The translations under genes and the position numbers were made by a program. Source: Squalus acanthias (lineage: Eukaryota). Taken from it: a DNA stretch of 64,000 nucleotides. Of the stretch, positions 1-64,000 are shown in pieces. Each line of letters begins with the position of its first letter. Within the stretch, counting starts at the first letter, position 1. The notes beneath the pieces were generated by a model. The model ran no database searches. It was not told where the DNA came from and was given only the letters and a program-made list of their open reading frames with translations. Where the stretch lies: assembly GCA_030390025.1 (NCBI GenBank), contig CM059432.1, positions 46,750,001 through 46,814,000 on the forward strand, given 5' to 3'.

Positions 1-692
1 ATTCGGCAATGGTAATACCATTGAATGTCAAGGGGAGGTGGTTAGACTCTTGCTTGTTGGAGATAGTCATTGCCTGGCACTTGTGTGGCGCGAATGTTAC
101 CTGCCACTTATCAGTCCAAGCCTGAACGTCGTCCAGCTCTTGTTGCATGCGGGCATGGACTGCTTCATTATCTGAGGAGTTGTGAGTGGCGTTGAACACT
201 GTACAGTCATCAGCGAACAACCCCATTTCTGACCTTATGTTGGAAGGAAGGTCATTGATGAAGCAGCTGAAGATGGTTGGGCCTAGGACACTGCCCTGAG
301 GAACTCCTGCCGCGATGTCCTGGGGCTGTGATGATTGACCTTCAACCACCACAACCATCTTCCTTTGTGCTAGGTATGACTCCAGCCAGTGGAGCGTTTT
401 CCCCCCGATTCCCATTGACTTCAGTTTTACTAGGGCTCCTTGATGCCACACTCGGTCAAAAGCTGCCTTGATGTCAAGGGCAGTCACTCTCACCTCACCT
501 CTGGAATTCAGCTCCCTTGTCCATGTTTGGACCAAGGCTGTAATGTGGTCGGGAGCCTAGTGGTCTTGGCGGAACCCAAACTGGGCATCAGTGAGCAGGT
601 TATTTGTGAGTAAGTGCCACTTGATAGCACTGTCGATGACACCTTCCATCACTTTGCTGATGATTGAGAGTAGACTGATGGGGCGGTAATTG

Positions 693-2973
693 AGGTGCCT
701 GCTGTACATGGTCCACGTCTCTGAGGCATACTGCAGGGTGGGTATCAATGCTGCTCTGTAGACCATGAGCTTAGTGCCGGGTTTGAGGTCCTGGTCTTCA
801 AACACTCTCTTCCTCAGGCGACCGAAAGCTGCACTGGCACACTGAAGGCGGTGTTGGACTTTGTCATCAACGTCTGTCCTTGTTGGCAGTAGGCTCCTGA
901 GGTATGGTTAGTGGTCCACGTTGTCCAAGGCCTTGTTGTGGATTTTGATAATCAGAGGGCAGTACTGTGTGGTGGGGGCAGGTTGGTAGAGGACTTTTGT
1001 CTTACGGATGTTAATGTAAGGCCCATGCTCTCGTATGCTTCGGTGAAGGTGTTGACGATGGTTTGGAGTTCGACCTCCAAGTGAGTGCAGCAAGCATTGT
1101 CTGCATACTGTAAATCGACAACAGAAGATGGGATGACCTTGGATCTGGGCTTGAGGCGACAGTTTCCCGTTTGTTCTGTAAATTAGCTCCACTCCAGCGG
1201 GGAGCTTATTGAGGGTGAGATGGAGCATTGCAGCAAGGAAGATCGAGAAGAGCATTGGTGCGACGACACAGCCTTGCTTGACCCCGGTCCGTACGTGAAT
1301 TGGATCTGTGGTGGAACCATTGGTCAGGATCACGGCTTGCATGTCGTCGTGAAGCAGGCGGAGGATGGTGACAAACTTTTGAGGGCAGCCGAATTTGAGG
1401 AGGACACTCCATAATCCCTCACAGTTGACAGTGTCGAAGGCCATTGTGAGATCAAAGAAGGCCATGTACAACGGTTGGTGCTGTTCCCTGCATTTCTCTT
1501 GTAATTGACGTGCGGTGAAGATCATGTCTATTGTGCCCCTTAGTGGGCGGAATCCGCATTGCGACTCTGGGAGGAGCTCTTCGGCCACTGGGAGAAGGCG
1601 GTTGAGGAGGATTCTTGCAATGACTTTCCCTGTGGCAGACAGCAGGGAAACTCCTCTGTAATTACCGCAATTGGACTTGTCACCTTTCTTGAAGATGGTC
1701 ACAATTACGGCGTCTCTGAGATCCCCTGGCATGCTGTCCTCCTTCCAGATAAGAGAAATTAGTTCATGAATTCGCACCAGTAGTGCTTCTCCTCCATGCT
1801 TTTCTGCCTCGGCAGGGATTCCATCTGCTCCTGAGGCCTTGTTGTTCTTCAGTTGTCGGATGGCCTTTTCAACCTCATGCCGGGCTGGGGTTGTACTGAG
1901 ATGGTGGCGGGTAACAAGCTGCGGGATGGAGTTGAGGACACTCGCGTCGAAGATTGTCTCAGTTAAGGAGATCTTAGAAGTGCTCCTTCCAGCGGGCACT
2001 GACTGCCTCTCGGTCCTTGATGAGTACCTCTCCGTTCTTGGCCCGCAGTGGGGTAGGACCTTGGGTGCTTGGGCCGTAGATGGTCTTGACTGCGCTAAAG
2101 AATCCACGCACATCGTGGTTGTTGGCAAGCTGCTGGATCTCCTGCGCTTTCTCCGCCCACCATCTGTTCTTTAGATTGTGAGTTTTTTGTTGGACCTCGG
2201 CCTTCAGGCGTCTGTAGAGCTGCTTTCTTGCTCTCGAGTTGTGTTGCTGTTTCCAGATCAGGAATGCCTTGCGCTTGCGGCTTATTAGCTCCTGGATCTC
2301 CTGGTCGTACTCGTCGAACCAGTCTTGGTGTTTCCAGGTTGAGTGACCAAGCATCTCTTCGCAGATGCTGATTATGTACAGCAGGCACCTCAAAGCACTG
2401 GAGAGGTACCACCAACGCTGCCTCCGCAAGATCCTGCAAATCCATTGGCAGGATAGGCGCACCAACGTCAGTGTTCTTGCTCAGGCCAATATCCCCAGCA
2501 TTGAAGGTTTGACCACGCTCGATCAGCTCCAATGGACGGGTCACATCGTCCGCATGCCCAGTACGAGACTCCCAAAACAAGCGCTCTACTCGGAGTTCCG
2601 ACACGGCAAGAGAACCCCAGGTGGGCAGAGGAAACGCTTCAAGGACACCCTCAAAGCCTCCTTGAAAAAGTGCAACATCCCCACTGACACCTGGGAATCC
2701 CTGGCCCAAGACTGCACAAAGTGGAGGAGAAGCATCCGGAAGGCGCTGAACACCTCGAGTCTCTTTGCCGGGAGCAAGCGGAAGCCACGCGCAAGCAGCG
2801 CAAGGAGCGCACGTCAACCCAAGCACCCCACCCACCCACCCCTTCAACCACCATCTGCCCCATCTGTGACAGAGACTGTAGGTCCCGCATTGGACTCATC
2901 AGTCACCTGAGAACTCATTTTTAATGTGGAAGCAAGTCATCCTCGGTTCCGAGGGACTGCCTAAGAAGAAGAA
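693..2973. mobile_element. RTE-clade LINE with inverted 5' segment
   Basis: RT on minus 693-2370 (PESQCGFR, GVKQGC). C-terminus with CCHH finger (CPICDRDCRSRIGLISHLRTH) on plus 2374-2973, ending TAAGAAGAAGAAG. Decayed 13-bp TSD at 680-692 / 2974-2986. Confidence 0.88.
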
Positions 2974-3329
2974 GGGGTCGCAATTGGCCGGGTTGGATTT
3001 GTCCTGCTTTTTGTGGACAGGACATACCTGGGCAGTTTTCCACATTGTCGAATAGATGTCAGTGTTATAACTGTACTGGAACAGCTTGGCTAGAGGCGCG
3101 GCTAGTTCTGGAGCACAAGTCTTCAGCACGATAGCCGGGATGTTGTCGGGGACCATAGCCTTTGCTGTATCCAGTGCGCTCAGCCGTTTCTTGATTTCAC
3201 GTGGAGTGAATCAAATTGGTTGAAGACTGGCATCTGTGGTGGTGGGAACCTCAGGAGGAGGACGATATGGATCATCCACTCGGCACTTCTGGCTGAAGAT
3301 GGTTGCAAACACTTCAGCTTTGTCTTTTA

Positions 3330-3772
3330 CAGAATGAAAGACAGCTGCCATGTGGGAGAGAAGAAAATAAGACACAGACAAAAAGTGTGGATAAAAAATA
3401 TATATATGATAGGGGCCGAGGTTATGATCTGAAATTGGCACATGGCAGCTGCCTTTCATTCTGCCAGTGCAATTTACACTTCATCTAGACCCATCCTTTG
3501 TTTCTTAACCTGTCCCATTACCATCTCCTTTTGCCTTGAATATCTCTTATTGTCTCTTAACCTCTCCTGCCTTCTATCCTATCACAGACCTTCCCTTTTG
3601 TTCTTTCATCCCCTCCCCCCTTTCCCAGCCCCTACACTTGCTTAAAAATCTGTTCCATTTCCTGCTTTTTTCCAGTTCTGACGAAAGGTCATCGACCTGA
3701 AACGTTAACTCTGTTTCTCTCTTCACAGATGCTGCCTGACCTGCTGAGTATCTCCAGCATTTTCTGTTTTTA
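3330..3772 (+). mobile_element. Penelope-like element 3'/pLTR fragment (family 1)
   Basis: Same sequence family as the non-coding part of the GIY-YIG-bearing copy at 21132-21814; contains a hammerhead motif. Confidence 0.7.
3674..3710 (+). ncRNA. Minimal type I hammerhead ribozyme motif
   Basis: AGTT-CTGACGA-A-AGGTC(atc)GACCT-GAAA-CGT-T-AACT: intact core, 5-bp stem II, palindromic ACGT stem III, 4-bp stem I. Confidence 0.75.
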
Positions 3773-4879
3773 TTGTTACCAATACTGTCATGGACAGGTG
3801 CATCTGCGACAGGTAGATTGGTGAGGACGAGGTCAAGTAGGTTTTTCCCTCATGTTGTTTCTCTGTCGCAGGCCCAGACTGGCAGTTATGTCCTTCAGGA
3901 CTTGGTCAGCTCGGTCAGTAGCGGTGGTACCGAGCCACTCTTGGTGATGGACATTGAAGTCTCCCACCCAGAGTACATTCTGTGCCCTTGCTACCCTCAG
4001 TGCTTCTTCCAAGTGGTGTTCAACATGGAGGAGTACTGATTCATCAGCTGAGGGAGGGTGGTAAGTGGTAATCAGCAGGAGGTTTCCTTGCCCATGCTTG
4101 ACTTGAAGCCATGAGACTTCATGGGGTCTGGAGTCAATGTTGAGGACTCCCAGGGCCACTCCTTCCCGACTGTATACCACTGTGCCGCCACCCCTCGTGG
4201 GTCTGTCCTGCCGGTGGGACAGGACATACCCAGGGATGGTGATGGAGGAGTTTGGGACATTGGCTGAAAGGTATGATTCTGTGAGTATGACTATGTCAGG
4301 CTGTTGCTTGACTAGTCTGTGGGACAGCTCTCCCAATTTTGGTACAGCTCTCCCAATTTTGGTACAAGTCCCCAGATATTGGTGACGAGGACTTTGCAGG
4401 GTCAACTGTACTGGATGTGCCGTTGCCATGCACGTAGTCAGTGCCGAGGTCGATGCCTGGTGGTCCGTCCGGTTTCATTCTTTTTATTGTTTTTCATAGC
4501 GGTTTGTTACAACTGAGTGGCTTGCTAGGCCATTTCAGAGGGCAGTTAAGAGTCAACCACATTGCTTGCTGCATTTCCCAGCATGCAACCTGTGCATCAA
4601 CGGGGCTAAGGGATGGAAGGGTGTGCCCCTCATCCTGTGACTCCTTAAGAGTTTCTTTGCTTTTTCAAATCAGTGGAAATGAAAATTGGGCGGGTTCTAT
4701 ACTGGACAGGTGATCTGTTCTGCCAGTTTACCGCCTATGCAGTAAAGATGAAAATCTACCCTTTTGAAAAAAATTGGACATTGGATCCTCAAATTTTATT
4801 TCTGTCAAGTGAATTACATTTATACAAATGTATTAGCAATTGTGCTTTTCTACTCTGAACTCCCCATAAACAAACAATG

Positions 4880-7800
4880 ACTGTGAGCGGTAACAACTGT
4901 GAACAACACAAGCTTGAGCTCAGAGATTCTGAGCTTGAGGGGCAGCTGATGTCACTACAGTGCAAATGGGAAGCTGAGAGTTTCATGGATAGCATGTTTC
5001 AGGTGGTGATCACCCCACAACTACAGAGAGTTCAGGAGTAGAGGGAGTGGATGATCACCAGGTACACTAAGAGGAACAGACAGGCAGAGCAGGTATCCAC
5101 TGGGAGTATAGCACTCACAAACCGATGTTCGGTGTTGAATACCAGTGAGAGTGATGACACCTCGGGGGAGTGCAGTCAAAAGCAAATCCACTGCACCATG
5201 GGAGACTCAACTGCACAGGTGGGTCACAAGAAAGTGTAGAAATGCAGTTGTTATATGGAATTCGATAGTATAGGAATAGTTGTTTCTGCAACCGCAGATG
5301 CGAGTCACAAATGGTGTGTTGCCTCCCTGGGTAAAGGATATCTCTGAAAGGGTGCAGGAAATTCTGCGAAAGATAGGGGAACAGCCAGAAGTTGTGGTCC
5401 ATGTTGGAACCAATGAAATAGGTAGAAAGGGTTGAGGTCCTACAGACAGAGTTTCAGGAACTAGGAAAAATATTAAAGAATAGGACTACTCCCAGTGCCA
5501 TGTGCTAGTGAGTACAGAAACAGAAAGATAGTGCAGGTGATATGGCTGGAGAAGTGGTGCAGGAGGAACGACTTCAGATTTCTGGGGCATTGGGACCGGT
5601 ACAAGTTGGACGGGTTGCACCTGAACAGGGCTGGGACCAATGTCATCACGGGGAAGTTAACTGGTACTGTGGGGGAGAGTTTAAACTAATTTATTTGGGA
5701 TGGGGCACCAGGATGCAGCAGCAGAGAGGGCTTGACAGGGTAGATGCAGGGAGGATGTTTCCCCTGGCTGGGGAGTCTAGAACCAGGGGTCACAGTCTCA
5801 GAATAAGGGGTTGGCCATTTAGGACTGAGATGAGGAGAAATTTCTTCACTCAGACGGTGGTGAATCTTTGGAATTCTCTACCCCAGAGGGCTGTGGAGGC
5901 TCAGTCGTTGAGTATATTCAAGACAGAGATCTATAGATTTTTGAATATTAAGGGAATCAAGGGATATGGGGATAGTGCAGGAAAGTGGAGATGAGGTAGA
6001 AGATCAGCCATGATCTTATTGAATGTCGGAGCAGGCTCAAAGGGCCAAATGGCCTACTCCTGCTCCTATTTCTTATGTTCTAGGAGAGACAAGGTGCATA
6101 GAAAACTAAGAGGGACAAACAGCAACAGAACAAAGAATACTGTAGAAAGAGCAGGAATTAGATGAAGGGTAAAGCAAAGCCAACTGGCATGGTGTTGGAA
6201 TGCATGTGTGTTAATGTGAGGAGTGTTACAAATAAGGTTGATGAGTTACAGGCACAAGTTGCTACATTGGTTTATATATAGTGGCTATAACGGAGACCTG
6301 GCTTAAACATGAGCAGGAATGGGAACTCCTCCAGCCCCACAACCCTATGAGATATCAGCGCTCCTCTAATTCTGGCCTCTTGAGCATCCCCGATTTTAAT
6401 CGCTCCACCATTGGTGGCCGTGCCTTCAGCTGTCAAGGACCTAAGCCTGGAATTCCCTCCCTAAACCTCTCCGCCTCTCTACATCTCTTTCCTTCTTTAA
6501 GACGCTCCTTAAAACTTACCACTTTCACCAAGCTTTTGGTCATTGCCCTAATATCTCCTTATGTGATTCAGTGTCAAATAACGCTCCTGTGAAGCGCCTT
6601 GGGACATTTTACTACGTTAAAGGCTCTATATAAATACAAGTTGTTGTAAACATTCCTGCCTACAATGTATTCAGGAGGGAAAGGGAAGGAAAAAAGACAG
6701 GAAGGGGTGGAAGTATGATCAAGGATAAAATTGCAGTTCTACAGAGGCACGATATACTGGAGGGTTCAAAGACTGAATCTATTTGGTTAGAGTTAAGGAA
6801 CAAGGAAGGAGCTGTTACATTGCTGTGTATTTACTATAGACCCACAAATAGTGAGAAGGAGATTGAGAAGCAAATCTGTAGGCAAATTTTAGAGAAATAT
6901 AAAAATAATAGAGCAGAAATAGTAGGGGACTTCAATTACCCTAACATAGACTGGGAGGAAAACAGAGTAAAGGGCAAGGAGGGTGGGGAATTCCTAAAAT
7001 GTGTACAGGAGAACTTTCTTAATCAGAATGTTCCAAGCCCAACGAGGAAGGAAGCAGAAATAAAAACAGAAAATGCTGGAAATACTCAGCAAGTAAGGCA
7101 GCATCTGTGGAGAGAGAAACAGAGTTAATGTTTCAGGTCAATGATCTTTCAGCAGAACTGGAAAATGTTACAGATGTAACAGGTTTGAAGCAAGTACAGA
7201 GGCAGGGAAAGAGGGGATGAGAGGAAAGAATAAAAGGGAAGGTCTGTAATAGGGTGGAAGGCAGGAGAGATTGAATGACAAAAGGGTGCAAGGCAAAAGA
7301 AGGAAGGAAGCAGTGCTGGATCTAGTTCTGGGGAATGAAGTAGGGCAAGTGAGAGAACATCTGGGTAATAGTGATCACAATATAATAAGCTTTAAAGTAG
7401 TTATGGAAAAGGACAAAGAAAAATCAATGGTGAAAATACCCAACTGGAATAGAGCCAATTTCAGTGTTTTGAAAAGAGATCTAGCACAGGTGGACTGGAA
7501 ACAAAGATTGGCCATGAAACCAGTAAATGAGCAATGGCAGGCCTTCAAGGCAAAAATACTGCGGGTCCAAACCAAGCAAATTCCCATAAGGAGGAAAGCT
7601 GGGACATCCAAAGCTAGAGCTCCCTGGATGACAAAGAAATAGAAATTAAAATAAAACAGAAAAAGGTTTATGACAAATATCAGGTACAAATACAGTCAAG
7701 AACCAGGCAAAGTACAGAGATTGCAGGGGGAAATTAAAAAAGGATATAAAAAGGGCAAAGAGAGAGTATAAAAGGGAACCCATTAATCTTTATAAACATA

Positions 7801-8385
7801 TAAAAAGTAAAAGGATAGTTAAAGGATTGGTGGGGCCAATTAAGGACAAAAAAGGAAATCTTCTTGAGGAGGCAGAGGGCATGACTGAGGTACTGAATGA
7901 GTACTTTGCATCTGCCTTCACAAAAGAAGAGGATTAAGTTAATGTTGCAATAGAGGAGGAGGAGTAGAGATATTGGATAGGATAAAAACAGATAGAAAGG
8001 AGGTGCTAAATAGGTTGGCATCGCTCAAAGTTAACAAGTCACCTGGTCGAGATGGGATGCAAATAAAGTTGCTGAGGGAAGCTAGGGAAATAGCAGAAGC
8101 TCTGACCACAATCTTTCAATCCTCCTTGGATAAGGGAGTGGTTCCAGAGGGCTTTAAATGTTACAACCCTGTTCAAAAAGGGGAGATGGTAACTACAGGC
8201 CAATCAGTCTAACATCAGTGGTGGGAAAACTACTAGAGACCATTGTCAAGGACAAACTTCATTTCCACTTGGAGAAGCATGCCCCATCAATAAGGAACAG
8301 TCAACATGGATTTGTTAAAGGCAAATCGTCTGACTAACCTGATTGAGTTCTGTGATGAAGTAACAGAGAGGGTTGATGAAGGTAA
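4880..8385 (+). mobile_element. Degraded CR1 LINE (ORF1 esterase remnant, EN, RT) with nested inserts
   Basis: DGLHLN (ORF1), AITETWL, GDFNYP, LDLVL, SDHN, KSPGRDG motifs with many frameshifts. Nested CR1 3' piece ~5725-6080 and L2-like 3' piece ~6326-6647. Confidence 0.85.
7058..7300 (-). mobile_element. Penelope-like 3' fragment (family 1), decayed hammerhead
   Basis: 13-bp TSD AGGAAGGAAGCAG (7045-7057 / 7301-7313); core decayed to CTGCTGA...GAAACATT. Confidence 0.7.
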
Positions 8386-8387
8386 TT

Positions 8388-9663
8388 ACATAGAATTACA
8401 TAGAATATTCAGCACAGGAACAGGCCATTCAGCCCAACCTGTCCATGCCGGCGTATATGTTCCACTCAAGCCTCCTCCCATCCTCCCTCATCTAACCCTA
8501 TCAGCATAGCCCTCTATTCCCTTCTCCCTCATATGTTAATCTAGCTTCCCCTTAAATGCATCTATACTATTCGCCTCAACTACTCCTTGTGGTAGTGAGT
8601 TCCACATTCTCACCATTCTCTGGGTAAAGACGTTTCTTCTGAATTCCCTATTTGATTTCTTGTGACTATGTTATACTGATGGTCTTTAGTTTTGCTCTTC
8701 CCCACAAGTAGAAACATTCTCTCTGTGTCTATTCTATCAAAACCTTTCATCATTTTAAAGACATCTATTTCATCCCTCAGCCTTTTTTCAAGAGAAAAGA
8801 GACCCAGGCTGCTCATCCTTTCCTCATAGGTATAACCTCACAGTTCTGGTATCATCATTGTAAATCTTTTTTGCACCCTCACCAGCGCCTCTATATTCTT
8901 TTTATAATATGGCAACCAGAACTGTACACAGTACCCCAAGTGTGGTCTAACCAAGGTTTGATACAAAGTTTAGCATAACTTCTCTACATTTCAATTCGAT
9001 CCCTCTAGAAATAAGCCCTAGTGTTTGGTTGCTTTGATTATGCCCTTATTGACCTGAGTTGCTACTTTTAGTGATTTGTGTATTTGTATTCCCAGATTCC
9101 TTTGCTTCTCCACCTCATTTAGATTCTTATTTTCCAAGTAATATGTGACCTCCTTATATTTCTTACTAAAATGTAATACCTCACAGTTATCTGTGTTGAA
9201 ATTCATTTGCCCATTTTGCAAGTTTATTAATATCTTGTAATTTGTTGCAGTCCTCCTCAGTGTTGCCTATTCCTCCGAATTAGGTGTCATTCGCAAATTT
9301 CGAAATTGTGTTTTTGATTCCAAAATCTAAATCGTTAATTTAAATTGTGAACAACAGTGGTCCCAGCACTGATCCTTGTGGGACCCCACTTCCCACCTTC
9401 TGCCACTCTGAATAGTTACCCTTTACCCACTACTCTCTGCTTTCTGTCTTGCAGCCAGCTAGCTATCCATTCTGCTACTTGTCCCCTGACTCTGCATGCT
9501 CTGACATGATTCATTAGTCTATTATGTGGTACCTTATCGAAGTCCTTTTGGAAATCTAGATATATTATAACTACTACATTACCCTTGTCTACTCTCTTTG
9601 TAACCTCTTCAAAAAATTCAATGAGGTTGTTAAAGCAAGACTTTCCCTTTTGAAATCCATGTT
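8388..9663 (-). mobile_element. CR1 LINE 3' portion
   Basis: LGLFSLEKR C-terminal ORF2 motifs and tandem tail (ATTCTATGTA-like) near 8390-8405. Boundaries approximate. Confidence 0.8.
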
Positions 9664-9703
9664 AACATAAGAAATAGGAGCAGGAGTAGGCCATTCGGCC
9701 CCT

Positions 9704-10229
9704 CGATATACTTGCCATAGAGGGAGGGCAGCGAAGGTTCACCAGACTGATTCCTGGGATGGCAGGACTGTTGTATGAGGAGTGATTGGGTCGACTAGGC
9801 CTGTATTCACTAGAGTTTAGAAGAATGAGAGGGGATCTCATTGAAACGTATAAAATTCTGACAGGGCTAGACAGACTGGATGCAGGGAGGATGTTTCCCC
9901 TGGCTGGGGGGTCTAGAACGAGGGGTCACAGTCTCAGGATACGGGGTAGGACATTTAGGACTGAGATGAGGAGAAATTTCTTCACTCAGAGGGTGGTGAA
10001 CCTGTGGAATTCTCTACCACAGAAGGCAGTGGAGGCCAAGTCACTGAATACATTTAAGAAGGAGATAGATAGATTTCTAGACACAAAAGGCATCAAGAGG
10101 TATGGGGAGAGAGCGGGAATATGGTATTGAGATAGAGGATCAGCCATAATCATATTGAATGGCGGAGCAGGCTCGAAGGGCCGAATGGCCTACTCCTGCT
10201 CCTATTTTTCTATGTTTCTATGTTTCTAT
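9704..10229 (+). mobile_element. CR1 3' fragment inserted in the minus-strand CR1
   Basis: ORF 9786-10130 is the ORF2 C-terminus; tail (TTCTATGT)n at ~10208-10229. Confidence 0.85.
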
Positions 10230-10558
10230 GAGCCTGCTCCGCCATTCAATAAGATCATGGTTAATCTGATCTTGGCCTCAACGCCACTTTCTCGCCCGCT
10301 CCCCATAACCCTCGACTCCCCTGTAGCTCAAATATATGTCTATCTCCGCCTTGAATATATTCAATGACTCCGCCTCCACAGTTCTCTGGGGTAGAGAATT
10401 CCAAAGATTCACGATCCTCTGAGAGAAGAAATTCCTCCTCATCTCCATTTTAAACGGGAGACCCTTTATCCTGAAAATGTGCCCCCTAGTTCTAGATTCC
10501 CCCACAAGGGGAAACATACTCCCTGCATCTACCCTGTCAAGCTCCCTCAGAATCTTAT

Positions 10559-11425
10559 GGGGGAAAAATTCAGTATCGCCCCATTTGGGGCGCAATTATC
10601 GGCCGGGAGCAAAGATTAGTGCCTGCCGCTAATTATCGCCTTCGACTGCAAACTTGACTTTTATCGCCCCTGGAGGTGATTGGAGCGCTAAATCAGGCGC
10701 TACACATCTGTCTTAAGGCGTAAAGGCCGAGGAGCGAGGCGCTAACTCAGAGCACTGGCGAAGCTCATGTGATGTCAGTCAGCAATGGAACACAGACACA
10801 ATGGCCCCGGCCAGTTCTTAAAGGGGAGGGTTGATCTTGCTTTCCATCCACATCCTGCTCATTGCAGCCTTGAATCTCGGCCTGGAGAGACCTGTACATC
10901 AAATCTGCTGGAAAGAACAATGGAGAGGTCCAGGGAAAGAGCTCAGAGTGCAGCCCCCACAGTCTCTTCTAAATCGATACAAGGGCAAATCAAAATCAAC
11001 CTGCAAAGTGCTGCTCAGTACCCAAAACTCCTTCACACAGCGTTGAATCTCTCCAGAAGTCTCTCTCTCTCTCTCTCTCTCAGAAATGTCGCCAACAAAA
11101 AAGGCAGGAAGCGGTCACCTTTAAATAGCGCTCCCCCAGTCCCTTCCTGACTGCAAAACGCTCCCCTCAACCTGTCGTTGCTAGCGGCAGGCGGTAAGGC
11201 AGGGGGCGCCACTCAATATCCGCTCCGGGGCGCTGCGCACTCGACTGACGTCACGATCTGCCGGCACAGGAGATCGTGGCGGTACTGTTTAGCACCGCCG
11301 CAAAATGTCTAGTTAATTTTGCAAGCAGCGCAAACATCGCCGCGCCCGGGCGCTAGTTGCTTTGCGCGCCATTAGCGTCCTCTTAAGGCGCTAATGGGAG
11401 GCGCAACCAACTGAATTTTCCCCCC
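10559..11425 (+). mobile_element. Non-autonomous Harbinger (internal-deletion relative of 56224-60369)
   Basis: TIR GGGGGAAAAATTCAG / CTGAATTTTCCCCCC, TSD TAT. Both subterminal regions and the Myb start (ATGGAGAGG) match the intact element; removing it restores the CR1 sequence aatct-TAT-atgtttc. Confidence 0.9.
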
Positions 11426-12208
11426 TATATGTTTCAATAAGATCACCTCTCATTCTTCTAAACTCCAATAAGTATAGGCCCAACCTGCTCAACTTTTCTT
11501 CATAAGACAACCCCCTTCATCTCAGGAATTAACCTAGTGAACCTTCTCTGAACTGCCTCCAATGCAAGTATATCCCTCCTTAAATAAGGAGACCAAAACT
11601 GCACGCAGTACTCCAGGTGTGGTCTCACCAGTGCCCTGTACAGTTGTAGCAAGACTTCCCTACTTTTATACTCCATCCCCCTTGCAATAAAGGCCAACAT
11701 TCCATTGCCTTCCTAATTACTTGCTCTACCTGCATGCTAACATTTTGTGCTTCATGTATGAGGACCCCCAGATCCCTCTGTACCGAAGCATTATGTAGTC
11801 TCTCTCCATTTAAATAATAATTTGTTTTTTTATTTTACCTACCAAAGTGGATAACCTCACATTTTCCCACATTATACTCCATCTGCCAAATTTTTGCCCA
11901 CTCACTTAACCTATCTATATCCCTTTGCAGACTCTTTGGCCACGATTTTCCAAGTGGAGGCGGGTTGGAATCGGCTTTGATGTTCAGCGGGTTCCGTTCC
12001 CACTGCCGGTTTCAGCTGCCCTGAGATTACGATTTTTGCTTAAGTGGGCTGATTAAGCCCGTCGTGTGTGCTACCCGGCCCAATCAGTGGGTTCGGGTCT
12101 GCTGCTCGCCTCTGCTGACGTCTTTCAGCCAGCTGTATTTAAGGGGCCCATGCAGCCTTGTTTTTGATCAATCCTATTCTGCTGCTTCTCGGTGTGGCAC
12201 TTCTGAAA

Positions 12209-14123
12209 ATGACTGCTTCAAGACCCAAGACATCTCCCAGATTTGATGATGACTCCCTCCATGCTCTTGTGGAGGGAGTGAGAGGGCGCAAAGAGGTACT
12301 GTTCCCCTCAAATGGACAGAGGAAGCCTCCTCAGCAAACCAAACCAGCCTGGCTGCAAATTGCTGAGGAGGTGAGCGCCAGGTCTTTGTGTGGTCGCACC
12401 TGTGTTCAGTGCAGGAAAAGTTTCAATGATCTGCTACGCACAGCAAAAGTGAGTATAACATCACACTTACCTTCAATCTGCTCCCCATCTCCTCTCATCA
12501 CCAGCACTCTGCATTGTCAACCTACTCCTGCATATCCCACTTTACCCTTACATCCCTTGCACCCTTAACCATCCCTCTCTCTCTATGTACAGAATCACTT
12601 CACTATTATACTATGCACCCCTCACACTCGCTATCACTGTTATGCAATGACAACAACTAACAATGCACAGGGAGGGCCCTTGGTACTGGCACCTCACTCC
12701 ATCTTTGTCTCCCTCTAAGCATCTATGCTATGGATTCTCTACACTCACTCCAACATTCTCACGCAAACTCCACTTGTGTCCCTCATTGCAGGAAAAGAGA
12801 GTCCACAATAAGAGGGAGAGGGGCAGGACAGGAGGAGGGCCACCTTCGATTGCCCACTTGACCACCGCTGAGGAGGCTGCTCTCGACATCGTCGGAGGTG
12901 CTGAGGATCTGGAAGTGGGGGACGGTCAGACAGGCGCAGTAGAGCAAGCTGGTGACAGAATAGATTTGCAACCCTCTCATTTAGATTGCATGAGTGACTG
13001 ATATGGCATCTGATGTTCATACAGATTGAGTTCTGATCATCTGCACAATTTCAAGTGCCTGCTACGTTCATATCACATGTCTAACTCATGCCTTTACTCT
13101 CCCACAGGACTATCGAGAGCCCCCCTCCCCACTGTCCAGGAGGAAGAGCCGGAAGACTCCTCAGAGGAAGCTGCAACCTCTGAGGGCGCAGTGTCAACAG
13201 AATTGAGCGCACCCAGCACCAGCGCAGAGATGCACACCTCGATGGGTCATTCGCGAGATAGATTAGTGTTGTCACCTGGTGTATCACAGCTCACAAATGA
13301 GCAGCAGCAGATGGTGGAGAGAGGGACAGCAGTGGAGAGTCCTCGTCAGAGGCCGCAGGGCGCTCCTAGCTCTGCTCAGCTACATGTGGACCCTGTACCA
13401 CTGGGGCCATTGAGAAAGAGAGTGGTGCTGGAACTTCAGCAACAAGTGCAGGAGTCTCTGACAGGTTTTGCATCCATGGTAACTGTGAGTGTGCAGAGAA
13501 TGGAGGAATCCATCTCAAACATAAGCAATGCCATGCTGGAGGCAAGGGCGCATGAACGTGCCACCATGGAGAGGGTGGCAACCTCCTTGGAGGACATAAG
13601 TCGGCAGACTCAACAGAGCATGGTAACTCTTCTAAATAGATGGTTTGCTATGGAGGATAGTTGGGCAGCTATTGAGGAGAGACACCAGAGGTACAGGGAC
13701 GTCCCCATTATGAGGACTGTCAGTACAGAGATGGGTCCTCATGGCCCCACTGATGTACAGCAAGGTGCTCTCCAGCTACTTGCTAGCAGTGAAGTGCGGG
13801 CGACCCATGAGAGGGATGTTGGTGGTTGACAACAAGGAAGTGTGGGCTCCTCTCCAAGCGCTCACACTCCCATGCCACTGCGGAGCCCTTGGTCAGAGCC
13901 CCAGAGTCCTCACCCAAATGAGATGGCCGTCTCAGCCCCTGCACAGCCGCAGGAGGAGCAGACTGTTGCCGAGCCATCCCAGGCTCCCAAACCCAGAGGT
14001 CGCCCACCAAAGGTGTCGAAGCAGGAGTAGCATGAAAGTGAGCAAGGTGCCTCCACATCTGCTGAAGCCACAGGGGAAGCACCACGTAGAAGCACGCGTA
14101 AGAGAAAGTTAACACACAAATAG
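12209..14123 (+). pseudogene. Harbinger Myb/SANT-like gene, 3 exons (12209-12448, 12792-12951, 13108-14123)
   Basis: PRFDDDSLHALVEGV..W..IA..V....RT..QCRKSFNDL, then RTGGGPP. Frame intact but nonsense codons at 13827 (TGA; CGA in the 45-47 kb copy) and 14028 (TAG; CAG in that copy). Confidence 0.8.
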
Positions 14124-14386
14124 TCACAGGGGTAGTCACTTGGGTGTTTTGATGTAATACAACTTTAATATTATCATCGTCATTTCAATTGTAATAAAGA
14201 AATGCAATGGCAAACATTCAAAGAGTTGGCCTATGTGTGCCCAGAAATGGAAGTGTCACAGTGAGGTGTCAGGGCGCCTTTCATCTGTAATGATGGTGGT
14301 GAGAGTGATAGGAACCCACAGTTTATTGTACAGATGGTGTATGGTGTGTTAAGAAGGTGGCAGCCACATGTGTTTGCTTCGTAAAC

Positions 14387-15565
14387 TTAAGCGAATCTGG
14401 CATGGATTAGTACATCCCTTGCATCATGACCAGCAATGTGCTCGCGTGCTGGTGGAACTGGCACATCCGCCTCCGCAAGGTCTTCCTTCTCCTCCTCCTC
14501 CTCTGAGGAGGAGGAGGCTGTGCACTGAGTCACTTGTTCCTCAGGCAGCGGTAAGCCACGCTGCTGTGCGCTGTTGTGCAGACCACGATGATTCTGGAGA
14601 CCCTGGCTGGTGAGTACTGTAGGGCTCCACCTGATCTATCGAGGCATCTGAATGGCTCTGGTGGAAATGTGGCTGGCATTGCAGCGCTCCTCAGCTTCGT
14701 TTGATGGCCTCCTCAACGGCGTCATTAGCTACGTCTTCAGGGGATAGCCCTTGTCTCCAAGTAGCCAGCCGGAAAGTTGGGTTGGCGGATTGAAGAGCTG
14801 AGGCACAGTAGACTGCTGCAGGATGAACGAGTCATGGCAACTGCCAGGGAACTTGGCGCAAACATGCATAATGTTTTTCCTGTGGTTATACACCAGCTGG
14901 ACATTAAGGGAGTGGAAGCCCTTGCGGTTCACAAATACAGCTGGGTTGTGATGGGGTGCTCTAATGGCCACATGTGTGCAGTCTATGACGCCCTGCACCC
15001 TTGGCAAGACCGCCATATTTGCAAAGCCAACCGCACGCGCGGTTACACTTGCTTCATCCGTGGAGAAGTGGGTGTAATTGTGCGCCTTTGCAAAGAGAGC
15101 ATCGATAACCTGCGTGATGCAAGTGTGTGCGGCCTGATGCCTGATGCCGCTGATGTCTGCTGATGATCCCTGGAAGGACCCTGAAGCAAAAACATTGAGG
15201 GTGGTGGTGACTTTGACAGCCACTGGTAAGGAGTGTCCACCAGCTCCTCTGGGCTCCAGGTGTTGGTGCAGCATTGCGCAGATGTCAGCGACTACCTCTC
15301 GTGAAAGTCTCAGCCTCCTTTGGCACTGCTGCTCACTCATGTTGAGGAAGCCCATCCTCTGCCTGTAAACCCTGTGTTGGGGGTATCTCCTGCGGCGAGG
15401 TGCAGCCCTGCGCTGACGCCCTCTTCCCTGTGCAGCATCAGGTGGGCAAGGAGGAGGTTGGCGCTCCTGTTGTTGCTGCTACTGTTGTGCCTCATTCTGC
15501 TGCTGCCGCGGCTGCTCTGCCTGCGATTCTGAGGACCAGGATGAGAGGGTATAAATGATTCCCAT
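14387..15565 (-). pseudogene. Harbinger DDE transposase pseudogene
   Basis: [35 protein letters not shown] motifs; premature stop, frameshifts and deletions. Confidence 0.88.
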
Positions 15566-16677
15566 TCCGCTGGTATATATCTCAGTTGAGGAATAGATGT
15601 TATAAGCGCTCAGTCAAAGTGGGGAGAGGGTTTCCCAAGGAGGCCACAGTGCATATGGCTCTCAGCTTAACCACTTACAAGCTCAATAGACCTGCAAAAA
15701 GTGTTCCAACACCTTAAAAAACAAAGTTCTGTCATCTGAAAGTCAGCCATGTTACAGGTCTGCTATTATGCTGCAGGTGCAGCTGTCAAGAATTCGCGTA
15801 GTTGCTGAACCCGGCACAATCAGCTGGCGTGTTTTGCGAACGGCATGGAACATGCTGAAAATGTCCTAAAATGGGAAGAGCCTGCTAAAATCGGAATATG
15901 TAGGCAGTTAACAAGCTGTTAACTGCGTTAAGTGCCTCTCCCGCCACTTGGTGGCGCGTCTGAGCGGGACTACTCCCAGACCCGACACTTGGCAGGTTGA
16001 TGGTGGGTTCGGAACCTGCCGTCAATCAAAACAAATTTAATCTCTGACCCACCTCCAAACCCGCCCTCTGAGCGCTGGCAAAGTCATGGCCTTTGTGTCC
16101 TCACAACTTGCTTTCCCGCCTATCTTTGTATCATCAGCAAATTTGGCTACAGTACACACGGTTCCTTCATCCAAGTCATTAATATAGACTGTAAATAGTT
16201 GAGGCCCCAGCACTGATCCCTGTGGCACCCCATTAGCTACAGTTTGCCAACTGGAAAATGACCCACTTATCCCGACTCTTTGTTTTCTGTTAGTTAGCCA
16301 ATCCTCTGTCACCTATCACCCAGGCAATTTCAATCGTCCCCATCATTAGCTCCTCTTCTCCTTCCTTAGCTCAGGAACAAACTAGTTGCCTGTAATTTCC
16401 CATTGATACTGGGTATGCCCCGAGAGGTCCTATTGGCAGAAATCATGATGTCCAAGGATATCTATGATTCTCCTTCAATTGAGGAATATCCATGTAGGAA
16501 TCATTATTAATTTAATTTTTGATGGAGCACAGGATAATAGCTCATATTGCTATTAAAACTATCTTAGTAGTGGTTTAGTAACATTACTGATTCCAGGACT
16601 AAGAGGCACAGAACATTAAATAAAAGTTTTGCTGCTACTACAAGTGGCAATTCGTCATAGGATATTGCACTATACCT

Positions 16678-16820
16678 GAGGGGAAAAGATTTGCTGGGCT
16701 ATGGGGAAAGGGCGGGGGAGTGGGACTAGCTGAAGTGCTCTTGCAGAGAGCCGGCACGGGCTCGACAGGCCGAATGGCCTCCTTCTGTGTTGTAACCATT
16801 CTATGATTCTATGATTCTAC
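16678..16820 (+). mobile_element. Short CR1 3' end
   Basis: GGCCGAATGGCCTCCTTCTG followed by (ATTCTATG)n tail. Confidence 0.7.
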
Positions 16821-17394
16821 TATGGAGGGCATCACAGCTGAGCTTCTTAATTACTTTTCAATTTTCTTTTTTGAGCTTCTATTTCCCCTCCATTTCTGTT
16901 CATGTTTCTTGTGTACCACTATGAAGAGAGATGGAGGAAGCAGCACTCAGAATTCATGAAAGAGGGAGGAATCAGCCAGACACAGGAATATAACAAACAA
17001 ATAATGGATACAAATACAATTGTTAAGTGTAAATTGACTGGATAACTGGTTAAGGCCAAAGCTCAAGATTGCGAATCATCCTGTTTACCTTCAATTTGAT
17101 AAAATCATACAAAAGTTGTCTTATCATTTCTTTTTAATCACATCTTAAGGATTTTTAAATTTTAGTTTTATATTTTCATTATTTTTTGCAATGTTTCTGA
17201 ATGTTGGGTTATTTATAGCTCTCTCCTGCCTTTGGTGCAAATAGTTTCGGCCAATAAAATATCATCTGAAGACCCTGCTCTTTAGCCAATCAGATTTCAG
17301 GGCTGGACTAAGGTTTGTGTTCTCGCATAGATTTTAATAAGGCCCTACAATATATTGAAACTATTCTTTACAATTAATGTATAGCTTCACTCAC

Positions 17395-17462
17395 CTGAGT
17401 GAGGTTGCCCAAGATTGGTTCTGCTGTTTGTTTAAGAAGCATTTGATTTACTGGGTCAAGTC
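17395..17462 (-). CDS. CNBD1: CNBD1-like coding exon E
   Basis: Acceptor cttttgttcacAG, donor GTGAGT, 68 nt, phase 1-0. Peptide (G)LDPVNQMLLKQTAEPILGNLTQ. Not in the ORF track; found by splice-phase continuity. Confidence 0.8.
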
Positions 17463-17692
17463 CTGTGAACAAAAGGAAGTTTATGAAAAAAATTCTTCAG
17501 TTGTATCTGAGTGAACATTGAATTTCAAAGAACATATACTTCACAGATGTACTACAAATACATTTTTTTCAAAACAAGAAGATACGAAATATTATTTTAG
17601 GTTCAGTGGAGAAGTGCATTAGTAACTATTAATCCCTGTTACACGTCAGTACGTTACAGTGAACACAAAGGAGGCAGCTAATGGATCATTAC

Positions 17693-17843
17693 CTCGTAAA
17701 TCATCGGCAGAAATAACTCCAAGTTCAACTTTTGTTGCTGTGATTATTGTGCAGGTGAAGAGTTTTTCAAGAAGAATGCTGATCTCTCCAAAGGATTCCT
17801 TCTCTTGGAGCTTTCCCATGATGATATGCTTCACCTCACTTAC
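17693..17843 (-). CDS. CNBD1: CNBD1-like coding exon D (cNMP-binding domain)
   Basis: Acceptor tttttttcctAG, donor GTAATG, 151 nt, phase 0-1. Peptide VSEVKHIIMGKLQEKESFGEISILLEKLFTCTIITATKVELGVISADDLR with the ESFGE motif. Confidence 0.88.
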
Positions 17844-18574
17844 CTAGGAAAAAAAGATGACGTACGCAGTGATGGAAGTAAATGACACAAAACAAAAGAC
17901 ATTTAAGGACGAGTGGGTGAAAGGGATGGGAAATGGAGTACTGGCCAGCCACCCATGGGACAGCCAGCAGTACCAGCCCAGAATATACAGAAGCGAACCT
18001 CCATCAGCCCCCTTTTAAAGGAGGCTGAAGAAGTAAAAAATGCTCCATGATCCTTAGGTACTCAGGCCAAGTCCCGCACCTAGGCCCCTTAGTGGGCACC
18101 ACTTCCATCGGTTTTGAGGCCAATATGTCCCCTTTAACTGGCATACCAGCTGCTTGGTGGATCCCAGGCCAGGTGTGAGGAAACTCCAGCCTGAGACTCC
18201 CCTCCACAAGCCACGCCACCTCTGACGGAAGTGGAACATATTTGATACAGATGAAAGATCTGCCAAAAAGGGCTGCCTGAAACTCAGTGCAAAGACCTGG
18301 ACTGGAGTATTTGTGTCCCAGGATAATTTCCAGGTCTTACACTGAACTCCCTACAGTCTTGCCAGAAGTGTGCCATTCAAGACCACATACATTGGTTGGG
18401 AATTTGTAAGCAACATCAATTTTGTCCAGAATTTTTTAAATATAAACTTTTATGTAGCGGGAATGGCATACCAGTTGATTTGTAAATTCAGAAATAAAAT
18501 TGTAGAGGAGTGGAACAAACAATCTTATGCTTCTAAGGTGGGTTATAACAATCTTATGCTAAGGAGTATAGTAA

Positions 18575-20355
18575 GCGGCAGGTTACAGAGAGTAGGGATA
18601 ATGGGCAGGTACTCTAACTGGCAGGATGTGAATAGTGGTGTCCCGCAGGGATCTGTGTTGGGGCCTCAACTATTCACAGTATTTATTATCGACTTAGATG
18701 ATGGGATAGAAAGCCACATATCCAAATTTGATGATGACACAAAGATAGGCGGTATTGTAGGCAGTGTAGATGAAAGCATAAAATTACAAAGAGATATTGG
18801 CCCAAAAATTCGTGAGGAAGCCTTCGTGCGAGGGTAAGGCCTCCCCGCGATCTCTCACTCCGCGTTGGCTTTTTCAGTTCCAGCTCGCACGAACTTGATG
18901 TTCTGGACAGCTGCTGTGCTGGGCTTGCGTATCCCACCGGCGTAGTTAATTCGTGCGAGCTGTGGGATCACGTGACTCAGTTAGAGCCAATGGCAGCACA
19001 CCATCTTCCATTCATAACTTTCACATAAGTGCTGTGAAAGTTATGAATACTATAGCCCCCCAAAAGAACCGCTAAACCTCAATTAAATTTAAAAAAAAAC
19101 ATCACATTAATAAAATAAGTATAGTTAAATAAATTAACCATTTTAAATAAAAAATTAAATTTTTGAAAAAATTTAAAATCTTTTAAAAAGTTATAAAAAT
19201 AAACTTACCTGTCTTTAAAGTCTCTAAAAAAGATATACCTGTTAAAAAAAATTCAAAATAATACTTAATTCACTACTTACCTTGTTAAAAGTGGGTCTTA
19301 CTCCTCCTTTTTTTATGTGTAGAATCTTCCGTACTTACCTGCGCGTTGAAACCACTAAGTGCACAGCGTGCACGCAGCCTGTAGCGCGCACGCGGTTCAC
19401 CTAGGACCCGCCCCCTTTTCCATTCAGCAAGTGCCGGTTTTCAGCGCATGCGCAGTGCATGCAGAAAACCGGCAATTGGAGACAGAATACGCGAGAGTAC
19501 GCACTGCGTACTCTCGCGTAGCGGCACTAATTTTTGGGCCATTAATAGATTAAGTGAATGGACAAAACTGTGGCAAATGGATTTCAATGTCGGCAAATAT
19601 GAGGTCATCCTAAAAAGGATAGAACAGGGAACTTTTTAAATGGTGAAAAGCTAAAAACAGTGGAGCTCCAAAGAGACTTGGGGTCCAGGTACATAGATCA
19701 TTAAAATGTCATGAACAAGTACAGAAAATAATCAAAAAGGCTAATGGAATGCTGGCCTTTATATCTAGAGGGCTAGAATACAAGGGGGTAGAAGTTATGC
19801 TACAGCTAAACAAAGCTATGCTTAGACCACACCTGGTCGACTGCGAGCAGTTCTGGGCACCACACCTTAGGAAGGATATATTGGCCTTGGAGGGAGTGCA
19901 GTGTAGGTTTACCAGAATGATATCCAGACTCAAGGGGTTAAATTACGAGGAGAAATTTCACAAACTAGGGTTGTATTCCCTGGAATTTAGAAGATTAAGG
20001 GGTGATTTAATCAAAGTTTTAAAGATATTAAGGGGAACAGATAGGGTAGATAGAGGGAAACGATGTCCACTGGTTGGGGAGTCTAAAATTTAGAGCCAGA
20101 CCTTTCAGGAATGAAATTAGGTAACACTTCTACACACAAAGGGTAGTAGAAGTTTGGAACTCTCTTCCGCAAACAGCAATTGATGCTAGATCAATTGTTA
20201 ATTTTAAAACTTAGATTGACAGATTTTTGTTAACCAAAGGTATTCAGGGATAGAGGGCAAAGGCGGGTATATGGAGTTAGGTTGCAGATCAGCCATGATT
20301 TGACTGAATGGCGGAACAGGCTCAAGGGACTAAATGGCCTACTCCTGTTCCTATG
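18575..20355 (+). mobile_element. 5'-truncated CR1 LINE
   Basis: GVPQGSVLGP and LRPHL motifs plus CR1 3' UTR; split by the MITE at 18799-19540. Confidence 0.85.
18799..19540. mobile_element. Harbinger-type MITE
   Basis: TIR GGCCCAAAAATT(C/A)GTG, TSD ATT, AT-rich core, CpG-rich subterminal regions. Confidence 0.88.
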
Positions 20356-20694
20356 TAAGCAATACTGCTATTTTAAATAGCATAACTAGGTTCCAGCCTC
20401 TCTAGCTCTTCTGACCTTCCTTCAGAATTCTCCAGTTCAATATTTCTGTTCTGACTTCTGAGATATTAGCCTTAAAAAAAATAGTCTCTTTTGGGGCAGG
20501 CTTCAGGCAGTCTCCACGCAGAACATCAGCTGGGATACAAAGGTGCAGAGGCGCGTCACCTGGGTAGTGGATGGGAGAAGCCCTTGGGGAAACCCAGAGG
20601 TACTGAATAAAATGGAACAAGGTGCTGTGGACCAACTGTATCTAGGAGAGGGAACGCTCTGATTCCAGACAGTACTCACTCAGCCTTCCCAGGA

Positions 20695-22455
20695 AAATAT
20701 ATCCTTCCTTAGGTAAGGAGACCAAAACTGTACATAATACACCAGGTGTGGTCTCACCAGGGCCCTATATAATTGCAGTAAGACGTCTTTACTCTTATAC
20801 TCAAATCCTCTTGTAATAAAGGCCAACATACCATTTGCTTTCCTAATTGCTTGCTGTACCTGCATGTTAGCTTTCAGTGATTCATGTACAAGGACACCCA
20901 GGTCCCTCTGAACACCAACATTTCCCAATCTCTCACCATTTAAAAAATACTCTGCTTTTCTATTTTTCTTACCAAAGTGGATAACTTCGCACTTCTCCAC
21001 ATTATATTCCATTTGCCATGTTCTTGCCCACTCACTTAGCCTGTCTATATCTCCTTGAAGCCTCCTTGTATCCTCCTCACAACTTACATTCCCACCCAGC
21101 TTTGTATCATCAGCAAACTTAGATATATTACGATAGCAAAATACTGCGGATGCTGGAAATCCGAAATAACAACAGAAAATGCTGGAAAAACTCAGCAGGC
21201 CAGGCAGCATCCGTGGAGAGAGAAACAGAGTTAACGTTTCAGGTCGAAGATCTTTCGTCAGAACTGGAAAAAAGCAGGAAATGAAATAGATTTTAAAGCA
21301 AGTATAATGCTGGGAAAAGGGGGAGGGGATGAAAGAACAAAAGGGAAGGTCAGTGATAGGATAGAAAGCAGGAGAGATTAAGAGACATTGAGAGACATTA
21401 AGAGATATTCAAGGCAAGAGGAGGTGGTAATGTGACAGGTTGAGGAACAAAGGATGGCTCTAGATGAAGTGTGAAATGCACTGGCAGAATGAAGAACAGC
21501 TGCCAGCTTCTGGGAGGGAAGAAAAAAAAGACCAAACAAAAGGGTGGATAAAAAAATAAAATAAAAATATATATATGTGTGATGGGGGCCGGGGTTATGA
21601 TCTGAAATTGTAGAACTCTATGTTGAGTCCAGAGGGCTGTAGAGTGCCTAAACGAAAGATGAGGTGCTGTTCCTCGAGCTTATGCTGAGCTTCCGTGGAA
21701 CAATGCAAGAGGCCGAGGACGGTGAGGTCAGAGTGGGAATGGAGCGGAGAATTAAAGTGACAGGCCACCGGGAGCTCGGGGTCCCCCTTACGGACTGAAC
21801 GGAGGTGTTCCGCAATATTACATTTGGTCCCCTCATCCAAATCACTGATGTAGATTGTGAATAGCGGAGGCGCAAGCACTGATCCTTGCGGCACCCCACT
21901 AGTTACAGCCTGCCAACCCGAAAATGACCCGTTTATTCCTACTCTCTGTTTTCTGTCCATTAACCAATCCTCAATCCATGCTTGTATATTACCCCCAATT
22001 CCATTGCCCTAATTTTGTTTAATAACCTCTTGTGTGGCACCTTATCGAATGCCTTCTGAAAATCCAAATACACCACATCCACTGGTTCCCCCTTATCTAT
22101 TCTGCTAGTTACAACCTCTAACAGATTTGTCAAACACGATTTCCCTTTCATAAATCCGTGTTGACTCTGCCCAATCCTATTATTATTTTCTAAGTGCCCT
22201 GTTACCACGTCCTTAATAATAGATTCTAGCATTTTCCCTACTACTGATGTCAAGCTAACTGGTCTGTAGTTCCCCGTTTTCTCTCTCCCTCCTTTCTTAA
22301 ACAGCGGGGCTACATTTGCTACCTTCCAATCCACGGGAACCGTTCCAGAATCTATGGAATTTTGGAAAATGACAAACCAATGCCAAAACCCTAAGTTGTA
22401 GGCCATCAAGTCCAGGGGATTCATCAGCTTTCAGTCCCATTAATTTCTCCAGTAC
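20695..22455 (-). mobile_element. CR1 LINE internal RT fragment
   Basis: NYRPVSLTS, YLDFQKAFDKV, KFADDT motifs; split by the Penelope-like insertion. Confidence 0.85.
21132..21814 (-). mobile_element. 5'-truncated Penelope-like element: GIY-YIG endonuclease C-terminus plus pLTR with hammerhead motif
   Basis: AEHLRSVRK...PVACHFN...H..SDL.V.GL...EQHLIFRLGTLQPSGLN; TSD ATATTAC; CTGACGA...GAAACGTTAACT at ~21229-21265. Confidence 0.85.
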
Positions 22456-23339
22456 TATTTTTGTTACTAATACTAAATTAAAAAAAAAATGTAATTCAAA
22501 ACCTTTCAAAATGTACCTATTTGTGTACTTGCGTCCAAAAGATCCAGCGTAATTTTTACAGCCTCCTCGAAGGCCTGCAAACAAGTGCAATTAGCGGAAA
22601 CTCCCAATGGTGATTAATTCATCCTGGGGATGTGGTCAGTTTTGTGGACGGGGCTTGCTTCTAGCGCAATGTTTTTAAAACTAGCGCAAAAGATCGTGGA
22701 AACTCGAGTTGTGGCGAACGCAATTTGTGCTTAAAAGTCTGCGATCTTTTACGCCATTTATGACGATATCGGGGGAATTGCGCGGAAAAAACCAGCGCAA
22801 TCGAGCAGTAACTTCAGGCCAAGTTCTATAATCCTCGATGACTACATGTCAACTATCCAGAGACAGGATTGAGAAAATTTATTTCAGTGACTTTAATGCA
22901 GTTTAGGAGTGTGACAGGCTGTTGTAAGAACAAATCCCTGGGCCTCATGAGGATGGATTCCCAAATGAAAAAACTGACCACCTCCTTGCGTTCTGCTGCA
23001 ACTACTACCTCAGGATTGCTGGATCTTGGATCCAATGTAAGAATATTCATGTTACCCGTGTTCTAGTAGAAACCAGGCGGAAATTACTCCGGCAATTCAG
23101 AGTCTTCCAGTATAGAATTTGACTCTGAATACTTTACAGACGTGTAGTGGCGCCCATTCATTCACACCTGAAGAAAGCTCTAAGAAAGCGGCAGAAAGAA
23201 AGTTTGACCTCCATAAACTGGATGACTTTAATGTCAATTGTGTATATTAGCAATGCATTGAGCCGGATTTAACAGGATCTTCAAATACCTTATCACAGAA
23301 CAATGTCAAAGATGAATATATTCTTTTTAAGAATACATT

Positions 23340-23994
23340 GGGGGAAAATTTGTTAGCGACCATTTTGGGTCGCTAACATCGCCTGGATGCTAAATTTAGC
23401 GATCGCTAACTTCAGTTTTTACGCCCAAGAGGGAGGTGGAGCGCTAATTCAAGTGCTCCACTTCCTTCTTAGAGCGCTAACCCTGAATGTCGGGACGGTG
23501 CGTTCTGCAGCGCAAAGCACTGGGCCACATAGCATGGAAGGGCTCTTCCCCTCATTAAGGGGGAGGGCCCAAGCCCACAACTCTGCGGGGCCCTACCTGC
23601 GGGGTGCCGTGCCAGCAGTCCGGCACTCAAGAGGAGTGCCGGGCTGCCAAATTGCGGCACGGACCCCATTCAAAGACGCAACGAGCCGCGACAAGTAAGT
23701 CGGCCAATTTTTCTTTTTCCCCCGCTCACCACATCCCTTTAGCTAGCGCCCGACGAGCCTCCTGCCACTCCATTCCTGCCCCCTGAATCGCCCAGCGCAG
23801 ATTCAGGGGATGCGGGCCAATTTTGCAGGCGGGGCAAAAACAGGGCGCAGCGGAGCGGGGCGCTACCGGTTACCGCCGCCGCTAAACTCCTGCTGAATTT
23901 GGCGGGAGTCGTTAGCGGCACCACGCCCGGGCGAAAAGTCGTTTGCGCCCCGTTAGCGCCAACGAGAGGCACAAATACACCGAATTTCTAGCCC
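23340..23994. mobile_element. Harbinger-type MITE (family F)
   Basis: Imperfect TIR GGGGGAAAATTTG / CGAATTTCTAGCCC, TSD ATT, many TTAGCG/CGCTAA motifs; inverted copy at 38473-42435. Confidence 0.85.
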
Positions 23995-24214
23995 ATTGTG
24001 TGATACTGCCCAAGGAGCTCCTGAATCAAGCAAATTGGCTAAGAAGGAGCTGCTTTCTTCACGTACCCCAGACATCATTGAAAGAAGGTGTGCTGCCTGC
24101 CTTTCAGGGAACGTGACTCTATACAGAGAACTCAACTCGCAGAGAAGGCAAGGAATAAGGAATGATCAAAGAGCCTGGGCTGATAAAATTGCAGACAAGG
24201 CTGAGGGATGGTAG

Positions 24215-25750
24215 GAAAATTAATGGAATCCCTACTAAACGAGAGAATAGAAGAACATCTAGAAACAAAAAGTATAATAATGAATAGTCAGCATGGATTT
24301 CAAAAGGGAAAATCTTGCTTGACCAACCTTATTGAACTTTTTGAAGAGGTAACAGAGAGTATAAAATGGTAATGCAGTAGATGTAATTTATCTAGATTTT
24401 TAAAAGGCCTTAAATAAGGTACCCCATAATAGACTAATGAATAAGGTCAGAGAATGCGGAGTCAGGGGATAAGTAGCACAATGGATTGCTGGCTGGCTTC
24501 AAGACAGAATGCGGAGATGCCGGTGTTGGACTGGGGTGGACAAAATTGAGAGGTCGCATAACACCAGGTTATAGTCCAACAGTTTTATTTGAAATCACAA
24601 GCTTTCTCCGAAAGCTTGTGATTTCAAATAAAACTGTTGGACTATAACCTGGTGTTGTGCGACCTCTCAATTTTGTTCAAGACAGAAAGCAGAGAATGGG
24701 AGTAAAGGGTAGCTATTCACAGTGGCAGAAGGTGGGTAGTGGTGTTCCACAAGGATCAGTGCTGGGAACACTGCTGTTCACAATTTACATTAACGATTTA
24801 GACTTTGGAATCAAAAACACAATTTCTAAATTAGCAGATGATACCAAATTGGGGGGGATAGTCAATACTGAGGAGGACTGCAACAAGTTACAGGAGGACA
24901 TTAATAAACTTGAAGAATGGGCAAATAATTGGCAAATGAAGTTCAGCACAGATAAATGTGAGGTATTACATTTTGATAGGAAGAATAGGGAGATCACTTA
25001 TCACTTGGAGGGTGTGAGTCTAGGTGGGGTAGAGGGTCAAAGGGATCTCGGAGTACAAATACACAAATCACTAAAAGTTGTGACGCAGGTTAACAAGGCC
25101 ATTAAAAATGCAAACCAAGCACGAGGGTTTATTTCTAGAGGGATAGAATTGAAAAGTAGGGAAGTTATGCCAAACCTGTATCAAACCTTGGTTAGACCAC
25201 TTGGAGTACTGCGTGCAGTTCTGGTTGCCATATTATAAAAAGGATATAGAGGCACTGGAGAGGGTGCAGAGAAGATTTACAAGGATGATACCAGAAATGC
25301 GAGGGTATACATATCAGGAAAGGATGAACAGGCTGGGTCTCTTTTCTCTTGAAAAAAGAAGGCTGAGGGGTGACCTAATAGAGGTCTATAAAATTATGAA
25401 AGGTTTTCATAATGTGGATACAGAGAGAATATTTCCACTTGTGGGGAAGAGCATAACTAGAGGCCATCAATATAAGATAGTCACCAAGAAATCCAATAGG
25501 GAATTCAGAAGAAACTTCTTTACCCAAAGAGTGGTGAGAATGTGGAACTCGCTACTACAGGGGGTGGTTGAAGCGAATAATATAGATTCATTTAAGGGGA
25601 GGCTGGACAAACATATGAGGGAGAAGGAAATAGAGGGTTATGCTGATAGATTTAGATGAGGAAAGACGGGAGGAAGCTCAAGTGGAGCATAAACGGTGGC
25701 ATGGACTGGTTGGGCCGAATGGCCTGTTTCTGTGCCGTATATCCTATGTA
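24215..25750 (+). mobile_element. CR1 LINE 3' portion, apparently inserted in an older degraded LINE (~23997-26130)
   Basis: RT and C-terminal ORFs 24657-25659. Flanks carry degraded LINE-like peptides (QGIRNDQRAWADKIADKAE; RWREYF). Confidence 0.8.
24510..24675. mobile_element. Palindromic Penelope-derived insertion (family 2, copy 1)
   Basis: ~65-bp inverted arms; 12-bp TSD TTCAAGACAGAA (24498-24509 / 24676-24687). Confidence 0.8.
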
Positions 25751-27192
25751 ACGATGCACTCCAAAATAACAGAACCAGAGATTAACTTGCAGCATTTAAA
25801 AGACAGAGACATCTAGGTCCTCATATTTCTGTCCCTATCAAAGCCTCAGAGGGATCCTCACTGGCAGATCAGAACGCACAGATGGAGCGATGGAGAGAAT
25901 ACTTCAGCGGCCAAGTTAATTATCCACCTACCCTCCTGAAGTACTGTCCCAGACAACTTCCATGACAGTACTTGACCCAAGCATTTCAGTGCCTGTTCCA
26001 TCACAAGAGGAAGTCGCTAAAGCAATTTTAAGTAGGAAGCAGGGCAAGGCTCCAGGCTGCTGTAATATATCAGTGGAATGTCTTACAGCTTATGGGGATG
26101 CAGTGATTGACTACTTATTCCATCCTCTTTACTCATAGAAACATAGAACAGTACAGCACAGTACAGGCCCTTCGGCCCTCGATGTTGTGCCGAGCATTGT
26201 CCGAGACCAAGATCAAGCTATCACACTCCCTATCACTCTGGTGTGCTCCATGTGCTTATCCAATAACCGCTTGAAAGTTCCTAAAGTGTCCGACTCCACT
26301 ATCACAGCAGGCAGTCCATTCCACACCCCAACCACTCTCTGAGTAAAGAATCTACCTCGGACATCCCTTCTATATCTCCCCCCATGCACCTTATAGTTAT
26401 GCCCCCTTGTAACAGCTGCCTCTACCCGAGGAAATAGTCTCTGAACATCCACTCTATCTATCCCCCTCATCATCTTATAAACCTCTATTAAGTCGCCTCT
26501 CATCCTCCTCCGCTCTAAAGAGAAAAGCCCTAGCTCCCTCAATCTTTCCTCATAAGACCTCCCCCCCAAACCAGGCAGCATCCTGGTAAATCTCCTTTGC
26601 ACTCTTTCCAATGCTTCCACGTCCTTCCTATAGTGAGGTGACCAGAACTGCACACAATATTCCAAATGTGGTCTCACCAAGGTCCTGTACAGTTGCAGCA
26701 TAACCTCACGGTTCTTAAACTCAAACCCTCTGTTAATAAACGCCAACACACCATAGGCCTTCTTTACTGCTCTATCCACTTGAGTGGCAACCTTCAGAGA
26801 TCTGTGGATATGAACCCCCAGATCCCTCTGCTCCTCCACGTTCCTCAGAACCCTGCCGTTGACCCTGTAATCCTTATTCAAATTTGCCCTACCAAAATGA
26901 ATCACCTCGCACTTATCAGGGTTAAATTCCATCTGCCATTTTTCGGCCCAGCTCTGCATCCTATCAATGTCTCTTTGCAGCCTACAACAGCCCTCCACCT
27001 CATCCACTGCTCCACCAATCTTGGTGTCATCAGCAAATTTACTGATCCACCCTTCAGTCCCCTCCTCCAAGTCATTGATAAAAATCACAAACAGCAGAGG
27101 ACCCAGCACCGACCCCTGTGGCACACCGCTGGTAACTGGTCTCCAGTCCGAAAATGTTCCATCCACCACCACCCTCTGCCTTCTATGAGATA

Positions 27193-27391
27193 AAATTGAG
27201 AGGTCGCACAACACCAGGTTATAGTCCAACAGTTTTATTTGAAATCACAAGCTTTCGGAGCTATCGATTTGCTCCTTCCTCAGGTGAAGTAAATTGACTT
27301 CACCTGAGGAAGGAGCAAATCGATAGCTCCGAAAGCTTGTGATTTCAAATAAAACTGTTGGACTATAACCTGGTGTTGTGCGACCTCTCAA
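27193..27391. mobile_element. Palindromic Penelope-derived insertion (family 2, copy 2)
   Basis: ~96-bp perfect inverted arms around a 6-nt spacer; 12-bp TSD TTCTATGAGATA (27181-27192 / 27392-27403). Confidence 0.85.
27300..27342 (+). ncRNA. Minimal hammerhead ribozyme motif (mirror copy on minus strand at 27245-27287)
   Basis: TCAC-CTGAGGA-A-GGAGC(aaatcgata)GCTCC-GAAA-GCT-T-GTGA: core CUGANGA/GAAA, stems I and II, palindromic AGCT stem III. Confidence 0.7.
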
Positions 27392-28775
27392 TTCTATGAG
27401 ATAGCCAGTTACTTATCCAATCGGCCAAATTTCCCTCTATCCCACAACTCCTTACTTTCTTCATGAGCCGACCATGGGGAACCTTATCAAACGCCTTACT
27501 AAAATCCATGTATACGACATCAACTGCTCTACCTTCATCTACACACTTAGTTACCTCCTCAAAGAATTCAATCAAATTTGTTAGGCAAGACTTACCCTTC
27601 ACGAATCCGTGTTGACTTTCCCTGATTAAGTTGCCCCTTTCCAAATGGTCATAAATCCTATCCCTCAGGACCTTTTCCATTATCTTACCAACCACCGAAG
27701 TAAGACTAACTGGCCTATAATTACCAGGGTCATTCCTATTTCCTTTCTTGAAGAGAGGAACAACATTCGCCACTCTCCAGTCCTCTGGCACCATTCCCGT
27801 GGACAGTGAGGACCCAAAGATCAAAGCCAGAGGCTCTGCAATCTCCTCCCTTGCCTCCCAAAGAATCCTAGGATATATTCCATCTGGCCCAGGGGACTTA
27901 TCGACCCTCAGGTTCTTCAAAATTGCTAAAACACCTTCCCTCAGAACATCTACCACCTCCAGCCTATCCACCTTTATCACACTCTCATCCTCAAGAACAT
28001 GGCCCCTCTCCTCGGTGAACACTGACGAAAAGTATTCATTCATCACCTCTCCTATCTCTTCTGACTCCATGCACAAGTTCCCACTACTGTCCTTGACCGG
28101 CCCTACCCTCACCCTGGTCATTCTTTTATTTCTCACATAAGAGTAAAAGGCCTTGGGGTTTTTCTTGATCCGACCCGCCAAGGACTTCTCATGCCCCCTC
28201 CTAGCTCTCCTAAGCTCTTTTTTTAGCTCATTCCTTGCTACCTTGTACCCCTCAATCGACCCAACTGAACCTTGTTTTCTCATCCTTACATACGCTTCCT
28301 TTTTCCTCTTGACTAGACATTCAACCTCATGTATGGGAATTCAAAATTATTCCTAAGGATTGATATCATGGGGTTATCTTGCCAACCTGTAAGGGCAAAG
28401 GAAGCAGAGCTGAGTGCGGTAACTATCAGGGCATCACCCTTCTATCACAGGAAATGCGTTTGTTCATATGCTTCTCAGCAGATTGGGACCTTTATATATA
28501 AGAAAACAAGAGCAAACTGAATTGACCCCTGGCAGATCGACAGTCGAGTAGATAATGACACTCAACCTGCTACTTTGACTAGCGTAATTCAGGTGGAATA
28601 AAATCAGAAATCCATTTGTATCCAGCTTTCTGGCAAATCATTTGTAAACTACTGGCATTTGCACGCATATGGTTGCTTCAATCACTTTTATATTTGGAAA
28701 TACTGAAAGAAAAAAATGTAGATTTTTGTCATGCAACCACAAAATGAGTTGCATGCAAATACAACAGTTAAGTGT

Positions 28776-28947
28776 TAATACAAAAGCAAAATACTGCAGA
28801 TGCTGGAAATCTGAAATAAAAACAGAAAATGCCTTCTCCAGCTTTTTCCAGTTCTGACAAAGGGTCATCGACCTGAAACGTTAACTCTGTTTCTCTCTCC
28901 ACAGATGCTGCCTGACCTGCTGAGTATTTCCAGCATTTTCTGTTTTT
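28776..28947. mobile_element. Penelope-like family 1 fragment with inverted segment
   Basis: 15-bp TSD ACAACAGTTAAGTGT (28761-28775 / 28948-28962); hammerhead core mutated to CTGACAA. Confidence 0.78.
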
Positions 28948-29087
28948 ACAACAGTTAAGTGTGTCAGTCAAGTACAGAGAAAATACTAATTGAGTCATAT
29001 TTTATCCTTTTACACATAGTGTGAATGACAGCAGTTTGACAATTATGATGAGCTACAGTTCATTGAACTAGACTGTACATGGTACAG

Positions 29088-29296
29088 TGCCTCTCTTCCG
29101 CGGCTATGTTCGCGCCCGGGTGGCCCTGGAGATGGAGCACGCGGTGTCCGCCGGCACACTTGAAGCCTTCCGAGACCGGTGGGCGCCGCAGGGACTGGAG
29201 TGCATCGTCTCCCCGGGAAATGTTATTTTAATTTAATGAGATAAGTTTCATTTGAAGTTTTGTTAATTTACAGCAGTTTTATGTTGACTCGAAAGA
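29088..29296 (+). mobile_element. Tx1/L1-clade LINE 3' end
   Basis: LFRGYVRARVALEMEHAVSAGTLEAFRDRWAPQGLECIV resembles the Tx1-type ORF2 C-terminus (recall); 13-bp TSD GTACATGGTACAG. Confidence 0.65.
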
Positions 29297-29333
29297 GTAC
29301 ATGGTACAGGGTACAATTCACAAAAGCTCTTAC

Positions 29334-29443
29334 CGTTTGTCCCAGAGGAAGTTTCACCAGGACATCTATGTCTTTGAAAATGTAGCAGTGGCCAGACTTA
29401 ATGTATCCTACAAAAGAACTGATTTCACCTTCTTTTACTAGAA
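29334..29443 (-). CDS. CNBD1: CNBD1-like coding exon C
   Basis: Acceptor tttactttcAG, donor GTAAGA, 110 nt, phase 1-0, joins exon B in frame. Peptide (V)LVKEGEISSFVGYIKSGHCYIFKDIDVLVKLPLGQT. Confidence 0.85.
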
Positions 29444-29524
29444 CTGAAAGTAAAAATAATAGATAAATATCAGGCAGTTTGGGTGCTTTAAAATCTGTAG
29501 GCAAGGTTATTGTTAAAATACTTT

Positions 29525-30176
29525 GGGCTGGATTTTGATACTGGGGCAGGTTGGGGTCGTGTTATCCACTCTTCGTGTTATCCACCCGACTGCAATTGGA
29601 TGTGGGAGATTGATGCAATTTTCACCTAATTGGGCAATTGAGTTCCAGCATGTGGGAACCCATGAACCAATTAGTGTTTTTAGTCTGAAAGTCGCCTCTG
29701 ATGATGTCATCATTGCTGCTGCAGTGAAGGTCTTCAGAGACTGCCTGGCCTTTGCTGTGAGAGGACCTGAAGGCAAAATGAGCAGCAGCAGCCCTAGGTC
29801 TGCTCCCAGATATTTTTCCTACTACTACTTCTCTGTTGTAATAGTGGACCTGCAGCTGATAGTCAGCTTTCGAAATGTGTTACCGCCAGGTTTCACATTC
29901 GTGGTTCAGAACAGGCGTGCTTCATGTAGAACAAGGGTTAAAATCACAAAGGCCTTTCAAAATGGCATTATAGAGCCAATTTAGTGCTTGTTAAAGGCCT
30001 TAACAGCCTATCCCACTTCTTAAAGGCGGGACGGAGTCGGGACCAGCAGACACGATTTAATGAAAATTGCGTGAAGGCGGGATGGAGGCGGACTTGTGCC
30101 CACCCGCCAGTTTTCGCAATTTTAACCCCCCACACACCTCCAAACCCGCCTCCACGGGTCAATGAAAATCCAGCCC
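29525..30176. mobile_element. Harbinger-type MITE (family H)
   Basis: TIR GGGCTGGATTTT, TSD TTT; inverted relative at 52332-53064. Confidence 0.85.
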
Positions 30177-31228
30177 TTTGTTAGTATTCAATCATATAAC
30201 TCCAGTATCTCTTCTTAACTAGAGTGTGTTTAAATAGTTTGTGTTTAACTTATTTATTTTTCTGCCCCCTCCCCCACCGGGTGGTCCAAGGGGTGGACGG
30301 TTTGTAGAAGCACTATCATTACAGCTACTTCTCCTTTAGTCCCACCTATGGCCCTTCACATTGAGTGCGATTTTCCAACCAGTAATGGTTGAGCTCTTAA
30401 TGAGAGGCATTATTGTCACTGGGCATTCGCCCACAGCATGGAAATTAGGTTGCCCACAGAACCAGAAGCTTTGTCAGCACATTAATGGTTGGGCACTTGC
30501 CAATAATGCACCCCATTTGCACCTAAATGGAGGCCCTTGACAAAAAGTGAGACATTGAAAATCAGAAGAGACATTAAAAAAATTGGTGTTTCAGCAGCAT
30601 ATACTGATCTTATCATAGATTTGATGTTTATTAAATTTCTTCCCATTTTTAATATTTGAAATCCCCTCTAAAGATTATGTATTTAATTGTAATATCTTAT
30701 TACTTTATCTTATTACTTTAACTTATTATATTAAGATTTACAGCTGGAGAGTTTCTAACATTTCATTAAGCTTTTTGCACTTTCTCACGTGATTAGCTCA
30801 TGTTCCATCAGAGAGGAAAAGAGGAGACAGTTTATTTTAGCAAGTTATGGAATTCCAGCCCTTTAGCCATATTTATTCAATAATCTTTGGTTTCTTGTAA
30901 AACAGTCTAAGAAGGTGTTAAATGTTTGTTATTCAGTAGGTACTGTAATCGTCAATATAGATAACTCTGGCTTTTCAAGGTTTTCAAGCAAGACTGTCCA
31001 TTTACAGAGTGTGCACAAGTTCCTAGCCCTGAAATGCTTCAGGGGGTCTGCTGGTCCCCTGCTGTAACTCTGACGGGAGACTGGCGGAACACTCTCCCAG
31101 AAAACATCCAATAACTGGTAGTGCTGAGTCTTGGCAACTTCTGGGAGTTTCCTATTTGCCTTGTAAGGGATGGAACCCCCTTGTTATTCACGCCTTAAAA
31201 GGCAAATGATGGCAGTAACAGAGACGGG

Positions 31229-32962
31229 GGCCGCGAATTTAATGGAAGAGGCGGGATAGCTGGTTTCCGGCTTCCGGTTCCGCTCCCAGCTGCAGCCGCT
31301 CTGTAAACGAGATTTTCCTTTGATTGGCCTTGTTAATCCCGCCCTGCGGGTTTTCCGACCAATTAACAAGAAGCGGGTCTGATGACGTCATTTGATGACG
31401 CGTCATCAGCTAGTTTCCTTAAAGGGACCACGTCCACATGGAGTTTGACAGTTGTTCTGTCAGTGTTCTACAGCATTGAAGTGCTGCAAACACTGACAAG
31501 CACTGCACAAAGGTGGACGCTTGCACCCAGGCTCTCCAATGACTCCCTCCATGTGCTTATGGAGGAAGTCACAGCACGCAGGGAGGTTCTCTTTCCTTCC
31601 AAGGGCGGAAGAGACCTCCCCAGGACAACAACGCAGCCTGGTTGCACATTGCACAGGAGGGCAAAAGCAGGGATGTCGTCAGGGGTCCCTGGCAGCAGTG
31701 GCGCCAACCTTTCAATGATCTCAGTGGATCACAAAATGTTACTGCAAAGCCACACTCAAACTCACCCTGCTGTGCCACTCAACACATCCCCATCACTCTG
31801 CCTTCCATACCCTTCTCCTGCACATCCTTACTCACACCAACTTACCTTGCACCTCCACCTAACCCTCTCTATCTACTTTATCACTTCCCCATCTCACTAG
31901 CCACCCCTCACACTCACCCTCATCCTACTGCAAGCATACCAACTAACAACACACAAGGGTAGGCATTTGAGAGGTTTAGCCAATGTCCATGTGAAGTTTC
32001 TGGTAATGTGTTGTCATACAGTGTAATCTATTTTTCCAAAAGTGCCCCTTATTGGACAGATCTGAGCGCACCTTGAGAAGTGTCTTACTGAGTTCCAGTC
32101 ATTGTTCAGACATAACTATCCCCCACCCCCGCTATAGTGATGTGTGTGCATGGAATGGCTTGGCCATTAAAGGGATGCTTCACGGTGCTGGTGTAGGATG
32201 GTGTCAACCTGGCGCATCATGTAACAGTCAGGGTTTACAGCATCAAGCGAAGAAAATCTGGCCATGGTGATGCCATCGCTGGCCTCCCGGGCAGCAATGT
32301 TGTCAGGAGCGGATGCTCTGAGTCCAGTGCAGCATCAGGTGATGGCGGAGAAGGTTGGTGATGTTGTTGGTGATGTTGGTGTGCCTGGTGATGTTGGTGT
32401 TGGGGCTGATCATGGAATGATTTGGAGGACCAAGGTCTGATTGTTTCAATGGCTCCGATGTTGCTGCAATAGATGGCAGCTGCAGGTGAGATGACAGAAG
32501 CGATCTGTCAATGGTGAGAGAGGTTCTCCCAATGAGGTGGCACTGGACATACAGTTGGATCTAAAAACTTGTAAGCTAAAGAAATCTCTATATGTATTAA
32601 AAATGCAGTAACCAACATTTTCTGCGCTCTGAAACTCACCATCTGCAACATGGCATCCTTTACACCACTTCTGCAGCTGTCAGCTTTTCAGAAACATCAG
32701 AGCAGACTCAAAACAAGCCAGGTTGAGCTGGCATGTTCCCCGAACAGCGGGTAACCCATGGGGAGAACGTAAAATTAGAAGGAAGCCTCAAAATAGTCTT
32801 AAATTGGCTCTTAACAAGCCATTTAACAAGCTGAACTGTATCCCCCAGTTCTCCGCTGACAGACCCGACACCTAGGAGACTCGCGTGGACTGTCAATCTT
32901 TGCTATTTTGACAGCGGACCCGCCTCCAAACCCGCCCTTTGAGTGCTATTAAATTTGCGGCA
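31229..32962 (+). mobile_element. Non-autonomous Harbinger with decayed Myb exon (family E)
   Basis: TIR GGCCGCGAATTTAAT / ATTAAATTTGCGGCA, TSD GGG; APRLSNDSLHVLMEEV..RREVLFP Myb remnant. Confidence 0.8.
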
Positions 32963-33697
32963 GGGGACTCCCTTTGCTGGGAATTCTCGCTTCTTAGGCT
33001 CAGTTGAGAACCGATGTTTCTGTGGTGGACAGTGCGTCTGTGAGGTGAGGTATATCAGCCTCCACAAGCGGCCTGGATCCCCAAAGAGAAGGATTTAGTA
33101 TTAAAATTGTCTTACAGATCAGTCCCTTTATTAAGGGGCCAAGCCTCAGACCCCAGACTGTAGGAAAAATTGTTGTCAGTTTTTCAAAATGAATTAGTGA
33201 CCTGGAGATAAGCTCCAATGATCACTGTGTAGTTAAATTTTATATTGTAATTTTAAGGTTCATGTCAACAATAGTTAATGTCAAAGGTCTTAAACAGCAA
33301 ACTTTGAGGCTATGAGAGAGTAAGAGGGAGGATGAACTGTGAGGCAGCACTCAAAAAAGAGAAATAGAAATTTGTATCAGTGCTTAGGAGAGAAGTAGCT
33401 CCCTGTGAGGAAAGGGAGAACAATAGCAAGATTTGAAGTACAGTGGCTGAATAAGGATGTCAAGATGATGAAATATTTTAAAAGATAAAACTCAACTATG
33501 TCATGAATTCTGTGTTACAAGTTTGGGTTTTGAACTAGATATTTTCTCAGGAACAGTGTGCTAGTCACTCCCATAAGCAATCTGAGTGTCTTGCATTTAG
33601 GATAATTCTGTACTACCCAATATCTATTGATAGTGTAACTCAGGGATATAAAATGATCATTTTATGATCAGCGGCGGGGCTCAGTACCACACCGAAT

Positions 33698-33925
33698 GAG
33701 AGTGGCGGCGAAGGCCCAGGGCAGAGCACAGACCTGAGTGGGAGCCGGCAGCAGCGGAGGCAGCAGCAGCATAAATAGAGCAGCGGAGGCGGCCCAGGAC
33801 AGCGCGCAGACCTGAGTGGGAGCCGGTAGCAGCGGAGGCGGCAGCAGCATAAATAGAGCAGCGGAGGCAGCCCAGGACAGCGCGCAGACCTGAGCGGGAG
33901 CCAGTAGCAGCGGAGGCGGCAGTAT
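33698..33925 (+). repeat. ~3 x 78-bp GC-rich tandem repeat at the CR1 5' end
   Basis: GACCTGAG(T/C)GGGAGCC recurs at 33731, 33809 and 33887. Confidence 0.9.
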
Positions 33926-35918
33926 ATATTTGGCAAAACCACAAAAAAAATAAAGAAGCGATGTCGCAGGACAGCGGGTAGATGATTGGTTGGTGAGTAT
34001 TACCTTTGTCGTTTTCTCTCTAAGTTAAGGCATGGGTTTTAACTAAGAAGTTTAGTTAGTAGTCTAATAAATAGAGGCATGGCAGGGCACCTCAGTCCCA
34101 TCGAATGCACATCCTGTGCCATGTGGGAAGTCCAGGATGCTTCTCATGTCCTGGACAACCACATGTGCAGGATGTGTCATCAGCTGGAGGAGCTCAAGCT
34201 CTGGGTTTTGCTGGCGTCACTGCAGTGCATCCGTGAGGCTGAGAGCTACGTGGATAGCACATTTCAGGAGGTGGTCACCCCGCAGCTTAAGAGTTTGCAG
34301 GCAGATAGGAAATGGGTGACCGCCAGAAAGAAAAGGAGGACCAGGCAGGTAGTGCAGGAGTCCCCTGAGTGCATCTTGCTCTCTAACCGGTGAATACTAG
34401 TGAAGGCGATGGTTCCTCTGGGGAGTGCAGCTGGAGCCAAAACCACGGCACCATGGGTGGCTCAGCTGTACAACGGGGGAGGAGGAAGGTCAATAATGCA
34501 ATTCAATAGTTAGGGGAGCAGACAGGCGTTTCTGTGGCTGAAGACGTGACTCCTGGATGGTATGTTGCCTCCCTGGTGCCAGGGTCAAGGATGTCACTGA
34601 ACAGATGCAAGACATTCTGAAGGGGGAGGGTGAACAGCCAGAGGTTGTGGTCCATATCAATACCAATGACATGGGTTGAAAGAGGGATGCGGTCCTGCAG
34701 GCAGAATTTAGGGAGTTAGGAAAAAGATTAGTAAGCAGTAACTCAAAGGTAGTAATTTCCAGATTACTCCTGGTGCCACGCATGACTGAGTACAGAAATA
34801 GGAGGATAGAGCAGATGAATGTGTGACTGGAGAGATGGTGCAGGAGGGAGGGCTTTAGATTCCTGAGGCATTGGGACTGGTACTGGAGGAGGTGAAACCT
34901 GTACAAGCCGGATGGGTTTCACCTCAACATCCTCGGGGGTGGGGGGGGAGGGGGGCGGGGGGTTGTTAGTGCTGTTGGGGAGGGTTTAAACTAGCTTGGC
35001 AGAGGGATGGGAATCTGAGCGTAGATTTAGTAGGGAGAAAAGCAAAGCTGGAAATGGAAGGCAGTAAATTAGTAAGTGAGTTTGGAAGGCAAAGGAAGCA
35101 AAGGCTAGAAAATAGACAACAAAGGAGTTTGGCAGTGCTTAATGGTATATACTTCAATGCAAGGAGTCTAATGAACAAGGCAGATAAGCTGAAGACACAG
35201 ATAGACACCTGGAAGTATGATATCATAGCTATTACTGAAACATGGCTTAAAGAAAGGCAGGAATGGCAGCTCAACATTCCTGGTTATAGGATTTTCAGAC
35301 GAGATAGAGAAGAGGATAAAAAGGGAGGGGGGGGTCACAATATTGGTTAAGGAAACAAGTACAGCTGTGGGGAGGGATGATATGTTAGAAGGATCATCAA
35401 ATTAGGCCATATGGGTTGAACTGAAGAACAAAAAAGGGGCAATCACAATGCTGGGAGTGTACTATAGACCCCCTAACAGTCAGAGATAGAGAGCAAATGT
35501 GTAGGCAAATTTCTGAGAAGTGCAAAAACAATAGGGCAGTAATAGTAGGGGATGTCAACTACCCTAAAATTAACTGGGATGGACTTAGTGTAAAAGGAAT
35601 AGAGGGCGCAAAATTCTTACAATGCATTCAGGAGAACTTTTTTAGCCAGTCCGTAACAAGCCCAACAAGAAAGAGGGCAGTTCTGGACTTAGTTTTAGGG
35701 AATGAAGCTGGGCAGGTGGAAGGGGTATCAGTAGGAGAGCATTTTGGTGGTAGTGATCATAATTCAGTTAGATTTAGCATAGTTATGGAAAAGGACAAAG
35801 ATAGATCAGATGTAAAAGGTCTCGATTGGGGCCAATTTTACTAAGCTGAGATGTGATTTAGCAAAAGTGGACTGGAAATAGCTACTTGAAGGTAAATCAG
35901 TGTCAGAGCAGTGGGAAG

Positions 35919-36305
35919 TATTTTTCTTTTTATTCGTTCATGGGATGTGGGCATTGCTGACATTTATTGCCCATCCCTAATTGCCCTTGAGAAGGTGGTG
36001 GAGAGCCGCTTTCTTGAACCACAGAGGGCAGCTAAGAGTCAACTACATTGCTGTGGGTCTGGAGTCACATATAGGCCAGACCAGGTAAGGACAGCAGATT
36101 TCCTTCCCTAAAGGATATTAGTGAACCAGATGGGTTTTTATGACAATCCAGTAGTTTCATGGTCAGCATTACTGATACTAGCTTTTTATTCCAGATTTAT
36201 TTAATTAACTGAATTCAAATTCCAGAGCTGCCATGGTAGGATTTGAACCCGTATCTTTGGATTACTAGTCCAGTAACATAACCACTATGTTACCATACCC
36301 CATGC
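35919..36305 (-). mobile_element. tRNA-derived SINE, Deu-domain (SacSINE1/AmnSINE1-like)
   Basis: A box TAACATAGTGG, B box GGTTCAAATCC, body CCTTACCTGGTCTGGCCTATATGTGACTCCAG, LINE-like tail and A-rich end. Family assignment is from recall. Confidence 0.7.
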
Positions 36306-38472
36306 ATAGGAGGAGATAGTGAGGGTCCAGAGCAAATATGTTCCCACAAAGAAAAAGGGTGGGACTCCCACATCTAGAGCCCCCTGGATGTCAAGGAGCA
36401 TACAGCGTAGGATAAGGAAAAAAAGGGAAGCTTTTGTCAGATACTGAGAGTTCAATATTACAGAAAGCCTAGAGGAGTATAGAAAGTGCAGGAAAGAAAT
36501 TAAAAAGGAAATTAGGAAAGCAAAGAGAAGGCATGAAAAAATATTGTCAAATAAAATCAAGGAAAACCCAAAGATGTTTTATAAATACATAAAGAGCAAG
36601 AGAATAACTAAGGAAAGAGTAGGACCTATTAGAGACCAAAATGGTAACCTATGTGTGGAGGCAGAAGACATGGGTATGGTTCTTAATGAATACTTTGCGT
36701 CTGTCTTCACAGACGAGAGGGACGATGCAGACATTGTAGTTAAGGAGGAGGAGTGTGAAATATTAGATGTGATAAACATAGAGAGAGAGGCAGTATTAAG
36801 AGGTTTAGCATCTTTGAAAGTAGATAAATCGCCAGGCCCGGATGAAATGTATCCCAGGCTGTTAAGAGAGGCAAGGGAGGAAATAGTGGAGGCTCTGACC
36901 ATCATTTTCCAATCCTCTCTGGCTACAAGCATGGTGCCAGAGGATGGGAGGACTGCTAACGTTGTGCTATTGTTTAAAAAGGGAGAACGGGATAGACCGA
37001 GTGATTAGTCAGCCTAACCTCGGTGGTGGGAAAATTATTGGAAAAAATTCTGAGGGACAGTGTAAATCATCATTTAGAAAGTCACGGATTAATCAAGGAC
37101 AGTCAGCATGGATTTGTTAAGGGAAGGTCGTGTCTGAATAACTTGATTGAATTTTTTGAGGCAGTAACGAGGAGTGTCGGAGAGGGTAGTGCATTTGATG
37201 TAGTCCACATGGATTTTAGCAAGGCCTCTGACAAGCTCTCACATGGCAGGTTGGTCAAAAAAGTAAAAGCCCATGGGATCCATGGGAAAGTGGCAAGTTG
37301 GATTCAAAATTGGCTCAGTGGCAGGAAGCAAAGGGTAATGGTCTACGGGTATTTTTGTGACCGGAAGGCTGTTTCCATTGAGGTTCCACAGGACTCAGTA
37401 CTAGGTCCCTTGCTTTTTGTGGTATACATCAATGATTTAGTCTTCAATGTAGGGGACATGATTAAGAAGTTTGCAGATAATACAAAAATTGGCCGTGTGG
37501 TTGATAGTGAGGAAGAAAACTGTAGACTGCAGGAAGATATCAATGGACTGGTGGGCTGAAAAGTGGCAAATGGAATTCAATCCGGAGAAGTGTGAGGTAA
37601 TGCATTTGGGGAGGGCTTAACAAGGCAAGGGAATACACAATAAATGGTAGGATACTGAGAAATGTAGAGGAACAGAGGGATCTTGGAGTGCATGTCCACA
37701 GATCCATGAAGGAAGCAGGACAGGTAGATAAGGTGGTTAAGAAGGCATACGGGATACTTTCCTTTATTAGCCGAGGCATAGAATATAAGAGCAGGGAGGT
37801 TAGGCTAGAACTGTATAAAACACTAGTTAGGCCACAGCTAGAGTACTGCATACAGTTTTGGTGACATTACAGGAAAGATGTGATTGCACTAGAGAGGGTA
37901 CAGAGGCAATTTACGAGGATGATGCCAGGACTGGAGAATTTGAGTAAAGATTGGATAGGTTGTTTTTTTTTTTCTTTGGAACAAAGGAGGCTGAGGGGAG
38001 ACTTAATTGAGGTGTATAAAATTATGAGGGGCCTAGATAGAGTGGATAGGAAGCACCTATTTCCCTTAGCAGAGAGGACAATAACCAAGGGGCATAGATT
38101 TAAAGTAATTGGCAGAAGGATTAGAGGGGGGTTGAGGAGAAATTTTTTCACCCAGAGGGCGGTGGGTGTCTGGAATGCACTGCCTGAAAGGGTGGTAGAG
38201 GCAAAAACCCTCATCACATTTAAAGAGTACTTGGATATGCACTTGAAATGCCGTAACCTGCAAGGTTGCGGACCAAGGCTGGAAAGTGGGATTAGGTTAA
38301 ATAGCTCTTTTTCGACCGGCGCAGACACAATGGGCTGAATGGCTTCCTTCTGTGCCGTAAATTTATATGATTCTTCTACTTTCACTCATTCTTACTTAGG
38401 ACCTCAAAACTTCAGAAGTTCTCCACTTCTTCCCACAATAAAAACCCAAACTTGACATTACTTGATCACTAA

Positions 38473-41400
38473 GGGCTAGATATTCGGTGCATTTGCGCCT
38501 CCCGTTAGCGCCTCTGGGGGCAATAACAGGGCGCAAACGACTTTTCGCCCGGGTGCAGTACCGCTAATGACTCCCGCTAATATCAGCGGGCGTTTAGAGG
38601 CGGCGGTAACTGGTAACGCCCCACTCCGATGGCGATGACGACGTTATCACCGTGCGCAGCGCCCCGTTTTTGCCCCGCCTGCAAAATTGGCCCGCGCCCC
38701 CTGAATCTGCACCGGGTGATAAGAGCATAAGAGCATAAGAAATAGGAGCAGGAGTAGGCCAATCGGCCCTTCGAGCCTGCTCCGCCATTCAATAAGATCA
38801 TGGCTGATCTGATCCTCACCTCAAATCTAAAGAACACAAGAAGTAGGAGCAGGACCCGGCCACTCAGCCCCTGGGCCCGCTATGCCACCCACAGGGCCTC
38901 GACCGATCCGAACTCAGCCTCATGTCCAATTTCCTGCCCGCTCCCCGTAACCCCTAATTCCCTTTACTTCTAGGAAACTGTCTATTTCTGTTTTAAATTT
39001 ATTTAATGATGTAGCTTCCACAGCTTCCTGGGGCAGCAAATTCCACAGACCTACTACCCTCTGAGTGAAGAAGTTTCTCCTCATCTCAGTTTTGAAAGAG
39101 CAGCCCCTTATTCTAAGATTATGCCCCCTAGTTCTAGTTTCACCCATCCTTGGGAACATCCTTACCGCATCCACCCGATCAAGCCCCTTCACAATCTTAT
39201 ATGTTTCAATAAGATCGCCTCTCATTCTTCTGAACTCCAATGAGTAGAGTCCCAATCTACTCAACCTCTCCTCGTATGTCCACCCCCTCATCCCGGGGAT
39301 TAACCGAGTGAACCTTCTTTGTACTGCCTCGAGAGCAAGTATGTCTTTTCTTAAGTATGGACACCAAAACTGTATGCAGTATTCCAGATGCGGTCTCACC
39401 AATACCTTATATAACTGCAGCAATACCTCCCTGTTTTTATAATCTATCCCCCTAGCAATAAAAGCCAACATTCCGTTGGCCTTCTTGATCACCTGCTGCA
39501 CCTGCATACTAACTTTTTGATTTTCTTGCACTAGGACCCCCAGATCACTTTGTACTGCAGTACTTTCCAGTTTCTCACCATTAAGATAATAATTTGCTCT
39601 CTGATTTTTCCTGCCAAAGTGCATAACCTCACATTTTCCAATATTGTATTGCATCTGCCAAATCTCCGCCCACTCACCCAGCTTGTCTATATCCCCTTGT
39701 AGGTTTTTTATGTCCTCCTCACTTTCTACTTTCCCTCCCATCTTTGTATCATCTGCAAACTTTGATATGTTACACTCGGTCACCTCCTCCAAATCGTTAA
39801 TATAGATTGTAAAGAGTTGGGGACCCAGCACCGACCCCTGCGGAACACCACTGGCTACTGGTTGCCAGTCCGAGAATGAACCATTTATCCCAACTCTCTG
39901 CTTCCTGTTAGATAACCAATCCTCCACCCATGCCAGAATATTCCCCCCAATCCAGTGATTTTTTATCTTGAGCAATAATCTTTTATGTGGCACCTTGTCG
40001 AATGCCTTCTGGAAGTCTAAATACACTACGTCCATTGGTTCCCCTTTATCCACCCTGTACGTTATGTCCTCAAAGAACTCAAGCAAATTTGTCAGACATG
40101 ACTTCCCCTTCATAAAGCCATGCTGACTTTGTCCTATTAAATTATGTTTATCTAAATGTTCCGTTACTGTCTCCTTAATAATAGACTCCAAAATTTTACC
40201 CACCACAGATGTTAGACTAACTGGTCTATAATTTCCAGCCTTCTGCCTACTACCCTTTTTAAATAAGGGTGTTACATTAGCAGTTTTCCAATCTGCCGGG
40301 ACCTTTGCTGAGTCCAGGGAATTTTGGAAAATTATTACCAAAGCATCCACAATCCCTACTGCCACTTCCCTCAAGACCCTAGGATGTAAACCATCAGGTC
40401 CAGGGGATTTATCCGCCTTGAGTCCCATTATTTTACTGAGTACCAATTCCTTAGTGATTTTAATCGTATTTAGCTCCTCCCCCCCAGAGCCCCCTGTTTG
40501 TCCAGTGTTGGGATATTCTTAGTGTCCTCTACCGTAAAGACTGAAACAAAATATTTGTTCAGCATTTTTGCCATCTCCATGTTTCCCACCATTAATTTCC
40601 CGGTCTCATCCTCTAAGGGACCTACGTTTGCCTTAGCCACCCTTTTTCTTTTTATATAACTATAGAAACTCTTGCTATCTGTTTTTATATTTTTTGCTAA
40701 TTTATTTTCATAATCTATCTTCCCTTTCTTAATCAATCCTTTAGTTACTTTTTGCTGTCTTTTGAAGACTTCCCAATCTTCTATCCTCCCACTAAGTTTG
40801 GCTACCTTATATGTCCTTGTTTTTAGTTGGATACTATCCTTAATTTCTTTACTTAGCCATGGATGGCTGTCATTTCTTTTACACCCTTTTTTCCTCAGTG
40901 GAATATATATTTTTTGAAAGTTGTAAAATAACTCCTTAAATGAACATCACTGCTCATGTACCGTCTTACCCTTTAATCTATTTTCCCAGTCCACTTTAAT
41001 CAATTCCGCTCTCATACCATCATAGTCTCCTTTATTCAAGCTCAGTACGCTTGTCTGAGAACCAACCTTCTCACCCTCTAATTGGATATGGAATTCAACC
41101 ATGTTATGGTCACTCATTCCAAGGGGATCCTTAACTAGGACATTATTAATTAATCCTGACTCATTACACAGGACCAGGTCCAAGGTTGCTTGCCCCCTTG
41201 TAGGATAAGTTACATACTGCTCAAGAAATCCATCCCTAATACACTCAATAAACTCTTCCTCAAGGCTGCCCTGCCCAATTTGATTTGTCCAGTTAATATG
41301 ATAGTTAAAATCCCCCATAATTATAGCTGTTCCCTTATTACATGCCCCAACTATTTCCTGATTAATACTTCTTCCAGCAGAGTTGCAACTATTAGGAGGC

Positions 41401-42435
41401 CTATATACTACTCCCACTAATGTTTTTTTCCCCTTATTATTCCTTATCTCCACCCAAACTGTTTCATTATCCTGATCCTTTGACCCAACATCATTTCTCT
41501 GTAATACAGTGATTCCTTCCTTTATTAACATAGCTACCCCACCTCCTCTTCCTTCCTGCCTGTCCTTCCTGATTGTTAAATACCCTGGCATATTTAATTC
41601 CCAGTCGTTGTCACCCTGCAGCCATGTTTCTGTAATGGCCACAAGATCATACCCATACGTAGTTATTTGTACCGTCAACTCGTCTATTTTGTTACGAATG
41701 CTGCGTGCATTCAGATAAAGAACTTTTAAATATGTTTTGTGACAATTTATTCCTGCTTTTACCCCCTTTACTACTTTACCTTTATCTTTATATATTCTGT
41801 CCCTTCCTGACACGCTCTGGTTTTTAATTACCCCACTGCTACTTTGCTCTATTGCCTTCTCCGCTGACATTTTTATTTTTTGCTCTCTTGAAACCTCCCC
41901 CCCACTAATTAGTTTAAAGCCCTCTCTACAGCCCTAGTGATGACAGCAACCGATTCAGGAGGCGGGAAAGGAGTGGCAGCAAGCTCGCGGGGCGGTAAGT
42001 AAAGGGGAAGCGGCGGGCGGGGGAAAAAAAAATTGGCCGAGTTACTTGTTGCACCCCGTTGCGTCTTTCAACGCGGGGTCCATGCTACAATCTGGCAGCC
42101 CGGCACTTCTCTTGAGTGCCGGGCAGCTGGCACGGCATCCCGCTCCCCGGTGGTCCAGGAAGGGCCCCGCAGCGTTTTGGGCTTGGGCACTCCCCTTTAA
42201 TGAGGGGAGGAGCCCTTCCATGTGACAGCGCTACGTGGCCCAGCACATAGCGCTGCAGAACACACCACCCCGATATTCGGGGTTAGCATTCTAAGAAGGA
42301 AGTGGAGCGCTTGAATTAGCGCTACACCTCCCTCCTGGGGCGCTAAAACTGAATTTAGCGATCGTCGGCGCTATTTTTCGCTGGGCGCTATACGATGTTA
42401 GCGACCCAAAATGGTCGCTAACTAATTTTTCCCTC
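38473..42435. mobile_element. Family F MITE (inverted copy) split by a CR1 insertion
   Basis: TSD TAA; halves 38473-38720 and 41937-42435 match the reverse complement of 23340-23994. Confidence 0.85.
38721..41936 (-). mobile_element. Young CR1 LINE with near-complete ORF2 (EN + RT)
   Basis: ORFs 40947-41870 (EN), 40470-40736 and 38920-40446 (RT, 508 aa); tail (TCTTATGC)n; GTGAT at both junctions. Confidence 0.92.
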
Positions 42436-43231
42436 TAAATATCTATTTAGCTCATCTTATACTTTACTCTTTTCACCCTTTGTGCTGTTCTGCTTCATGA
42501 ATCTTGAGCCTTTTCCAAACATAATTGAAGAGTTCCAATAGCATACTCTTTGAAATTATTTCACACCACAATGTTTTCAAAACAGAAATGCTCTTGAAAA
42601 GAAGTACCACCAAAGCTGAATTCTGATCTAAGCTTTGGATATCAATCTATTGATTTTCTCTGAATCCAATGTTCAGGTCATCAGAAGACCAGTCATCAAA
42701 TATGACCACTGAAAATATGACTTAAATTTACATTTTGAAGTTCAGTCCTGTGTGAAGGGTATTGTCTAGTCAATACATTTAATTTAGGCCATCATACACT
42801 CCCATTTTTTATACCTGGGGAGAACAGGTTGCAAAATTTTCTATGAAGAAAATTAGATTTTCTTTCCAACTTGGCAGAGGTAGGGGTCAAATAAAGTGAG
42901 GCATGTAGTCCCCTGATTTATGGTGTCTTTGACTCTAGTTAGGCCATAGTAAATCACTGCGGCAGCAGATTTTTCAATCCTACTTGTTCCCAAGGCCACA
43001 CAACTCTGAAAATAAATATTTAACATGAAACTATTATTTCCTATGAAGTGACAACAAAATCACTCTCTACCTTCCCTGTGACTATAAACTATTATTTTGC
43101 CACATTACCAAGTATAGCTACAAACCATTCATAAAATTACTGCTTGTGGTTCCTTTAAAATGATTTCATACCACAATGTTTTCAAAACACAAATATCTCA
43201 TGAAAATAAATCTGATGGTGGCAGTGACTAA

Positions 43232-46200
43232 GGCCACAATTTCCCCTACCTCGGTGGGTCCGGTGTGGCCGGGGTCAGTGGCGGGATGCGACCCCACTGC
43301 TGGCTCCAGCCCACTGTCCAAAGTGATTTTACGCTGATTGGGCTTGTTAAGCCCGCCCGGCCAATTGAAGGAAGCGGGACTGATGATGTCACTTGATGAC
43401 GCGTCATCAGCTAGTTTCCTTAAAGGGACCATGTGCAAATTTATTTTGACAGTTGTGCTGTCAATGTTCTACAGCATTGAGGTGCTGCAAACACTGACAA
43501 GCACTGCACAGAGGTGCAGGGCTGCACCCAGGCTCTCCCATGACTCCCTCCACAGCACGCATGGAGGTTCTCTTCCCTTCCAATGGGCCATGATGCGGAG
43601 ATGCCGGTGTTGGACTGGGGTGGACAAAAATGAGAAGTCGCACAACACCAGGTTATAGTCCAACAGTTTTATTTGAAATCATGAGCTTTCGGAGCGCCAT
43701 GATTTCAAATAAAACTGTTGGACTATAACCTGGTGTTGTGCGACTTCTCATTTTCTTCCAATGGGCGGAAGAGACCTCCCCAGGAGATCAACGCAGCCTG
43801 GTTGCACATTGCACAGGAGGACACAAGAGGAATGTCATTTGGTGGACCAGGATGCAGTGGAGCAAACCTTTCAATTATCTCAGTAGATCACAAAACATTA
43901 CTGCTAAGCCACACTCAACCTCATCCTGCTGTGCCACTCATCACATCCACATCACTCTGCCTTCCCTACCCTACTCCTGCACATCCTTACTCACACCAAC
44001 TTACCTTGTACCTCCACCCATCCCTCTCTATCTACATTATCACTTCCCATCTCACTAGCTACCCCTCACACTCACCCTCATCCTAGTCCAATCATACCAA
44101 GTAACAACACACAGGATGGGCACTTGGGTATTTTAGCCAATGTTCATGTGAAGTTTCTGTTAATGTGCTGTCAAACATTGAAATCTTTATTTTCAGCATT
44201 TTGCATTCTTGGACAGATTTGTGCGAACCTTTGGAAGTGGCTTAGTGAGTTGCAGTGAATGGTGAGACATAATGGTACCCCCCACAATGGCGATGAGTGT
44301 GGAAGGAATGGCTTTGGCACTGTAGAGATGCTTTATGTGTTGGTGTGGGGTAGTGCCAACCTGGCGCATCATGTGGCAGCCAGGGTGTACAGCATCAAGT
44401 GAAGTAAATCTGGCTATCATGAGGCCATCCCTGGCCTCCCAGCCAGCAATGTGATCAGGTGCTGATGCCCTCTGCCCTGATTGCAGAGAAGGTTGGTGTT
44501 GTTGTTGGTGCTGCTGGTGTGCCTGGTGCTGCTGATGTTGGGCTGATCTTGGTGAGATTCTGAGGACCAAGGTGAGATAGTTTCAAGGGCACCAATGCTG
44601 ATGTCATAGATGGCAGGTGAAGTTGAGATGACAGAAGCGATCTGTCAATGGTGAGAGAGGTTGTTCCCATGAGGTGACACTGGATAAAGTTTGCTCCAAA
44701 CACTTGCAAACTGCATAAAGTTCAATCTGTCTTCCAAATGCAGTAAGCAACTACTTGGAGACAAGGGCTATCCCCTGAAGACTTGGCTAATGACACCGAT
44801 GAGGAGGCCATCAAACGAAGCTGAAGAGCGCTACAATGTGAGCCACATTTTCACCAGAAGCATCATAGACCAAACTATCGGCTTGCTCAAAATGCGATTC
44901 AGATGCCTCGACAGAACTGGTGGAGCCCTACAGTACTCACCAGCCAGGGTCTCCAGAATCATCGTGGTCTGTTGTGCACTGCACAACATCGCACAGCAGC
45001 ATGGCTAACCGCTGCCTGAGGAACAAGTGACTCAGTGCACAACCTCCTCCTCCTCAGAGGAGGAGGAGGAGGAGGAGGAGGAGGAGGAAGACCTTGCGGA
45101 GGAGGATGTGTCAGTTCCACCTGCACACGAGCACATTGCTGGCCGTGAGGCAAGGGATGCACTAATCCATGTCAGATTTGTGTAACTTTACGAAGCCAAC
45201 ACATGTGGCTGCCACATGGAAATGAGTGTCTGGCCGACTTTTTTAACACACCATACAGCATCTGTACAATAAACTGTGGGTTCCTATCACTCTCACCACC
45301 ATCATTACAGATGAAAGGCGCCCTCACCCCTCACTGTGACACTTCCATTTCTGGGCACACATAGGCCAACTATTTGAATCTTTGCCAACGCGTTTCTTTA
45401 TTACAATTGAAATAACGAGAACATTCTTCACTTTGTATTAGATCAAAACACCCAAGTGACTACCCTTGTGACTATTTGTGTGTTAACTTTCTCTTACGCG
45501 TGCTTCTACATGGTGCTTCCCCTGTGGCTTCAGCAGATGTTGAGGCACCTTGCTCACTTTCATGCTGCGCCTGCTTCGACACCTTTGGTGGGCGTCCTCT
45601 GGGTTTGGGAGCCTGGGAGGGCTCGGCAACAGATAGCTCCTCCTGCGGCTGTGCAGGAGCTGAGACAGCCATCTCAGTTGGGTGAGGAATGTGGGGCTCT
45701 GACCAAGGGCTCCGCAGTGGCATGGGAGTGTGAGCGCTTGGAGAGGAGCCCACACTTCCTTGTTGTCGACCACCAACATCCCTCTCATGGGTTGCCCGCA
45801 CTTCACTGCTAGCAAGTAGCTGGAGAGCACCTTGCTGCACATCAGTGGGGCCATGAGGACCCGTCTCTGTACTGACAGTCCTCATAACGGGGATGTCCAT
45901 GTATCTCTGGTTCCTCTCCTCAATAAATGGCAATCTATCCTCCATAGCAGACCATCTATTTACAAGAGTCACCATGTTAATTTGCATCTGGCGACTTATT
46001 TCCTCCATGGAGGTTGCCATTCTTTCCATGGCGGCACCTACATTCGCCATTGAGTGCACCACGGCATTGCGCATGTTTGAGATGGATTCCTCCATTCTCT
46101 GCACACTCGCAGTTACAGTGGTTGCAAACTATGTCAGAGACTCCTGCACTTGTTCCTGAAGTTCTCTTTCTGGATGGCCCCAGAGGCACAGGGTCCACAT

Positions 46201-47635
46201 GCAGCTGAGCAGAGCTAGGAGTGCCCTGTGGCCTCTGACGAGGACTCTCCACTGCTGTCCCTGTCTCCACCATCTGCTGATGCTCACTTGTGAGCTGTGA
46301 TACACCAGGTGACAATACTAATCTATCTCGCGAATGACCCACCGAGGTGCGCGTATCTGCGCTCGTGCTGGGTGCACTCAATTCTGCTGAGACTACACCC
46401 TCAGAGGTTGCAGCTTCCTCTGAGGAGTCTTCTGGCTCTTCCTCCTGGGCAGTGGGGAGGGGGGCTCTGTGGGGGAGTAAAGGCATGAGTTAGACATGTG
46501 ATATTAACGTAGCAGACACATCCAATTATGCAGATGATCAGAACTCAATCTGTATGAACATCATATGCCATATCAGTCACTCATGCAATCTAAATAAGAG
46601 GGTTGCAAATCTATTCTGTCACCAGCTTGCTCTACTGCGCCCATCTCTCCGTCCCCCACTTCCAGCTCCTCAGCACCTCTGATGATGTCGAGAGCAGCCT
46701 CCTCAGCGGTGGTTAAATGCGCCATGGAAGGTGGCCCTCCTCCTGTCCTCCCCCTCTCCCTCTTATTATGGGCTCTCTTTTCCTGCAACGAGGGACACAA
46801 GTGGAGTTTGAGTGAGAATGTTGGAGTGAGTGTAGAGAATTCATAGCATAGATGCTTAGAGGGAGACAAAGATGGAGTGAGGTGCCAATACCAAGGTCCC
46901 TCCCTGTGAGTTGTTAGTTGTTGTCATTGCATAACAGTGATAGCGAGTGTGAGGGGTGCATAGTAGAATGGTGAAGTGATTCTGTACATAGAGAGAGAGG
47001 GATGGTTAAGGGTGCAAGGGATGTAAGAGTAAATTGGGATGTGCAGGAGTAGGTTGACAATGCATGTATTGGTGTTGGGAGGAGATGGGGAGCAGATTGA
47101 AGGTAAGTGTGATGTTATACTCACTTTTGCTGAGCGTCGCAGATCATTAAATCTTTTGCGGTACTGAACCCAGGTGCGTGAGTACAAAGACCTGGCGCTC
47201 ACCTCCTCAGCAATTTGCAGCCAGGCTGCCTTGGTTTGCTGAGGAGGCTTCCTCCGTCCATTTGAGGGATACAGAACCTCTTTGCACCCTCTCACTCCCT
47301 CCACAACAGCATGGAGGGAGTCATCATCAAATCTTGTAGAGGCCTTTGATCGTGAAGCTGTCATCTCGCTATCTGCCACAATGAGAAGCATCAGAAAATG
47401 AATGAAAATCCACAAGGCTGCATGGGCCCCTTAAATGCAGCTGGATAGAAGATGTCAGCAGAGGCGAGCAGCAGACCTGAACCCACTGATTGGGCCGGGA
47501 AGCGCGCACGACGGGCTTAATAAGCCTAGTTAAGGGAAAATCATTATCTCAGTGCGACTGAAACCGGCAGCGGGACCGGAACCCGCCGAACAGCCAACCC
47601 GACTCCAACCCGCTGCCGATGGTAAAATCGCGGCC
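43232..47635. mobile_element. Chimeric Harbinger remnant: family E left part joined to an inverted family 2 copy
   Basis: 43232-~44690 matches 31229-32550. ~44750-47635 is the reverse complement of 11938-14765 (transposase C-terminus plus Myb pseudogene 45472-47365 on minus). Confidence 0.8.
43589..43754. mobile_element. Palindromic Penelope-derived insertion (family 2, copy 3)
   Basis: ~55-bp inverted arms; 12-bp TSD CTTCCAATGGGC (43577-43588 / 43755-43766). Confidence 0.8.
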
Positions 47636-48743
47636 AATGTTTCTTCAAAGGGAAAGATGGAGAACCAGATGGAGGTTACTCTGAGCCACTTCAGTACACC
47701 TCATAGCAGATTAATCCAGAGCAACATAAATTAAAGCCTAGAAGCAAATTAGGTTGTAATTTTTGACATCATAGAAATGTTACCAGGTTACCAGTGGCCA
47801 AGTTGCAGATTAATGTGTACTCCAGCAAATGTGATTATCCACCATTTTTTCTTGATGTGTGATGAACGTTAGCCTCCTTCCCTCTGGTTCTGACAACACA
47901 CTTCAAGTAAGACAGTTGAGCGTACGGAACAGACTTTATTTATACAGTATAGATGATCAGTCCACACAGTACAAAGGGTAGCTACTCGGGTTCCTCTCGC
48001 TCCTATTACCTCACTCTGTTATACATTGGCGTTTACTACAAACTGGTATTTCATACATAGACAGACCTTTGGACTGTCAGCTCCTTCAAACTGCCTTATG
48101 AGATACCTCCCGACTTATGATTACACGGGTTGTTTATTTCAAAGCATGGACTATAGTTCTACATTAATCACTCATGGTCAATGTCCATTCTAGCCTGCAA
48201 GCCCTTGATAACCAGACATTTGGAGTGGAACAGAACCCCTTTGTTCGTGTTCCATGTTTCATCTTTCTTTGTGTTTCCCAGACAATCTGCTGGTCCATTG
48301 ACCAGTTATGGTTACTATGGTTCATTATAGTTACTATAGTTCAGTTTGATTATTAACTCTCATCTCTCCAACATATCCACCACTTTTTATTTCTTCTTAT
48401 GCATTCTCATATAGTGTGGTGAATTGCATAGACTTCTCATATAGTGGGGCGGACTGCATATACAGTATGGGTTGCAGCCGATCTTCAAATGAAGTTGGTT
48501 CAACGTAATTATCTTCTTCCTTACCCAGCAGCAAAGGATTAACATGATGATCAATAACTGGATCTTTAAGGCCACAATGCACACAATGGGGTGTAAGGCA
48601 ACATTCAAAACTCCAGTGGCTGATGATGACCACCCTAACAACAACTCCCATCATGAGTGCTTAATGTCATGTTCTATTCTCGTTTAGATCACCTGTATCT
48701 GATCTAGGTTGTCTTTAGTTTTCAAATGCAATTTCCAATCACT

Positions 48744-49752
48744 GGGGGCGATTTTCGATGGCTCCTTCAGGCGCTAAAGAGCCTCTGAGATGGGGTCTTG
48801 AGCTGAAACACCGGTTTAGCCGAAGTTTAGCGCAAAACGCCATCATGGTAAAGGAGTTGAAGCTTCCGCTAGGAACGGCCGCCCGGAGGATTGTTAAGCG
48901 GTTGATTGCCACTTAAATTGCCTGCTAGCGCTCATTAACAAGGCTGCATGGCATTTTGGTGGATCGTGCTTGGCCTAATGTCCTCTCCTAACAGCGACCA
49001 GCTGATTGGGAGTAAACAATTACTGAGGATTTCGAGCGCGTCTTAAAGGTATATCACTTGCTGCTGGAGGTTTGAAGAGGACTTTTGAAACACATCGGGA
49101 GACTTTCTGGGACACTTTGACAAGACTTTACCAACACTCCATCAACATGTATTCCGGAAGTTCTCTGAGGACTTCACCTAAAAAGAGTGAGTGCTGTGCT
49201 ACTCTATCTTATTGGATACCTTATAGGAGTCACCAGGAGAAAAGGAGTGCTTGGTCATCGGCATCTTGCTAGGGGACCGCCTTGATCTGCAGGAGGAATG
49301 GGAGGAGGACATGAGGCCAGGCACAGCAGCGCCAGCTGCTGCAGGAGAGGGGGACAGGAGGAGAGGCGGACTCCTTCCCCCCCCACTGCGGGTACAGGAC
49401 ATCCCTCTTCCTCTGGACCTCCTCCACCAGGACCTCCAGTGCTGCGTCCAACAAACTGTGCCCTCTCACTTGGTCCCTGAGCCATCCTGAAACCTGCCGC
49501 TGTGTCAGCCAGCGCACTTCACATCTTCAGTGGAAATGGGTGCGTGGAGCCCACAGATACTTCTCCACGAAAATTGCGGCTAATCAGCGCTTGAGTGCTA
49601 AACCTGCAGGTGTCTGTTTTAACACCTCCAGGCAAATTTAAATTGTGGTAATCAGCAATTCGGACCAAAATTGCGTGCTAAAAACAGACTTTAAAACAGG
49701 CGTGTCTTATTAGCACAGCACCCATTTTCACCCTTTCACCAAAATAACCCCC
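48744..49752 (-). mobile_element. Non-autonomous Harbinger with Myb remnant
   Basis: TIR GGGGGCGATTTT / AAAATAACCCCC, TSD ACT; DAALEVLVEEVQRKRDVLYP on minus strand. Confidence 0.75.
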
Positions 49753-50879
49753 ACTATCTCTTAACTTACTCAATTCCTTCTTCACATGCTCATCATCCAT
49801 TAATTGTCTAATCTTCTTGATATTAAGTCCCATATCCGTACTTCTAATTGAATAGTTAAACTCTCCTACAGTCTTATCCCAATGATACCATTGTGGAGCA
49901 GTCAGCGAGGAACCCTCACACAAAATAATACCGTACTGTACACACTAAATAATACATGCCATATAGTTTGACAATCAAGCATATCAATGGTTACATTATT
50001 ACACTTAGTTCTAAAACATTACAGCCCTGAAATTGCGGTCGGCGGCGTAGCTAAGGAGTACGCCACTGACCTCCGAAAGAAATCCGCACTTACTTGGTGC
50101 GAGGCCCCCTTCGAAAACTTGCGTTGTTTCGCTGCGGAGGTTTGCGCAGTGCAGTGGCCCACGGATCCCAGGGGCGCACCCTGTGCCTAAGCGTACCTGG
50201 GATCACGTGGGGCGGTGCGCCAATCAGGAAACAGAAATCTCTGATGCCCATTCATGATTTTTTAGTCTCACTCACCCCAGTTATATTAATATATAAATCA
50301 GTCTCTTACTCACCCCAGTTATATTAATAAATAAATCAGTCTCTTTCTTGGTAGTTTGTTTTCACCCTTTGCCTATTTGTCTCCGCGAGTTGTGTTGAGA
50401 TCAGTTGTAAAATTAGAAAGAGGAGATAATTAGGTGGATTTGATATTTATTTTTAAGTTTTTTTCATCATGACGGGTGTATATTTCAAGCTGCTGCATAT
50501 CCCCTCTCCCCTTACGCTGTGCAAACAGGCTCCTGCACCTGTTTGCACCAGCCGTAAAAATGTTCCTACGTAATTCCTGAGCAGCTGGTGGGCAATGAGG
50601 ATGTTTTGGATGATTTGGATCACTGATGTGTATGCATCATTCAAATTTAAACCATTTCCCTGCAGAGTTCTTTGTTAGCTTTGACTTTATATTCATAATT
50701 GAACCAAAGTCTGTGTATGTATTTGAAATTGTGTCTTAGTCCTCAAACATGTTACCATGGGAAAAATAACCACAAAATTTGCAAAATATCTAGTGATATA
50801 GTCTGGGACAATGCATTTTTCAACTCTGTGGGTAGTATAGTCTGAATTAAAGGGACAGCCATGAGATCAAAACAAGACA

Positions 50880-51310
50880 GAACTGCTTCATCTTTCCTGG
50901 ACTTCTGCATCTCCAAGATCAAGACCATCCATGCAGCTTTCTCCACTGCAGCTATCTACTCACCGGCCCCTATTACATCCCACCCATTCCAGTCCAGGAT
51001 TTCATCTCTTTGCAATTTCTGTCCCTACCCCACCCTCTAGAAAAACATCTTGCCCATGAGAACCACCTCTCGCAATCCCCTTCCCACTCAAGTCTTGACC
51101 ATCCAACTCCACTTCATGGCCCCCCACGCTGGCTAACATTATCAATGTCCCCCTATCCTTAGGCATAGTACCTCTCCTCTTCAAGTCTTCTGTTAAAAAC
51201 CAGCCATCATCAATCCATCCGTCATCTCCAACTACTATCCCATCTCTGATACCCCTTTCATCTCAAAGGACAATGAACCTGTAATCGCCTCCCAGCTCTG
51301 GGCCCATCTC
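50880..51310 (+). mobile_element. Old L2-like RT fragment
   Basis: Degraded APTLANIIN..L..GIVP..FK..V and NY.PIS..PFISK peptides. Confidence 0.55.
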
Positions 51311-51319
51311 TCCTGACCT

Positions 51320-52315
51320 AGGAACAGGAGAAGGCCATTCACCCCCTTGAGCCAATTCCGCTATTCAATTACGTCATGACTGATCTGTACCTCAACCCTA
51401 CTTTCCTGTCTTTGGCCCATATCCCTTGATACCCTTACCTAATAAAAATCTATTGCCCTCAGTCTTGAAAGTTTCAACTGACCCAGCATCCATAGCCTTT
51501 AGGGAGAAGAGTTCCAGATTTATACCATCCTTTGCATGACGAAGTTCTTCCTGATTTCACTCCTGAATGGCCTGGCTCTGATTTTAAGATTGTGACCCCT
51601 TGTTCTGAATTTCCCTACCAGAGGAAATAGTTTCTCTTTATCTACCGTATCGAATCCTTTTATAATTTTGAACATCTCAATTAGATCACCCTTCAATCTT
51701 CTGTACGCGAGGAAATATAAGCCACGTTTATACAAACTGTCCGCATAATTTAGCCCTTTAACTCCCTGTATCATTCTGGTGAATCCGCGCTGCACCCCCT
51801 CCAAGGCCAATATATCCTTCCTGAGATGCGGTGCCCAGAACTGGACTCAGTACTCCAGATGAGGTCTGACCAAGGCTCCATACAACTGAAGCATAACTTG
51901 AGATAAAGGCCAACATTCCATTAGCCTTTTTGATTGCATTTTGTACCTGTGCTCTAGCTTTTAGTGATTTGTGTACATGGACACCCAAATGTCTTTTCTC
52001 CTCCAAAGCTCCTAGTCTCTCACCATTAAGAAGATATTCTGATTTGTCTTCTTTGGATCCAAAATGGATGACTTCACACTTCCCCAACATTAAACTCCAA
52101 TTGCCATAGTTTTTCCCACTACTTAGTCTGTTGATGTCCCTTTGTAACTTCCTGCGCCCATCTACACAGCTTACTGTGCCTCCCAACGTAGTGTCATCTG
52201 CAATCTTGGATATACAACTCTCTATTCCTTCATCCATATCATTGATAAATATGGTGAAAAGTTGAGACCCCAGTACAGATCCTTGAGGAACACCACTTGT
52301 CACATCCCGCCAATT
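51320..52315 (-). mobile_element. CR1 3' portion
   Basis: ORFs 51758-52324 and 51520-51810 with CR1 RT and C-terminal motifs. Confidence 0.85.
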
Positions 52316-52331
52316 ATAGTACATACCCTTT

Positions 52332-53064
52332 GGGCTGGATTTTCAATGACCCGTGGAGTCGGGTTTGGAGGCGTGTGGGGGGTTAAAGTTGCAGATTCGG
52401 GGGTCCCGACCCCATCCCAACTCCATTCCGCCTCCACGCAATTTTGACAAAATCGGTCGCAGGGTTCCCGACTCCATCCCGCCTCCAAGAGGCGGGAGAG
52501 GCCATTAAAGCCCTTAACAAGCCCTAAATTGGCTCTGTAATGCCATTTTGAAACGCTTTAGCTAGTTTAACCCTTTTCCGACGTGAAGTACGCCTGATGT
52601 GAAACACGCCAGTGAAACCTGGCGGGAGCACAAGTGGATAGCTGACTATCAGCTGCAGGTCCACTATTACAACGGAGATGTGATGAAGGTAGTAGTAGTA
52701 TTAGATCTGAAAGTCGCCTCTGATGCTGCTGCATTGAATATCTTCAGAGACTGCCTGGGAGGACTTGGTTGCAAAAAAAATTCTCTCTCTCTCTCTCTCT
52801 CTCTGAGATGCTGCTGCTCATTTTACATCTAGGTCCTCTCACAGCAAAGGCCAGGCAATCAGTCTCTGACCTGCAATGATGACATCATCAGAGGTGACTT
52901 TCAGACTGAAACCACTAATTCGTTCATGGGTTCCCACATGTTGGAACTCAATTACCCAATTAAGTGAAAATTGCATCATTCATCCACATTAATCTGGAGT
53001 CGGGGGGGCAACACGAAATGCGGGTAACACAACCCCAACCCGACCCCAAGACAAAATCCAGCCC
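52332..53064. mobile_element. Harbinger-type MITE (family H, copy 2)
   Basis: TIR GGGCTGGATTTT; flanks TTT / TTA. Confidence 0.82.
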
Positions 53065-54347
53065 TTAATCTCTGTCTCCCACCTCCCAACTAATTTCCTA
53101 TTCAAATCCCTCCAGTCTTGCTGGTACACTTTTCACATCACTGAAAGCACTCTAATTAATGCAGCACATTAACTTTAAACTTATCTTTTTTGGTGCTTTT
53201 TCACTGTATTGCCTGTTAAAACTGGGCAGTGTATTCAACTCACCCTCTGCCCAATTGTTCATCAAAATTGCAATCATGGTCCTACATACACCATAAGAAC
53301 TTAACTTGCATATTTAAAAAGCCTAATGGCTGAAACAGACAGGCACTCTGGCCACCCAGCAGAAAGCCCCTTCAAGGATGGCGACTGCCAAAGCGCCAGT
53401 GTAAACGGGGTGAGTAAGCCACTTTCGGGCCACTACTGCCCATTTATGCCAGGTGGCTCAAGTTAAAACTAACCCACAGTACTATGTAACTGTAACTTGT
53501 GAGCAAAAACTGAAACAATTAAATCACTCAAAAAGACGTCAAAATCCTTTCGGGTGCAACAAACCAGAAGTCAGTAATGATGGGAAGTGACAAAAATATA
53601 TCAATCAAAAAAAACTATAAGTCAAGTCACTGAAAATATTTTTCCAAAAACTCTCTGTCCATCGTTTTTCTTTTTCCACAAATTCACTTTTTCTTCCTTA
53701 GTATGTTTATTTACAGACTGGACTAATCCATTAGTCCTATCTATATGGCAGATTCATGATTTTTCGTTGTACGTGAATGTTAAAATTCTGATATATTCGC
53801 AGTATATCCTTGTGAGTGTTGGAAAGAATGCCAATCAACACTTCTACGATGAAAGCTGCTTAGTGATAGACCTGCCATATGGACCAGAGAAGCCTGCTTC
53901 CAGCTGTAAATCTTATCACAGTCATTTCCCCAGCAGACTTCCAGTTATTTCTTCTTATAGTTAGGAGAAAAAAAGAAATGCATTATGTTGTACACACTTT
54001 ATCTTGGGAATACATTTTATCAAAAGTACTGCCCTCAAAGGAGTTGTCCCTAAATTGTGCCCATAAATATTTAAGTGAACCACATTCCTCTTGGAGGAGA
54101 AATTATGAAATTGCTTTTGGCCAAATTGGATATTGTCCTCTCAATTTTTGAGTCAGTGTCCAAAAGGAGTATATTTGGTCAGCTATTATTATGGGAGATT
54201 GGTATTTGTCTTACGTTAGAAGATGTTTTGTGCCAGGCAATTAAATGATACTGTCTCTTCAAATAATAATCAATGATTTGATTACTTGATTAGCATTTGC
54301 CTCAAGTAAATCTATCCAATGAAACACATTTAAATAAAGACACTAAC

Positions 54348-54480
54348 CATAATTTTTTGGAAACTTCTTCCACTTAATTAACTTCACCAGTTTATTGAGA
54401 GACAGTATTGGCCATTGCTGATAAAAGGGACAGGCTTGGATCAGCTCTTCCTTCTCTGCGTGGTTACGCAGCATTATATC
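54348..54480 (-). CDS. CNBD1: CNBD1-like coding exon B
   Basis: Acceptor cttttgtattgaAG, donor GTTAGT, 133 nt, phase 0-1. Peptide DIMLRNHAEKEELIQACPFYQQWPILSLNKLVKLIKWKKFPKNY; WP.LS...L..L.KWKKFP matches my recall of CNBD1. Confidence 0.85.
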
Positions 54481-54606
54481 CTTCAATACAAAAGAAGAGC
54501 ATTTTTGTGACTGCTTGTTAGCTCTCTTGTTCAGATGGTTAAAACAGTGAAAAAAGAGGAATTCAGGATTCCAACAATTGTCAGTAGAGTTAAACAAAGT
54601 ACTCAC

Positions 54607-54744
54607 CTTTTTTACATGTTCATATTGTCCGGTGGAAATTTTGAGAATTTCACAGTTAGCTTCTGCGAACACCGATAGAACCCTGCTTTTTAATTTCTGA
54701 TTTGGAATTGGTACCAAGCCACCAAAGCTGTCTCCAAAAGTCAA
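54607..54744 (-). CDS. CNBD1: CNBD1-like coding exon A (end of a cNMP-binding domain)
   Basis: Acceptor tttttgtctccAG, donor GTGAGT, 138 nt, phase 0-0. Peptide LTFGDSFGGLVPIPNQKLKSRVLSVFAEANCEILKISTGQYEHVKK has cNMP-domain-like GDSFG and CEILKI motifs. Confidence 0.85.
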
Positions 54745-56580
54745 CTGGAGACAAAAAATAAGAATGACCTTCTGAAGAGTATTCATTCAAACCTGAATAG
54801 AGGCATTTAGTCTTCACTATGTAACTATTTCATTTTAACAGTCATTCATGTTTACATATTCGTGTGCAAATAAAAAAAATGCTAGTTTATCCATCTTGTT
54901 ATTCCTGAGGAGACAACACATAATTTAAAGATCGTGTCCCCGAAATCCCTAGGGCTGAAGTTGGCGCAAGTCTCATTTAAGCCTGGGGTAGTCGTGGATA
55001 ATGTGCCATATCTTAACTGTCAGTTTTCCGCCACTTTTGGACTAGATCTTTCAAATTTCAGTTAGGTGGACGGTTATTAAATTCACGTGCCCCTGCCCCT
55101 GCTCTCCCATTGTCAGGGGTTATGTCAGGGGGAGTTCCTGGGTTTCCACAGAAATTCCTCCCTTCATGCCCTTGAAGGATCTCAATGGAACTCATGCCAG
55201 TTGAGACCTGATGTGAGATCCTTTGTGGCCTTTTGAAAGGCGCAAAACCTTTAACAGAATAAGATAACTGATTCCAGAGAGGATCGATTCCCTTCTCGAG
55301 TTGGAGTGGCTCCAGTGGGAACAAAAGGGTTTAATTTTTTTTTCTTCAGCCCATTTGGGCCTTGTGGACTTTGCTTGACCTGAGAATAGCAGATTGGCTC
55401 AGGCAGGAGCGGCTGCTGCTAATGTACCCTTGCAGGTGCCGACAAGCCACCCCAGCTATGCAAATTATCCCATCCCCAGGATTTGGGATGGGGTCTCTAG
55501 TTTTGGGCGAGGGCAGGGGTGGGGGGTGGATTCCACTCCATCAGACTTACTCCAGTAGAGTAGGGCCTCAGAATTTCCAGGCCAATAATGTTAATAGTTA
55601 CAGAAAATTCAGCAAGACTCACTGACCAAGAATTACAAAAAGTGTAACATCTGCAGAATCGCTAATTCCCCAAACATGCATTTTTATTTCAAGTTGATTT
55701 TCTTCCCTAATTAAGAGAGTTGAGTGACACAGTTCATAGTTCTCTACCTGTTCTATCCTTGGGCCAGTCACAAAGGTTGTTATAAGAATAATGACTTTTG
55801 TTGAAAAAGTGCACCGGGAATTTTCACAAGGGCTCATCTGATCTCCTGCCGTAACATTAGCAGAACATTGGCAGAAATCCTGGAGAAACAGTGTAAATAG
55901 ACGTTCATGCCATTTCTCCGGGGTTTCTGCTGATCCTCCGACGAAGTTACGATGGCAGAGCAGGGAAATTCTACTCCATGTTATTCAAATACGAGTGGTA
56001 AATTCCCAAAGGTGTCATTCATTAGCTTCTCCTAAGCTATGCAGATCAGGAAGATCCCAGACCTTATTTCTACTGTATGTTGCATTAGCTGATCTCAGCT
56101 GGGATAGGTGTAGGGGCAATACAATTGGCCTCAGCGTTTCTAGGTAGGGACAGGTGTTACAGGTTTAGGGTCTGACTTTGATATTTTCTCGGTACAGTAG
56201 TGCTGGTGTGGTCTAAACATTTTGGGGTAGAAATTAGGTCGCGCCCCATTTGGGGCGCAAATATCGTCCGGACGCAAATATTAGCGCCTGCCGCTAATTA
56301 TCGGCACTGACAGGAAACTTCACTTTTACCGCCCCGGGAGGTGAGTGGAGCGCTAAATTAGGCGCTGCACACCTCTCTTAAGGCGCAAAGGCCAAGGAGT
56401 GAGGCGCTAACTCAGCGCATGAGCGCAGCGCAGCTGCTGCCAGTTAGCGAGGGAACACAGACACAATGGCGCCGGACACTTCTTAAAGCGGGGGGGGCCA
56501 CTTGCTCCCCAGCCACACCCTGCTCATTGCAGCCTTGAATCTCAGCCTGGAGAGACCTGTAATCCATTTTGCTGCCAAGC

Positions 56581-58403
56581 ATGGAGAGGGTGAGAGAACG
56601 CGCTCATCGCTTCACCGAGCGGGCCTTGGATGCTCTGGTTGGCGCAGTGGAGCGCAGACGATGCATGCTGTTCCCGGAGAGTGGCAGGAGGCCTTTGCCA
56701 CGCGAGTTCAGAAGAGTGTGGAGGGAGGTGGCTCAGAGCGTCTCCTCCAGGAGCATGGTGCCCAGGACCCATGTTCAATGCCACAAAAAGTTCAACGACC
56801 TCACTCGGGTCGTCAGGGTGAGTGGCTTTTTCTCAATACCTCTCCATCCCTCCATCTCAACCTCACTCTATGGCCAGAGGGTCTTAAAACCCCAATGCAC
56901 AACACTCATCCAACACCTATGGCCCTTTCATCAAACACACACACACATTCCACACTTTGCATACAGTAAGGGCTATTCACCTATGGGAGGCACATCAGGT
57001 AAGACCATGGCTGTATATTGTAAGGGCTATTCACCTATGGGAGGCACATCAGGCAAGACCTTGGCTGTATATTTACTCAGATGCTGTCCTTTTTCTTGCA
57101 GGCTAAGCTGGCTCATAATCGGAGACAGCAGCAACGGACGGGTGGAGGGCGGCTTCAGCTGCAACCCCTCAGCGATCTGGAGGAGCGCGTCCACAGGATT
57201 GTGGCAAGCCGGGTGATCGGTCCCGTCGCCACTGGAGACGCCGACCCCGTTGTGGACAGCAATGGTAAGGTCATCACCTTTTTGTCCTCTGTCCTTCCAC
57301 TTGTCCCTCACAATACCAGCCTTTGACACTTTCAATCCAACTTGCTAACTCGCTGCACTTATTCCTCCCTTACTGCCACCCTGTCCTCACGCTAAAGCCA
57401 CTCTTGTACCTCCCTGCTTTCAGATGGTGATTCACCAGCTGAGGAGACGGGCCCTGAAGCTGCCACTGGGAGTGATGCTGCAGCTGAGGAGGAAGAGGAA
57501 GCCGGAGCATCAGTGCCACCCTCTCCCGAGGAAGCCCATGCCCACACTGGGAACACGCCTTCCCCGGAGGGGAGCAGGGGGGAAGGGGCTGATGATGGTG
57601 AAGCTCCAGGACCCAGCGGGCTGCAGCAACGCCATGGGGGGGGGAGGGAAGAACGGGGGCCTTCTCCCCAGAGGGAGAGTATGCCAGACACTCCTACTGC
57701 AATGGACGCAGAGGAGGAGCGGCTGATTGCAGAAATGAACAGCCAGGCGGTGGGCATGCACACTGAGCTCATGGGTGCAGTGGGAAGGGTGCCCGAATGC
57801 ATTGAGTCACTGGCAAGGAGTGTGGAGCACTTCGCTGTAGCACAGGCGGATGCCACACTAAAGCTTAGTGCTGCAATTCAGTCACTGGCTGCCAGGAACC
57901 CATCTGAGACTGCTCTCATGCAGACTCAGATTGAGGCCACGCGAGCACTGACTGCTGCCATCCTCGATGGTTCGTGCACATGTCCCCAGGGCTGTCACCG
58001 CGCCGCAGCAGGCCAGCAATCTGTTCTCCGGCAAATTGCTCCGGATGCTGAAGTGCTGCCCCGTGGGAGTGCCAGTGTGTCGGGCGAGCAGGGAGTTGCT
58101 GTCCTCTCTCACGATGACAGCATTCCTGCTGCCAACACTGTCACTTCTCCACTGCACTTGCCACCGCCTGTAGGACAGACTGCTGCCGCCCATGCAGAGT
58201 TGTTGCAGTCTGCAGCCGGGCCCTCCAGGCCCAGAAGTGGTCGAGGCCGTCCTTCAGGGGCATCTGCAGTGTCAGGGTCTGACGAGCAGCAGCCTTCCAC
58301 CAGCCTTGCTGCAGCCACTGAGGTCCCATTACGGAGGAGCAGTAGGGTTAGAAGGGGGGAAGTGCGCAAGGGAAGGAGATCACCCTCGAAGGGCAAAAAG
58401 TAG
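56581..58403 (+). CDS. Harbinger Myb/SANT-like DNA-binding protein, 3 exons (56581-56817, 57102-57264, 57424-58403), 459 aa
   Basis: MERVRERAHRFTERALDALV..W.EVA..V....RT.VQCHKKFNDL; canonical GT/AG introns (phases 0 and 1); 1380 nt with no internal stop; basic C-terminus. Confidence 0.88.
56966..57073 (+). repeat. 2 x 54-bp tandem duplication in Myb intron 1
   Basis: GTAAGGGCTATTCACCTATGGGAGGCACATCAGG at 56966 and 57020. Confidence 0.9.
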
Positions 58404-58697
58404 GAGGTGTGCCAAAATGCTGGTCATTTTTTTATTAAAGGCCGAGGTTCATGGTCCAACTTTTGTTTAGTGTTTTGGACATTATCTCCAGGTTGTGAGA
58501 ACCAGTTATGTTATTGACTGTTTTTTTGTGTTTATTTCTATGAGTTTGTCATGAGGAATTGACACACACAGAGTTTGTAAAATAAATAAGTTTCTGTATT
58601 CAAAATATACATGGCTGGTGGTTGGAATTATTGGTGCCTTGGCCGGCTTAGGGGTTGCGTGCTGGGTTGATTAGTGTTTGTAGCAATGGCAGGGGCC

Positions 58698-59858
58698 CTA
58701 GAAGCGGCTTGCTATTAGTCGTTGACGGACGGCCCTTGCAGTTTGACCATTGTGGGCCGCCCTCCTGCCTTGGTGCTGCTGATGATCATCGTCCTCGTCC
58801 TCTTCCTCCTCTTCCTCCTCCTCCTCTGGTGGTGCTACAAGGCCTGGTGGCATTGGCTGGGTCCTGAGGATTGCCATGTTGTGCAACATGCAGCACACGA
58901 CTACGAAGTTCGAAACTTGCTCAGGCGAGTACTGCAGGGCTCCTCCGGAATGGTCCAGACAGCGGAACCGTTGTTTCAGCACGCCGATTGTGCGCTCAAT
59001 AATGTTCCTGGTTGCTTGATGGCTTTCATTGTACCGCAGCTCAGCAGGGGTGTTTGGCGTACGGAGCGGTGTCATCAGCCAGGTGCTCAATGCGTACCCC
59101 TTGTCCCCCAGAAGCCAACCAACTGGCTGATGCGGTGCCTCGAAAACTTCTGCCACAGTAGTCTGGCGCAGGATGAAAGCATCGTGGCAGCTGCCCGGAT
59201 AGTGGGCATTGACAGCGAGTATCACCTGTCTGTGGTCACACACCAACTGCACATTCAAGGAATGGAACCCCTTTCTGTTCCTGAATTCCTCTGCATTCTC
59301 TCGCGGAGCACGCAAAGCCACATGCGTGCAGTCAATGGCGCCCTGCACCATGGGGAAGCCCGCTACCCTCGCAAAGCCCAGAGCACGGTCACGCTGCTTG
59401 TCTGGGGTCATAGGGAAAGAGATGAAGTCTCGTCTCCTTCTGAAGAGGGCATTGGTGACCTGCCGGATGCAGCGATGCACCGCAAACTGGGAGATATTGG
59501 CGAGGTCCCCAACAGCAGCTTGGAATGAGCCAGTGGCGTAGAAGTTCAAAGCCACTGTGACCTTCACTGCCACCGACAGAGACGTCCTGGACCTCAGCTG
59601 AGGCTGCAGATCTGGCTGCAGCAGGTGGCAGAGCTCAGTGACCACCTCCTTGCTGAATCGCAGCCTTCGCAAACACAGCTCCTCGGACATATGGATGTAG
59701 GAGAGCTGTTCACGATATACCCTGGGAGGGTAAGCTCTCCTGTACATGCGCCTGATGGCCCTCCTCCGTCTGGCCATCATTGCCACTCTCTGTCTGCGTC
59801 TCACTATCCTCCGATTCAGCTGGAGCAGGACGACGCCCCCAATCATTGCAGCCCCCAT
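58698..59858 (-). CDS. Harbinger (HARBI1-like) DDE transposase, ~386 aa
   Basis: Uninterrupted ORF with [59 protein letters not shown]. Confidence 0.93.
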   Translation of the reverse strand: MGAAMIGGVVLLQLNRRIVRRRQRVAMMARRRRAIRRMYRRAYPPRVYREQLSYIHMSEELCLRRLRFSKEVVTELCHLLQPDLQPQLRSRTSLSVAVKVTVALNFYATGSFQAAVGDLANISQFAVHRCIRQVTNALFRRRRDFISFPMTPDKQRDRALGFARVAGFPMVQGAIDCTHVALRAPRENAEEFRNRKGFHSLNVQLVCDHRQVILAVNAHYPGSCHDAFILRQTTVAEVFEAPHQPVGWLLGDKGYALSTWLMTPLRTPNTPAELRYNESHQATRNIIERTIGVLKQRFRCLDHSGGALQYSPEQVSNFVVVCCMLHNMAILRTQPMPPGLVAPPEEEEEEEEEDEDDDHQQHQGRRAAHNGQTARAVRQRLIASRF

Positions 59859-61034
59859 ATTCTCTTTGCCAGAAAAGTAATGAGGTACAGCAACTAAAGT
59901 AGCAACAAAGTTAGGATGAATAGGCAAAACTACCTCACAAAGCGTTGAGTCAATGTAGAAGTCTCTCTCTCTCTCTCTCCGAATCTCTCTCTCTCTCTCA
60001 GAACGAGTGGTGCATAAATGTCGACCACAGAAAAAGACAGGAAGAGGCCCCCTTTAAATAGCGCCCCCCCCAGCCCCACACCGATTGATAACGTTCCAGT
60101 CTTCCGGTCGTTGGAAGCGCCAGGCGGTAAGGCAGGGGGCGCCACTCAATTTCCGCTCCGGGGCGCCCCAAGGGCGTTGCACCATGGAATGACGTCACAA
60201 TCTGCGCGCGCAGGTGGTCGCAGCGGTAAGTTTTAGCGCCGCCGCACAATCTCAAGTTAAGTTCTCGAGCGGCGCAAACAGCGCTGCGCCCGGGCGTTAG
60301 CGGCTTAACGCCCCATTAGCGCCCTCTTAGGGCGTTAACGGGAGGCGCAACCAAGTGAATTTTTACCCCTTTATGTTTAGGGGTGTGCCGCACTGCCCAA
60401 TATCTAACTTTATGATAGCGTAACCCAAGGGGGTAATAATAGGATCCTCTTCTGATCTGAACTGGATATCGCATCTTTTGCACATTCTCTTATGTGTGCT
60501 TCTCCAATCCTTTCAAACATAAATCGAAACTTGGTGAGACGAGGCCAGAGACTAATTGTTAAATTGTTAATAATTGCATTATTTTAAATGACAGAAAGTA
60601 AAAATACAGAGTAACAGTCAAAGCAAATTCCACTTCTCAGCTCAATGTCTTTGAAAACATAGAAAAAAAATAAACCACACACCCTGTCCCTTTCATGCTC
60701 CAACTTGTTTTTGGTGTTACCTTTCCTTCAAACTACATCTAACTACAAAAACTGATCTCCTGCATTTTTTAAGCTTCCAATTCTTGGCCTCAAGCTATGT
60801 GCTCTTACGTCTCTTGTTTAAAACCTAATTGCCCATGTGTTCCTTTGTCCCTTTGTATCCCCAGTGATGGGGAGGGTTGAGATGATGCCTTTGTTCTCCT
60901 ACCGATCTGCCAGTAGGCTACTATAACAACAACTTGCATTTATATAGTGCCTTTTAACATAGACAAAAACATACCAAGGCTCTTTACAGATGTAATTAGC
61001 ACTGAGCCAAATAAGGAGATATTAGGAGGGGTTA

Positions 61035-64000
61035 ATAGTCCACGGCACCATGGATGGCTCAGCTGTACGGGGCGGGGAGGAAGATCAGGAAAGCAATAGT
61101 GGTAGGGAGGGGATTCAATAGTTAGGGGAACTGACAGGCGTTTCTGCGGCCACAGACGTGATTCCAGGATGGTATGTTGTCTCCCTGGTGCCAGGGTCAA
61201 GGATGTCACTGAGCGGCTGCAGAACATTCTGTCGGGGGAGGGTGAACAGCCAGAGGTTGTGGTCCATATTGCTACCAATGACATAGGTAGAAAGAGGGAT
61301 GAGATCCTGCAGGCAGGTTTTAGGGAGCTAGGAAAGAGATTAAAAAGCAGGACCTCAAAGGTAGTAATCTCTTGATTACTCCCGGTGCCACGAGTTAGTG
61401 AGTATAGAAATAGGAGGATAGAGCAGATGAATGTGTGGCTGGAGAGATGGTGCAGGAGGAAGGGCTTCAGATTCCTGGGACATTGGGATCGGTTCTGGGG
61501 GAGGTCGGACCTGTACAGGCCGGACGGGTTGCAGCTCAACAGGGCCAAAACCAATGTCCGCCTGGGGGGGCTTGCTGGTGCTGTTGGGGAGGGTTTAAAC
61601 GAATTTGGCAGGGGGATGGGCACCAGGATGTAGCATTAGGAAGGAGAAACAAAGCACACAAAGGATTGGGAGAGACAGATAGCACAAGAGTAAGAAATAG
61701 TGAGGTATTAGATGGGGTCAGACTAAGAGAGAATACAAGAAGGTCTAAGACAGGTTTACAGTGCATGTGTGTAAACGCACAAAGCTTGGTAAATAAAGTT
61801 GGTGAGCTTCAGGCGCAAATAGCCACATGGGAATATGATGTCGTGGCGATAACGGAGACCTGGCTCAAAAAAGGGCAGGGTTGGGTTTTAAATATTCCTG
61901 GATACAAGGTGTTCAGGATAGATAGGGAAGGAAAGAAAGGAAGTCGGGTGGCAGTATTGGTTAAGGAGAATGTTACAGTGCTGGAGAGAGAGGATATCTT
62001 GGACGGATCAAGGACAGAATCTATTTGGTTAGAATTAAGAAATAATAGAGGTGCCATTACACTACCAGGTGTATTCTATAGGCCACCAACTAGTAGGAAA
62101 GATATAGAAGAGCAAATTTGCAGGGAAATTACAGAGAGGTGCAAGAACTATAGAGTAGTGATAATGGGGGACTTCAATTATCCGAATATAGACTGGGACA
62201 GCAATAGTGTAAAGGGCAGAGAGGGGGAAGAATTTCTGAAGTGTGTTCAGGAGAACTTTTTGATCATTACGTTTCCGGCCCAACGAGGAAGGAGGCATTG
62301 CTGGATCTGGTTCTGGGGAATGAGGTAGGTCAAGTGGAGCAAGTGTCAGTAGGTTAACATTTAGGGAACAGTAATGATAGTATCATAAGATTTAGATTAG
62401 CTATAGAAAAGGACATGGAGCAATCTAGAGTAAAAATACATAATTGGAGGAAAACAAATTTCAGTGGGTTGAGAACGGATCTGCCCGGGTAAATTGGAAT
62501 CAAAGATTGGCAGGCAAAACTGTAATTGAACAATGGGCTGCCTTTAAAGAGGAGATGGTTCGGGTACAGTCGAGATATATTCCCATGAGGGGGAAAGGTA
62601 GGGCAATTAAAGTTAGAGCTCCCTGGATGTCGAAAGAGATAGAGCGTAAGATGAAGCAGAAAAAGAGCGCGTATGACAGATGTCAGCTTGAGAATTAGGC
62701 TGAATATAGAAAGTTCAGAGGGGAAGTGAAAAAGAAAATAAGAGGGGCAAAGAGAGAGTATGAGAATAGATTGGCAGCTAACATAAAAGGGAATTCAAAA
62801 GTCTTCTATAGGCTTTATAATAAACGGGTAGTAAGAGGAGGTGTGGGGCCAATTAGGGACCAAAAAGGAGACCTACACATGGAGGCAGAGGGCATGGCTG
62901 AGGTACTAAATGAGTAATTTGCATTTGACTTCACCAAGGAAGAAGATGCTGCCAAAGTCATAGTGAAAGAGGAGGCAGTGGAGATACTGGATGAGATAAA
63001 AATTGATAAACAGGAGATATGAGAAAAGCTATCTGTACTTAAAGTTGGTAAGTCACCAGGACCGGATGGGATACATCCTAGGATGCTGAGGGAAATTAAG
63101 GAGGAAATCGTGGAGGTACTGGCCAGAATCATCCAATCCTCCTTAGACACAGGGGTGGTGCCAGAGGACTGGATAACTGCAAATGTTACACCCTTGTTCA
63201 AAAAACGGTGTAAGGATAAACACAGCAACTACAGGCCAGTCAGTTTAACCTCGGTAGTGCGGAAGCTTTTAGAAATGATAATCAGGGACAAAGTTAACAG
63301 TCAATTGGAAACGTGAGGATTAATTAAGGAAAGCCAGCACAGATTTGTTAAGGCAAATCGTGTTTAACTAACTTGATCAAGTTTTTTGATGAGGTAACAG
63401 AGAGGGTTGATGAGGACAATGCGATTGATGTGGTGTACAAGGACTTCCAAAAGGCGTTTGATAAAGTGCCACATAATAGGCTTGCCAGCAAAGTTGAAGC
63501 CCATGGAATAAAAGGAACAGTGGTAGCATGGATATGAAATTGGCTAAGTGACAGGAAACAGAGAGTAGTGGTGAACGGTTGTTTTTCGGACTAGAGAAAG
63601 ATATACAGTGTTGTTTCCCAGGGATCGGTACTAGGACCACTGCTTCTTGATATATATTAATGACTTGGATTTGGGTGTACAGGGCACAATTTCAAAATTT
63701 GCAGATGACACAAAACTTGGAAGTATAGTGAACACTGAGGAGGATAGTGATAGACTTCAAGAAGACATAGACAGGCTGGTGCAATGGGCGGACCACGTGA
63801 CAGATGAAATTTAACTCCAAAAAGTGCAAAGTGATACATTTTGGTAGGAAAAATGAGGAGAGGCAATATAAACTAAAGGGTACAATCCTAAAGGGGGTGC
63901 ATGAACAGAGAGAACTGGGGGTATATTTGCACAAATCATTGAAGGTGGCAAGGCAGGTTGAGAAAGCGGTTAAAAAAAGCACACGGGATCCTGGGCTTCG
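61035..64000 (+). mobile_element. Degraded CR1 LINE (ORF1 esterase, EN, RT), runs off the window
   Basis: CCLPGARVKDV, VHIATND, RPDGLQLN, AITETWL, GDFNYP, NYRPVSLTS motifs. Confidence 0.88.

What the first reader, a model, noticed from the sequence alone, without database searches (positions are those of the whole stretch)
27181..27403. Perfect ~200-bp palindromic insertion with a hammerhead motif on both strands
Seen: ~96-bp perfect arms, a 6-nt spacer and a 12-bp TSD. Each arm holds TCAC-CTGAGGA-A-GGAGC..GCTCC-GAAAGCTT-GTGA followed by AATAAA. It interrupts an otherwise open CR1 ORF2, so it is recent. Transcription in either direction, including the CNBD1 intron, would give a long hairpin RNA. 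Known: inverted pLTRs occur in Penelope insertions. Inference: a non-coding fold-back product of an active Penelope family.
Basis: partly seen in the sequence, partly recalled or inferred. Interest (0 to 1): 0.7.

Follow-up and report, generated by a model that had tools for sequence, protein, structure and literature searches.

The report
Mirror-image Penelope stub, symmetric landing site
This 200-base palindrome is one of thousands of head-to-head stubs left by a very active Penelope-like jumping gene of a known kind, and comparing the copies suggests each was likely built on landing, when both cut strands of a mirror-symmetric DNA site started their own copy of the element's RNA.

Summary
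In detail: 97-nt perfect arms, 6-nt centre, 12-nt TSD, and a minimal type I hammerhead motif on each strand. The arm is the pLTR of a young 3.1-kb Penelope-like element (Neptune-type linker, intact 892-aa RT + GIY-YIG ORFs) with over 13,000 arm copies in this genome. The centre of this copy is unique, so it is not a self-copying unit. Simple fold-back fits poorly: in 31 of 71 twin insertions the tail-less arm reaches further 5' than the tailed arm. Across copies, 66 of 73 twins carry the ~35-nt tail on exactly one arm and none on both. The 5' ends of the two arms correlate (rho 0.80) and pile up 32 nt below a TATA box. Insertion sites share a symmetric TG-N16-CA motif centred on the TSD (40 of 63; held-out 19 of 37; controls about 1). 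This CR1 site was hit at least 203 times. Best reading: twin target-primed reverse transcription at a two-fold cut (inferred). This copy is the rare tail-less-on-both-sides form. The layout is published; I did not find this mechanism in the papers searched. The scan has already reported the same on other DNA, in this and other genomes.

The parts
27181..27192 (+). Left copy of the 12-nt target-site duplication
27193..27295 (-). Left arm: element positions q-4 to q98 (q1 = 27290); five of the six 'spacer' bases belong to this arm and match the element upstream of q1; no tail
27296..27296 (+). One untemplated G at the head-to-head joint
27297..27393 (+). Right arm: element positions q1 to q95-97; no tail
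27300..27342 (+). Minimal type I hammerhead motif (helix I 4 bp, CUGAGGA, extra A, helix II 5 bp, GAAA, GC, UU); predicted cut between 27338 and 27339
   Evidence: activity untested
27245..27287 (-). Same hammerhead motif on the left arm
27348..27353 (+). AATAAA (mirror copy 27234-27239 on minus); use as a poly(A) signal untested
27392..27403 (+). Right copy of the TSD
27174..27180 (+). Left half of the symmetric target site (TG at 27177-27178)
27404..27408 (+). Right half of the symmetric target site (CA at 27406-27407); TG-N16-CA in the empty site
26213..28340 (-). Host CR1-type LINE (name recalled; RT domain by Pfam), 5'-truncated, young; this position is a family-wide hotspot
24498..24687 (.). 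Sister twin insertion with other centre (q34/q30), tail on the left arm, 12-nt TSD, TG-N16-CA site
43577..43766 (.). Sister twin insertion (q29/q43), tail on the left arm, 12-nt TSD, no TG-N16-CA

Best explanation
The palindrome is a 5'-truncated, head-to-head twin insertion of a young Penelope-like retroelement, likely made in one event in which the element's enzyme cut a mirror-symmetric site with a 12-nt stagger and both freed 3' ends primed reverse transcription of the RNA's leader. Shown: the arm is the element's pLTR; the layout TSD - inverted arm - direct arm - TSD; the TG-N16-CA site; one-tail asymmetry; non-nested, correlated, same-variant arms. Inferred: (1) a two-fold (dimer-like) cut leaving 12-nt 3' overhangs; (2) two primers normally start at two different sites of the RNA, about q97 and q135, which leaves the tail on one arm; here both used the q97 site; (3) both cDNAs ran off at or near the RNA 5' end, a predicted transcription start at q1, 32 nt below a TATA box; (4) the two cDNA ends were joined by end-joining with one added base and filled in. 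The hammerheads are likely passengers here: in a read-through RNA from either strand the antisense arm is made first and the 97-bp hairpin (-185 kcal/mol) would outcompete the ribozyme fold (-10.5).
For: [quoted passage not shown] 6342 hammerhead and 13,337 tail matches, 396 ORF starts. Centre unique, 1 match; 326 loci share this general centre with many different fillers. 73 twins: 66 tail/short, 0 tail/tail, 1 short/short (this one), 6 with a clipped end; TSD 11-15 nt in 63. Tail-less arm reaches further 5' in 31 of 71 (26 by over 10 nt), tailed arm in 19, equal in 21; 5' ends rho 0.80, n 59, median gap 21 nt versus 205 shuffled; 289 shared versus 76 one-arm variants in 72 loci. TG-N16-CA on the TSD in 40 of 63, N17 in 11, control mean 1.0; held-out 19 of 37, control 0.7. 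33 of 125 arm 5' ends fall in q-3..q11, 2.2 per nt against 0.07-0.36 beside it. In vitro, an anole PLE cuts and extends both strands, starts at two RNA sites that bound the tail, uses uncleaved RNA and is predicted to be a dimer (PMC11167929, parts 1-2 of 4 read).
Against: No RNA or biochemical data for this family. This copy breaks the one-tail rule, so both primers used the same start site, which one RNA explains less easily. 2 of 33 short twins have arms of different subfamilies, so two RNAs or later conversion occur. The cap test failed: the untemplated base before q1 was G in 6, C in 10, A in 1 of 17 cases (hand count), so the start-site reading rests on the pile-up and the TATA/Inr look only; the left arm here runs 5 nt past q1. 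Full-length copies mostly do not stop at q1 (about 4-5 of about 35 near it). About a third to a half of sites lack TG-N16-CA, and many sites are repeated positions in LINEs. The anole enzyme preferred ATT and showed no strand difference in start site. Loci came from chosen patterns, mostly contig C1.
Confidence: 0.72

Rival explanations
1. Fold-back or self-priming: one cDNA, or an antisense RNA, hairpins and copies itself; the endonuclease later trims one end, leaving the tail on one side.
For: Proposed for head-to-head Penelope structures in PMC3846280 (passages read). Explains identical arms and close 5' ends. Some joints are self-complementary.
Against: Needs the tailed arm to contain the other; violated in 31 of 71, by up to 1.3 kb. 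2 of 33 short twins have arms of different subfamilies. Does not explain a symmetric site.
Confidence: 0.1
2. Twin priming as above but on two separate RNAs held by an asymmetric dimer, usually from the same source copy.
Against: In my sample only 2 (at most 3) of 33 short and 0 of 25 long twins are clearly mixed, against 27 and 20 expected by random pairing; matched 5' ends far upstream (for example -707/-705, -967/-1007) fit one template better; long-arm differences were private, not subfamily alleles.
Confidence: 0.13
3. A MITE-like or retrozyme-like unit that copies itself as a palindrome, with working ribozymes on both strands.
For: Terminal inverted repeats, TSD, intact motif on both strands.
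Against: The centre occurs once in 3.7 Gb; sister copies differ in centre and length; no tandem units; Rfam matches are all below gathering score.
Confidence: 0.03
4. Assembly fold-back artefact.
For: Perfect arms; this locus could not be confirmed in reads because its flanks are a multi-copy LINE.
Against: Exact TSD, untemplated base at the joint, fit to the family target motif, and head-to-head joints with varied centres in independent runs' contigs.
Confidence: 0.02

Closest known systems
Endonuclease-positive Penelope-like elements with inverted 5'-truncated copy, one-sided 30-40-bp tail and TSD (PMC3846280, PMC8557442, PMC2377424; passages read)
   Same: Head-to-head inverted pLTRs, tail at one end, partial tandems, TSD, TATA/Inr-like motif in the pLTR.
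   Different: Here no ORF is left; TSD 12-14 nt rather than 8-10; this copy lacks the tail on both arms; those papers favour self-priming or leave the route open and, in the passages read, give no symmetric target motif.
Minimal hammerheads of metazoan PLEs (PMC4209133, part 1 of 4 read)
   Same: Type I, 4-bp helix I, unpaired base before helix II, palindromic rudiment of helix III; pairs on opposite strands 100-700 bp apart already noted there.
   Different: Helix II 5 bp; U at the cleavage position in this subfamily (C in a sister subfamily); activity not tested.
Poseidon of Anolis in vitro (PMC11167929, parts 1-2 of 4 read)
   Same: Both strands cut and extended, two internal start sites bounding the tail, uncleaved RNA used, dimer predicted.
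   Different: Other clade; ATT preference, no symmetric site or head-to-head product reported in the parts read.
L1 twin priming (recalled, not from a call)
   Same: Both target strands prime on the RNA, giving an inversion.
   Different: L1 gives non-overlapping inverted pieces; here both arms copy the same stretch, giving a palindrome.

Membership tests
EN+ Penelope-like element | Single ORF with RT and C-terminal GIY-YIG | tested here: met
   Parent copies: PF00078 E 2e-9; PF01541 E 7e-4, below cut-off; 892-aa ORFs. The stub itself has no ORF.
EN+ Penelope-like element | pLTRs from tandem or partial-tandem organisation | tested here: met
   3136-3142-nt period, arrays up to about 3.8 units in one TSD
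EN+ Penelope-like element | Hammerhead motif in the pLTR | tested here: met
   all 9 variants seen in 3 or more arms keep core and both helices; loop II varies; changes are one-sided wobbles
EN+ Penelope-like element | Inverted 5'-truncated copy and one-sided 30-40-bp tail | tested here: met
   66 of 73 twins; this copy has the inversion but no tail
EN+ Penelope-like element | RT groups with PLEs in a tree | not tested
   no reference set fetched
Neptune/Nematis clade | CX2-5CxxC motif between RT and EN | tested here: met
   C-X4-C-X2-C in the ORF; criterion from PMC8557442; Neptune and Nematis not told apart
MITE | Many copies of one fixed unit with the same interior | tested here: not met
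   centre unique; variable centres
Non-LTR retrozyme | Tandem direct repeats each with a type I hammerhead | tested here: not met
   two inverted arms only; definition from 10.64898/2026.07.22.740005 passages
Active hammerhead ribozyme | Self-cleavage | not testable with these tools
   only indirect: few arms start at the predicted cut (2-3 of the first 100 of 3239 matches; 9 of 125 in q38-49)
miRNA precursor | Rfam family score at gathering threshold | tested here: not met
   best 56.9 versus 142 bits

The most novel reading that the evidence does not exclude
This Neptune-type retroelement integrates like a dimeric site-preferring nuclease: it cuts TG-N16-CA with 12-nt 3' overhangs and runs two reverse transcriptases on one RNA from two start sites, which is the missing explanation for Penelope's inverted pLTRs and one-sided tail; short palindromes are run-off copies of the mRNA leader, while multi-unit arrays and copies that stop where the tail ends come from a ribozyme-made circular RNA.
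Probability: 0.3. Interest if true: 0.72.

Novelty: new member of a known kind. Interest (0 to 1): 0.4.

Why it matters
The object is ordinary, but the family is a large natural record of how Penelope-like elements integrate, which the papers read call unresolved. It gives a defined substrate (the symmetric site, 12-nt stagger, two start sites, an intact 892-aa protein) for a direct in vitro test of twin priming versus self-priming. Thousands of perfect intronic hairpins would also be a predicted source of double-stranded RNA for editing and silencing.

Tried and rejected
DNA-similarity search of the genome with the arm returned nothing because common words are skipped; patterns were used instead. 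Cap-G at q1: not supported. Pile-up at the ribozyme cut: weak at best. Two different source RNAs for the long twins L215 and L217: rejected, differences are private and many are at CpG. CR1 carrying the insert along: rejected, the 30 of 203 same-site loci examined differ in interior. No RNA holder listed; the one raw RNA run was another organism and laid 0 reads, no test. Locus-level presence or polymorphism could not be read from short contigs. Branch-point or 3' splice-site origin of the q1 pile-up: considered, poor fit (GAG acceptor, motif lost in L096). No tree, no structure or dimer prediction run. Literature searches: searches found no paper giving twin priming or a TG-N16-CA site for PLEs; the library lacks most subscription journals and Repbase, and no supplements were read.

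Full report
Observation. The insert is as described: 97-nt perfect arms (27194-27290, 27297-27393), a 6-nt centre and an exact 12-nt TSD; z -33 against shuffles. A hammerhead descriptor matches each arm and nothing in 20 shuffled windows. The host CR1 frame is open over 638 aa once the insert is removed but is 5'-truncated and 99% identical to its closest copies. A cNMP-binding exon lies 9.4 kb away on the minus strand; the gene name CNBD1 and the intron position were not established. Two more head-to-head copies with different centres lie in the same window.

What it is. Exact patterns give 6342 hammerhead, 13,337 tail and 396 ORF-start matches in the 3.7-Gb genome. [quoted passage not shown] L096 is the same layout at 6.2 kb, both arms sharing a frameshift. 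The window's centre occurs once, while 326 loci have both arms ending near q1 with varied fillers. So the palindrome is built anew at each insertion.

How the mirror arises. I called 73 twin insertions from 104 merged loci plus the window; the loci came from pattern lists, nearly all on contig C1, 20 regions picked mostly as visible pairs and 15 through the q1/q1 pattern, so frequencies are not genome-wide. 66 have one arm ending at q125-145 (tail) and one at q90-107; none has two tails; the window's copy is the only one with two short arms (L216 is another). Fold-back of one cDNA or one antisense RNA, the published proposal (PMC3846280), requires the tailed arm to contain the other. It does not in 31 of 71 cases, 26 by more than 10 nt. 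Yet the two 5' ends track each other (rho 0.80, n 59 after dropping the q1/q1-selected loci; median gap 21 versus 205 nt, 0 of 10,000 shuffles) and the arms share 289 non-majority variants against 76 one-arm ones (72 loci, one dropped for an internal deletion). In the helix II region 2 of 33 short twins differ at linked subfamily sites, 4 more at one base, against 27 expected at random; 0 of 25 long twins are clearly mixed. Two separately primed cDNAs from the same source, often probably the same RNA, fit this. The anole protein does cut and extend both strands and starts at two sites bounding the tail (PMC11167929).

The target. Empty sites show TG-N16-CA centred on the TSD in 40 of 63 twins with a TSD of 11 nt or more (37 distinct sites), N17 in 11, other spacings 0-4, shifted controls mean 1.0, maximum 4; the wider pattern is CTGGC-N12-GCCAG with an A+T-rich middle. 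In 52 held-out loci, 37 had a TSD of 10 or more and 19 of these had N16, 5 N17, control 0.7. The window's site fits. The same CR1 position with the same left junction occurs 203 times; the 30 examined differ in interior, 10 being resolved twins with the tail on the right and 10 single arms. A symmetric site with a 12-nt TSD suggests a two-fold cut (inference).

Why so short. Of 125 arms with a defined 5' end (of 127) in the first 22 Mb of C1, 33 end in q-3..q11, 2.2 per nt against 0.07-0.36 on either side and 0.75 at q38-49. q1 lies 32 nt below TATATAT in an initiator-like TTACTTC, as described for rotifer pLTRs. I read this as run-off at the mRNA start, but the cap-G test failed (G 6, C 10, A 1; hand count), most copies that include the ORF start pass q1 on the second round, and no RNA data were available. 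Starts exactly at the predicted ribozyme cut are at least ten times rarer than at q1, in line with uncleaved RNA as template. Several copies stop at q123-136, where the tail begins; with the identical arrays this hints at a circular or re-entered template, but long read-through RNA is not excluded.

The ribozyme motif. All 9 variants seen in 3 or more of 289 arms keep the core and both helices while loop II varies; the changes are wobbles, not compensatory, so this is weak support for selection. It matches the minimal PLE hammerheads of PMC4209133, where opposite-strand pairs were already noted. In the palindrome the long hairpin (-185) would outcompete the ribozyme fold (-10.5), and the TATA box is not included.

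Verdict. A new instance of a known structure. The population evidence for twin priming at a symmetric site was not found in the searches listed, and makes an open question testable. I formed this reading before looking at earlier notes; the scan has reported the same layout, twin priming and the TG-N16-CA motif on other DNA, which is not independent support. Interest 0.4.

Noticed in passing
window 24498-24687 and 43577-43766: Two more twin stubs of the same family; the second has C at the cleavage position and palindromic flanks (TCTCTTCC / GGAAGAGA) without TG-N16-CA.
   Followed up: yes
window 3674-3710 (+): One other match to the minimal hammerhead descriptor, unrelated in sequence to this family.
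   Followed up: no
L201/L202 (G000:C2:125.82 Mb), L184, L188, L189, L199, L216: Deletion derivatives that join q200-283 of the ORF start to the 3' UTR or tail; L201 is a 342-nt hammerhead-bearing unit repeated about 2.3 times, retrozyme-like.
   Followed up: partly
L191/L208 and L197: Almost exactly unit-length copies whose 5' end is q128, at the tail end, as expected if RT went once round a circle and met its own start.
   Followed up: partly
L209+L210, L211+L212, L213+L214: Arrays of 3-4 near-identical units with intact ORFs inside a single 12-nt TSD; L213 is a twin with arrays on both arms.
   Followed up: partly
loci with TSD TCTATTTATGAA / TTCATAAATAGA (for example L093, L102, L117, L055, L216, L225): A second recurrent hotspot in another LINE-like repeat, also TG-N16-CA.
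   Followed up: partly
joints (for example L062, C1:235751420): Fillers at the head-to-head joint are often short copies of nearby arm sequence, as in polymerase-theta end joining (resemblance recalled).
   Followed up: no
window 17700-17843 (-) and about 54601-54750 (-): Exon with a cyclic-nucleotide-binding match and a second candidate exon; gene not named.
   Followed up: partly
window about 12140-12560, 31370-31900, 46930-47430, 56560-57210: Several related degenerate ORFs resembling Myb/SANT-type proteins of Harbinger transposons (resemblance recalled, not tested).
   Followed up: no
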